Made by a program: the position numbers and the translations under genes. From a virus (Duplodnaviria > Caudoviricetes), in IMG/VR virus record IMGVR_UViG_3300032212_000026, positions 1 to 46,585 of that record: a DNA stretch of 46,585 nucleotides; one strand, given 5' to 3'. This document shows, in pieces, positions 1 to 46,585 of this stretch (the first letter of the stretch is position 1; the number at the start of each line of letters is the position of its first letter). The notes beneath the pieces were generated by a model, which saw only the letters and a program-made list of their open reading frames with translations, was not told the origin of the DNA and did not search any database.

Positions 1-127
1 ACTCCCTCAATTGCTTTGCGTAAGGCGAAGAGGCTTTACCAGGGACATTAGCTAAGTTTGGGTCCTTATGACTAGACCTGTGAGTTGTCGCTCCTAGGCC
101 CCTTACAACCCCGTGAATGCGATTGTC
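1..127. repeat. Terminal 127-bp overlap (copy 1), circular-assembly redundancy
   Basis: 1-127 is identical to 46459-46585. It lies inside the DNA polymerase ORF and 127 is a common assembler k-mer length. Confidence 0.95.
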
Positions 128-1141
128 CTTTCCTAGGTTCTGTTTGTAATTGTTAACCAACCCTAGCCTAGAGGTTAGCATCTTGTACTCAGGGATGTAC
201 TTGATTTCCTTTGGAGCTGTACTCGGTATAGTGTTGAGGTTATCTTCGTCTAGTTTCCACCCGTACACCTCAAACTTACGTAGCTTTATCTCCTCTTCTG
301 GTGTAAGTGGACGCTTACGTTTAAGCTTAAGTATATCCAGGTGACCCTTGGTCTTAACAAAAGGTTTCCACCCGTACTCATCGAGCTTATCAATTACTTG
401 CTGGTTACTGTTCATGTTAAACGGTACAAGTGTTTCTTTAATGAACGGCACACCTTTAACGTACCCTTTTGTTTTGTTATCTCTCTTGGGTACGAACACC
501 TCTTGCTTAACTGTTGGTGGAAAGGCTATCTTAATCTCGTCATCTAGCTGTGCTTGTCTTAGTCGGATGTTGAGGTCAAGATCGTTTAGTTTTACTGGGT
601 CTACAGGTAATCCATTAATGCGTTGTTGTTCTAGGATACATTGAAGGTTATGCTCTAGCTCCATTGACTCTTCACCTGACCCTTCACGTTCGAGTAAGTT
701 AATGAGCTTCTTGTACACCTTGATACCTAACCTACAATCATCTTTACAGTACTCGATCATCTCAGGTGTTAGCTTTTCGAAGTCGTTGAACTCTGTCTTA
801 GCTTCGTTACACAAGCGTTTACCTAGAGCATCGAGGCTGTTGTCAAGTCTAGGATCGTACAGCTGGGCTAGGATAAGAGTATCAACAAACTTATATGGGT
901 TAAGCTTAGAATATAGGTGGTGCTTGAGTACGTGAAAGTCAAAGTTAAGTACGTTGTGCCCTACTATGTACTCAGCCTCATCAAGTACATCGTAAAGATC
1001 AGACATATGAGAACAACCAAACCTACCATACCAAGTATAAGCGTGTTCCATCCCTGTCTCTAGGTCTACTACTACAACACAGTGTAGAGTTGAGGTTGGG
1101 TCGAGGTTCTCTGTCTCGCAATCAAGATAAATGTTTTTCAT
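1..1141 (-). CDS. polA: Family A DNA polymerase, N-terminal part (3'-5' exonuclease domain); continues across the junction to 45776, about 607 aa in total
   Basis: Manual translation from the ATG at 1141: MKNIYLDCETENLD (ExoI DxE), IVGHNVLNFDF (ExoII), MIEYCKDD (ExoIII), RIHGVVRGLGATTHRSSHKDPNLANVP. In frame with the 45776 ORF through the overlap. Confidence 0.95.
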   Translation of the reverse strand, partial: MKNIYLDCETENLDPTSTLHCVVVVDLETGMEHAYTWYGRFGCSHMSDLYDVLDEAEYIVGHNVLNFDFHVLKHHLYSKLNPYKFVDTLILAQLYDPRLDNSLDALGKRLCNEAKTEFNDFEKLTPEMIEYCKDDCRLGIKVYKKLINLLEREGSGEESMELEHNLQCILEQQRINGLPVDPVKLNDLDLNIRLRQAQLDDEIKIAFPPTVKQEVFVPKRDNKTKGYVKGVPFIKETLVPFNMNSNQQVIDKLDEYGWKPFVKTKGHLDILKLKRKRPLTPEEEIKLRKFEVYGWKLDEDNLNTIPSTAPKEIKYIPEYKMLTSRLGLVNNYKQNLGKDNRIHGVVRGLGATTHRSSHKDPNLANVPGKASSPYAKQLRE

Positions 1142-1325
1142 CTAACACTTCCTCAATAATTTTTTCTGCCATCTCTTCAGGCAGTTGATCTGGTAAGTAA
1201 ACCCCAGCGTAATTAAAATACACAGCATCTATCTTGATCGCTATCAGCTCTTTTAAATCGTAGCAGCTACACTCTTCTGGAGAGAAACATTTACAATCTT
1301 GACACCAATATTCTGTTATCGTCAT
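1122..1325 (-). CDS. Small hypothetical protein with a Cys cluster
   Basis: 67-aa ORF (CQDCKC...CSC) overlapping the helicase stop and the polymerase start. Confidence 0.6.
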   Translation of the reverse strand: MTITEYWCQDCKCFSPEECSCYDLKELIAIKIDAVYFNYAGVYLPDQLPEEMAEKIIEEVLDEKHLS

Positions 1326-2851
1326 TCTACTTTCTCCGTTATTCTGTAAGTTTCATCATCAAAGTACAACAACCCACTCGGACCAGTAGGACCAACGAAC
1401 CTGTTCTTACGCACTGTAAGGCTAGTTATGTTCTCACCTTGCATGAGGTCACGCTTCATATCAATCCAAGTATCAGCTATCTTCTCAGGGTTACTACTAC
1501 CTTTGATCTCCCCATCTCTGTTAAGGTGTGACACGATAACACAACAGAAGTCTAGCTTCTTAGCAAGGGCCTTGAGTTTAGTTGATAGTTTATCCAAGGC
1601 TTTACGTTCATCCATGTTACGTTGATCTGCTACAGCCATAGAGATGTGATCGTAAAAGATAAACTTACACCCTAACCCCTCAACCATGTACTGTACCATA
1701 GCTAAGATCTCATCAATGTCTAAGGAGCCAACCTCGTAGTGTCCGTGTGTACGTTCAAGGGGAAGCTCAGCCTTAGCTTTATCCCACTCCTCCTTAGGTA
1801 CTTGGTTACGTACGTGTTTAAAGTGAACAGGTTTATCTAACTTGATAGACATTAAACGTTTACCAAAGTCTTTCTCGTTCTCCTCTTGTCCTATAGAACC
1901 TACGTTGTAATTAGTTTCGGTTAACACCTTGTACAAGACCTCGTTCATGATGTAAGACTTACCTACACCTGACTGAGCAGTGAGCATAACAACCTCACCA
2001 AACCTCATGCCCATAGTCTTAATGTTCAAGCACTCCCAAGGATAGTTAACTACAGTACTAACAGGAGGTGTATCAATTGCTTTCTCCCACGCTTCACGTC
2101 CACTCACTATACCAGTAGGCTTAGGGTACTCTGCTAGGTTAAACACCTTTTGAAATAAGCTAATGCCTTCAGGTGAGATGTTATAATCACAAGCATCTTT
2201 CATTTCACCGTGAGTAAGATCCATTACTTTTACTTTGTGCATAGGTAGGAGCTTGAGTGCTTGGTCTGTAGCTTTACGTCCTGGTTCATCAGCATCAAAG
2301 CAAAGATAGATATTCTTAAAGCTATTAACGTACTCCATGTTGTCAGCTAAGCCAGTCTTAACAGAAGAGCTACCGTTAACTAGAGACACACAAGGGATAA
2401 CAGAACCTAGCATCTGGTACGCAGCCATAGCATCGTCTTCACCCTCAGTAATAACTAGGTTAGGACTACTGTTAGGAGGAAAGGCGTGTGAACCAAAGAG
2501 CTGTACATTCTTATGTTTACCTTGTATAGTGTACCTGTTACCATCGGGTAGCTCTGTCTTAGTCTTAACCGAAGTGATTGAACCACTGTTATAGTAATGA
2601 TAAGACCTTTGACCTGCTTCGTTAGTACTCACATTGTACTTGGTTACTGTGTTAAGGTTGATGTTACGTTTAAGTATTGCTTGTACTGTACCTGAGAACT
2701 CCAAGTCTTCTAGACCTCCTCTATCAAAACCATTACTGTTAGTGTAGTACCCACACGAAAAGCATTTCTTACTTCCATTAGGAAACTCAACGAAACCTTT
2801 AGAAGTTGTACACTTAGGACAGGGGCCCTTCTTTACTTTGTCTTCGTACAT
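1322..2851 (-). CDS. T7 gp4-like DNA primase-helicase
   Basis: N-terminal Zn ribbon (CPKC...CFSC), TOPRIM motifs (ITEGEDDAM, CFDADEPG), Walker A AQSGVGKS, DnaB-like motifs DHIS, VSHLNR, KNRFVGPTG. Confidence 0.95.
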   Translation of the reverse strand: MYEDKVKKGPCPKCTTSKGFVEFPNGSKKCFSCGYYTNSNGFDRGGLEDLEFSGTVQAILKRNINLNTVTKYNVSTNEAGQRSYHYYNSGSITSVKTKTELPDGNRYTIQGKHKNVQLFGSHAFPPNSSPNLVITEGEDDAMAAYQMLGSVIPCVSLVNGSSSVKTGLADNMEYVNSFKNIYLCFDADEPGRKATDQALKLLPMHKVKVMDLTHGEMKDACDYNISPEGISLFQKVFNLAEYPKPTGIVSGREAWEKAIDTPPVSTVVNYPWECLNIKTMGMRFGEVVMLTAQSGVGKSYIMNEVLYKVLTETNYNVGSIGQEENEKDFGKRLMSIKLDKPVHFKHVRNQVPKEEWDKAKAELPLERTHGHYEVGSLDIDEILAMVQYMVEGLGCKFIFYDHISMAVADQRNMDERKALDKLSTKLKALAKKLDFCCVIVSHLNRDGEIKGSSNPEKIADTWIDMKRDLMQGENITSLTVRKNRFVGPTGPSGLLYFDDETYRITEKVE

Positions 2852-2995
2852 TCATTCTCCCTTCTCATTCTCACTGTCAGAGAGGGCGGTAGTAACAACG
2901 TCTTTGATACGATCAACTATGCCACCAAAATACGGGCTTGTTAAACTGGCAATCTCCTTCAAAGCCTCTTCCAGTCTCGCCTCTCTGTCTGTCAT
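2852..2995 (-). CDS. Small hypothetical protein (47 aa, MTDREARLEEALKEIASL...)
   Basis: Manually translated. It fills the gap between coupled neighbours, with an ATGA overlap on the upstream stop. Confidence 0.55.
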   Translation of the reverse strand: MTDREARLEEALKEIASLTSPYFGGIVDRIKDVVTTALSDSENEKGE

Positions 2996-3213
2996 CTTTG
3001 GTCTTCCTCTGTATTAATACTCTTGTTTAACCAAGACTCAAACTCTAAGTGGTCATCTATGATATCCTTTTCTCCTAGTAAAGTAATGTTATCTTCTAAG
3101 ACTACACTATCTATAGCTAGTTTACACACCTTACAAGGCAGAGCTTTACCAGTAATGTCTTCAAACTTAGAGTCTTCGTCTTTAATGTCTTCATCACATA
3201 TGTAGCATCTCAC
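2992..3213 (-). CDS. Small Zn-finger-like protein
   Basis: CYIC...CKVC motif; SD-like AAAGGAAG upstream; first gene after the 3240-3268 promoter. Confidence 0.7.
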   Translation of the reverse strand: MRCYICDEDIKDEDSKFEDITGKALPCKVCKLAIDSVVLEDNITLLGEKDIIDDHLEFESWLNKSINTEEDQR

Positions 3214-3239
3214 ATTAAACTTCCTTTCTCTCTAACTAT

Positions 3240-3268
3240 ATTATCTCACACTTATCTGTTAAAGTCAA
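3240..3268 (-). promoter_or_regulatory. Sigma70-type promoter TTGACT-N17-GATAAT with extended -10 (TG)
   Basis: Minus strand TTGACTTTAACAGATAAGTGTGAGATAAT; nearly identical to the promoter at 45538-45566. Confidence 0.8.
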
Positions 3269-3285
3269 GGGTTAACTTACTTAAG

Positions 3286-3301
3286 TGTGATCGTTGTCAC
3301 T
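3286..3301. promoter_or_regulatory. CRP-family box TGTGA-N6-TCACT at about -61 of the 3240-3268 promoter
   Basis: TGTGA TCGTTG TCACT, 17 bp upstream of the -35 hexamer. Confidence 0.65.
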
Positions 3302-3397
3302 TTATCTATTAATAGGGTTTTGACTCATGAGCCTTTTAGAACACCAGCTCGGTGGGTTGTACCTCCAGTTCTGTAGAGGAGGAGTAAGAAACATAGC

Positions 3398-4309
3398 TCA
3401 AGCTGCCTCTCTTGTGAAGTTAATGTCAGTGATACCGTTCTTAACCAACAAGTTTTCTGTTATTTTCATAGCACCTTCGAGTGTATCAAACTCATCAGCT
3501 ACATCGTGTGCTAAGCCAGCAAAGATAATCCTATCAACACCGTCAGTAAAAGCATCAGGCCCTAGCTGTTGAGCTACACCGTACCCATCACTAAAAGCTC
3601 TACCGTACTCTTGTTCAGTGTGAGATTCTTTAAGAGCAAACATCATACGTCTAAGAAAAGATAGGTGACAGATAGCAAAGGCTAGTTGGTTAATGTCAAA
3701 CGGATCTTCGTAGTCTTTAAGGCACACCTCGTGAAGAGAAGTAAGACCACCACTCTTACCTAACTCAGCTGCTGTTACCCTTACTCTGTGTCCCATCTGT
3801 TCGAGGTTATCAATCACCTTCAACGCAGCAGTACCGTAGTTAAACAACCTGTTAGCATCATTGAACCAAGCGTACCCTACCTGGAGTACTACCTCGTACT
3901 GTTTCTTAGGGTTAAAGTTATCTCCTCTAGCAAACATACACATAGGGTTACCACTAAGAAATGTAGGTACGTCTGGTACGTAACCGTGTACGTTCATCTC
4001 TTGTTGGTTAACCTTGCCTGCGTTGAACTGGCTGTTAGTAACGTCGATCTCGTTCAACCGTTCAGTACCCTCAGCCCATCCGTTCTGCATCAAGTCGAAC
4101 GCTTCTTCGATGTTCTTAGTACCAGTAAAACTATAGTCATCTTTAAGGCTAGATCTCCTGTGTGACCAGAACCTAGTGTCAGGATCGTTAAGGTACGTAG
4201 CTAAGTGATCCAAGCTATCGAACCCTTTGTAGTACTTAGGAACGAGCTTCTTGTTAATGTGGTGTGCTTGTTCGTGTGTTGTATAATCAGTAGTCATCTT
4301 GTACTCCAC
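3398..4309 (-). CDS. VWA-like/DUF7192-like partner of the MoxR-type AAA+ ATPase
   Basis: GYVPDVPTFLSGNPMCM, FAICHLSFLRR and GYG motifs resemble phage proteins found next to CbbQ/MoxR-like ATPases; lies just downstream of the ATPase. Confidence 0.65.
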   Translation of the reverse strand: MEYKMTTDYTTHEQAHHINKKLVPKYYKGFDSLDHLATYLNDPDTRFWSHRRSSLKDDYSFTGTKNIEEAFDLMQNGWAEGTERLNEIDVTNSQFNAGKVNQQEMNVHGYVPDVPTFLSGNPMCMFARGDNFNPKKQYEVVLQVGYAWFNDANRLFNYGTAALKVIDNLEQMGHRVRVTAAELGKSGGLTSLHEVCLKDYEDPFDINQLAFAICHLSFLRRMMFALKESHTEQEYGRAFSDGYGVAQQLGPDAFTDGVDRIIFAGLAHDVADEFDTLEGAMKITENLLVKNGITDINFTREAA

Positions 4310-4520
4310 TCCTTTCTTGTAAGTCTTCGACAGCTAATATCAATTCAAGGATAGCCTTAAATGTATTGTACATAAGGAACACAAATACTGTTACCCATCC
4401 AGTGTACCCTAACCACTCAGTAAAGTAGTACAAACCTAAACTGATTAAAGAGTACAAGATTGTAACAAGTGTTGCTGCTATAGTTTTTACAAAGCTAGAA
4501 TATTTCTTTGATTTAATCAT
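4287..4520 (-). CDS. Small membrane protein (two hydrophobic helices)
   Basis: 77-aa ORF with two hydrophobic stretches; coupled to neighbours. Confidence 0.65.
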   Translation of the reverse strand: MIKSKKYSSFVKTIAATLVTILYSLISLGLYYFTEWLGYTGWVTVFVFLMYNTFKAILELILAVEDLQERSGVQDDY

Positions 4521-4729
4521 GGTGTTGATACCTCTCTTTCTTGTGATTTACTACGTTTAACTTTGTGTCTAGCTTTACTATTTTTTATACTAAATCCTTG
4601 AGGGGTCCTCCCAGATATAGACATACAAAGAGTAACTAAATTATTACCAAAGGCTACAGTAAAAGTACCGTTCGCATTCTTGTACTTTGATAACCTAGCT
4701 CTACAATTTAGTGGTGGGCTACGCAGCAT
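4517..4729 (-). CDS. Hypothetical basic protein
   Basis: 70-aa ORF overlapping both neighbours in an operon-like way. Confidence 0.5.
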   Translation of the reverse strand: MLRSPPLNCRARLSKYKNANGTFTVAFGNNLVTLCMSISGRTPQGFSIKNSKARHKVKRSKSQEREVSTP

Positions 4730-6035
4730 TGGACTTGATCTTCTTAACTTGCTCAGGTGGGAGACCTTTGAACACTACCATCTCCATGACTTGAGGGACT
4801 GTAAAGTTACCGTGCTTGATAAGCTTAGCTCCATAGATAGAAGCACGAGGCGAGATAACGTGTCGGATCTTAGCCTTAGCTACACCACGACGCATCTTCT
4901 GTACTACATCAACAAGCTCATCGTTGTTAGCGAGGGTACGTTCCATAGCTTCATCGTAATCCCAATCAATTACAGCAAATCTATCCAAGGTTGCAGCATC
5001 TAGTTGGTTACGGCCTACGTACATCCTGTCAGCGCCACGTCCAAAGGTATTAGCAGCACAGATAACAATGAAGTCCTTGTGTTTGTTAATACGTCCAACA
5101 GGGAAGTCGTGCATACCGTTCTCAACTAGCATGTTAGTACCAACCAAGACTTCAGGGTGACCAGCATCCAACTCATCCAAGAGTAGTACACCTCCATCTT
5201 TGAAAGCCTTGTAAGTTTGAGTGTCGTGGTACACACCGTTAGCATCAATGAACCCGTTCAACTGGTGTAGTCCTGACATAGCACCACTGAAATAGAACGG
5301 CAAGCCAAGACTATCAGCCAACTGTTTAGCAGCTGTAGTTTTACCTGAACCAGCAGGACCTACGAGCATAGGATTAACCCCAGCTTTAACACACCCAGCC
5401 ATACTAGGGAACTTGTAATGTGCTAGTTCAGGGTGTGCCTCATCATCAATGTCCCTCTGAATGGACACAGTAGTAGGTGTAGAGAGCTTCTCGATTAGCT
5501 TAGTGATCTCCTCCTTAGCTTTAACCAAGCCCTTCTCTGACTCTTCCTTTGCTCGTTGAGCGTTGAGTTCGATGATCTCATCAGTACGTGCTTGTACCTT
5601 TTCATCAATCTTACCCATCTCTTCGTCGATCTTAGGTCCGATCACCATACCGAGCAAGTCTTGTACTGATACGCCACCGTCTTGTTGCTGTGGTTGAGGT
5701 GTGCGGTGGTGTCGTGTTGTACCTCCGTTGGTGAGGTCTTTAAATTTACTCATGTCCTGTTCTCCGTCATCTTCAATAGGTGTAGGTTCTATACCTTGTT
5801 TCATATCAATGTAGTTACACACTGCCTTGATAGTTTGTGCTTTACTAGGCTTGTTACGCCAAGTTCTGTTCCAAGAGTCGTCGTTAGCACATCTAATTGT
5901 AGCAGTCCAGCTACCTGGGTAATCGTTGTGAAGGGCGATCTTAATTACGTCGCCATTATGATTGTACTGTTTTAAGTCGTACCTTCCTCTTGTTTTAAGG
6001 TATCTCTTTAGACTCTCTGTATTGATAGTGGGCAT
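4719..6035 (-). CDS. MoxR/CbbQ/NorQ-like AAA+ ATPase with N-terminal extension
   Basis: Walker A GPAGSGKT, Walker B LLLDELD, sensor AANTFGRG, Arg-finger region QLDAATLDRF, sensor-2 SPRA. Confidence 0.9.
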   Translation of the reverse strand: MPTINTESLKRYLKTRGRYDLKQYNHNGDVIKIALHNDYPGSWTATIRCANDDSWNRTWRNKPSKAQTIKAVCNYIDMKQGIEPTPIEDDGEQDMSKFKDLTNGGTTRHHRTPQPQQQDGGVSVQDLLGMVIGPKIDEEMGKIDEKVQARTDEIIELNAQRAKEESEKGLVKAKEEITKLIEKLSTPTTVSIQRDIDDEAHPELAHYKFPSMAGCVKAGVNPMLVGPAGSGKTTAAKQLADSLGLPFYFSGAMSGLHQLNGFIDANGVYHDTQTYKAFKDGGVLLLDELDAGHPEVLVGTNMLVENGMHDFPVGRINKHKDFIVICAANTFGRGADRMYVGRNQLDAATLDRFAVIDWDYDEAMERTLANNDELVDVVQKMRRGVAKAKIRHVISPRASIYGAKLIKHGNFTVPQVMEMVVFKGLPPEQVKKIKSNAA

Positions 6036-6060
6036 ACAAAGTTACTCCTCTCTCTCCGTG

Positions 6061-6450
6061 TTAATGTTTCTTAGTAAAGTCAAAAGGAATTACTGTATCT
6101 CCCATGTCCTTTACTTGTTGGTCGATAGCATCTAGCTCTGCTAGTTCAGAACCTAAGTCAGCTTCACGTCGTACTTCTTCCTCGACTTGAGTCATCCTTT
6201 GTTCCATCTCTTTAGCTGCTCTCATCGTAGCAATGAACTTAAGTGCCATGTCCTTAGCTTTTTCTTCAGAGATAAAGTCACCTTGCATAAGAGCTTCTTC
6301 CCAAGTACCGTCATCAAACGCAGCCTTAACTACTACGCTGTAAGATTCTCGATCCTTTGAAGAGGCGTGCATCTTAATGATACGTGATAGTGAGACAGTA
6401 GTTTCACTAAGCTTAACTTGTTTGCGGTTGTCGTCATTGTTACCAAACAT
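6061..6450 (-). CDS. Hypothetical protein
   Basis: 129-aa ORF with an AGGAG SD and a coiled-coil-like C-terminus. Confidence 0.75.
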   Translation of the reverse strand: MFGNNDDNRKQVKLSETTVSLSRIIKMHASSKDRESYSVVVKAAFDDGTWEEALMQGDFISEEKAKDMALKFIATMRAAKEMEQRMTQVEEEVRREADLGSELAELDAIDQQVKDMGDTVIPFDFTKKH

Positions 6451-6664
6451 TTCTGTTGTACTCCTGTGTTATAAGTTTGTTTATTGTGTACGCCCAGCCT
6501 AACCATCCGAAGGTAGCTAAGCACATCAGTACTGTACCCCACCAAGTTTGTGTTGTAAAGATAATTGAGGCTTGATTTGTCCACAGATTTACTGTCATGT
6601 ACAGTACTGATACCCATAAAAGCATACACGACATTACTAAATCGAATTTACTATCTATTTTCAT
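6440..6664 (-). CDS. Small membrane protein
   Basis: Two hydrophobic segments; likely start MKIDSKF at 6664. Confidence 0.65.
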   Translation of the reverse strand: MKIDSKFDLVMSCMLLWVSVLYMTVNLWTNQASIIFTTQTWWGTVLMCLATFGWLGWAYTINKLITQEYNRNVW

Positions 6665-6669
6665 AAGCT

Positions 6670-6891
6670 TTATTCCCATCCGTTGATGTGTTGTCTGTTG
6701 ATGATACGGCTAGGGATACCATCGAGTTTGTACATCTCAACAGTCTCTAAACCCCAACTCATATCTCTTGTTGTCTCTTCTACAGTGTACCAAGTCCCAT
6801 CCTTTAACTTAACTTGGATGTAGTACCTTTGGTTAGTGAGGCTTGGAAGAGTGGGCGTATCTAGTGTTTTTAATCCTTGTAATTGAACGAT
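6670..6891 (-). CDS. Possible 73-aa protein with a non-AUG (ATC) start
   Basis: Open frame IVQLQGLKTLDTPTLPSLTNQRYYIQVKLKDGTWYTVE...GWE*, with AAGGAG 7 nt upstream of ATC; fills an otherwise empty gap. Confidence 0.4.
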   Translation of the reverse strand: MVQLQGLKTLDTPTLPSLTNQRYYIQVKLKDGTWYTVEETTRDMSWGLETVEMYKLDGIPSRIINRQHINGWE

Positions 6892-7021
6892 ATCTTAACT
6901 CCTTTAGGTTTGATGTTACTCCTCTTTGTCTGTTACTTACTCTTGTATCTATGACACGGGATAACATATGTCTTTCTTTTATGTAAACGTAAGGATAGTA
7001 CAGAGGAGGTAACATAGTCAC
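6833..7021 (-). CDS. Hypothetical basic protein
   Basis: 62-aa ORF coupled (GTGA) to the upstream stop. Confidence 0.5.
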   Translation of the reverse strand: MTMLPPLYYPYVYIKERHMLSRVIDTRVSNRQRGVTSNLKELRYRSITRIKNTRYAHSSKPH

Positions 7022-7398
7022 TGCTCTTCTAGTACTAAGGTACCATCCTCCTCGATAGTAGCTTTGATCAAGACTGTGTTACCTTCTTTACTTTCGCAGA
7101 GCTTTTCGATCTCAAGTATCTTATCAAAGAACCCTGATGAGTACAACCTTTCAGTTAAGTCTATCCAAGGAAGGAGTTCAGCTGCTTGAGTAGCTATAAC
7201 AGAAGCTTCAACCGATCTCTTGACGTACAAAAGTAAGACGTAACACAAAGCTACCCATACTAGATAGTGTACCCAAGGACTAATGTTGTACAAGATACTG
7301 TGGTTGTTAAAGAAAGTACTACTCATTACAGTAACCAAGATCACTGACATAATAGAGGTAAATATTCGCGTCGCTCTCGGTGTTAGTTTAATAAACAT
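7018..7398 (-). CDS. Membrane protein (two TM helices)
   Basis: 126-aa ORF; strong SD AAGGAG supplied by the duplicated cassette. Confidence 0.75.
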   Translation of the reverse strand: MFIKLTPRATRIFTSIMSVILVTVMSSTFFNNHSILYNISPWVHYLVWVALCYVLLLYVKRSVEASVIATQAAELLPWIDLTERLYSSGFFDKILEIEKLCESKEGNTVLIKATIEEDGTLVLEEQ

Positions 7399-7551
7399 AT
7401 CATTGTTTCTCCTTTTTTAATTAGACCTAAACCTAGACCAAGACCAAGACCTAGACTTAGACCCAGACCCAGACTTAGACCAAGACCTAAACCTAGTCAT
7501 AGATCTAAACCTAGACCTAGACTCTCTGTTAACTAAGTGCAGAGGGACAAC
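7388..7551. repeat. Duplicated cassette copy A (24-bp and 42-bp identical flanks around a hexamer array)
   Basis: 7388-7429 = 8883-8924 (42 bp) and 7528-7551 = 9059-9082 (24 bp); the interior is a degenerate (TCT-NGG)n array on the minus strand. Confidence 0.95.
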
Positions 7552-7554
7552 CAT
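7417..7554 (-). CDS. Ser-Arg/Trp/Gly dipeptide-repeat peptide A (45 aa)
   Basis: Manual translation MVVPLHLVNRESRSRFRSMTRFRSWSKSGSGSKSRSWSWSRFRSN*. Starts 4 nt after the stop of the Sm-like gene; paralog of 8912-9094. Confidence 0.75.
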   Translation of the reverse strand: MVVPLHLVNRESRSRFRSMTRFRSWSKSGSGSKSRSWSWSRFRSN

Positions 7555-7558
7555 TGTC

Positions 7559-7933
7559 TTAAGAGGATGGTGAAGGTAGAGGGTGAGGCCAGTACGTTAC
7601 GTCAACGATCATAGCTCTATTAACCAGGACATCGTACGGGTACTGCACTGACTCACTCAAGCTACCGTTGTTCAAGCACTGTTCCCAGTCACCTGTATCA
7701 GCGATCCAAGATGCTTTAGTTAACACTATGTCAGTGCCGCTCATCTGCTGGATGATACCGGTGTAGTACATTGAGATAGTACGGATGATAACAGGCATAC
7801 CGAGGACCAAGCTATGTGATTCAGGGATGTTAGATACATCTGATTGGTCTGTGTTTGGTTTAAAGATTAAAGTTTCGTGTTCCATTTTATTTAAGTTCCT
7901 TTTCTGTGTTCTTAGTTTAGTAAACTTGTTCAC
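7559..7933 (-). CDS. Putative Sm/Hfq-fold (LSm-like) protein; true start may be 7885
   Basis: GMPVIIRTISMYYTGIIQQMSGTDIVLTKA resembles the Sm1 motif and VLVNRAMIVDV resembles Sm2, with a WIADTG segment in between. The fold call is by eye. Confidence 0.6.
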   Translation of the reverse strand: MNKFTKLRTQKRNLNKMEHETLIFKPNTDQSDVSNIPESHSLVLGMPVIIRTISMYYTGIIQQMSGTDIVLTKASWIADTGDWEQCLNNGSLSESVQYPYDVLVNRAMIVDVTYWPHPLPSPSS

Positions 7934-8117
7934 CTGTCTGGCTTATGTAAGGTTTTGAGTACTTAGGGTAAGTCTTTCTTGTAGAATCTACTTGATACTT
8001 TACAGAACTACCAGGCTCTCCTTCAACAAAGCTTACACTAGCGTACATCGACCAAGTCTTTACAAAGTTAGACCCGATAGCACCAGTTACCTTGCGAGTT
8101 GATAATCTAGAGACCAT
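7917..8117 (-). CDS. Hypothetical protein
   Basis: 66-aa ORF filling the gap between neighbours; start uncertain. Confidence 0.35.
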   Translation of the reverse strand: MVSRLSTRKVTGAIGSNFVKTWSMYASVSFVEGEPGSSVKYQVDSTRKTYPKYSKPYISQTGEQVY

Positions 8118-8434
8118 AGTTCAAAGTCCATATCAATTGTAATGTTAACGTGTTTATAGTACCGAGCACCGTACCTATTGACAAACTCAAAGACACGTTC
8201 CCAATCAGGTGCAGTCTTAGCGTCACGCTCAATCTCGGTGTACGTTCTACCTCTCAAGAACCCGTACGCTAGGTTCATACATCGAGCATCACTCTTGATA
8301 ATAGTTCTGTACTCTTGCTCAAGTGTTGAACGTTGAAACCTAGAAAGGTTAGGGTTCTTTAGTTGTTGTTTAAATCGAGAGCACTCATCACTCCCTGACT
8401 TTACTCGTAGTTTAAGGTTGTACTTAGTGGTCAT
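8087..8434 (-). CDS. Conserved phage hypothetical protein (LAYGFLRGR family)
   Basis: The motif ARCMNLAYGFLRGRTYTEIE is recognisable from early-region proteins of other phages; GAGG SD. Confidence 0.75.
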   Translation of the reverse strand: MTTKYNLKLRVKSGSDECSRFKQQLKNPNLSRFQRSTLEQEYRTIIKSDARCMNLAYGFLRGRTYTEIERDAKTAPDWERVFEFVNRYGARYYKHVNITIDMDFELWSLDYQLAR

Positions 8435-8696
8435 GTTGGGTATCCTCTAGTTTAATTTGTTCGAGTTCTTTGATAGCTTCACTGATACTCAATCTATCTT
8501 GTCTGTTGTACGTGTGTAGCACTCTAAGTATCAAGAAAAATAAGATCAAAGAGTTCATGAAATAACTACCACCTACAAAGGTATAGTTAAACCATAACAT
8601 TAAGGCAAGCAGTACGTACGAAACAAAATCACGTACTATGTGTTGTCCTAGTGTTTCTCTTAAGATGATTATTTTAGTTTTAGGTTTAGCAATCAT
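8424..8696 (-). CDS. Membrane protein
   Basis: 90 aa with two hydrophobic segments; AGGAG SD. Confidence 0.7.
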   Translation of the reverse strand: MIAKPKTKIIILRETLGQHIVRDFVSYVLLALMLWFNYTFVGGSYFMNSLILFFLILRVLHTYNRQDRLSISEAIKELEQIKLEDTQHDH

Positions 8697-8698
8697 TC

Positions 8699-8893
8699 TT
8701 ATGTTCTCCTTTTAGTTTTAGTTATTGTACTGTGTGTTGGTTTACTTGCATTAGTTATAAATGATCCGTTACTCTGTAGTTTTTCAGCTGTCCATGAAGA
8801 TGTTTTATATGCGTACCCATCTATTATACAGTACTTTACCTCTCCCCAATTAAATTTATTCATCCATGCGTACCTCGCTGTGTTAATAAACAT
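8699..8893 (-). CDS. Hypothetical protein
   Basis: 64 aa; uses the same cassette-derived SD and MFI start as 7018-7398. Confidence 0.65.
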   Translation of the reverse strand: MFINTARYAWMNKFNWGEVKYCIIDGYAYKTSSWTAEKLQSNGSFITNASKPTHSTITKTKRRT

Positions 8894-9082
8894 ATCATTG
8901 TTTCTCCTTTTTTAATTAGACCTAGACCAAGGCCTAGACCAAGGCCTATACCCAGACCCAGACCAAGACCAAGACCTATACCCAGACCAAGACCAAGACC
9001 TAAGCCTAGACCTAGACCTAGACCTAGACCTAAACCTAGCCCTAGACCTAGACCTTTGGTTAACTAAGTGCAGAGGGACAAC
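8883..9082. repeat. Duplicated cassette copy B
   Basis: Same 42-bp and 24-bp flanks as 7388-7551 around a longer, different hexamer array. Confidence 0.95.
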
Positions 9083-9094
9083 AGGTTGGTACAT
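8912..9094 (-). CDS. Ser-Arg/Trp/Gly dipeptide-repeat peptide B (60 aa)
   Basis: MYQPVVPLHLVNQRSRSRARFRSRSRSRSRLRSWSWSGYRSWSWSGSGYRPWSRPWSRSN*; ATG is 1 nt after the upstream stop. Confidence 0.8.
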   Translation of the reverse strand: MYQPVVPLHLVNQRSRSRARFRSRSRSRSRLRSWSWSGYRSWSWSGSGYRPWSRPWSRSN

Positions 9095-9095
9095 A

Positions 9096-9341
9096 TTAAA
9101 GTACCCCTATTAACGCAAGTAACCACATCCACATCATGACTACTGCTAACACAGTAACTAGTACAGCCAAGATAAGGACGAGCACAATTATCTTCATGAA
9201 CAAGTCATCTTTATGGTACACCCACATGCTAGGTATCTCTTCTGCGCACACTCGTATCAAACCTAGTGCTGCTATTGTACCTACTAAGCACAAGCTTATC
9301 CACACAGGTACAAACAAGATCGTTACTAATCCTACATCCAT
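9096..9341 (-). CDS. Membrane protein (two TM helices)
   Basis: Likely start MDVGLV at 9341 after GGAG; very hydrophobic. Confidence 0.7.
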   Translation of the reverse strand: MDVGLVTILFVPVWISLCLVGTIAALGLIRVCAEEIPSMWVYHKDDLFMKIIVLVLILAVLVTVLAVVMMWMWLLALIGVL

Positions 9342-9423
9342 CTTTCTTTCTCCTCTATAGGCCCCGTAAGGCTTGAGTGTTCTTGTGTTTAACAAAGTGT
9401 TCCATCGCAAACTCTGCTAGTTG

Positions 9424-9481
9424 GTTGAATACACATAAAGGGTACCAACTGTTACATCAGTACCCCTTAGACTTACTCAAC
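9424..9481 (-). other. RNase III-type processing hairpin
   Basis: Minus-strand RNA GUUGAGUA..UAAGGGGUACUGAU-loop-GUUGGUACCCUUUA..UAUUCAAC: two helices with an internal loop and the CCUUUAUG feature of T7 early RNase III sites. Confidence 0.7.
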
Positions 9482-9498
9482 GTGTGTGTGTGTGAGAA

Positions 9499-10005
9499 TT
9501 AGAGTTCAGCAGTAACCGCGTCGATCCGAGCGTTAACCTCGTCAAGAAGTTCTTTGGATACGTGGTCTGCACCCTTTGTCATCTCTTTTTTGCGGAACTG
9601 TTGGAGAGCCTTGCTCAGGTCCAAGAGGTTACGTACCTTAGGTTCCTTTGGCTCAGTGTCCTCTGGTTTTTCGAATGGGCTATGCGTGATAGCGTAATCA
9701 ATATTCCAGAGAGACTTGGTGTTATCATCCTTCGCACCCTTGGTAAGGTGGAAAGTTTTAAACGCCTTGTCATCATCCAAGCGTACACCGATAGGACCAG
9801 ACTTCTTAATCCAACCTAGTAGTGTAGCACTATCGCGCTCAGATTGAGAGAGCACAAAGGTATAGATAGGGTTGAAAACTGAAGGATCGTTATGTTCTGC
9901 TGCGTGGTGCAACAAATCAACCAAGTCATTCCAGATAACTTTAGCGTTACCTTGGCGAGACTTGTAACCTTCAATGATTGAGTTCTGAATGTTTGTATAT
10001 GTCAT
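9499..10005 (-). CDS. First early gene, conserved phage hypothetical protein
   Basis: 168 aa; the pattern HAAEHND...LLGW...PF resembles first-early proteins of phiKMV-like and related podoviruses; SD GAAGGA. Confidence 0.8.
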   Translation of the reverse strand: MTYTNIQNSIIEGYKSRQGNAKVIWNDLVDLLHHAAEHNDPSVFNPIYTFVLSQSERDSATLLGWIKKSGPIGVRLDDDKAFKTFHLTKGAKDDNTKSLWNIDYAITHSPFEKPEDTEPKEPKVRNLLDLSKALQQFRKKEMTKGADHVSKELLDEVNARIDAVTAEL

Positions 10006-10011
10006 GATTTA

Positions 10012-10070
10012 TCATCCTTCTAGTTAAACACGATCAACACCATGTTAATCATGTTAAACAGGAAGGATAA
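10012..10070 (-). other. Long hairpin (RNase III-type) sequestering the SD of 9499-10005
   Basis: AUCCUUC/GAAGGAU outer helix and a 13-bp AACAUGAUUAACA/UGUUGAUCGUGUU inner helix, with G-U pairs valid only on the minus strand. Confidence 0.75.
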
Positions 10071-10079
10071 CAAAAGGGA

Positions 10080-10559
10080 AAAGCGTATCGCTTATATGTT
10101 CATGCCCTGTTACCTGTCCGTTAAGCTTGATAGGTTTTCCACGTGCCACACTCGCTTACTCAATCAAAGCCTTGCCTTAACATGAGACTTATGGGCGCAC
10201 TTATCCCGTCTTAACATAGCCATAACAGCCACATTAACTAACCTTAAACCAATCACCGCCACACGTAGCCAAGGTACAAGCGTACCTCTTAACCGTTTCC
10301 TTTTATCGGCACTCATCGGTAGCTTCTCATCAAAGATAAACAAGGTTATCTAGAGCATAGCCGTGACAGGAACTTCCTGCATTTCACCCGCGAGCCGTTG
10401 TGGTTCGACATGATCATATAGGACCCGTTACCGTATATACCTCGTCATGTGACAAGGCCCGGACCACTTTATAACCGCTGTTTGGCGGTAGCCTTAATAA
10501 GCGAGGCCGCTAGGGTAAGGTGGCGATTCCCTCAAACAAGTGAGGTATAACCAAACCTT
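10080..10559 (-). ncRNA. Candidate large structured non-coding/leader RNA
   Basis: No ORF of 60 aa or more; at least nine helices, a long-range closing stem (10519-10528 with 10251-10263) and a possible pseudoknot found by eye; boundaries approximate. Confidence 0.55.
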
Positions 10560-10565
10560 GAACCA

Positions 10566-10593
10566 AACGTACGCCTTTGAACGAGGATTACAA
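10566..10593 (-). promoter_or_regulatory. Possible sigma70 promoter TTGTAA-N16-TACGTT for the early leader
   Basis: Weak consensus match, but it lies just 5' of the structured RNA and downstream of a CRP box. Confidence 0.35.
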
Positions 10594-10606
10594 GCCGATA
10601 GGGAGA

Positions 10607-10628
10607 AAGTGTGATGACCGTCACATTT
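10607..10628. promoter_or_regulatory. Near-consensus CRP-family box
   Basis: AAG TGTGA TGACCG TCACA TTT. Confidence 0.7.
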
Positions 10629-10675
10629 AAAGGATATGTCCAGACAAAGAGCAACAAGTGTTAAGGAACGCGCGT

Positions 10676-10692
10676 AGCAATAACCGTGCCAA
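10676..10692 (-). promoter_or_regulatory. Sigma54 (-24/-12) motif
   Basis: Minus strand TTGGCACGGTTATTGCT matches TGGCACG-N4-TTGCW. Confidence 0.7.
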
Positions 10693-10910
10693 GTACAGTG
10701 TTAATCGGTCACAAAGAGGGCTAAAACGAAAGGTCTGGGGTCTTTGGTACTCAGCCACCAGAAAGTAGAGATATCGCTGTACGAGGCTCTCAGAGCGTTT
10801 AAAGCACTATGTAAAGAATGTTTAACATTGAGTAAAGCAAACTTTACATGTTGTATAGGGAACCATAGGAAAGGAAGATAGGTTGTATATACTATTCAAG
10901 ATGTTACGAA

Positions 10911-10927
10911 AGCGAGAACCGTGCTAA
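10911..10927 (-). promoter_or_regulatory. Degenerate sigma54-like motif
   Basis: Minus strand TTAGCACGGTTCTCGCT; same spacing as 10676-10692 with three differences. Confidence 0.35.
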
Positions 10928-10962
10928 CTCTGAATTACAGAGTAAGTGACTACTCACTTCTA

Positions 10963-10979
10963 TGCAAGTTTAGTGCCAG
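10963..10979 (-). promoter_or_regulatory. Sigma54 (-24/-12) motif
   Basis: Minus strand CTGGCACTAAACTTGCA matches TGGCAC-N5-TTGCA. Confidence 0.65.
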
Positions 10980-11225
10980 TGTAACTATAAGGAATGTGCT
11001 ACCTTTGAGCACAACTGGGGGTAAGGGGGGTTGGGAGTGCCTCGTGTTTCAAAGAATTACACCTTCAAAATATCTCACATAAAATTTTACACACGTGAGA
11101 AAAAGGGCTAAATCATGTACACGCTGTAACCCGCAGTACGCCTAGGGGCACTTTGAATAACGTAAGGATAACAAGGGTTTAAGGTGTGTCAAGTTTCGCA
11201 TTTAACAATGTACAGACATTCACTA

Positions 11226-11238
11226 TAACCTATTGATA
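11226..11238 (-). promoter_or_regulatory. IHF consensus site
   Basis: Minus strand TATCAATAGGTTA matches WATCAANNNNTTR. Confidence 0.45.
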
Positions 11239-11260
11239 TCATTACACTATAAAAAAGTAC

Positions 11261-11289
11261 TTGACAAGTGAATATAAATTTGTTATAAT
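11261..11289 (+). promoter_or_regulatory. Consensus sigma70 promoter for the morphogenesis arm
   Basis: TTGACA-N17-TATAAT with TG extension and an upstream A-tract; followed by ATAG like the other two promoters. Confidence 0.9.
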
Positions 11290-11394
11290 ATAGTTGAAAG
11301 GTAAGGCTAATTGGGCTTTAGTTTCTCTATACAAGCTTTAACTCTTCTTTTGGTTAACCCGAGCGTTAGCGAGGTATATAGGTAAAATAGATCG

Positions 11395-11428
11395 TATAGC
11401 CATATAGCATAGTATAGCATAGTATAGC
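11395..11428. repeat. Short TATAGC repeats, mostly 10 bp apart
   Basis: TATAGC at 11395, 11403, 11413 and 11423. Confidence 0.8.
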
Positions 11429-11474
11429 TAAGTTAAATCTACGCGCACCAAACCGTTTTAAAAGAAGTATTAAT

Positions 11475-11978
11475 ATGACAGCTCCTAAACATAAAGCAAA
11501 CCTTAACCCAGATAAAAGGTTCCGTACTCCACAAGGTAAGTACAAGACCCAGATGATGTTTAAGGAGTGGTACCCGAACGAAGGAATGTACACGTTACAT
11601 GAGTTACGAGAAAAGTATTTGGAGATTGCTGACCCACTTGAGTACACGTTCGCAACAACGTACTTCGAGGATTGGGCACATTGGGAACACCTTTGTACTA
11701 TTGAGTGGTTTAAAAAAGAAGTAAGTAAATGGCGCTCTGAGTTAGCTGTAAAGATGCAAGCAGAAGGCCTAGCGCTCATAGTAGATGAAGTACGTAACGA
11801 AGGAAAGTCAGCCTTTAACGCTGCCAAGTTCTTGGTTAACAAAGACTGGGTAGAGAAGAAAGAGAAACCTGCTAAGACTAAACAACCAACTACCACAAAG
11901 AAAGAAAAGAACGAGATTAAAGAGTTGGCAGGACTTGACGAAGAAGTGGTAAAACACGCACAACGGATTCTTAACTAA
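11475..11978 (+). CDS. Putative terminase small subunit
   Basis: First gene of the plus arm; the pattern YLEIADPLEYTFA...WAHWEHL...WRSEL...AFNAAKFL resembles the TerS-position gene of SIO1/PA11-like phages. Confidence 0.65.
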   Translation: MTAPKHKANLNPDKRFRTPQGKYKTQMMFKEWYPNEGMYTLHELREKYLEIADPLEYTFATTYFEDWAHWEHLCTIEWFKKEVSKWRSELAVKMQAEGLALIVDEVRNEGKSAFNAAKFLVNKDWVEKKEKPAKTKQPTTTKKEKNEIKELAGLDEEVVKHAQRILN

Positions 11979-11979
11979 G

Positions 11980-12291
11980 ATGTCTGATAAACTATTTGGA
12001 TTAACACGTACAGAGTGGGCTGCACAGTCAGGCTTAAATGAACTTCAGTACTCTATCAACGACCACGCCCACAAAGCGTTGTTTGACCTAGTAGGGGTTA
12101 ACTCAGACCTTAACTACATGATGTGGACGTACCTAGTAGATGTAAAGGGGTTGAGCAGTGACTTAGCTTTACCTGATCTTCTTAGTTTGTGGGACGGTAC
12201 GTTTGTAGTCATCTCTGGTTCTCTCTTACTTCTTGAGACAGGAGATTTCCTCTTGTACGAGAACGGTACAGATAGAATTGTCTTTGAGTAG
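11980..12291 (+). CDS. Small virion-associated protein
   Basis: C-terminal LLLLETGDFLLYE motif typical of small proteins that precede phage fibre genes. Confidence 0.65.
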   Translation: MSDKLFGLTRTEWAAQSGLNELQYSINDHAHKALFDLVGVNSDLNYMMWTYLVDVKGLSSDLALPDLLSLWDGTFVVISGSLLLLETGDFLLYENGTDRIVFE

Positions 12292-12331
12292 AATTGAAAC
12301 ACCTGAACTTGAATAAAAAGGAGGCCCACTC

Positions 12332-14008
12332 GTGGCTGATACAAAACTAACTGGATTAACAAGCCTAGCCTCAGTTGCTGCGGGTGACATCCTTTATGCG
12401 GTAGACGACCCCGGTGGTTCACCTATCTCAAAGAAACTAGATGTAGATGTCCTCGACACTTACTTCAGTGCTACTACCAAGACCTTAACTAACAAAACTA
12501 TCGATGGTAACAACAACACCATCTCTAACCTAGTAATTGGTTCTGAAGTAACGGGAGCTTCAACAGCTCTTACTGATACTGCCGACATTACGTACAACGC
12601 AGACTTCACTAACCTAGCACAAGTCCTAGCGTTCGATACTACAGATTACGCTACAGCAGCACAAGGTGCTACAGCAGACTCAGCCATCCAACCGGGAGAC
12701 AACGTAACACAACTCGACGGTACAGCAGATAGGTTTATCTACGTTTCTTCTACAGGAGATGTTACTGAGATCGCCCTAGGTGCTAGTGGTACGTATCTTG
12801 AATCTCAAGGGGCTACATCAGTTCCTACGTGGTCAACACCCTCAGGCTCTGGAGATGTGTCTAAGGTAGGTACCCCAGTAAATGATCAAATAGGTGTGTG
12901 GACAGGTGACGGTACTATCGAAGGTACCTCTGGTCTTACTAAAACATCTACACAGTTTACAGCAGGTAACTATACCTTCAACACAGACCAAACAGTAGGT
13001 GCAGGACAAGATAACTACGTCCTTACTTACGATGATGCCTCTGGTGAGATTGGCCTAGAAGCCTCTGCTGGTGGTGGAGGTGGTGACGCTTGGAGTGATC
13101 CAGTAGACGCTGACATTGTTCCAGACGGTGACGGTACTAGAGACCTCGGCGCTACAGCCACTAGGTTTGCAGAGACGTACACTGATAAGCTCAACGTAAC
13201 AGGTTCTATCTTTCTCACAGAAAAGGCAGACGCTGATGCTGACGTAGCAGGAGACGGTCAACTCTGGGTTAACACAGCTACCCCTAACGAGCTGTACTTC
13301 ACTGATGACGCAGGTACAGACTTCAAACTAAGTAACTCAGAAGTCACAGGTACCTCAGGTCAAATTTACGTGTTTGATGGTACACCTGAACTCGCTGCTG
13401 TTACTATGAGTGGAGACGCTACTATTGCTGCCGGTGGAGCCCTCACTGTTAACGCAGCTAGTCTTACTGTAGCAGGTAAGATTGAGATCGCTACTGTAGC
13501 AGAAACTAACACAGGTACTGACGCGACACGAGCTGTATCTCCAGATGGCCTAGATGGTTGGACAGGTTCAGCACAAGTAACTACCCTCGGTACTATCGAT
13601 ACAGGTACGTGGGCTTCAGCTATCACTGGTTCAGCCTCTCACGCTGATACGATGTCTGGGTACGTTATCCAAGATTACGCTGTAGAGAACGCTTCACTTC
13701 CAGCGACTACAGGCACAATCACACTTGACTATACTAACGGACCAGACTTCTCAGGGCAATTAACTGGTAACTCAACTATAGCCTTTAGCAACTGGCCTCC
13801 TAGTGGGACCTTAGGTAAAGTAACTTTAGGTATTCAGAACGGTTCTTCGGCGTACACACTAGACATTACTACTAACGTTGATAACTGGCCGGGAGGTACT
13901 GTACCTACGTTCACTGCTTCAATTAACGCTTACGATGAGTTCGTTTTCTGGACTCGTGATGGTGGTACTACTGTTTACGGTGCTGCTGTCGGTCAGGATA
14001 TGTCTTAA
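12332..14008 (+). CDS. Tail/head fibre protein
   Basis: T/G/A/D-rich modular fibre: GSGDVSKVGTPVNDQIGVW, AGKIEIATVAETNTGTDATRAVSP, and a C-terminal WPGGTVPTFT...TRDGGTTVYG domain. Confidence 0.8.
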   Translation: MADTKLTGLTSLASVAAGDILYAVDDPGGSPISKKLDVDVLDTYFSATTKTLTNKTIDGNNNTISNLVIGSEVTGASTALTDTADITYNADFTNLAQVLAFDTTDYATAAQGATADSAIQPGDNVTQLDGTADRFIYVSSTGDVTEIALGASGTYLESQGATSVPTWSTPSGSGDVSKVGTPVNDQIGVWTGDGTIEGTSGLTKTSTQFTAGNYTFNTDQTVGAGQDNYVLTYDDASGEIGLEASAGGGGGDAWSDPVDADIVPDGDGTRDLGATATRFAETYTDKLNVTGSIFLTEKADADADVAGDGQLWVNTATPNELYFTDDAGTDFKLSNSEVTGTSGQIYVFDGTPELAAVTMSGDATIAAGGALTVNAASLTVAGKIEIATVAETNTGTDATRAVSPDGLDGWTGSAQVTTLGTIDTGTWASAITGSASHADTMSGYVIQDYAVENASLPATTGTITLDYTNGPDFSGQLTGNSTIAFSNWPPSGTLGKVTLGIQNGSSAYTLDITTNVDNWPGGTVPTFTASINAYDEFVFWTRDGGTTVYGAAVGQDMS

Positions 14009-14009
14009 T

Positions 14010-16871
14010 ATGGGGTTAATTAAAGGACCAAATGGTGGAGCTATAGTAGGCCCGAGTGGTGGAGGGTTATCCAGTAGCGGTGTAGCTGCTGCTTCTTCTC
14101 TGCCGACTACGTACACCATCGAAAACCCTGAGGTAGCCGACTCAAACGTCTACGCCAGGTTTGGGCATGTGTTTGCAGAGGGCGATGTTCCTAGCGGCTC
14201 GGTTCCTACGTTCACTGTTCAAGGTGGCTCTGAAGTAACAGATATCCAGTTTGATGAGCGTGTAACTTGGGCTGATGGCAGCTTGAAATTCTGCGTTGTT
14301 CACATGGTTGATAGTGATCTTGCAACCGGCTCGCGTACTTACGATGTAGACACCAAGGTTGGCAGCTACAACAACACCGGGACGTTCTCAACGAGTGACA
14401 TTTCAAGCAACTCCACATTGAAAGTCGCTCTGGAGAGTGTGGGTGATTGGCAACGCAAGTATGTATTCCTCAGCGATGCTTTTGACACAACAGCTAGTGA
14501 CGCAACTGTAACCGTAAACTTCACTAGCCACGGAGCGAGCGTGGGTGATTTTGTTTCGTTTACAGGTGTAAGCACCATTGGAGGGAACCTAGATGTTAAT
14601 GATACTTTGTGGGAAGTGGCTACGGTTCCGGATGTTAACACACTAACATTTGAACATACTTCAACAGCAAACAGCACAGCTTCTAGCCAAGGTGGAGGCA
14701 ATAAGATTGTTTGGGTTCATACTCCTACAACAGGAAACGATTTCGAACTGGATCTAAACACCGCTCTGGCGACAGCCACTAGGATCACTAAGGTACACTC
14801 CGGACCTGTGTGTGATGGGTGGGTGATTTGGCAGTACGCGGAAGACACAACAACGACAACTGAAGATGACCACATCACGGGTGCTTGGTACGTAGACATC
14901 TGGAACGATGGTACGGACACAGTAAACGGCAACATTGAGTTTGGTTGTCTTCTAGGACAATTCTTCTGGGATACTACAAGCAAAACACAACGTTGCTACA
15001 ACGCGGTTTTGAAGGACAATACAACAACAATTGAGTCGTACAACAACGTTAAACACTTCTATCACGCAGGATGGTTTACGTGTCAGAAGGATACTTCAAA
15101 GGCGTCCCTATACGGGAAGAGACAATGGCTCACAGTAGCCAACCAACCTACTCTTCTCATGCAGCCAAATGTAGGTTACTGGGTTCAGACACAGCTCATC
15201 CCCCCTATTGACCCAGACTATGCGCCTACCGAAAACGGGCGTGAGAAAGATTACGTTCCGATGTACTCGATGGGACACAGAGCTGGTATTGATGGGACAG
15301 GCGCATATCCGGGGCGCGGGGTTATTACTGCTTTTGATGTAGATTATTTACTTACTCCAACAGAGTCCCGAAGCCAGCGTATGAGGGTTAATGGGTTCTC
15401 TGGGTGGCATGTCCCTTATCAATATATGTCAAAGGATACCAGAGATCGAAGAAACAAGGTAGCGGATGACTACAACGACTTCCCAAATACTGATGTTGGC
15501 ACGGATGAGGCGTACACGCGAATCTCCTTAAACCTTGGGCCAATTAAACCCGCTGGAACTTATACGTTCACTACTCAAGGGCTTCCTACGTACAAGCACG
15601 CATACAATAATAACAACGAAATCAATACAGTGAGCGCTTCTGAAAGGGGGGGATACACTGATTGGACGTATAATGACAACAAAGGCAATCCCGATATAGC
15701 TGATTGGACTGTGAGTGGCGGCGCGAGTCACGGGGTAAGTTATTCCATAGGGCCTTATATGATAGAGGGTGAAAGGTATTTCTACGACGCTCAAGCTGGC
15801 CTTGCTATGAACTTAATTCATGTAACAAAGGGTTCTTCCGGAGAAGGGCAACCACAAGTACTTTGGGATGATGCAATATTTGAGCCTCGTCCAACTGATT
15901 GGTCGTTATCTGGGACATCTAGATATGCGGCTCTTGGTGGGTTTAACATGAACAACTATCGTTATGCAGGGTGGCAAGCAATTATATCCGCATACGGATG
16001 GGGGTTCTGTCCTGATAATGATGTTCACAAAGAATATTTCGATGAGTTAATTGACCAGACAGGTGACTACTACACAGACTCTATTGTAGGTCTTCCTACT
16101 GCTATGACTGATCTTGGTTGCATGTGGCAAACTCTAGGCTCTCTTACACCAGGTATTGGTGATGATCGTGGGTTCTTTGCTTACATGAACGCTTGTAACT
16201 TCCAAATTGCTGCTGTTGTTTCAGAAGACCCCGGATATTCTTCGGCTGCGGATATTCAAGCAAATTACATAGCAAACCTATGGAACATGGGTACGTTTTA
16301 TCCGGGTTTTTATAATCACAACTATAACAGAAAATATGGAGATTTGGATGATACCGATAATCCCTTCTTTGGCTCTAATGATCTCTACGTAGCACCGCAA
16401 GACGATGCCACTGTAACAGGTGGTGGTTCTGCTAACATTACCGTTGACCAAGAGCGCGGTTTGAACTGGGCTATCGGAGACAAGGTAATCTTCTCAAATT
16501 GTAACGACACATCTAGTAGCACTTCCAGCACAGCCAGAACTATCCCTCCTGAAGTGACCGAGGGAACTACTTACTACGTTGTTAATCCTACTGGCTCGAC
16601 AGCAATTCAAGTGTCTGCGACGGAGGGAGGGTCAGCAATCACCTTTGCGTCTAGCGCGACTGCTGCTCTGTACCAACAGTGCCAGAACCATCCAACTGTC
16701 GCAGCCAATACCTCATATAACTGGATGTGTTATCAGGCCGTAATTGCAGCACACCACAGAGGTCACGCTGGTTCAAACCAAACTCTCATAGATCAAGTCA
16801 ATACTTGGTGCGCCTCGTTTGCGCCAACAAATGATGACGTGACATATTCAGCAAAGGAGTTTAGCACCTAA
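14010..16871 (+). CDS. Large virion-associated putative polysaccharide lyase/depolymerase-like protein (953 aa)
   Basis: Start reassigned to the ATG at 14010. FGHVFAEGDVP...QFDERVTWADGSLKF resembles the PcRGLX/YetA-like N-terminal RIFT barrel; aromatic-rich core; phage tail beta-modules inserted. Confidence 0.6.
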   Translation: MGLIKGPNGGAIVGPSGGGLSSSGVAAASSLPTTYTIENPEVADSNVYARFGHVFAEGDVPSGSVPTFTVQGGSEVTDIQFDERVTWADGSLKFCVVHMVDSDLATGSRTYDVDTKVGSYNNTGTFSTSDISSNSTLKVALESVGDWQRKYVFLSDAFDTTASDATVTVNFTSHGASVGDFVSFTGVSTIGGNLDVNDTLWEVATVPDVNTLTFEHTSTANSTASSQGGGNKIVWVHTPTTGNDFELDLNTALATATRITKVHSGPVCDGWVIWQYAEDTTTTTEDDHITGAWYVDIWNDGTDTVNGNIEFGCLLGQFFWDTTSKTQRCYNAVLKDNTTTIESYNNVKHFYHAGWFTCQKDTSKASLYGKRQWLTVANQPTLLMQPNVGYWVQTQLIPPIDPDYAPTENGREKDYVPMYSMGHRAGIDGTGAYPGRGVITAFDVDYLLTPTESRSQRMRVNGFSGWHVPYQYMSKDTRDRRNKVADDYNDFPNTDVGTDEAYTRISLNLGPIKPAGTYTFTTQGLPTYKHAYNNNNEINTVSASERGGYTDWTYNDNKGNPDIADWTVSGGASHGVSYSIGPYMIEGERYFYDAQAGLAMNLIHVTKGSSGEGQPQVLWDDAIFEPRPTDWSLSGTSRYAALGGFNMNNYRYAGWQAIISAYGWGFCPDNDVHKEYFDELIDQTGDYYTDSIVGLPTAMTDLGCMWQTLGSLTPGIGDDRGFFAYMNACNFQIAAVVSEDPGYSSAADIQANYIANLWNMGTFYPGFYNHNYNRKYGDLDDTDNPFFGSNDLYVAPQDDATVTGGGSANITVDQERGLNWAIGDKVIFSNCNDTSSSTSSTARTIPPEVTEGTTYYVVNPTGSTAIQVSATEGGSAITFASSATAALYQQCQNHPTVAANTSYNWMCYQAVIAAHHRGHAGSNQTLIDQVNTWCASFAPTNDDVTYSAKEFST

Positions 16872-17572
16872 TGGCTATTACATATGGAACAATAACAACG
16901 GATTATGATACATCCAACCCTACTGTTGACGGGTTCAATCACGACAATGGCGGCGCTGATGCCTTGATAGTGGTTTATATTCCACTTGTTGATGGAGGTA
17001 ATGGTGTTACAGGAGTTACTTACAACAGTGTCTCATTGACAGAGATTGGAGTTTCAGACAGCAACACCAATCCTAGCCCTGAGATTTGGGCGGGCTACCT
17101 TTTGTCTCCTGCTTCCGGCACAAACTCAGTAGTTGTAACAGAGACTACAGGGCCGAGAGCTTTTGTAACTTATGCCATACCTGTTTCCGGTCTTGATGAA
17201 GCAGATTTCCCCGGTGCGATTGCGACAGATAGCGGTACTGATGTTGGCACTGAAGTATCATCGGCACTGACAACTGAAACCGATGGCTCTGACCACTTCC
17301 TTGTTGCTGGCTTCAGAGATGGGACAAACGCACCTCCGCTTTCCCCCGGCACTGGAATGACGGAACTTGCTGAACAAGCGTCGGGAACAAGTACATCAAG
17401 TGACCTGGTCGTGGGACTTTATTACAAGACAGTAGCCACAGCAGGCTCAAGTACAGCGACAGCAGACGCCTCATCTTCGGAAACCAACAAAGGACTTTCG
17501 TTTGAGATCAAGGTTGGCGCTGGCGGCGGTGGCTCTTCTGCTTCTCCCGCAGCTAGTATGTTAGGTTTATAA
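16871..17572 (+). CDS. Beta-rich virion accessory protein
   Basis: 233 aa, S/T/G-rich (VTGVTYNSVSLT...YLLSPASGTNSVVVT); coupled by TAATG. Confidence 0.7.
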   Translation: MAITYGTITTDYDTSNPTVDGFNHDNGGADALIVVYIPLVDGGNGVTGVTYNSVSLTEIGVSDSNTNPSPEIWAGYLLSPASGTNSVVVTETTGPRAFVTYAIPVSGLDEADFPGAIATDSGTDVGTEVSSALTTETDGSDHFLVAGFRDGTNAPPLSPGTGMTELAEQASGTSTSSDLVVGLYYKTVATAGSSTATADASSSETNKGLSFEIKVGAGGGGSSASPAASMLGL

Positions 17573-17576
17573 AGTT

Positions 17577-19115
17577 TTGACAGATACTAGAGAAGAAGTA
17601 AGAAGAGCAGCCGAGGATGATCTTATCACGTTCATCAAACTTGTTGCACCACACAGAGTACTAGGAAACGTACATGAAGAACTTTGCAGATGGTGGACAA
17701 GAGAAGACGCTAAGTCACACCAACTATGTCTACTCCCTCGCGACCACGGTAAGTCAGCTATGGTGGCGTACAGAGTGGCTTGGTGGATTACGAAGCATCC
17801 TGATTGCCGTGTGTTGTATATATCTAGTACATCCAACCTAGCAGAGAAACAACTAAAGTTTATTAAAGACATCCTTACCAGCGACATCTATACTTTGTTC
17901 TGGCCTGAGATGTTGTACAGAGATGAGGGCAAACGTGCTAAATGGACTAACACAGAAATTGAAGTCGATCACCCACTACGTAAAGAAGAAGGGGTTAGAG
18001 ACCCCACTATATTCACGGCTGGGCTTACAACTAATGTTACTGGTCTCCATTGTGACATCGCTGTGTTGGATGATGTAGTAGTTGGTAACACAGCTTACAC
18101 TAAAGAAGGCCGTAAACAAGTAGAGACACAGTACTCGTACCTAGCTTCTATTGAAGGGGGCGACGCTCAAGAGTGGGTAGTAGGTACTAGATATCACCCA
18201 CAAGACCTGTACCAACAGATGCTCGATATGAAGGTAGAGCTATTTGACAGAGACGGGGAGTTACTCTCTGATGATCCTGTGTACGAAGTTTATCAGAAGG
18301 TTGTAGAGATCGACGGTGAGTTCCTTTGGCCTAGACAACAGCGCGGTAACGAGAACAAATGGTTTGGGTTTAACTCTCAGATACTAGGACGTAAGAGATC
18401 GCAGTACCTCGACAAAACACAGTTCTATGCTCAGTACTACAATGATCCTAACGACCCAGAAGGTAACGGGATCAACCAAGATCAAATCAACTACTACCAA
18501 AAGAACTTCCTTAGACGAGACAACGGTTACTGGTACATCAAGAATAGAAGGCTTAATGTATTTGCATCTATCGACTTTGCTTTCTCACTTAGAACGACTG
18601 CCGACTACACTGCCATCGTGGTTGTAGGAGTAGATAGTGAACATAATTACTACGTCCTAGATATCGATAGGTTTAAAACAGACAAGATCAGCGAGTACTT
18701 CAAACACATCCTAGCTCTACATCAGAAGTGGGACTTCAGGAAACTAAGAGCAGAAGTAACAGTAGCACAACAAGCTATTGTATCGAATCTTAAGAACGAG
18801 TACATCAAGAAGTACGGCCTAGCTCTGAGTATTGATGAGTTCAGGCCTAACAGACACCAAGGAACTAAGATCGAACGTATCCGAGCTACACTAGAACCAA
18901 GGTACGAGAACGGACAGATGTTCCATTACAAAGGTGGTAACTGTGAGTTGCTAGAAGATGAACTGAGTAAAGAGCATAGCAACCACGACGATATTAAAGA
19001 CGCCCTAGCTTCAGCTATAGATATGGCAGTAGCGCCTAGTACGAGAGCAAACACAAGAATGTTTAACCAAGCTAGTAACGTAGTGTCACACCCTAGATTC
19101 GGCGGAGTAACTTAA
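17577..19115 (+). CDS. terL: Terminase large subunit
   Basis: Walker A LPRDHGKS, Walker B VLDDVV, coupling motif VGTRY, RNase H-like nuclease IDFAFS...DYTA...HDDIKDAL. Confidence 0.95.
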   Translation: MTDTREEVRRAAEDDLITFIKLVAPHRVLGNVHEELCRWWTREDAKSHQLCLLPRDHGKSAMVAYRVAWWITKHPDCRVLYISSTSNLAEKQLKFIKDILTSDIYTLFWPEMLYRDEGKRAKWTNTEIEVDHPLRKEEGVRDPTIFTAGLTTNVTGLHCDIAVLDDVVVGNTAYTKEGRKQVETQYSYLASIEGGDAQEWVVGTRYHPQDLYQQMLDMKVELFDRDGELLSDDPVYEVYQKVVEIDGEFLWPRQQRGNENKWFGFNSQILGRKRSQYLDKTQFYAQYYNDPNDPEGNGINQDQINYYQKNFLRRDNGYWYIKNRRLNVFASIDFAFSLRTTADYTAIVVVGVDSEHNYYVLDIDRFKTDKISEYFKHILALHQKWDFRKLRAEVTVAQQAIVSNLKNEYIKKYGLALSIDEFRPNRHQGTKIERIRATLEPRYENGQMFHYKGGNCELLEDELSKEHSNHDDIKDALASAIDMAVAPSTRANTRMFNQASNVVSHPRFGGVT

Positions 19116-19117
19116 CA

Positions 19118-20908
19118 GTGCCTGATAAAGTACTAGACTTAGAAAACATTGTAAGCAAGGACTCCCTAGCTAACAGCATCTCCGTGAAGTACCTTGAGTG
19201 GAACCACTTCAGAGTACAGTGGATGCAAGAGAAGCAAGAGATACGTAATTACATCTTTGCTACAGATACATCAACTACGACTAACAGCGACCTACCTTGG
19301 AAGAATAAGACTACAGTCCCTAAGCTATGTCAGATACGTGACAACCTTCACGCTAATTACATGGCTGCGTTGTTCCCTAACAGTAACTGGTTGAATTGGG
19401 AAGGTGCTAATGACGAAGCAGAGACGAAAGAAAAGCGACACACAATCGAACAGTACATGCTTTCGAAGACTCGTCAATCGAACTTCAGAGATACTATCTC
19501 GCGCTTGGTATTTGATTACATTGACTATGGTAATTGTTTTGCTGTGGTTGACTACATAGAAGAAGTAATCAAAGACCCTAACACAGACGAAGAGACTGCT
19601 GGTTACGTAGGTCCTAAGCTACGAAGGCTTTCACCGTTCGATGTAGTGTTTGATCCTACAGCAGTAGAGTTTGAGAACACACCAAAGATTGTACGCTCTG
19701 TAGTAAGTGTTGGTGACCTACACAAGATTGTATCTAACCAACCAGACAAAGGATACCTCAACGAAGCTATCACTGAGTTCATTGGAGAACGTCAACAGAT
19801 TGTTACAGCCCTAGCTGCCGGAGATAACCTTAAGGATGAAGCGTTCAGAGCTGATGGTTTCAGCAACATGCGCCAGTACTACACTGGTAACTACGTCGAA
19901 GTTCTAGATTTCTACGGCGACATCTACGACATTGAGACAGGTAAGTTCTACGAGAACTATCACATCACAGTTGTTGATCAGTACAAAGTTATCAAGATGG
20001 AAGAGAACCCTTCTTGGATTGGTAAGCACCCTATCGTACACACAGGCTGGAGACACAGACCAGATAACTTGTACAGTATGGGTCCACTAGATAACCTAGT
20101 AGGTATGCAATACAGGATCGATCACCTTGAGAATCTTAAGGCAGATGTGTTTGACCTAGTAGCTTATCCACTCCTTAAGATCAGAGGTGATGTACAAGAC
20201 TTTGTTTGGGCTCCCGGTGAGCGTGCGTACCTAGGCGATGAAGGAGATGTAGAACTAGTAAGCCCAGATGTTCAAGCACTCAACGCTAACTTCGAGATTC
20301 AAGTCTTAGAACAAAGGATGGAAGAACTAGCTGGTGCCCCTAAGAACGCTATGGGTATTAGAACACCGGGTGAAAAGACAGCGTTTGAAGTACAGACATT
20401 GGACAACGCATCGAGTCGTATCTTCCAGAACAAGACAAGCCACTTCGAAGAACAGTTTGAAGAGAAGGTTCTCAACATCATGTTCGAAGTAGGTAGACGT
20501 AACCTCGACGGTAGCGACATCGTTAGAGTTTATGACGACGAAGCTAAGGTAGTAGAGTTCCTTAACATTACAAAGGAAGACCTCTCAGCAGATGGTAGGT
20601 TCAGACCTGTAGGAGCTAGACACTTCGCTGAACAAGCTCAGATGGTGCAGAACATTAACAATTTCTACAACTCTGCTATCGCTGCCGACCCTGCCGTTAA
20701 GGTACACTGGTCAGGTAAGAAGATGTCTAAGGTGATGGAAGAACTTCTTAATCTTGAAAGCTATGGCGTAGTAGAAGATAACGTACGAGTCTTTGAAGAA
20801 CAAGAAACACAACGACTAGCTCAGTCAGCCAACGAACAACTAGGTGTAGAGCAACTAACACCAGCAGGCATTACAGAAGACGACGTTGATGAACAAGAAA
20901 TCCTTTAA
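19118..20908 (+). CDS. Portal protein
   Basis: 596 aa directly after TerL; PKLCQIRDNLHANY and GIRTPGEKTAFEV motifs of podovirus portals. Confidence 0.9.
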   Translation: MPDKVLDLENIVSKDSLANSISVKYLEWNHFRVQWMQEKQEIRNYIFATDTSTTTNSDLPWKNKTTVPKLCQIRDNLHANYMAALFPNSNWLNWEGANDEAETKEKRHTIEQYMLSKTRQSNFRDTISRLVFDYIDYGNCFAVVDYIEEVIKDPNTDEETAGYVGPKLRRLSPFDVVFDPTAVEFENTPKIVRSVVSVGDLHKIVSNQPDKGYLNEAITEFIGERQQIVTALAAGDNLKDEAFRADGFSNMRQYYTGNYVEVLDFYGDIYDIETGKFYENYHITVVDQYKVIKMEENPSWIGKHPIVHTGWRHRPDNLYSMGPLDNLVGMQYRIDHLENLKADVFDLVAYPLLKIRGDVQDFVWAPGERAYLGDEGDVELVSPDVQALNANFEIQVLEQRMEELAGAPKNAMGIRTPGEKTAFEVQTLDNASSRIFQNKTSHFEEQFEEKVLNIMFEVGRRNLDGSDIVRVYDDEAKVVEFLNITKEDLSADGRFRPVGARHFAEQAQMVQNINNFYNSAIAADPAVKVHWSGKKMSKVMEELLNLESYGVVEDNVRVFEEQETQRLAQSANEQLGVEQLTPAGITEDDVDEQEIL

Positions 20909-21158
20909 CGTATTCTGGACTCAACATCTCTTACAAGGAGAGAAGAAAGAAGAGTTCATTAAACACATGCGAGCAGCACGCCCAATATTAGAGCGGGTAA
21001 GCTTGTACATAGATAGAAAGATAGGTGATGAAGTTCTACCTGAAGCAGACTACGACTCCGCGTCTTGGGCTTATAAGCAAGCCGATCACAATGGATACGT
21101 AAGAGCTATGAAAGAAGTTCAAGAATTTGTAAATCTTAATAACCAGAAAGATGAGTAA
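20886..21158 (+). CDS. Conserved hypothetical protein between portal and scaffold
   Basis: DYDSASWAYKQADHNGY motif; position. Confidence 0.75.
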   Translation: MMNKKSFNVFWTQHLLQGEKKEEFIKHMRAARPILERVSLYIDRKIGDEVLPEADYDSASWAYKQADHNGYVRAMKEVQEFVNLNNQKDE

Positions 21159-21163
21159 CACAT

Positions 21164-21913
21164 ATGTCGGATAACCAAACCGCACCCGGATTCCTCGACC
21201 AAAAGGAACCACAAGCCCAAGCTACTACTGAACCAACTGTTACCGCAGATGACTTGGTAGGCGAAGGTAAGAAGTTTGATAGTGTAGATGATCTTGCAAA
21301 AGGTAAAGCTTATGCAGATATGTACATTGAAGACCTCAAACAACAGCTGGTAGAAGCGAAAGCCCAAGCAGCACAGGGTTCAAGCATTGAAGACCTCAAA
21401 GCTGAACTAACCAACCTGACACAGAACCAATCGACACAACAAGTGGAGCCAAACCCGGCTTCCGAGGATAGTCAACAAGGGCTAAATCAGGATGACCTAA
21501 ACAGACTAGTCGATGAACGGCTATCTGAAAGACAACAACTTGATACCGTAAGAACTAATCAGGCGACCGTTTATAATAAGATGGCTGAACAGTACGGAGC
21601 AGATAAGGTAGATGAGGTAGCTTCAGCTATGTCACAACGCCTTGGTGTTTCATCTGAGTGGCTTGAAGATGTAGCCGGTCGATCACCTGACGCATTCTTT
21701 CAACTGATGGGTGAAGCACCTAAAGAATCTCCCTCTAGTCCTATGAACGGCACGGTTAACACCACTGTTCCTCCGACTTCCCAAGTAAAAGCTGGGACCT
21801 TTGCTTTCTACGAGCAAAAGAGAAAAGAGATGGGTAACGATGCCTTCTATGGTGACGTTAGGCTTAACCAACAAATGATGAAAGATGCTGAGGCTCCTGA
21901 TTTCTACGGTTAA
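21164..21913 (+). CDS. Capsid scaffolding protein
   Basis: Acidic and helical, LVGEGKKF..VDDLAKGK motif; directly before the major capsid gene. Confidence 0.8.
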   Translation: MSDNQTAPGFLDQKEPQAQATTEPTVTADDLVGEGKKFDSVDDLAKGKAYADMYIEDLKQQLVEAKAQAAQGSSIEDLKAELTNLTQNQSTQQVEPNPASEDSQQGLNQDDLNRLVDERLSERQQLDTVRTNQATVYNKMAEQYGADKVDEVASAMSQRLGVSSEWLEDVAGRSPDAFFQLMGEAPKESPSSPMNGTVNTTVPPTSQVKAGTFAFYEQKRKEMGNDAFYGDVRLNQQMMKDAEAPDFYG

Positions 21914-21943
21914 ACATACTGAAAGAAAAGGATAGTGTAAAAA

Positions 21944-22897
21944 ATGCACACTACTCAAAATAACCAGTATCTCATCAGGTCTAATCTGTGGTCTAACCAA
22001 CTCAAGGAAATTCTTGAGGACGAATTGTTTGCCCAACGCTGGGTGAAACAGATCACAGACTTCCCTGATGGTGATACGCTTAACATCCCGTCGATTGGTC
22101 AGTTTGAGGCTGACGACTATGTGGAGAATGAGCCTGTCAAGTATTCAAAGCTTGATGAAGGTAACTTCACGTTCACCATTGACCAATACAAGTCAGCAGC
22201 TACTTACATCACGGAGAAACACCGTCAAGATTCGATGTACGCAGCTCGTCTTGAGTCTGAGTTTGTTCCTAAGCAAGCTCGTGCTATTGGTAAAGCGATG
22301 GAAGTGAACGCTCTTACAGTGGGGCCTGACGGTCAGACTTCAGCCGATCCTAACACGATCAATGGTGCATCACACCGCTTGGCTGCTTCTGGTACTTCAG
22401 ACGCTATTGCTATCGCAGACTTCAACAAAGCTAATTACGCTCTTAACATGGCTAACGTGCCTGTACAAGGTCGTATCGCTATCGTTGATCCTTCTGTGGA
22501 GTACACACTTTCACAACTTACCACAGTGACTAACGCCACTAACAACATGAAGTGGTCTAACGTTGTTACTGATGGTCTGATGAACGGACTCACAGCTCTT
22601 AACCTGAACATCTTTGGTTTCGACGTGTACGTTTCACAGAACCTTAAGAAGAACACAGCTCCTGAAACTATTAGCGGTAACGCTGTAGCTGACGGGGTTA
22701 ACAACTTGTTCTTCTCCACCGCTGGTGATGCAATGCCTATTATTGGTGCTGTTCGCCAAGCTCCCAAGGTTGATGGATTCTATAACCACAATCGCCAACG
22801 GGAAGAGTACGTGACTACCGCTCGGTACGCTCACAAGCTTTATCGTCCTGAAGGTCTTGTAGTTTGTGTCTCTGACTCAACCGTAGTTCCAGCTTAA
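21944..22897 (+). CDS. Major capsid protein
   Basis: 317 aa; FPDGDTLNIPSIG, GRIAIVDPSVEY, IFGFDVYVS, YRPEGLVV; position after the scaffold. Confidence 0.9.
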   Translation: MHTTQNNQYLIRSNLWSNQLKEILEDELFAQRWVKQITDFPDGDTLNIPSIGQFEADDYVENEPVKYSKLDEGNFTFTIDQYKSAATYITEKHRQDSMYAARLESEFVPKQARAIGKAMEVNALTVGPDGQTSADPNTINGASHRLAASGTSDAIAIADFNKANYALNMANVPVQGRIAIVDPSVEYTLSQLTTVTNATNNMKWSNVVTDGLMNGLTALNLNIFGFDVYVSQNLKKNTAPETISGNAVADGVNNLFFSTAGDAMPIIGAVRQAPKVDGFYNHNRQREEYVTTARYAHKLYRPEGLVVCVSDSTVVPA

Positions 22898-22913
22898 AGA
22901 AAGGGGAATCAAT

Positions 22914-23408
22914 ATGTCACAAGATTGGATGAATGAAGATGACCTTTATATTAAGTACGGTACGGCAGAAGCTGGCCCTAACAAGGGTGGTGCTCTAGAT
23001 ACAGGAGGCTCTGAACTTGCAGAGATTATCTGGGAATTTAATTTCTCTGATCTCGCTGCAACTGGTACAGAGAAAATTATGAGTGACGTCGCAGTCATTC
23101 CTGATAACTTCTTTATCAAGAGCGCACAGCTACATGTATCCACAGCGTTTGTGGGTGCTACAGCTACGCTTTCTATCGGGTTGCTTCAAGCTGATGACCG
23201 TAGTACCGCTATTGGTACTTCTGAAATTGGTATTGACGATACAATCGCAGTGACAGCTATCGACGCTGTTGGTGATACCGTTGATTGTGACGGTGCTATT
23301 GTTGGTACAAAGCTAACAGAAGCAGCCTTGCTAACTATGACTGAAGGTACCGCTGCATTTACAGCAGGTGTTGGACGTTTGGTTATCAAAGGTTACCAAA
23401 TCTCTTAA
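22914..23408 (+). CDS. Capsid decoration/minor structural protein
   Basis: 164 aa, beta-rich (VSTAFVG..ATLSIG...AFTAGVGRLVI); follows the capsid gene. Confidence 0.7.
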   Translation: MSQDWMNEDDLYIKYGTAEAGPNKGGALDTGGSELAEIIWEFNFSDLAATGTEKIMSDVAVIPDNFFIKSAQLHVSTAFVGATATLSIGLLQADDRSTAIGTSEIGIDDTIAVTAIDAVGDTVDCDGAIVGTKLTEAALLTMTEGTAAFTAGVGRLVIKGYQIS

Positions 23409-23419
23409 TGAGTAAATCG

Positions 23420-23451
23420 GATTGGGGGAGGATTAAACCCCTCCTCCAGTT
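23420..23451 (+). terminator. Stem-loop after the capsid genes (terminator or processing site)
   Basis: TGGGGGAGG/CCTCCTCCA stem; lacks a clear U-tract. Confidence 0.5.
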
Positions 23452-23475
23452 CACCTAACGATAGGATAAGATAGA

Positions 23476-24129
23476 ATGCCAGTATCACACTCAGCACTCA
23501 CAGGTGCTAACTTACATGAACCAAAGGGGGCTGACGCTGCTGCCGTAGATACCGTACCTGTCTCTGATGGAGCGGGTGGTACATCTTGGCGTAAAGTAGC
23601 TTCAGACGAAGTAACGTCAGCAGACGCTGGTGGGTACTACACAGGTACAGATGTAGAAGCTCAACTCCAAGAACTAGGTCCTACAGCCGCAGCACTCGAC
23701 GCTAAGTTTGGAGAGATGTACATCGCAGGTAACAGCACCGCTACTACAGTTACTGTTGCAGCCACGTACTATCAAGTAACAGCAGGTTGGACGCAAGGCA
23801 CGTTAGATGATGTTACCTTTAGTACTGACCACCTAGTTGTTCCAGCAGACGGTAATTACTACATTATGTGTAGCTTCTCATTTGAAGGTGCTACTGGTGA
23901 TACATTTAAGTTTGACTTCCACAAAGATGTGGGGGCTGGTTACGTACCCATTGGTAAAGGCGATATACGGAGGAAGACCCCTAATACTGATGTAGGTGCG
24001 TGCGCTCACCACACTATTGTAGCGTTAACTGCGGGAGATAAGATCGCTATCTTCGGACAAAACGAGGGGGCTACATCTAACTTTACTATTACAGACGCTA
24101 CGTTCTCAATCTTTAGAGCGAGCGCTTAA
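23476..24129 (+). CDS. Short fibre/structural protein with a C1q/TNF-like C-terminal domain
   Basis: N-terminal HSALTGANLHEPKG motif; C-terminal VPADGNYYI...VALTAGDKIAIF pattern. Confidence 0.7.
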   Translation: MPVSHSALTGANLHEPKGADAAAVDTVPVSDGAGGTSWRKVASDEVTSADAGGYYTGTDVEAQLQELGPTAAALDAKFGEMYIAGNSTATTVTVAATYYQVTAGWTQGTLDDVTFSTDHLVVPADGNYYIMCSFSFEGATGDTFKFDFHKDVGAGYVPIGKGDIRRKTPNTDVGACAHHTIVALTAGDKIAIFGQNEGATSNFTITDATFSIFRASA

Positions 24130-24130
24130 C

Positions 24131-24364
24131 ATGTCAGATGAAATCTACTCCAAGCTAAATGAAATACATACTGATGTCAAGGTGATCATTAACGAACAAG
24201 GTCACATGCAAGATGACATCAAAGAGATTAAACAAGTAAACGATACTCAACAGAACCAGATCAACGGCCTCAACAGGTTTCAATCGTACGTTAAAGGTGC
24301 GTGGGCTGTCTTAGGTGGAGCTGTAGCTTGGTTGTTTACTAAGATAGGAGGAGGCTTAGGTTGA
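24131..24364 (+). CDS. Small coiled-coil protein with a C-terminal TM helix (holin/XhlA-like)
   Basis: Coiled coil followed by GAWAVLGGAVAWLF. Confidence 0.6.
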   Translation: MSDEIYSKLNEIHTDVKVIINEQGHMQDDIKEIKQVNDTQQNQINGLNRFQSYVKGAWAVLGGAVAWLFTKIGGGLG

Positions 24365-25155
24365 AGAAAACTCTATTAGAAGCAGTACAATCCATCCTAA
24401 GTGATATGGATAGTGACGAGGTTAACAGTTACGATGATACTGTTGAGTCTCTCCAAGTAGCTAACATACTCAAGAATAGCTACTTCTATCTCCTCAGCAT
24501 GAACGAGTGGCCTGAGAACAAGGAGTTGTTCACCCTTGAAGGCTTGGGGGATACAGATCAACCCTCTCACATGAAAGTACCTACCGATGTAATGCGAGTA
24601 GACTGGCTACGTTACGATGTACAAACAGCTACCAACACTAAGGTACGGTACACAGATATTAACTACCTTGGTCCAGAAGACTTTATTAACTACGTGAGTT
24701 CAAGAGATAGCTCGGAGTCAGAGGTACAACAAGTACTTCAAGATACATCTATTAAGCTACTCATCAGGAACGATCACGCCCCTACGTACTGGACTAGCTT
24801 TGATGATGAGCACATTGTATTCGATAGCTTTGATTCAGCCGTAGATACTACCCTTCAACAATCAAAGAGCCTAGCGTTTGGCCTTAAGCTCCCTACGTTC
24901 ACTCTAGATGATAGCTTTACACCTGACATGGACGAACACTTGTTTCCTCTGTGGGAGAACGAAGCCAAGAGCCAAGCGTTCCTTGAGTTGAAGCAACAAG
25001 CTAACCCTAAAGCAGAACAAAGGGCTCGTAAGCTCCTCACTAAACATGAGCAACGTGAAGACAGAATTAGACACGGTAACTATATGGGACCAGACTTCGG
25101 AAGACGAGGGCCTAAAGGATACCGTAACAATTTACCAGTAAACTTTGGAGAATAA
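24361..25155 (+). CDS. Tail tubular protein A / head-tail adaptor
   Basis: TLLEAVQSILSDMDSDEVNS and PTYWTSFDDEHIVFDS motifs; position. Confidence 0.8.
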   Translation: MKKTLLEAVQSILSDMDSDEVNSYDDTVESLQVANILKNSYFYLLSMNEWPENKELFTLEGLGDTDQPSHMKVPTDVMRVDWLRYDVQTATNTKVRYTDINYLGPEDFINYVSSRDSSESEVQQVLQDTSIKLLIRNDHAPTYWTSFDDEHIVFDSFDSAVDTTLQQSKSLAFGLKLPTFTLDDSFTPDMDEHLFPLWENEAKSQAFLELKQQANPKAEQRARKLLTKHEQREDRIRHGNYMGPDFGRRGPKGYRNNLPVNFGE

Positions 25156-25161
25156 TAAAAG

Positions 25162-25530
25162 ATGGCAAAAGCTACTTGGCTAGAAGAAGGTTTTGAAGAA
25201 GACGACGATCAAGAGAACGAGGTTAAAGCTTCGTTTCCTCTTAATGCAGATGGTGACACACTTTATCTTAAGCACGATGGACCTTATGGTTTCATTAAAG
25301 TGTTTAGCACTAGAGGTCCTGTGCCCGGTATCTTAGCTAACCAAGCTTGGACAGACATCATCTCAGCTAAGATCGCAGTACAAAACTATATCGAACGTAA
25401 CATCTCACCACCTAAGCTACGGCCTAAAGGGGAGCCTGCTAAGATTAAAAGTGCAGGAGCTACTAAAGCTAAGCAAACCCAAGTAGCTAACAAACAAGCG
25501 CAAGCATCATCTGAGGAACCTAATGGCTAA
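25162..25530 (+). CDS. Hypothetical protein
   Basis: 122-aa ORF coupled within the tail operon. Confidence 0.7.
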
Positions 25531-27157
25531 GCTCACCTTATCTGATCTTACCTCACTAGCTAACGAAGCTTCAGCAATAGCAACGATCAACGCGAACAAT
25601 GCCTTGATTGAAGCAGCTATGGAGATTACGTTCAGTAGGGATGGTACTAGTCCTAATACATTATCTGATGACTTGGATATGAACAGCAACAGGATACTCA
25701 ATCTTCCTGACGCTACATCTAACCAAGAACCAGCTACGTACGCACAAGTCCTAGCTCTCTCAGGTATCTCACTAGATGATTGGGACCTCACTGGTACTCT
25801 CACAGTAGATACTATTAACGAACACACCTCTGCTGCTGGTGTTACAGTCGAAGGAGTTCTTCTCAAAGATAGTGATCTCACTGCTGTAGACGGTACGTTC
25901 TCTGGTGATATTTCAGTAGTTGATATTACTACAACAGGTGACGTTGGTGTAGGTAGAACTATTGAATCTGGTCGCACCCTCACGGTTGATGGAGACATCG
26001 CTGTTATTGGAGATAGCGCAGCCTCAGCTATGTACCTAGACAGCTTTGGTACAACTGGTGGTACAGTTCCTATTATTCTTGGACGTAGGTCTAGGGGTAC
26101 GTATGGGTCTCCAGCGGCAGTACAATCTGCTGACGTTCTGTTCAGGCTAGATGCCAGAGCTTACGACGGTACAGCGTACACAGATACGGGCGGTTCAATT
26201 GTTATCCGAGCCACAGAAAATTGGACAGGGACAGATCACGGTTCTGAAATCCTTATCAGTACTACGGCTGATGGTGGAGCAAACACTATCGAAAGGTTTA
26301 GGGTAGCCGAAGATGGTGGTATGTTCAGTAAGAACGCTACTGGTGGCTCCCAAGGTGTAGACACTATCAACGCTAAGAACTATTACAAAGATGGTGTAGC
26401 GTTTGGTACTGGTGTTGGTGACTTACTCGCAGCGAATAACCTTAGTGATGTAGGCAGTGTAGCCACAGCTAGAACTAACCTAGGAGTAGACGCAGCAGGT
26501 ACAGATAACTCAACAGACGTTACACTAGCTGGTTCACTCGATTACATCACTATCTCTGGTCAAGAGATCACACGTAACGCTATTGACCTCACTACAGATA
26601 TCACAGGTAACCTACCAGTAGGAAACCTCAACAGTGGTACGAGCGCTACAACCAGTACGTTCTGGCGAGGTGATGGTACTTGGGCTGCACCTGACAGTGG
26701 TGGCTGGACTAAGCACGGTACTGTACATTCTAGTCCTTCATCTACAGAACTTGAGTGGACGAGTATTCCTAGTACAGTTAACCAAATTAAGATCGCGTTC
26801 ACTGGGTCTACTAAGACCGCTGGCAATGAGATGACAGTTAAAGTTGGTATATCCTCAGGGTACGGGGCTAGTACTTACTCAGGTAAAGTTAACGGACCTT
26901 CCTCAGGTACAGTTTGGGTAGGTGAAGCTGATCTCACTAGAGGTTCAGGAGCTTCTGATCCAGTTCACGGAGAGATTAACATAGTAAATACGACAGGTAA
27001 TGCCTACTTACTCAATAGTAACGTGACTAACGCCTCTGGTAACTCTTATATGGGGGGTGGTTCAGTATCCACTTCAAGTACTTTGGACCGTGTTAAGCTT
27101 TCACTCGATGGTGCAGGCAGTTACAACGGTGGCGTCTACGCTCTGTATTATCAATAA
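25523..27157 (+). CDS. Tail fibre protein
   Basis: N-terminal anchor [27 protein letters not shown]; modules [39 protein letters not shown]. Confidence 0.85.
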
Positions 27158-27166
27158 GGAATAGTT

Positions 27167-29338
27167 GTGGCTAGATCACAAGTCAACATACAGCCTTACG
27201 TATCTTTTGTTCGTGGGTTAATTACTGAAGCTAGTGAGCTTACTTATCCTGAGAACGCCTCTCAAGATGAGCTTAACTGTATCCTTGAAAAGAAAGGTAA
27301 CAGAACTCGTAGGTTAGGTATTGACTTTGAGACAGGGTACAGTGAGAGTACACAAGACTTCACTACAGCAGAGATAACAGAGAACGCCATGGCTTCAGGT
27401 GTTTGGAAAGCTGTTGCTGGTGATGGTAACCTCAACTTTGTAGTTGTACAAGTAGGTAACACTCTTCTGTTCTACGATGCAGGATCAGTACCTCTTAGCT
27501 CAGGCTTAAAGAGTTTCACTGTTGACCTAAGCACGTACACAGCTTCAGGTGCTACCCAACCAGAGTTAGTCCAAGTAGAGATGGCTAGTGGTAAAGGGTA
27601 CTTGTTTATTACTTCTGAACGTATCGACCCTATCTATATCACTCACGACCCAGACCTAGATACTATCACAGTCACTGAGTGTAACATTGAGATACGAGAC
27701 TTTGATGGGGTAGATGATGGGCTTGAGATTGATGAGACACCAGTAACTCTTAGTACTCTTCACAACTACAATCTTAATAACCAAGGGTGGTACATTGATG
27801 ATGTGAGGCTTGATGGCCCGTCTATTGGTGACCCCCTTACTAAGTTCTTTAACAGTGAAGGTGAGTATCCATCTAACAGCTACGTTTGGTGGTTGATGAA
27901 GGACCTTCAAGCTCAATTTAATCCTGAGTGGAGAGAGACTTTACCTAGGGGTACAACTGAAGCCCCTAAAGGACATTACATTCTCAACCCTTTCTATAAA
28001 GATAGGAACGCAGCGAGTGGTTTGAGTGGTATAGCTGTTGAAAGTATTGCCTCTAGACCCACAGCAGTAGCTTTCTTTGCTGGTAGAGTGTGGTACGCCG
28101 GTCAGAAAGGTGCAGATATCAATGATAACATCTTTTATTCCCAGATTATCGAAGCACCACAGAATATTGGACGCTGTTATCAAGAGAACGACCCTACAGC
28201 CGAGGACCTGAGTGACGTTTTAGCTACTGATGGAGGTGTAATCATCATCTCTGATATAGGTAACGTACTTAAAATGGTACCTGTAGGAGATAGTTTAGTC
28301 CTTTTCTGTACTAATGGGGTGTGGAGTATCGGTGGTACAGATGGAGGGTTCACAGCTACTGATATCTCTATCCGTAAGATCACCAGTACGTCTGCTATCA
28401 ACCCTAAAGCTATCGTAGAGGTAGAAGGTACCCCTGTTTGGTGGTCTAGTCACGGTATTTACTCCCTTCAAGAGAGTGATGTGTCTGGTTTCCTTCAAGC
28501 AGTGAGCCTCACAGACAATACCATTAAGACTTTCTACGAAGACATCCCTTTACTCTCTAAGTTGTACGCACAAGGAGCCTTTGATCCAGTAACACGTAAG
28601 ATTCAATGGGTTTACAGCAGTACTACACCTACAGATGAGCAAAACAGGTTTGTTTACGACAGAGTACTTAACTTTGACTTCGATCTTCAAGCTTTCTACC
28701 CGTGGTCTATCGAAGGTTTAGCTGCTGACACACCAGTAGTAACTAGTATCGTCACGTTTCCTGCTCTTTCGAGTACTACGTCCACGTTTAACGTTATTGA
28801 TGGTTTAGGTCAGCAAGTAATTGACGCATCTCTTAACGATGTAGTAGCTGATGCCAACGTACTCTCTAGTGTAGAGGGTGGTATCAAGTTCCTTACTGTA
28901 GTAGTAGACGGCTCTTTCTTCGAGGTAACGTTCAGTGAGTTTAACAACGAGGGTAACCTAGATTGGGAGACTGAAGACAGTACAGGGGTTGAGTACAGCT
29001 CTTATCTTGTCACTGGGTACGAGTTGTTCGGAGATATAGCTAGGTTTAAACAAGCTCCTTATGTTTATACGTACCTTAAAGATAACGACGATTTCGACAA
29101 TCACAGCCTTTATCTTCAGGGTAGGTGGGACTTCTCCAACGCTGGTAATAGCGGTAAGTGGACAAGCAAGTTCCAAACGTATAGAGATATTGGTAACACT
29201 AACACTGAAGTACTTGTTACTCGACATAAATTTAGAGGCAAAGGACGAGCACTTCAATTTTACTATGAGTCCGACGGTGTTAATAAGTTTAACATCCTTG
29301 GTTGGGCCATTACAGCACAAGGTAACACAGAGGTTTAA
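27167..29338 (+). CDS. Tail tubular protein B / nozzle
   Basis: 723 aa, beta-propeller-like; FVRGLITEAS, FFAGRVWYAG, CYQENDPTAE, RGKGRALQF. Confidence 0.85.
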   Translation: MARSQVNIQPYVSFVRGLITEASELTYPENASQDELNCILEKKGNRTRRLGIDFETGYSESTQDFTTAEITENAMASGVWKAVAGDGNLNFVVVQVGNTLLFYDAGSVPLSSGLKSFTVDLSTYTASGATQPELVQVEMASGKGYLFITSERIDPIYITHDPDLDTITVTECNIEIRDFDGVDDGLEIDETPVTLSTLHNYNLNNQGWYIDDVRLDGPSIGDPLTKFFNSEGEYPSNSYVWWLMKDLQAQFNPEWRETLPRGTTEAPKGHYILNPFYKDRNAASGLSGIAVESIASRPTAVAFFAGRVWYAGQKGADINDNIFYSQIIEAPQNIGRCYQENDPTAEDLSDVLATDGGVIIISDIGNVLKMVPVGDSLVLFCTNGVWSIGGTDGGFTATDISIRKITSTSAINPKAIVEVEGTPVWWSSHGIYSLQESDVSGFLQAVSLTDNTIKTFYEDIPLLSKLYAQGAFDPVTRKIQWVYSSTTPTDEQNRFVYDRVLNFDFDLQAFYPWSIEGLAADTPVVTSIVTFPALSSTTSTFNVIDGLGQQVIDASLNDVVADANVLSSVEGGIKFLTVVVDGSFFEVTFSEFNNEGNLDWETEDSTGVEYSSYLVTGYELFGDIARFKQAPYVYTYLKDNDDFDNHSLYLQGRWDFSNAGNSGKWTSKFQTYRDIGNTNTEVLVTRHKFRGKGRALQFYYESDGVNKFNILGWAITAQGNTEV

Positions 29339-29344
29339 AAGACT

Positions 29345-29923
29345 ATGGCATTTCTTGCTTCAACTATAGCGGCCCTATCAGCAGCCTTGCTCCCAGAAGC
29401 AGCAGTCACAGCGGCAGGTACTACAGCAGCAGTAGGTTCAGGTGTGGCAGGTGGGGGTACCGCAGCAGCAGGTATCTTAGGTACTGGTGTTACAGCTACG
29501 CAACTTGCAGCAGGTGGTACGCTAGCTAGTGGAGCAGGACAAGCAGTCACAGGGGCTAAGGCAGCAGCAGCTACATCAGCAGCACAAGAGCTACAAAAAG
29601 CTAAGAATAGAATGCAAGCAGCCCGTGAACGCCGTAGGATCGTCCGTGAGAGCCAAGCAGCTAGAGCTAGTGTGATTGCCCAGTCTGAAGCTCAAGGCGT
29701 TGAGAGCGGCTCTACGGCCCGTATAGGGGCAACACAGGGTATCCAGTCCCAAGAACAAGAAGGTTTGAAGTTCAGTGCAACACAAGAACGTATAGCAGAT
29801 AGAGCTGGAAGTTTCCTTAACGAAGCTGCACGACAGCAACAACGATCTAACCTGTTCGGTGCAGGTGTGAACGTAGGTAATCAATTCCTTAAATCAAGAG
29901 AACTAGGATTGTTTGGTGGTTGA
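29345..29923 (+). CDS. Small internal virion (ejection) protein
   Basis: A/G-rich hydrophobic N-terminus plus a basic helical region; first of three genes after the nozzle. Confidence 0.7.
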   Translation: MAFLASTIAALSAALLPEAAVTAAGTTAAVGSGVAGGGTAAAGILGTGVTATQLAAGGTLASGAGQAVTGAKAAAATSAAQELQKAKNRMQAARERRRIVRESQAARASVIAQSEAQGVESGSTARIGATQGIQSQEQEGLKFSATQERIADRAGSFLNEAARQQQRSNLFGAGVNVGNQFLKSRELGLFGG

Positions 29924-32900
29924 TCTAAATCAAGGTGAAGGTGTAGTACTTCAAGAGCCCGATCCAGTAAAAACAGAAGTTAAAGACGCAAGACGGTTGA
30001 GTGAGCAAGGCTTGTTAGCTGAGAGTAATCTTGGTTTGTTAAAGCCTCCGTTTGCTGATGTAGATGCTTATCTCGAAACACAACGTAAGATGGCTCAAGC
30101 TATTATCGAACAGTACGGTGAGCGTGAGTACAGAAAGAGACTAGCAGATGCTAGAATGAACCAAGCTATTGATGCTACCGTTGAAGAACTTAGTACTCTT
30201 GAGAACACTCCTGAAGATTTGAGTAGGGGTAAAGAAATTCTAGAGTACTTGAACGGTACTGAACGAGATGATTACATAGGTACACTTGAAGATAGTGCAG
30301 GGTCAGAAGTATCAGACTTAGCTCATCAAGAACAAGCTATGCAAGATCTCGTAGCTGAACAAGGCTGGGATAACAGTGACATCTTGAGAGATATGCAAGT
30401 TAAAACTGCTATGACTCAAGAAGCTATGCGTAGACTTGAAACAATTAGAGAACAAGAAGGGTTTGTACATAACACAGGAGAGTTCTTAGTTAGGTTAATT
30501 CCTTTTGTTGACACGTACCAAAGTAACATAGCTGCTGGTGATCTAGGAGAGTCTTTGCTCGGGTTTGGTAATATTAATACCACACTTAATAAAGTAAGTA
30601 AAATGTCTCCTCTTGAGTACGGTAGATGGCTCGATGGTTTCTTGTCTAGGATGGACGAAGGTAACATCTCTTACGCTCTAGATTTCCTAAGAGTGTTGCA
30701 AGAAGACGATAAATCTGCCGCTACAATAGCAGGAGCAATCGAGGTAGTAGATACCATTCCGTTCTTAGGTACAGCATTTAAGCTAGGAAAAGGCGTAGTA
30801 AGCGGTGGAAAATCACTCAGTCTTGCTGGAGGTAAAGGTGGTGCAGCACAACAAACTGTACAAGAACTCCTTACTAACACAGCAGATGAGCAAACACTAG
30901 ACTTAGCTAACCCTACTCTTATGGTTCCAACAGAACAGCTGTCAGTAGGTGTAAGTGGAGCAGTACAAAAGACTCTTGAACGTAACGAAAGACTTTCTGA
31001 AGCTATTCTTAGGGTTACTACTAACGAACGCCTTAACGATGAAGCTCTTGAAGGTGGGTCTTCTGTTCGTGAGATGGCTATTGAAAGCACTAGAGCCAGG
31101 ATCAGAGAAGATTTTGATAACAACGTAATCTTTCCTGATATTGATGTAGAAGTAGATCCAGTTACTAAGGTACGGACTGTTACAGGTTACGTAGGCATGG
31201 AAGACTCAGGGTTTCCTAGTGAACTTACTGCTAACTTGTACGCTCAAACTAACATGGGCTTGAAGAAAGGTGCGTACGATATTTACACAGACCCTAGTGG
31301 TTTGAAGTACATCGAAGTTAAACGTCACGTAGCTGAGACAGGGGTTAGCCCACTCAATGCGTACGCTCCAGAGTACAGAGACCAGCGTGTAGGGTTTATG
31401 CGTAGGTGGGTGTTTGGTGCGTCTACTACTAACGAGCCTAGAACACAACAGATCGCTGATTTGAGTGACGCAGCTAAAGCTAAGGTTAATGCGTTGTACG
31501 GTGAGATGCAAAAGTCTCTCAAGCCTCTTAACAAGAAGCAACGTAAAGACCTAGAGATGGCTTTGAGTATGAGCCACACACAAGAAGAATGGTGGGATCT
31601 AGAGAAACTAACTAACTTCTATCAAAACCAACTAGATGCTAAAGATAACCTCGTCATAGGTAGAGCACCTACTGAAGCAGAGATACAATCGTACTACTCT
31701 ATCAAACAGATGATGGACTTAGACTTTCATATCCGTAACGGTAAAACTTACAAAGACTTGGCTACTAGAGGGTACAGAAAAGCTACTATCTCTAGCCCTA
31801 ACTGGCCTGAAGACTTAGAAATTAACGCTATTATACACGCTAAGCCTCTACACACAGAGGACGTTAAGTTTTGGGATGTTGAAGTTGGGTACGTAAGAGG
31901 CGTAGAACCGCACGATATAGATGGATTAGTAGAACAAGGGTACGTATTCCTTCAACCACAGACTAACAGACTTGCTTTCATGGAAGAGAGTGGGGCTGAA
32001 GTTATTATGGTTAAACGTAAGAACCTGTCAGATACTATCATTGACCCTTGGCAACTTGGTTACGTTGGTGGTGGGCACAGACTGTACGATACTCCTTGGT
32101 TCGTTAAACAAAACAAACGTAGCGAATTTAACGGTAACACTAAGTACTTGAGACCTTTTGTACACTACGCAGGAGATAACCTTAAAGAACTTCAAGAACA
32201 TGTAATCAAGCTAGAGAAGAATAGAGTAGCTTACAAGGCTGTACGTGATGGAGAGATGTCTGAGCTAGACGCAGATAGAATTATTCGTAACACTATTCCT
32301 GGTATGACTTACAAAGAGATGGATCACCTAGCTACTAAAGGTGCGTTCGATGTAGATGAGCCTTACCAGATTGTACGTGATGGTCAGAACCCAGATCCAC
32401 TACTTCAATCAGCTGGAGCTAGAGCGTTTGATCACGGAGATCTTCCTAACGCTGTTGAATGGATGGATACTTCAGGTAGGATGTACTACGGTAACAGAGG
32501 TACACACCTTCCTGATATCCACGGTAATCCTGCTCCTGTTGTAGCTCCTTACGATGCTGCATCTAGGGCCTTAGCTAATAGTCTTAACACTAAGGCGTTT
32601 CAAGATTACCAGTTTGAAGCAGTAGAGCGGTGGGTTAATACGTTTGGAGCACCGGGTGGACCTCTTCAAGATTTAGGAGCTAAGGCTAACACACCGTACG
32701 AAAGGTTCAGGCACAGCACAGTAGACTCTAACCACCCTCAAGCACAAGCAGCTCTTACAGCAAGAGAACATATCAACGCTTTGCTAGGGGTTAAGACTGA
32801 AAGTGCTCAACGGTGGGAACGTAGGATGTACGACCTCGCTGAGACTATGAGTGCTAAAGGTGGAGTAGGAGCTAAAGCAGGTAAGTGGGTATGGGATATT

Positions 32901-34484
32901 AAAAGCAAAGATCCACTCACTGCTTCTCGTTCTATGGTGTTTGATGCTAAGCTAGGCTTCTTTGGTGTAGACCAACTCCTACTTCAAACACAGACTGCTT
33001 TTACTATTACAGCTATTGACCCTAAGAACGGAGCAGTAGCGTGGAAGAACCTGCCTATCCTTCGTGCTGCTATGATTAACGGTACTGATGAGTACACAGC
33101 ACACTGGACTGCTAAGATTGCAGAGGCTACAGGTGAGAACCCTGAGTGGTTTGGAGAGATGGTTGATGTACTTAAGAACTCAGGTATCACTGATATCGGT
33201 AGAGAGCTAGCTATCCTCAATGATTACAGCTCAGCTACAGTGTACAACTCAGCAGTAGCTCAGAACGCAGATAAGGTACGTCAATGGGGTAGGTGGTTCT
33301 TCTACGAAGGTGAGCGTATTAATAAGATCGTAGGATTTAACGTAGCTTACAGACGTTGGAGAGAGGCTAACCCTAACGCAGTCTTAAAGAGAGCAGATGG
33401 TACGTTTGATCCTGATATCTTGGGTGAACTAGTAAACCAAACTAACGTATTCTCTGTTAACATGACTCGTTCAGCTGCTGCTTGGTGGCAGAAAGGTGTG
33501 ATGAGTGTACCTACACAGTTCGCTTCTTATCAAGCTAGGTTGTTGGAGCTTATGTTGCCTCAAGTTATGGGGGGTAGCAAGGCCCTTACTTCTAAGGAGA
33601 AGATGCAACTAGCTCTAGGTCAAGTGTTCCTTTACGGTAGTGCTGGTGTTCCTACTACAATGGGAGTACAGAAGCTTTACGAGAACGCAGTAGGTGAAAA
33701 CATTCCTGAAGGTCCTGCACAAGACGTACTTATGGATGGCTTATGGGATAGTGTTATCTTTCCTATTGTGTTTGGGATTGAAGGCACAGCTTTTAAAACT
33801 AGAGCTGGTGTGTTTGGTCAAGATTCTCTAATAACTGATATGTGGGATCCAGACACTAAGTGGAGTAACATAGCAGGTGGTGCTGTCTTTAGTACAGGTA
33901 ACGACTTAGCTGATGCAGTACTCCAGCTTAATAGACTTGCTTACGTACAAAACACAGATGAAGTTATCCCTATCTCTTTAGATGTCCTTAGTGATATTAT
34001 GAAAGTACCTAGTACTGGGTCACGTATCGCTAGAGCTAGACGAGCTTACCTTACAGGGTACTACGTTAATAAAAGAGGTAGGTTGGTAGATTCAGTAACT
34101 AGGAAACAGGCTTTAGCTATTGCTGGTGGTATCCCTCTTAAATCTGCTGAAGAAATCCAATCTCTTAACGAGAGTACTTTTGATATAAAGAAACATGAAC
34201 AAGAGATTGCTTCAGAGATCAGACAGTACAAGATTGATGCTCTTGCTGCTCTAGGTAGAGGCGATAAAGAAGCTGCTAACGCTAAGATGATGCGATACTA
34301 CGCCATTCTTCAAGTAGAGTTTGGTGATAACGTAGTAGCTAAGAACAGAGTTCGTAAAATTAGTAACGTTGGGTTCCAGACTCATTACGACAGAACTTTG
34401 ATGGAAGCATTGAAGCACAACGAACTTAAGTCAGAGGCTAAGAGAGCTATCAGACGTAAACAACGAGAAAGAGAAGGCGAGTAG
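29913..34484 (+). CDS. Large internal virion (ejection) protein
   Basis: 1523 aa; position and size typical of podovirus core proteins. Confidence 0.75.
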   Translation: MVVDLNQGEGVVLQEPDPVKTEVKDARRLSEQGLLAESNLGLLKPPFADVDAYLETQRKMAQAIIEQYGEREYRKRLADARMNQAIDATVEELSTLENTPEDLSRGKEILEYLNGTERDDYIGTLEDSAGSEVSDLAHQEQAMQDLVAEQGWDNSDILRDMQVKTAMTQEAMRRLETIREQEGFVHNTGEFLVRLIPFVDTYQSNIAAGDLGESLLGFGNINTTLNKVSKMSPLEYGRWLDGFLSRMDEGNISYALDFLRVLQEDDKSAATIAGAIEVVDTIPFLGTAFKLGKGVVSGGKSLSLAGGKGGAAQQTVQELLTNTADEQTLDLANPTLMVPTEQLSVGVSGAVQKTLERNERLSEAILRVTTNERLNDEALEGGSSVREMAIESTRARIREDFDNNVIFPDIDVEVDPVTKVRTVTGYVGMEDSGFPSELTANLYAQTNMGLKKGAYDIYTDPSGLKYIEVKRHVAETGVSPLNAYAPEYRDQRVGFMRRWVFGASTTNEPRTQQIADLSDAAKAKVNALYGEMQKSLKPLNKKQRKDLEMALSMSHTQEEWWDLEKLTNFYQNQLDAKDNLVIGRAPTEAEIQSYYSIKQMMDLDFHIRNGKTYKDLATRGYRKATISSPNWPEDLEINAIIHAKPLHTEDVKFWDVEVGYVRGVEPHDIDGLVEQGYVFLQPQTNRLAFMEESGAEVIMVKRKNLSDTIIDPWQLGYVGGGHRLYDTPWFVKQNKRSEFNGNTKYLRPFVHYAGDNLKELQEHVIKLEKNRVAYKAVRDGEMSELDADRIIRNTIPGMTYKEMDHLATKGAFDVDEPYQIVRDGQNPDPLLQSAGARAFDHGDLPNAVEWMDTSGRMYYGNRGTHLPDIHGNPAPVVAPYDAASRALANSLNTKAFQDYQFEAVERWVNTFGAPGGPLQDLGAKANTPYERFRHSTVDSNHPQAQAALTAREHINALLGVKTESAQRWERRMYDLAETMSAKGGVGAKAGKWVWDIKSKDPLTASRSMVFDAKLGFFGVDQLLLQTQTAFTITAIDPKNGAVAWKNLPILRAAMINGTDEYTAHWTAKIAEATGENPEWFGEMVDVLKNSGITDIGRELAILNDYSSATVYNSAVAQNADKVRQWGRWFFYEGERINKIVGFNVAYRRWREANPNAVLKRADGTFDPDILGELVNQTNVFSVNMTRSAAAWWQKGVMSVPTQFASYQARLLELMLPQVMGGSKALTSKEKMQLALGQVFLYGSAGVPTTMGVQKLYENAVGENIPEGPAQDVLMDGLWDSVIFPIVFGIEGTAFKTRAGVFGQDSLITDMWDPDTKWSNIAGGAVFSTGNDLADAVLQLNRLAYVQNTDEVIPISLDVLSDIMKVPSTGSRIARARRAYLTGYYVNKRGRLVDSVTRKQALAIAGGIPLKSAEEIQSLNESTFDIKKHEQEIASEIRQYKIDALAALGRGDKEAANAKMMRYYAILQVEFGDNVVAKNRVRKISNVGFQTHYDRTLMEALKHNELKSEAKRAIRRKQREREGE

Positions 34485-34490
34485 AACAGT

Positions 34491-36566
34491 ATGGCCTCAC
34501 CGCTTACAAGAAACTTGAACCCAGCTAGCCCTGTTGGTACTGAAGTTATCCAAACTAAGGTCCCAGACAACAGCTTGGCTAATCTTGTTCAAAACACAGC
34601 TAGTACAGGTACACAGTTTAAAGCTACAGAAAAAGCTATTGAAGGTAGACAAGCTAGCAAGGCTGTAGATGAAACTGTTGCTGAACTAGACGATCAGATG
34701 CAGCTTGACCCAGTTGTTGACGTTATCAACCAAGAGCTAGGCGCTGTAGAAAAGGTAAAGAGAGCTGAGAGCCAAGGTAGGGCAGGTAAAGATAAGTTCA
34801 CTATCGAACTAGACTCTAGAATGAAGAAGCTTAAGTCTAGGTTCCCTGGCCATATCGATGTTATTGACGCTAGAGCTAGGAAAGTCTTAGGGTTTGATCC
34901 TCGGCAAGCTTCAAGAGAGATTATCTTTAGAGAAAGTGAAGATTCAGATGAAGCCTTAGCACGTAGGTACGGTAACGCAGCAGTACAGTTTGGTACTGAA
35001 GTCTTTGTTAACGGAGATCCCACACAAGGCACAGACTGGAAAGCTACTGCTCTTAAAACACAAGAAAGAGTACAGCTACATCAAGACCTAGACATGCGTA
35101 TGAAGCTAGCAGCTGCTTCTGGTACAACTAGAAAGACAGGAACAGGCCTTATTGGTGGCGCTGGTACAGGTGTAGAGCCTGTAAGGTTAAACCAAATTAG
35201 TGATCTTGCTTTTGACACAGTAGAGAACGAGGTTGATGCTATCTATGAACTAGCCTTTGCTAACGATGGTACCCTAGATCAACAACACTTCGGTCTTATG
35301 TCTACTGCTCTTAATCAACTAGAATCCAGAGCTATTAGGCACCTTGAAGAAAGTCCATCTTACAAAGAGATGAGCACAGAACAAACAGATTACATGAAAG
35401 CTAGGATTACTTCTGAAGTAGATACAGTACGTAAGACTATTAACAACACAGAAGCTACCCTCCCTACTACACAAGCAGTATCTGATGCTATGAAAGTAAA
35501 AGGTTCAGCTTGGGCTCTTAAGAAGATGCCGTTCTTTATGATGCTTAACAATACTACTGGAGGACAAGCTTCTAACGCTATCCTTAGTACTATGTTGACA
35601 CCAGAGAAAGCTGTTGAGCTTAGTGAAGTTACAGGTAATGAGTTCCAAGGGTTTATTGAAGGGCTTACTGAAGGAGACTTCCAAGACTTTGACCCTGTAA
35701 GGGCTGAACGTGAGTATCAAGCAGCGTTCCTTAACGTCCTTGTTAACGGTAACTTTGAAAAAGCTGATGCCTCTATGAGTGAAGGGGTTAAACCCGTAGT
35801 ACTTAAAGATGTGTGGAAGTTTGCTCAGTCTGTAGGTGGGGGTGTCGTAGATGACAAAGGCCTAGTACCTTGGGGTAATGCTTGGCAGTACATGAGTACT
35901 AAACACAGAACTGAGATCAGTAACGTGGAGGGCAATCTTGAAACTCTGGTTAAGAACACACTTAAACCTGCTTTCTCTGTTAATCTTGACAGGTACGGTA
36001 CTGTTGATCCAGTAGGTTCTGAGATTGTTAAAGGGTACGTAAGTAATATTTACGGTGAAGCTATCTTCAAGAGTATGAAGCAACCTAGTACGTTCTTGTT
36101 TAAAGGTGGTAGACGTGATAAACTTCTTCTTAAAGGTCTTGTGTACGACAGTAACAGAGAAGAGTTCACCTTTGTTGGTACCCCTTCGAGTATTGTTGAT
36201 CCAGTAACACAGCGTCCACTAAGACAAGGTGGTAACCTAGCTGATGAACTAGAACAAGCAGCACGTACAGCTAACCAGCTTATCGCTACAGCTAAAGAGA
36301 TGGGGATTAACACGGAAGAAATGATCCAACCAGTACTCGCTTTGCTTGGTGATGTCTCTCTTGGTGAAGCTATCGAACCTTTACCTGGAAGCCCTGAATT
36401 CTTTGGAGCTACTAAAAGGTTTCTTAATGAAGACGTAGCTGAACCTCTTGGTAAGGCTCTATCTAGCGCACCAGGAGACTTTGCTAAAGGAATTAAACCT
36501 ATTACAGATGCACTTACTCCTCCAGAAAAAGAAGAGTTTAGTCCTGTGAAACAAGAGGAAGAATAG
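34491..36566 (+). CDS. Internal virion protein
   Basis: 691-aa helical protein following the large core protein. Confidence 0.7.
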   Translation: MASPLTRNLNPASPVGTEVIQTKVPDNSLANLVQNTASTGTQFKATEKAIEGRQASKAVDETVAELDDQMQLDPVVDVINQELGAVEKVKRAESQGRAGKDKFTIELDSRMKKLKSRFPGHIDVIDARARKVLGFDPRQASREIIFRESEDSDEALARRYGNAAVQFGTEVFVNGDPTQGTDWKATALKTQERVQLHQDLDMRMKLAAASGTTRKTGTGLIGGAGTGVEPVRLNQISDLAFDTVENEVDAIYELAFANDGTLDQQHFGLMSTALNQLESRAIRHLEESPSYKEMSTEQTDYMKARITSEVDTVRKTINNTEATLPTTQAVSDAMKVKGSAWALKKMPFFMMLNNTTGGQASNAILSTMLTPEKAVELSEVTGNEFQGFIEGLTEGDFQDFDPVRAEREYQAAFLNVLVNGNFEKADASMSEGVKPVVLKDVWKFAQSVGGGVVDDKGLVPWGNAWQYMSTKHRTEISNVEGNLETLVKNTLKPAFSVNLDRYGTVDPVGSEIVKGYVSNIYGEAIFKSMKQPSTFLFKGGRRDKLLLKGLVYDSNREEFTFVGTPSSIVDPVTQRPLRQGGNLADELEQAARTANQLIATAKEMGINTEEMIQPVLALLGDVSLGEAIEPLPGSPEFFGATKRFLNEDVAEPLGKALSSAPGDFAKGIKPITDALTPPEKEEFSPVKQEEE

Positions 36567-36570
36567 TAAC

Positions 36571-36963
36571 ATGGCTATAGGTAAACTACTTCAATCCTTA
36601 ATCAAGCCGGTAACGGATGTCGCGTCTGAGTTTATCACAGATAAGGATAAGCTCAACGAGTTCGAGACTGCTGTTAAGTTGAAAGTATTAGATAATGAGG
36701 GGGAGTTGATTAAAGCCAGCGCTTCTATCATTGAGACTGAAGCTAAGAGCGAGTCTTGGTTGACTGCTAACTGGCGTCCACTAACTATGGTTAGCTTCTT
36801 GGGCTTGTTGTGGTCCTATTGGCTAGGGTACAGCCCTGAGAACCTATCTCCTGAGACTTTGAACAACATCTTTGATCTCTTGAAGATAGGCTTAGGTGGG
36901 TACGTTGTAGGTCGCTCCAGTGAAAAGGCAATGAAGTCGTACGCAGAATCTCAAAGGAAATAA
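36571..36963 (+). CDS. Holin, GTA-type 3TM family
   Basis: FITDKDK...EAKSESWLTANWRP...LGGYVVGRSSEK pattern. Confidence 0.85.
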   Translation: MAIGKLLQSLIKPVTDVASEFITDKDKLNEFETAVKLKVLDNEGELIKASASIIETEAKSESWLTANWRPLTMVSFLGLLWSYWLGYSPENLSPETLNNIFDLLKIGLGGYVVGRSSEKAMKSYAESQRK

Positions 36964-36997
36964 ATTAACGTTAACGTCGAAACTGAGGTAGTAGACA

Positions 36998-37543
36998 ATG
37001 AACAAACAGTGTACACAATGTGACGAAACCAAACCTGAATCAGAGTATTATACAAAGAAACGTAGTAAAGTGCGTAAAGACGGTACAGTACATAATTGGT
37101 TAGGATTATATGCAGCTTGTAAAAGATGTGTAGACGGATATAACAAAGCAGCCTCTCATAAGTATAAAGATTATCATGTTCAGTATCGTAAAAATAATAG
37201 AGAGCGGACATCTCGTAACGGTAAACGACACTATGTTAAGGTTATGCTTGAGTGGATAGAGTTAATCAAAACTAAGAAGGCTCTTGAATGTACAGCGTGT
37301 GGATATAACAAGACATGGGCTGCACTAGATTTTCATCACGTAGACCCAAGAGAAAAAGAAAACACAATACACTCTATTATGAAATCAGGTAAACCAACAG
37401 AAGAACGGTGGGCTTTGATGCAAACAGAACTAGATAAATGTGTAATCTTGTGTGCCAACTGTCATAGAGAGGAGCATATGAAGTATAATTACCTAGAACT
37501 GGATGCTGAGAAGGTTGTCAAGGAGTATAATCAAGGTAAGTGA
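36998..37543 (+). CDS. HNH endonuclease
   Basis: CTACGY...ALDFHHVDP...KCVILCANCHREEH plus an N-terminal CxxC...CxxC. Confidence 0.85.
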   Translation: MNKQCTQCDETKPESEYYTKKRSKVRKDGTVHNWLGLYAACKRCVDGYNKAASHKYKDYHVQYRKNNRERTSRNGKRHYVKVMLEWIELIKTKKALECTACGYNKTWAALDFHHVDPREKENTIHSIMKSGKPTEERWALMQTELDKCVILCANCHREEHMKYNYLELDAEKVVKEYNQGK

Positions 37544-37850
37544 TAGGGATTCCAACAGCCTCTGCTGCTTTGATTTCTAGTGTAACACCTAAGCTGTCTT
37601 CCCATCCGGGTAGTTTATACACATAGAGTTCCTCTGCTTTACGTAGGATTTCTATATCTTTCTTAATCCAAAATTCGTGGGTATGAGGTAGGTCACATCT
37701 GTTAGCAATAGGTGTACCCATAGCAATAGGGCAGAAGATAGTCTTATCCTCTTTCATCAACCTCCCTGCTTCTTTACATACTAGATCAAACGCTTCCTCA
37801 TTTGGTAAAGTACTACCGGTATAAGGGCTTGCAAGGTAAATAAATGACAT
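37518..37850 (-). CDS. DUF1937 / nucleoside 2-deoxyribosyltransferase-like protein
   Basis: IYLASPY, FCPI, LPGWEDSLGVTLEI motifs. Confidence 0.8.
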   Translation of the reverse strand: MSFIYLASPYTGSTLPNEEAFDLVCKEAGRLMKEDKTIFCPIAMGTPIANRCDLPHTHEFWIKKDIEILRKAEELYVYKLPGWEDSLGVTLEIKAAEAVGIPITYLDYTP

Positions 37851-38253
37851 GACTAATTTCTCCGATTATCCTAACTTCTCTAGTGAAGAGTTTGATTGTA
37901 AATGTGGTGAGTGTGGAGGGGGAGGCCAAGCTATGTCTCCGCAGTTCATGCTTAAACTACAGATGATACGCAACATAGTAGGCTTTCCCCTCTCCATTTC
38001 TAGCGGTTACCGATGCCCCGATCATAATAGTACAGTGTCGAGTACTGGCCGTCAAGGTCCTCATACAACATTTCATGCTGCGGATATTCAAGTGAGTGGG
38101 TCCGAGGCATTGAAGGTTCTTCAGGCTGCGATGTTGGTAGGCTTTCAAGGGGTTGGCATCTCGCAACGTGGTCAGCATAGCTCAAGGTTTGTTCATCTAG
38201 ATGACTTGACGGAATCCACCCATTCCCCTCGTCCTTGGTTGTGGTCATACTAG
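37849..38253 (+). CDS. Endolysin, peptidase M15A family
   Basis: NFSSEEFDCKCG, ISSGYRCPDHN, H...HAADI, FVHLD zinc-peptidase motifs. Confidence 0.9.
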   Translation: MTNFSDYPNFSSEEFDCKCGECGGGGQAMSPQFMLKLQMIRNIVGFPLSISSGYRCPDHNSTVSSTGRQGPHTTFHAADIQVSGSEALKVLQAAMLVGFQGVGISQRGQHSSRFVHLDDLTESTHSPRPWLWSY

Positions 38254-38518
38254 AGAACTTATCTACCATCTCTTCAGCCCACCGCTCACTCTCCTCATCA
38301 TACTCACTTAACAAGAGTTCGCAATAATGAATGACCTTAAGTACATCCTCTCTTCCTCCTTTCTGGTGGTGTCTGCTTATGTACTTAACTACGTTACCCT
38401 CGTACCAACCTAGATCATTAGCCCGTATGTACTCAACGGGTTGAATCTCCATCTCCTTATAATGACTACCAGCCACCTGTTTATTCAATGGGTGGTTTTC
38501 TTTATCTGTATCTACCAT
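38000..38518 (-). CDS. DUF3310-family protein with a C-terminal tail overlapping the endolysin antisense
   Basis: QVAGSHYK...IQPVEYI...GNVVKYISR...KGGREDVLKVIHY. Confidence 0.8.
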   Translation of the reverse strand: MVDTDKENHPLNKQVAGSHYKEMEIQPVEYIRANDLGWYEGNVVKYISRHHQKGGREDVLKVIHYCELLLSEYDEESERWAEEMVDKFSSMTTTKDEGNGWIPSSHLDEQTLSYADHVARCQPLESLPTSQPEEPSMPRTHSLEYPQHEMLYEDLDGQYSTLYYYDRGIGNR

Positions 38519-38688
38519 CCCGTCTCATCCCTTTCTTTACGTTCATCTCTATCTTTACTATCGTACTCCCACAGCTTAGCGTTTAACCAAGCTTGAAGTT
38601 CTCTTAGGTCTTCGATACCTCCTTCTTTATGGACCCAAGAGTTAAGGGTATAGTACACTGTATCAACTGCTATAGTAGGATCGCGCAT
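38512..38688 (-). CDS. Small hypothetical protein (58 aa, MRDPTIAVDTVYY...)
   Basis: Manually translated; fills the gap and overlaps the DUF3310 start. Confidence 0.5.
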   Translation of the reverse strand: MRDPTIAVDTVYYTLNSWVHKEGGIEDLRELQAWLNAKLWEYDSKDRDERKERDETGW

Positions 38689-38762
38689 GTTGCTATAAAC
38701 ATACCGACAATTACAACTGCCAGTACTCCTCTGTTAAACCATCTCATCCACGGGTCAATCAT
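38670..38762 (-). CDS. 30-aa single-TM peptide
   Basis: MIDPWMRWFNRGVLAVVIVGMFIATCAILL*, overlapping the upstream stop. Confidence 0.45.
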   Translation of the reverse strand: MIDPWMRWFNRGVLAVVIVGMFIATCAILL

Positions 38763-38985
38763 CTTTCTTAAATTCCTTCTTCAATACTACGAACTCTTCT
38801 CGCACAGGAATCCAATTAGAGTTAGGCCCCCATTGCCACAGACATAAGCCGTTACCTCCAGCTTGGTCAGGGTACTCGTTAATTACCCAGTGTACTTCAC
38901 CTTCAAAAGCTCCTCTACTCTTAGGGGGTTGTGATATGTACTCGTACTCTGGCTTAGTAGGCTTCTTAAACAGTTTACTTAACAT
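38755..38985 (-). CDS. Hypothetical protein
   Basis: 76-aa ORF coupled to neighbours. Confidence 0.65.
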   Translation of the reverse strand: MLSKLFKKPTKPEYEYISQPPKSRGAFEGEVHWVINEYPDQAGGNGLCLWQWGPNSNWIPVREEFVVLKKEFKKDD

Positions 38986-39391
38986 CTTTCTTCTCTTCCT
39001 CTTCTTCCTTGAACACTCCTGCTGCTACGAGGTGGTTGAACGTAAGTCTTTCATCGTACGTGTGATGTGGCTCTGATGAGTTACGCGCTACAATCTCAAG
39101 CTCACCTACATTAGGGATATTACCCATCATCACTTCATTTACTTCCTTGCTCTCATCTTTAATCTCAGCGTTAATCAACACGTACTCAGTACCAGCAAGG
39201 GTAAACGAATCCCCCACTTTAATGTGTTGAGCTACTAGTTGTAGCTGTTGTTGAGCTTTCTGTTCCTTAGCGATCAACTCTTTAGCTTCTTCCAAGGTGT
39301 ACTTCTTTTCTTTACTGTTCATGTAAGGTGTTCCTTCTTCCCATCTGCCGTTATCGTATTGAATAGTTTGTCCAGTTTCATTCATCTTCAC
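38975..39391 (-). CDS. Hypothetical protein
   Basis: 138 aa; AAGGAG SD. Confidence 0.7.
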   Translation of the reverse strand: MKMNETGQTIQYDNGRWEEGTPYMNSKEKKYTLEEAKELIAKEQKAQQQLQLVAQHIKVGDSFTLAGTEYVLINAEIKDESKEVNEVMMGNIPNVGELEIVARNSSEPHHTYDERLTFNHLVAAGVFKEEEEEKKDVK

Positions 39392-39443
39392 TCGCTCCTT
39401 CTATATCACATTCTTTGTCTAGTATAGTCTGAATCACCTTGTT

Positions 39444-41108
39444 TCATTCCTTTACCTCCGTTAAGATACCTGCTCTCTTGCCTTCCATTGTAAACGTACT
39501 GCACCCCTTGGCTCCACCTGTGTAAGCGTCGAGGTAGATTTGTTTGAAGTCCTCCCACTCTGTATCCTTTGGTACGTTACAAGTCTTAGATACACCGCTA
39601 TCGCAATACTTCTGTCCTACACACAAGACATCTATGTGCTCTTTCGTACTAACTTCGACCACTGTCTTGCCTTCGACACCATAAAAGTTGTATGCATAAT
39701 CGAGTAGAAGCTCCTCCCTTGCACCACCGAACTCTTGGATAATCCGCTTCTGTGATAGCGTGAATACTGGTTCGATACCTGTTGATACGTTGTCTGCTGT
39801 CTGGCTGATGGTGCCGGTAGGAGCAATGCTGATGAGGTGACTGTTACGGATGCCATGTTTCTTAATCAATCCTTTCGTGTCTTCGTCTAACCTTTCTATG
39901 AACTTACTCTTCATGTACTTACGTTTATCAAACAGAGGGAAGCTACCTTTCTCTTTAGCTAGGAGAGCTGAGGCTTTGTACGCTTCGTTAGTTAACGTCT
40001 TTAAGATATCCTCCATCATAACGAGGTATTCAGGTGAGCCATAAGGTAGACCCATAATCTCAAGAGCATTAGCCATGCCAGTAACACCAATACCCATACG
40101 CCTCTTATTCTTAGCTTCTTTCTCTTGCTCGTACAAAGGGTACACTGCTCTGTCTACTACGTTATCAAGGGCTCGTACAATGTGAGGGATGTCTTCTTTT
40201 AATTGGATGAAATTAAACCAGTGTACTAGTTGACCTTTATCCATAGTACCGTTAGCCTTAACGTACTTAGTCATGTTGAAAGACCCGAGAAGGCACGCAC
40301 CATTAGGAGGTAGGGGTTGTTCAGCACAAGGGTTAGTAGTAGCGATAGTCTCACAATAGTAGAGGTTGTTGTACTCGTTCATTCTATCAATAAAGATAAC
40401 ACCCGGCTCACCCCAGTCCCACGTGCTACGCATCAAGGTTTCCCACAAGTCAGCAGCCTTTACTGTTTGGTACACCTTACCGTTAAACCTAAGATCAAAG
40501 TCTTCGTCGTTAGCTAAGGCTTCCATGAACTCATCAGTCACACCAACACTCATGTTGAAACCAGTAAGTGTTGATTGATCGTGCTTTGCGTTAATGAACT
40601 CGAAGATGTCAGGATGGTCAACCCGCATGACTCCCATCTGTGCCCCCCTGCGATGTCCCGAGGAAGAGATTGTACCACATACGGAGTCGAAGATAGACAT
40701 AAAGCTAACCGGACCTGATGATGCACTATCAAGTTTATTGATAAGAGCGCCTCGTGGACGTAACGTACTAAAGTCGTACCCGATACCACCCCCCATCCGC
40801 ATCGTTGTTGCAGCAATCGAGGCAGTGTCCATGATACAGTTCTTACCTTCGGTGAGGGAGTCCTCGATAGTAGGTGCAACAAAGCAATTGTAAGGAGTAA
40901 CCGTCTTAGGTTGTCCCATAGCTGCTCTGATACGTCCACCAAATAGAAAGCGTTGGTCACCAGTAATCTCCTTAACTGTGTGATAGTGGTCCTCACCGTC
41001 CTTGAGAGCGCTCGCTACCCTACACGTAGCATCTTTGAATGACTCACCTTTACCCCTGTACTTCTCAGTGTCGAGGCGTTGTGCTTGTTCTGTCTTAGGT
41101 CCGTTCAT
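39444..41108 (-). CDS. nrdJ: Class II (adenosylcobalamin-dependent) ribonucleotide reductase
   Basis: YNCFV, GGGIGYDFS, RRGAQMG, TNPCAEQPL..NGACLLGS, IAPTGTIS, DSGVSKT. No radical-generating small subunit is seen in the genome. Likely start MNGPKT at 41108. Confidence 0.9.
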   Translation of the reverse strand: MNGPKTEQAQRLDTEKYRGKGESFKDATCRVASALKDGEDHYHTVKEITGDQRFLFGGRIRAAMGQPKTVTPYNCFVAPTIEDSLTEGKNCIMDTASIAATTMRMGGGIGYDFSTLRPRGALINKLDSASSGPVSFMSIFDSVCGTISSSGHRRGAQMGVMRVDHPDIFEFINAKHDQSTLTGFNMSVGVTDEFMEALANDEDFDLRFNGKVYQTVKAADLWETLMRSTWDWGEPGVIFIDRMNEYNNLYYCETIATTNPCAEQPLPPNGACLLGSFNMTKYVKANGTMDKGQLVHWFNFIQLKEDIPHIVRALDNVVDRAVYPLYEQEKEAKNKRRMGIGVTGMANALEIMGLPYGSPEYLVMMEDILKTLTNEAYKASALLAKEKGSFPLFDKRKYMKSKFIERLDEDTKGLIKKHGIRNSHLISIAPTGTISQTADNVSTGIEPVFTLSQKRIIQEFGGAREELLLDYAYNFYGVEGKTVVEVSTKEHIDVLCVGQKYCDSGVSKTCNVPKDTEWEDFKQIYLDAYTGGAKGCSTFTMEGKRAGILTEVKE

Positions 41109-41436
41109 CTTCTTCCTTTGCTTGTTCCTGTTCTTTAATTGACTCTTCAATAAACCAAAGTAGGTCGGGGGTGTCGTTCATAGGACATCGTTGTACGTCA
41201 TCTTTATATGGGTACACTTCCCAATAGGGTTCACCGTAGCAGCCTAGTCTGTCATTAACGTCAAGGTACACTGATACTCTAGCGTCTCCTTTAAACACCA
41301 AGAACCTAGCCATAGCTCCAGCAAACGGGGGGATAACCTTTACATCCCACTCTTCTTTAAACTTTATACGAGGAATCTCTTTACACCAGCTAAGCCAATG
41401 TTCTTCATCTTCTATTTCAAATCTCTTTATCATCAT
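41095..41436 (-). CDS. Conserved phage hypothetical protein
   Basis: IPPFAGAMARF...VSVYLD...GEPYWEVYP motif; start reassigned to MMIKRF. Confidence 0.75.
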   Translation of the reverse strand: MMIKRFEIEDEEHWLSWCKEIPRIKFKEEWDVKVIPPFAGAMARFLVFKGDARVSVYLDVNDRLGCYGEPYWEVYPYKDDVQRCPMNDTPDLLWFIEESIKEQEQAKEEDERT

Positions 41437-41803
41437 CTGAGTCCTCGTTGTTGTACCCACTGTTCCACACTGAAGGTTTAAGTACGTTGTCAAGTACCTC
41501 TGTAGTTTTCTCTGTTACTTCTTCAAAGATACCTTGAGCTTGAGCCATACTCTCTTCGTGTTGTTTAATGATGTACGCCCTAGCTTTAGCCAACCTATCT
41601 ATAGAACGCTGAGCATCGAGGAACGAATAGTACGCTTCAATAGTCTCGTTCATTGCTTCTTGGTAAGTTTCTCGATGTTCCTTTACTCCATCTTTAATCA
41701 AACCATCGAGGCGTTCCATTGCTTGAGTGTACGCATCTACTGGATTAAAGTTTGTTGCTTGCTCGTCTTCTTGTTCGCTGTTATCAACGTCTTCAGTCAT
41801 CAT
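41417..41803 (-). CDS. Hypothetical acidic helical protein
   Basis: 128-aa ORF coupled to neighbours. Confidence 0.7.
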   Translation of the reverse strand: MMTEDVDNSEQEDEQATNFNPVDAYTQAMERLDGLIKDGVKEHRETYQEAMNETIEAYYSFLDAQRSIDRLAKARAYIIKQHEESMAQAQGIFEEVTEKTTEVLDNVLKPSVWNSGYNNEDSDDDKEI

Positions 41804-41984
41804 AGTTATCCTCGTTCTCCATTAAATCATCTTCAAATATGTGAGGCATAGTATCCTCGTTGATGTGCCCCTCTTCTATTAAGAACTCAATTAAATCCCA
41901 CAGGTCAAACTGTGCTGCATCCAAGATTTCACTCACGCTGTCATAACTATCCATAACCCTTCTTATTAGTCGTTCATTTAACAT
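41793..41984 (-). CDS. Small acidic protein
   Basis: 63-aa ORF coupled to neighbours. Confidence 0.65.
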   Translation of the reverse strand: MLNERLIRRVMDSYDSVSEILDAAQFDLWDLIEFLIEEGHINEDTMPHIFEDDLMENEDNYDD

Positions 41985-42435
41985 GTTTCCAAATCTTTCT
42001 AGTATTAATTTGAGAAATCGTTGAATTGCTTACACCATATACCTTCGCAATTTCTCTATTCGTCTGCCCCTTACATAATCTGTGGCGTATTTCTAGTACA
42101 TTTTCTTCTGTTAATTTAGACGTGGGGTTACTAGTTCCAAACGTCTGCCTTCCTTTCTTTTTCATGTCGTGCATGTTATCTTTATGAGTACCTATGAAAA
42201 GATGGGCTGGATTAATACACGTACGTTCATCACATGTATGTAGAACTAACTTACCTTTTGGTATAGTTTCTTGATGATAGGCTTCATAAGATAGTCTATG
42301 CGCTCTATATGTTTTTCCTTTCCACCGCACTTTACCATAGCCGTCCCAGGTCTTACCTCCAGACCAACACCAACATCCTTCTTCACCATCAGGATAGAAC
42401 GAATACCACTCAAGTTTAAGTATTTTATCGTCCAT
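41974..42435 (-). CDS. Free-standing HNH homing endonuclease with a C-terminal HTH
   Basis: CWCWSG...GYG...AHRLSY...VLHTCD...CINPAHLFIGTHKDNMHD; NREIAKVYGVSNSTISQI. Confidence 0.9.
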   Translation of the reverse strand: MDDKILKLEWYSFYPDGEEGCWCWSGGKTWDGYGKVRWKGKTYRAHRLSYEAYHQETIPKGKLVLHTCDERTCINPAHLFIGTHKDNMHDMKKKGRQTFGTSNPTSKLTEENVLEIRHRLCKGQTNREIAKVYGVSNSTISQINTRKIWKHVK

Positions 42436-43192
42436 AAATCTTTTTCATCCTTTTTAAAGACACTTGCTCAAGATCATAATCACCTTTACTAACGCTATGT
42501 TTTACACAACAGCCTACCCACCACATCTTGTTAGCGTTACCAGCGTAAGAGTGGAAGTGATCATCGAAGCACCCTGCTACAAGTCCGTTGAGTTTAGTAC
42601 CATCTTCTTTAGTCTGTTGTGCGTGGTTCAGCAGGTGGAGGTGACCTACTGTGCAAGACTGATGCTTCTTAACCAACAAGGAATGTGCAGGGTGCTCACC
42701 ACCTATAGCTCTACCCATAACACCTGAGACTAGGTAATGAGCGTAGGTGATTCCGTCTATTTCTATTGTACCAGGGCTCGATCCGTTGTACCGTACTACA
42801 TCATCATAGAATGTATCCATCTGAAGGTCATCGTAACCGATAGTACCGTCGAGCATAGCATCTGCGTTAGTAGCTCTACTGATCCTGTACTCATGGTTAC
42901 CTTCGAGAACAACAGCTCTAATCTTCTTACGTACACTAGGGGACACCTCCTTCCACAAGGTTTCTTGGAACTTAATGCTAGCTTCTACATCTTTGTTGTA
43001 CCGCCTTCCTTCAAATCCACGTGTACCTCTGTCGTAAGAACTGAGACTAGCCATATCAGCTGCGTCACCTAGGTTTACTACAACGTCAGGCTTGATATCG
43101 TTGATCAACTTACCTGCGTACTTTGCCCTAGTGTGGTTAGTAAACGGATCAGCGTGTTGATCTGGTATAATAAGATGTGTCTTACTCATCAC
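42425..43192 (-). CDS. Calcineurin-like metallophosphoesterase
   Basis: PDQH, LGDAAD, EGNHE, GHLH motifs. Confidence 0.9.
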   Translation of the reverse strand: MMSKTHLIIPDQHADPFTNHTRAKYAGKLINDIKPDVVVNLGDAADMASLSSYDRGTRGFEGRRYNKDVEASIKFQETLWKEVSPSVRKKIRAVVLEGNHEYRISRATNADAMLDGTIGYDDLQMDTFYDDVVRYNGSSPGTIEIDGITYAHYLVSGVMGRAIGGEHPAHSLLVKKHQSCTVGHLHLLNHAQQTKEDGTKLNGLVAGCFDDHFHSYAGNANKMWWVGCCVKHSVSKGDYDLEQVSLKRMKKIYGR

Positions 43193-43434
43193 TTATTTTT
43201 AACCTCTTTAATAGTGACAGTAGCTGGTACACATGAAACAGAGTACTCTTTATACTTCTTTAAGATAAGAAATCTTGCGTCTATCTCATCACTATCAGCG
43301 TCAGTCATCAATTCCAACAGCCTAGTTTTTATACTCGGTAAGCTATCCCACAAATAAAAATCATCTTCAATTTCTTTATTGTTAGTAACAAGTTCTCGTT
43401 CTGTTTTATCGTAAACGTAATAAAAAGTTGTCAT
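43189..43434 (-). CDS. Hypothetical protein
   Basis: 81-aa ORF with ATGA overlaps. Confidence 0.65.
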   Translation of the reverse strand: MTTFYYVYDKTERELVTNNKEIEDDFYLWDSLPSIKTRLLELMTDADSDEIDARFLILKKYKEYSVSCVPATVTIKEVKNK

Positions 43435-43766
43435 TGTCCTATCACCTCGTTAATGTACTTTACAAGTTGTGGGTTATCAAGCAACACCTGAGTAAACCCT
43501 GTGGCTAATGTATGTACAGTACGTTCTTCTTCATCGTCATCCTTTATATTGTACACGTGGTAGATAGCGTGAAAGAGTTCGTGTAGTACAGTGTCGAGCA
43601 ACGCTACATCATCTGGGTGTCCGTCACTGATACGAAGCCTGTACCTTAGATGATCGTACTTACCCCACACCCCTTCGTTTTCAACCATCCTAGGTACGAC
43701 AACACAGGTAACGTTGAACGGCCCGACCTTAATTTTCTTTGGTAGTTTCATCATTCGTCTAACCAC
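43431..43766 (-). CDS. Small HEXXH metallopeptidase-like protein
   Basis: TVLHELFHAI...EERTV; start probably 43754. Confidence 0.75.
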   Translation of the reverse strand: MVRRMMKLPKKIKVGPFNVTCVVVPRMVENEGVWGKYDHLRYRLRISDGHPDDVALLDTVLHELFHAIYHVYNIKDDDEEERTVHTLATGFTQVLLDNPQLVKYINEVIGQ

Positions 43767-44194
43767 TCCTTGTCTATCTCACCTATGTTGTACTTGAACC
43801 CGTGTTGTCTACACCAGTCTGAATACTTAGTCTTCTTTGCCTTAGAGACGTACTGATCTCTCATGAACACAAACCGTATGTCTAAGTCAGGTCGTTGAGC
43901 CTTGAGAGCCTTGTGTTTAGTCCTGTCACTACTAAGGAACCTACCCTTTGCTTCGATGAGGATAAGCTTACCGCTCTTTGTAGTAACGAAGAAGTCAGGG
44001 GTATAAGTCCGTACTATACTGTACTCAAACTTATCGGACTCATACCCCCAGTGGAAGCCTTGTTTCTTTTGGTTCTTTCTTAACTGTTGAGCTATGGTTA
44101 CTTCGAACCCTGACCTGTACCCGTTAAGGTCCCTGCCTTTAAGCTTCCTACGTACTCGTTTCTTTTGACGAGCTTTGACTTTTCTTTTACTCAT
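43751..44194 (-). CDS. T7 gp3-like endonuclease I (Holliday junction resolvase)
   Basis: YRSGFE, YTPDF, IEAKGRF, DLDIRFVF, YSDWC..HGF. Confidence 0.9.
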   Translation of the reverse strand: MSKRKVKARQKKRVRRKLKGRDLNGYRSGFEVTIAQQLRKNQKKQGFHWGYESDKFEYSIVRTYTPDFFVTTKSGKLILIEAKGRFLSSDRTKHKALKAQRPDLDIRFVFMRDQYVSKAKKTKYSDWCRQHGFKYNIGEIDKEWLDE

Positions 44195-45029
44195 GTGACT
44201 CCGGTACTTTAGGGAGTTTAGCTACGGTTGTGAGGTACCTTGGTCCGTTACTATAGATAAACGTACGAGCTTGAGGCCAGCAAGTCTTTCTAAAGTTACA
44301 GTACCCACAACCTACTTGTAGTTTCATGTTACCACTCATACCATCAGGTACAGGTTCGTAACAAGGTTCAGGAAGTGGACCCTTTACCACCTCTTTGATC
44401 TCCTCCATCCTTTCACTGGCGTTAGGGAGTAAAGCTTTATCAACCTGGGTAACACAGATACGACCGTGTTGTTTATCGAACGCAATCCAAGCTGCTTTAC
44501 TAGGATCACAGTCATCACTAGCTTCTACGTAAGCACTGAGCTGGGTAGGATAGCCAAAGCTATGATCGTCAACAACGTTACCAGTAGTAAACTTAGAGTT
44601 ATAAGCGTACGTGGAAGCAGACTTAACATCACAGAGAACGCCATCAACCACAGCATCACGGTGACCTTTGATACCGCTAAGGTGCATAACATCTTGCTCT
44701 CCTCGTACCTCGTGCCCTGCCTCTTTACTTAGAAACAAGACCAGTTCTTCAATCAAGTGACCGTACAAAAACTTAAGGTACGTATCACCACTCATCTTAG
44801 CTTGTTCTGTACCGTGGTACTCCATCCATACTTTACGGTCTGGCTTACCTACTTGTGACATTCTTAAGGTACCCTCACCCCCGTAACTGGGAGCAAGAGC
44901 ATCTCTTAGGGAATGTTTCAAGTTGTTACAGAACTCCTCAAGGTTATCCTCGTCCACGATGTGTGGTACATCAGGGTCAAATAACCCATAGATATCTTGA
45001 GGTAAGGTTTGTAACGTTTTCTTTGTCAT
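44187..45029 (-). CDS. Cas4-like PD-(D/E)xK exonuclease
   Basis: LRMSQVGKPDR, GHRDAVVDG..CDVKSAS, C-terminal CGYCNFRKTCW; likely start MTKKTL at 45029. Confidence 0.85.
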   Translation of the reverse strand: MTKKTLQTLPQDIYGLFDPDVPHIVDEDNLEEFCNNLKHSLRDALAPSYGGEGTLRMSQVGKPDRKVWMEYHGTEQAKMSGDTYLKFLYGHLIEELVLFLSKEAGHEVRGEQDVMHLSGIKGHRDAVVDGVLCDVKSASTYAYNSKFTTGNVVDDHSFGYPTQLSAYVEASDDCDPSKAAWIAFDKQHGRICVTQVDKALLPNASERMEEIKEVVKGPLPEPCYEPVPDGMSGNMKLQVGCGYCNFRKTCWPQARTFIYSNGPRYLTTVAKLPKVPESHE

Positions 45030-45033
45030 GTGC

Positions 45034-45462
45034 TTAAGCGATCTCCACAAATCCGACTCGTTCACCTTCGGGGACTTCAACTTCTGTTACCACTTGTACA
45101 CCAGTTAGTGTAGCGTAAGTAGCGCCTGTACCTTGGTAAACAAACGTAAAGTACGATACGTTAATCGTTGAACCTCGGCCAATAACACGAGTGAACGGTT
45201 GAAGATCAGGTCCTACGTACTCAGGTACAGGGTTAAGAGCACCAGTACGTGGGTTGTGAACCTTAGAACTCATGTTAATACAAGGACTGTACTCTTTGTT
45301 TGTTTGGATTAGATGTCCAAGGTCTTGTTTCTCCAATTGTTCTACTTGCTCTGGTGTAAGAGGACCAAGAGTTACTTGATACTTAGCTGGTTCAAACCGT
45401 GTGTTAGGTTCGAGCAAGTGTGTGTACTGTACTTCTACGTTATTCATATTGTACTCAGCCAT
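45034..45462 (-). CDS. Single-stranded DNA-binding protein (gp2.5-like OB fold)
   Basis: YTHLLEPNTRF, IGRGSTINV, LTGVQVV pattern; position between polymerase and exonuclease. Alternative start at 45525. Confidence 0.7.
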   Translation of the reverse strand: MAEYNMNNVEVQYTHLLEPNTRFEPAKYQVTLGPLTPEQVEQLEKQDLGHLIQTNKEYSPCINMSSKVHNPRTGALNPVPEYVGPDLQPFTRVIGRGSTINVSYFTFVYQGTGATYATLTGVQVVTEVEVPEGERVGFVEIA

Positions 45463-45537
45463 GTTTAAATGTTCTCCTTCAAATGTTTCATTAGCTGTTT
45501 TCTTCTTTATCTTTACTTTTACCATCCTTTCACCTAT

Positions 45538-45566
45538 ATTATCTCACACTTATTTCAAAAAGTCAA
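45538..45566 (-). promoter_or_regulatory. Sigma70-type promoter TTGACT-N17-GATAAT
   Basis: Minus strand TTGACTTTTTGAAATAAGTGTGAGATAAT; shares ATAAGTGTGAGATAATATAG with the 3240-3268 promoter. Confidence 0.8.
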
Positions 45567-45776
45567 GCCATTTGTTCTACTAGTGTGACGACCATCACAT
45601 TTTGAACCGTACTTCCAATTTTCTGTAGAACTTGACCACCAATAACTTCCTCTGTCCTTTGCTATATACACTGACCCATCGTGGCTACACCCTGACTTAC
45701 TTGACTTGTTGAAACGTTTAAATCTCTGGACGTAAAGGTTAACAGGAATGCTAGTGAACATCGTTAGCTCCTCCAT
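45555..45776 (-). CDS. Hypothetical protein
   Basis: 73-aa ORF coupled (TAATG) to the polymerase stop. Confidence 0.5.
   Translation of the reverse strand: MEELTMFTSIPVNLYVQRFKRFNKSSKSGCSHDGSVYIAKDRGSYWWSSSTENWKYGSKCDGRHTSRTNGLTF
45584..45599. promoter_or_regulatory. CRP-family box TGTGA-N6-TCACA at about -61
   Basis: TGTGA CGACCA TCACA, 17 bp upstream of the -35 hexamer, the same spacing as at 3286. Confidence 0.7.
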
Positions 45777-46585
45777 TAATGTACGTCATACCAAGTCCTT
45801 CCGATCTTAGGTTTACCAGTTATCCTAGCTTTGATACCTAACTCCAACCCTGCTTGAGTAAGAGCTGCTGCTTGGTGAGATCCTGTTCGCTGTGGGTACT
45901 GATGCACGTTAGGTACTTCAACCAACCACTCATCGTGTACGAAAGCTACTTGTTTAAACGGTATGTCTATATCTTTTAGTTCCTTGTCCCATATGATATT
46001 AGCTTTAGCCATGATGATCTTCTCGTACCCTTGGAGGGCTGTAGCTAGGACAAAGTGTTCGTTAGATACCTTCATCTTTCTACCATCAGGACCTAAGACG
46101 TACCCTTGTGTAGCCATACGAGGTACCCACGTTCCTTTTAGTTCAGCTAGGGCAGGTGTACTCTTAAGAAACATATCGTACCTTTGCTTAGCTTCACCAA
46201 CTGAACACCCTAAGATCTGTGCGAGCTTAGCGATACCTGCGTTGAGTACGAACGCATAGATAAAAGTCTTAGCTGTGTCACGTGACACTCCACCAAGAGA
46301 CCTAGCATTAATACTGTGTACATCAGTTCCATCTTCTTCCTTTCCAGTTACAACTGCGTTAATATAATCAGGATCATCCATTAGGTGTGCAAGGATACGC
46401 AACTGAATAGCATCAGCATCTGTACCAACGAACACACTACCCTCTGGTGCTACGACCAACTCCCTCAATTGCTTTGCGTAAGGCGAAGAGGCTTTACCAG
46501 GGACATTAGCTAAGTTTGGGTCCTTATGACTAGACCTGTGAGTTGTCGCTCCTAGGCCCCTTACAACCCCGTGAATGCGATTGTC
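45776..46585 (-). CDS. polA: Family A DNA polymerase, C-terminal polymerase domain (continuation of 1-1141)
   Basis: Motif A GTDADAIQLR, motif B RDTAKTFIYAF, motif C FVHDEW, and IGRTWYDVH. Confidence 0.95.
   Translation of the reverse strand, partial: DNRIHGVVRGLGATTHRSSHKDPNLANVPGKASSPYAKQLRELVVAPEGSVFVGTDADAIQLRILAHLMDDPDYINAVVTGKEEDGTDVHSINARSLGGVSRDTAKTFIYAFVLNAGIAKLAQILGCSVGEAKQRYDMFLKSTPALAELKGTWVPRMATQGYVLGPDGRKMKVSNEHFVLATALQGYEKIIMAKANIIWDKELKDIDIPFKQVAFVHDEWLVEVPNVHQYPQRTGSHQAAALTQAGLELGIKARITGKPKIGRTWYDVH
46459..46585. repeat. Terminal 127-bp overlap (copy 2)
   Basis: Identical to 1-127. Confidence 0.95.

Follow-up and report, generated by a model that had tools for sequence, protein, structure and literature searches.

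What is the stretch at positions 10080-10559 that lies upstream of the early genes of a phage on the minus strand: a new class of non-coding RNA, part of a longer transcript, or ordinary non-coding DNA? We addressed this question in a window of 46,585 nt, which is the whole of virus record IMGVR_UViG_3300032212_000026 and is classed as carrying direct terminal repeats. The original prediction had proposed a large multi-stem RNA with a possible pseudoknot, belonging to an undescribed phage ncRNA class. We find the 5' leader of the first early transcript to be the simpler reading, and folding models suggest that the stretch is likely a structured, RNase III-processed early leader that possibly acts on host RNA polymerase.

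Position of the stretch between the genome arms

Judged from sequence, the window holds the complete genome of a Zobellviridae-like podophage. Its genes include those for a family A DNA polymerase, a primase/helicase, a CobS-like ATPase, ribonucleotide reductase, terminase, portal, and capsid; the capsid shares 43-48% identity with cobavirus capsids (e.g., CRP-4, SIO1, and ICBM2). The early genes occupy the minus strand up to 10005 and the late genes the plus strand from 11475, and these divergent arms are separated by a 1.47-kb gap that contains the studied stretch (Table 1). The first late gene had matches in 80 phage records, and those inspected were Zobellviridae. No RNA polymerase was matched among the window ORFs scanned (overlapping sets of 37, 11, and 10), although four large late ORFs without a family leave room for a divergent polymerase; Zobellviridae appear to rely wholly on the host RNA polymerase.

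Several other features of the genome were recorded. The DNA polymerase frame leaves the window at its start (1-1141), and the C-terminal ORF (45776-46585, minus strand) restarts at 46468; the record junction falls within this gene, which may be intact. Two HNH endonuclease genes are free-standing: the first (36998-37543, plus strand) lies between the holin and endolysin genes, the second (41974-42435, minus strand) upstream of the ribonucleotide reductase gene, and intron models gave no match at either. A hexamer repeat array at 8906-9094 (minus strand) encodes a 60-aa frame of Arg-Ser/Trp-Ser, and similar frames come after the phrog_1448 gene in the related region L021. A Logan contig seems to stop near this array. 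No variants relative to the window were seen in a single DNA contig (one run), which may be the record's own source.

The gap also holds a motif that precedes the direct terminal repeat across the family. In ICBM2, the annotated 159-bp repeat begins directly after the equivalent of this motif, and cobavirus repeats are described as 159 to 173 bp long, G+C-rich at the 5' end, and situated in an ORF-free region between the arms (PMC6775973, Bischoff et al.). The window resembles this terminal region in its two-arm layout, terminus motif, and C-rich tract; by analogy, its left genome end would lie near 11059, so that the candidate RNA would begin about 500 nt inside the genome end. It differs from ICBM2, where the first promoter and the first gene are only ~265 nt apart, and the accessible text of PMC6775973 describes no RNA in the ORF-free region. 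The motif together with the C-rich tract (11086-11015) is useful for placing genome ends of metagenomic Zobellviridae. As a separate observation, a strong promoter-like site at 11192-11165 (minus strand) points across the putative terminal repeat and is followed by a terminator-like hairpin at 11013-10995 (minus strand); the pair may have a role in concatemer processing or replication.

The stretch had been described as bounded by a candidate promoter and a processing hairpin. This layout fits, but the promoter candidate is weak: it matches at 7/12 positions, falls below the threshold of the promoter scan, and is less clear than the promoters at the equivalent place in relatives. Transcription from it is predicted to start near 10559.

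Table 1. Features in and around the putative leader, with the loci of the PA11-like leader RNA in related regions.
Feature	Position	Strand	Remarks
Terminator-like 14-bp hairpin, directly after first gene	9436..9469	-	Poor U tract; terminator scan
First early gene, 168 aa	9499..10005	-	Weak match to phrog_1448 (unknown function), E 3e-5
Long irregular stem, ~29 bp	10008..10074	-	3' arm holds Shine-Dalgarno GAAGGA (10020-10015); in MFE and centroid
Weak terminator-like hairpin inside leader	10081..10093	-	Scan: 4 such sites versus 2.2 expected
Stem with AGUA/GAA internal loop	10120..10172	-	Weak resemblance to the conserved loop-E-like arm of PA11-like leaders
Local hairpins 10380-10366, 10287-10272, and GU-rich 10237-10211	10211..10380	-	Ensemble; remainder poorly determined
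Predicted multibranch domain	10384..10518	-	Closing helix 10518-10505/10396-10384, two hairpins, arm 10467-10400 with hairpin 10458-10439
First hairpin of leader	10530..10545	-	p 0.79-1.0
Sigma-70-like promoter candidate, weak	10566..10593	-	TTGTAA, 16 nt, TACGTT; 7/12 matches, read from sequence
Putative direct terminal repeat and left genome end	10890..11059	-	By analogy with cobaviruses; C-rich tract 11035-11015
Family-wide terminus motif preceding direct terminal repeat	11060..11086	-	Same motif in 28 of the 59 related regions scanned, many of them too short to contain it
Late-arm sigma-70 promoter, perfect	11261..11289	+	12/12 consensus matches
First late gene, phrog_8035	11475..11978	+	Conserved across Zobellviridae
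PA11-like leader RNA loci	L124:1245-1700; L127:1075-1610; L192:1141-1569; L121:579-1005; L201; L206; L208; L212		

As predicted, no ORF of 60 aa or more was found on either strand of the stretch; the longest, with a TTG start, has 59 aa (10164-10343). A frame within it (10316-10164) has an ATG with a purine-rich stretch upstream, and the leader might encode a 50-aa basic, hydrophobic peptide there. The internal short ORF has a codon-usage score of -0.14, in the range of antisense frames, versus +0.17 for the two flanking genes, and it belongs to no Pfam or PHROG family; we regard such a peptide as highly improbable. The stretch had also not been recognised as a tRNA, tmRNA, intron, or known ribozyme, and ARAGORN gave 0 tRNA or tmRNA genes. 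The Rfam 15 covariance models gave 0 matches at gathering score in the window; six sub-threshold matches in 9900-11500 were at chance level (E 0.35-8.8), and none fell inside 10080-10559.

The same search of 9900-11500 returned no ribozyme family at E <= 10. Near 10319-10296 lies a fragment that we take to be hammerhead-like, in which, by eye, C replaces U in CUGAUGA and stem II is not closed; an intact hammerhead core (CUGANGA/GAAA, three stems) is not present in the leader. The Rfam library that yields no hammerhead in the window does detect one in a relative, Pseudomonas phage GP100 (L192:573-644), where a type II hammerhead close to the left end exceeds the gathering score. This relative and the fragment speak for a self-cleaving or other catalytic RNA with a pseudoknot, to which we give almost no credence given the broken core, the Rfam result, and the pseudoknot analysis below. 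A likeness of short strings to RNase P, to domain V of group II introns, or to the leader of O4 was weighed and not accepted.

Predicted folding of the putative leader

Taken alone, the interval 10080-10559 folded no better than shuffled sequences (z -0.94, 18/100 shuffles equal or better), and the comparison that the original prediction had itself put forward therefore went against it for this interval. The z value was -1.26 for 10200-10560 and -2.23 for the trimmed segment 10245-10550 (1/100 shuffles as good). The best subdomain, 10384-10520, had z -2.0, with 11% of 202 genome windows lower on a sense-strand background, and the other subdomains of the interval lay between the 18th and 44th percentiles of those 202 windows.

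The strongest structure lies mostly outside these coordinates. The segment around the terminal stem (10006-10120) had z -6.2, below all 202 background windows; it is the processing hairpin that had been placed at the boundary, and an RNase III-type site is predicted in its stem (10074-10008). Significant folding was likewise obtained for the whole leader (10000-10559; z -3.63, 0/100 shuffles as good) and for its 3' part (z -4.04, 0/200 shuffles as good), and the significance of the whole leader arises mainly from the 3' stem.

The complementary segments listed in the original prediction are present on the minus strand and each folds alone, the interval as a whole being at chance. In the whole-leader ensemble, high probabilities were obtained for the hairpins 10545/10530 (p 0.79) and 10489/10474 (p 0.96), for the hairpin 10380/10366 in the stem at 10363-10387 (p 0.98), for the stem 10287/10272 (p 1.0), and for the GU-rich hairpin 10211-10237 (p 0.94), which is indeed specific to the minus strand (-8.4 kcal/mol versus 0 on the plus strand). 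The long arm at 10400-10467 held in part: GUGGU/ACCAC had p 0.88, but ACAUGA/UCAUGU and UAUAUA/UAUAUG had p 0-0.14, the ensemble preferring hairpin 10458-10439 over these inner helices. The proposed closing helix 10528/10251 reached p ~0.67 in a 306-nt fragment but only 0.01 in the whole leader. Most pair probabilities in the multibranch domain 10384-10518 were 0.85-1.0 in the predicted ensemble.

The crossing pair CGGGCC/GGCUCG, suggested to form a pseudoknot, was not supported. Its structure is at least 7.6 kcal/mol worse than the MFE, and an equal partner was present in 79/200 shuffles. Forcing the predicted arm gave -83.5 kcal/mol as compared with -99.7 kcal/mol for the MFE, a cost of 16 kcal/mol, while the crossing helix adds at best -8.6 kcal/mol; instead, the nested helix 10518-10505/10396-10384 engages the 3' strand of the crossing pair. 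Because the fold and the pseudoknot are unsupported, the interval is at chance, and no homolog was found, an undescribed ncRNA class is unproven for the window copy. What stands of this claim is a long, putative non-coding RNA of the minus strand, which fits the layout; relatives have covarying RNAs in the corresponding position.

These values bear on the main rival, in which the 3' stem alone works as RNA, whereas the 480 nt upstream of it would be ordinary non-coding DNA of a genome terminus (with promoters or signals for entry, replication, or packaging) whose hairpins arise by chance. The z of the interval, subdomains at the 11th to 44th genome percentiles, the chance-level pseudoknot, the ORF-free region at cobavirus termini (PMC6775973), and the outcome of our searches for leader homologs are all consistent with it. 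It accounts less readily for a G+C content of 46-49% in the stretch versus 30-44% elsewhere in the gap, above 10700, or for several helices with p > 0.85. Moreover, the equivalent PA11-like leaders covary despite z of only -1.9 (PA11) and -2.3 (O4), so that a weak z does not exclude function. We consider ordinary terminal DNA somewhat unlikely.

Leaders of related phages

Blastn with positions 9400-11500 as query detected no DNA homologs among 50,697 phage records, the 168-aa protein matched only itself among phages, viral contigs, and the protein database, and a metagenome scan returned the window's own record alone. When viral contigs were scanned for exact 15-mers, 36 matches resulted, none of them aligning over more than 23 nt, and a gapped helix-plus-pseudoknot pattern gave 3 matches, about the estimated chance number and all within GC-rich open frames. 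Searches with nhmmer, first of 59 related regions and later of 71, reached a best E value of 0.13, and a covariance model built from the single sequence 10384-10520 reached 0.62 (61 loci) and 0.16 (20 loci). Remote homologs of the 168-aa protein, with their leaders, were sampled only via phrog_1448 (51 and 28 records, with 3 and 2 matches).

What the relatives share is the layout: a promoter, an ORF-poor leader of 390-610 nt, a long stem, and the first gene. Members of phrog_1448 lie behind similar leaders in PA11, L122, L021, L189, and L190; there, as in other Zobellviridae, the gene comes first or nearly first in the early arm, downstream of a sigma-70-like promoter. When 14 leaders of relatives were delimited by hand and examined in a rough test (14 shuffles, span 200, terminal stems included), 10/14 had z <= -2 and 12/14 folded better on the sense strand, while the leaders of L043 (z +1.0) and L189 (z +0.1) were unstructured. 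By eye, a long stem precedes the first gene in about 10 of the 14. In PA11, O4, and PPAY, the terminal stem pairs the Shine-Dalgarno site, the sequence of the stem being swapped and its structure kept. Other leaders are unrelated in sequence, and those of several relatives are short. Two further likenesses were seen among the relatives: a long-range bulged helix GUUGGAC/GUCCAAC flanked by UGCC/GGCA, common by eye to the leaders of L003, L157, L026, L164, and L165, and a hairpin motif of 35-40 nt common to L003, L017, L131, and L157.

The leader RNA of the PA11-like phages (Paundecimvirus) is ~390-470 nt long. Its elements are a 5' hairpin, an arm resembling loop E, a probable long-range helix, and a terminal stem that covers the Shine-Dalgarno site. 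By comparative sequence analysis it is a covarying RNA, and it has no Rfam match at gathering level. In five sequences, 19/54 predicted pairs of the core covary; with a hand-set structure, 14/35 pairs are compensatory in five sequences, and 18/35 in eight when the alignment is fitted to the model. None of 500 shuffles was as good, and slid controls were 28-39% paired. The five-sequence model revealed two new members, L212 and L208 (E ~2e-6), and a pattern search gave 9 matches, of which L207, L209, and L210 are unrelated. Beside the start site, 8/8 members carry an invariant 5' hairpin of 14 nt (9 of the 14-nt matches being pattern-selected), and a partner for the 5' ACGGGCC strand occurs at offset 229-239 in 5/8 members; this helix resembles the crossing pair proposed for the window.

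The window leader is like the PA11-like leader in genomic position, in size, in its terminal stem over the Shine-Dalgarno site, and in the nearby phrog_1448 gene, and the two share a few short strings. It is unlike that leader in that the invariant hairpin is absent from its 5' end, and nhmmer finds no link. The PA11-like models span only 137 nt; the five-sequence model matched no more of the window leader than a 17-nt fragment (E 6.3), and the best window match of the eight-sequence model, on the right strand and at the right place (10474-10388, minus strand), was not significant (4.5 bits, E 0.49 in 1.6 kb). The likeness of the AGUA/GAA stem of the window to the loop-E-like arm is weak, since 36/100 shuffles also contain such a motif, and counts of the motif in single leaders were at chance level (24-56/100 shuffles). 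The AGUA/GAA arm of L122 was scored at E 0.15 by the eight-sequence model.

Proposed role of the leader

T7, whose genome enters the cell by transcription, has an early leader with the RNase III site R0.3 and releases leader RNAs. As in the T7 early leader, a candidate host-polymerase promoter, though a weak one, lies near the putative left end and is followed by a non-coding leader; this leader takes the T7-type position, ahead of the first early gene and inside the putative genome end, with the long irregular stem 10074-10008 directly before the first ribosome-binding site. Unlike T7, the window has no phage RNA polymerase that we could find, its leader is GC-richer and multi-stem, and cleavage is predicted, whereas RNase III is known to cut T7 transcripts at defined positions (PMC6938266). 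A second point of comparison is the put RNAs of HK022, which bind the zinc-binding domain of the polymerase beta' subunit. They lie downstream of early promoters, act without proteins, and suppress termination, each being ~70 nt long with two adjacent stem-loops (PMC9378689). Like putL and putR, the window leader would act in cis, downstream of a predicted early promoter for host polymerase; compared by description, it differs in being ~550 nt long and multibranched. The element belongs neither to put nor to an Rfam family, and modeling and analogy suggest that it works like a processed podophage early leader.

We hypothesize that host RNA polymerase starts near 10559 as the left genome end enters the cell, and that the leader then folds, its terminal stem 10074-10008 hiding the ribosome site of the first gene. 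Cleavage of this stem by RNase III would open translation of the 168-aa gene and would also free an RNA of ~500 nt. By analogy with HK022 put, the upstream multi-stem part would most likely act in cis on the host polymerase, aiding read-through of terminator-like sites in the early arm. We give an even chance to this joint reading, that is, a folded, RNase III-processed early leader of ~550 nt (10559-10006) with an upstream part acting on host polymerase. Antitermination is its weakest step, since terminator-like sites are not clearly enriched in window positions 1-10700 (8 versus 5.2 expected; promoter-like sites, 17 versus 19.7 expected).

Alternatively, once released, the ~500-nt RNA could act in trans: abundant early in infection, it would serve as a sponge or decoy that occupies a host protein or a defence system. 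Such an RNA would be one of the earliest made and is bounded by a predicted start site and a processing stem; RNAs derived from 5'UTRs are reported in other Pseudomonas phages (PMC10914365), and the PA11-like family keeps its invariant, partly pattern-selected 14-nt 5' hairpin and its loop-E-like arm. The position before the first gene is nevertheless fixed in every case seen, and we think action in trans quite unlikely. A broader proposal extends the early-leader reading: the left-end RNAs of 400-600 nt in Zobellviridae may form a fast-diverging superfamily of RNA-only antiterminators or polymerase decoys, with the PA11-like RNA as prototype and the window leader as a remote member. This proposal is doubtful at present.

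We found no literature on non-coding RNA of Zobellviridae and no published description of these leaders, including in the context of put, leaders, and RNase III, in searches whose coverage excluded most subscription papers. The catalogue of Fremin (PMC10690425) contains 10,006 candidates of 30-151 nt. Three family names have 0 occurrences in six of its supplements, and three further supplementary files may list pieces of these leaders.

Control of host RNA polymerase without the help of proteins is known for few phage RNAs. If long early leaders exert it, this would explain how an early arm of ~19 kb is driven in a lytic podophage without its own polymerase, and the set of large folded RNAs available for study would grow. 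For the window copy itself the claim is modest, namely a predicted processing stem and a plausible, unproven upstream fold. The useful product is the covarying PA11-like leader RNA, which occurs in culturable Pseudomonas phages and is testable in Pseudomonas aeruginosa. In phage FBPa8 (L128:1201-1540), an inserted small gene separates the promoter from the leader RNA, and the -10 region and the RNA start are duplicated after this gene.
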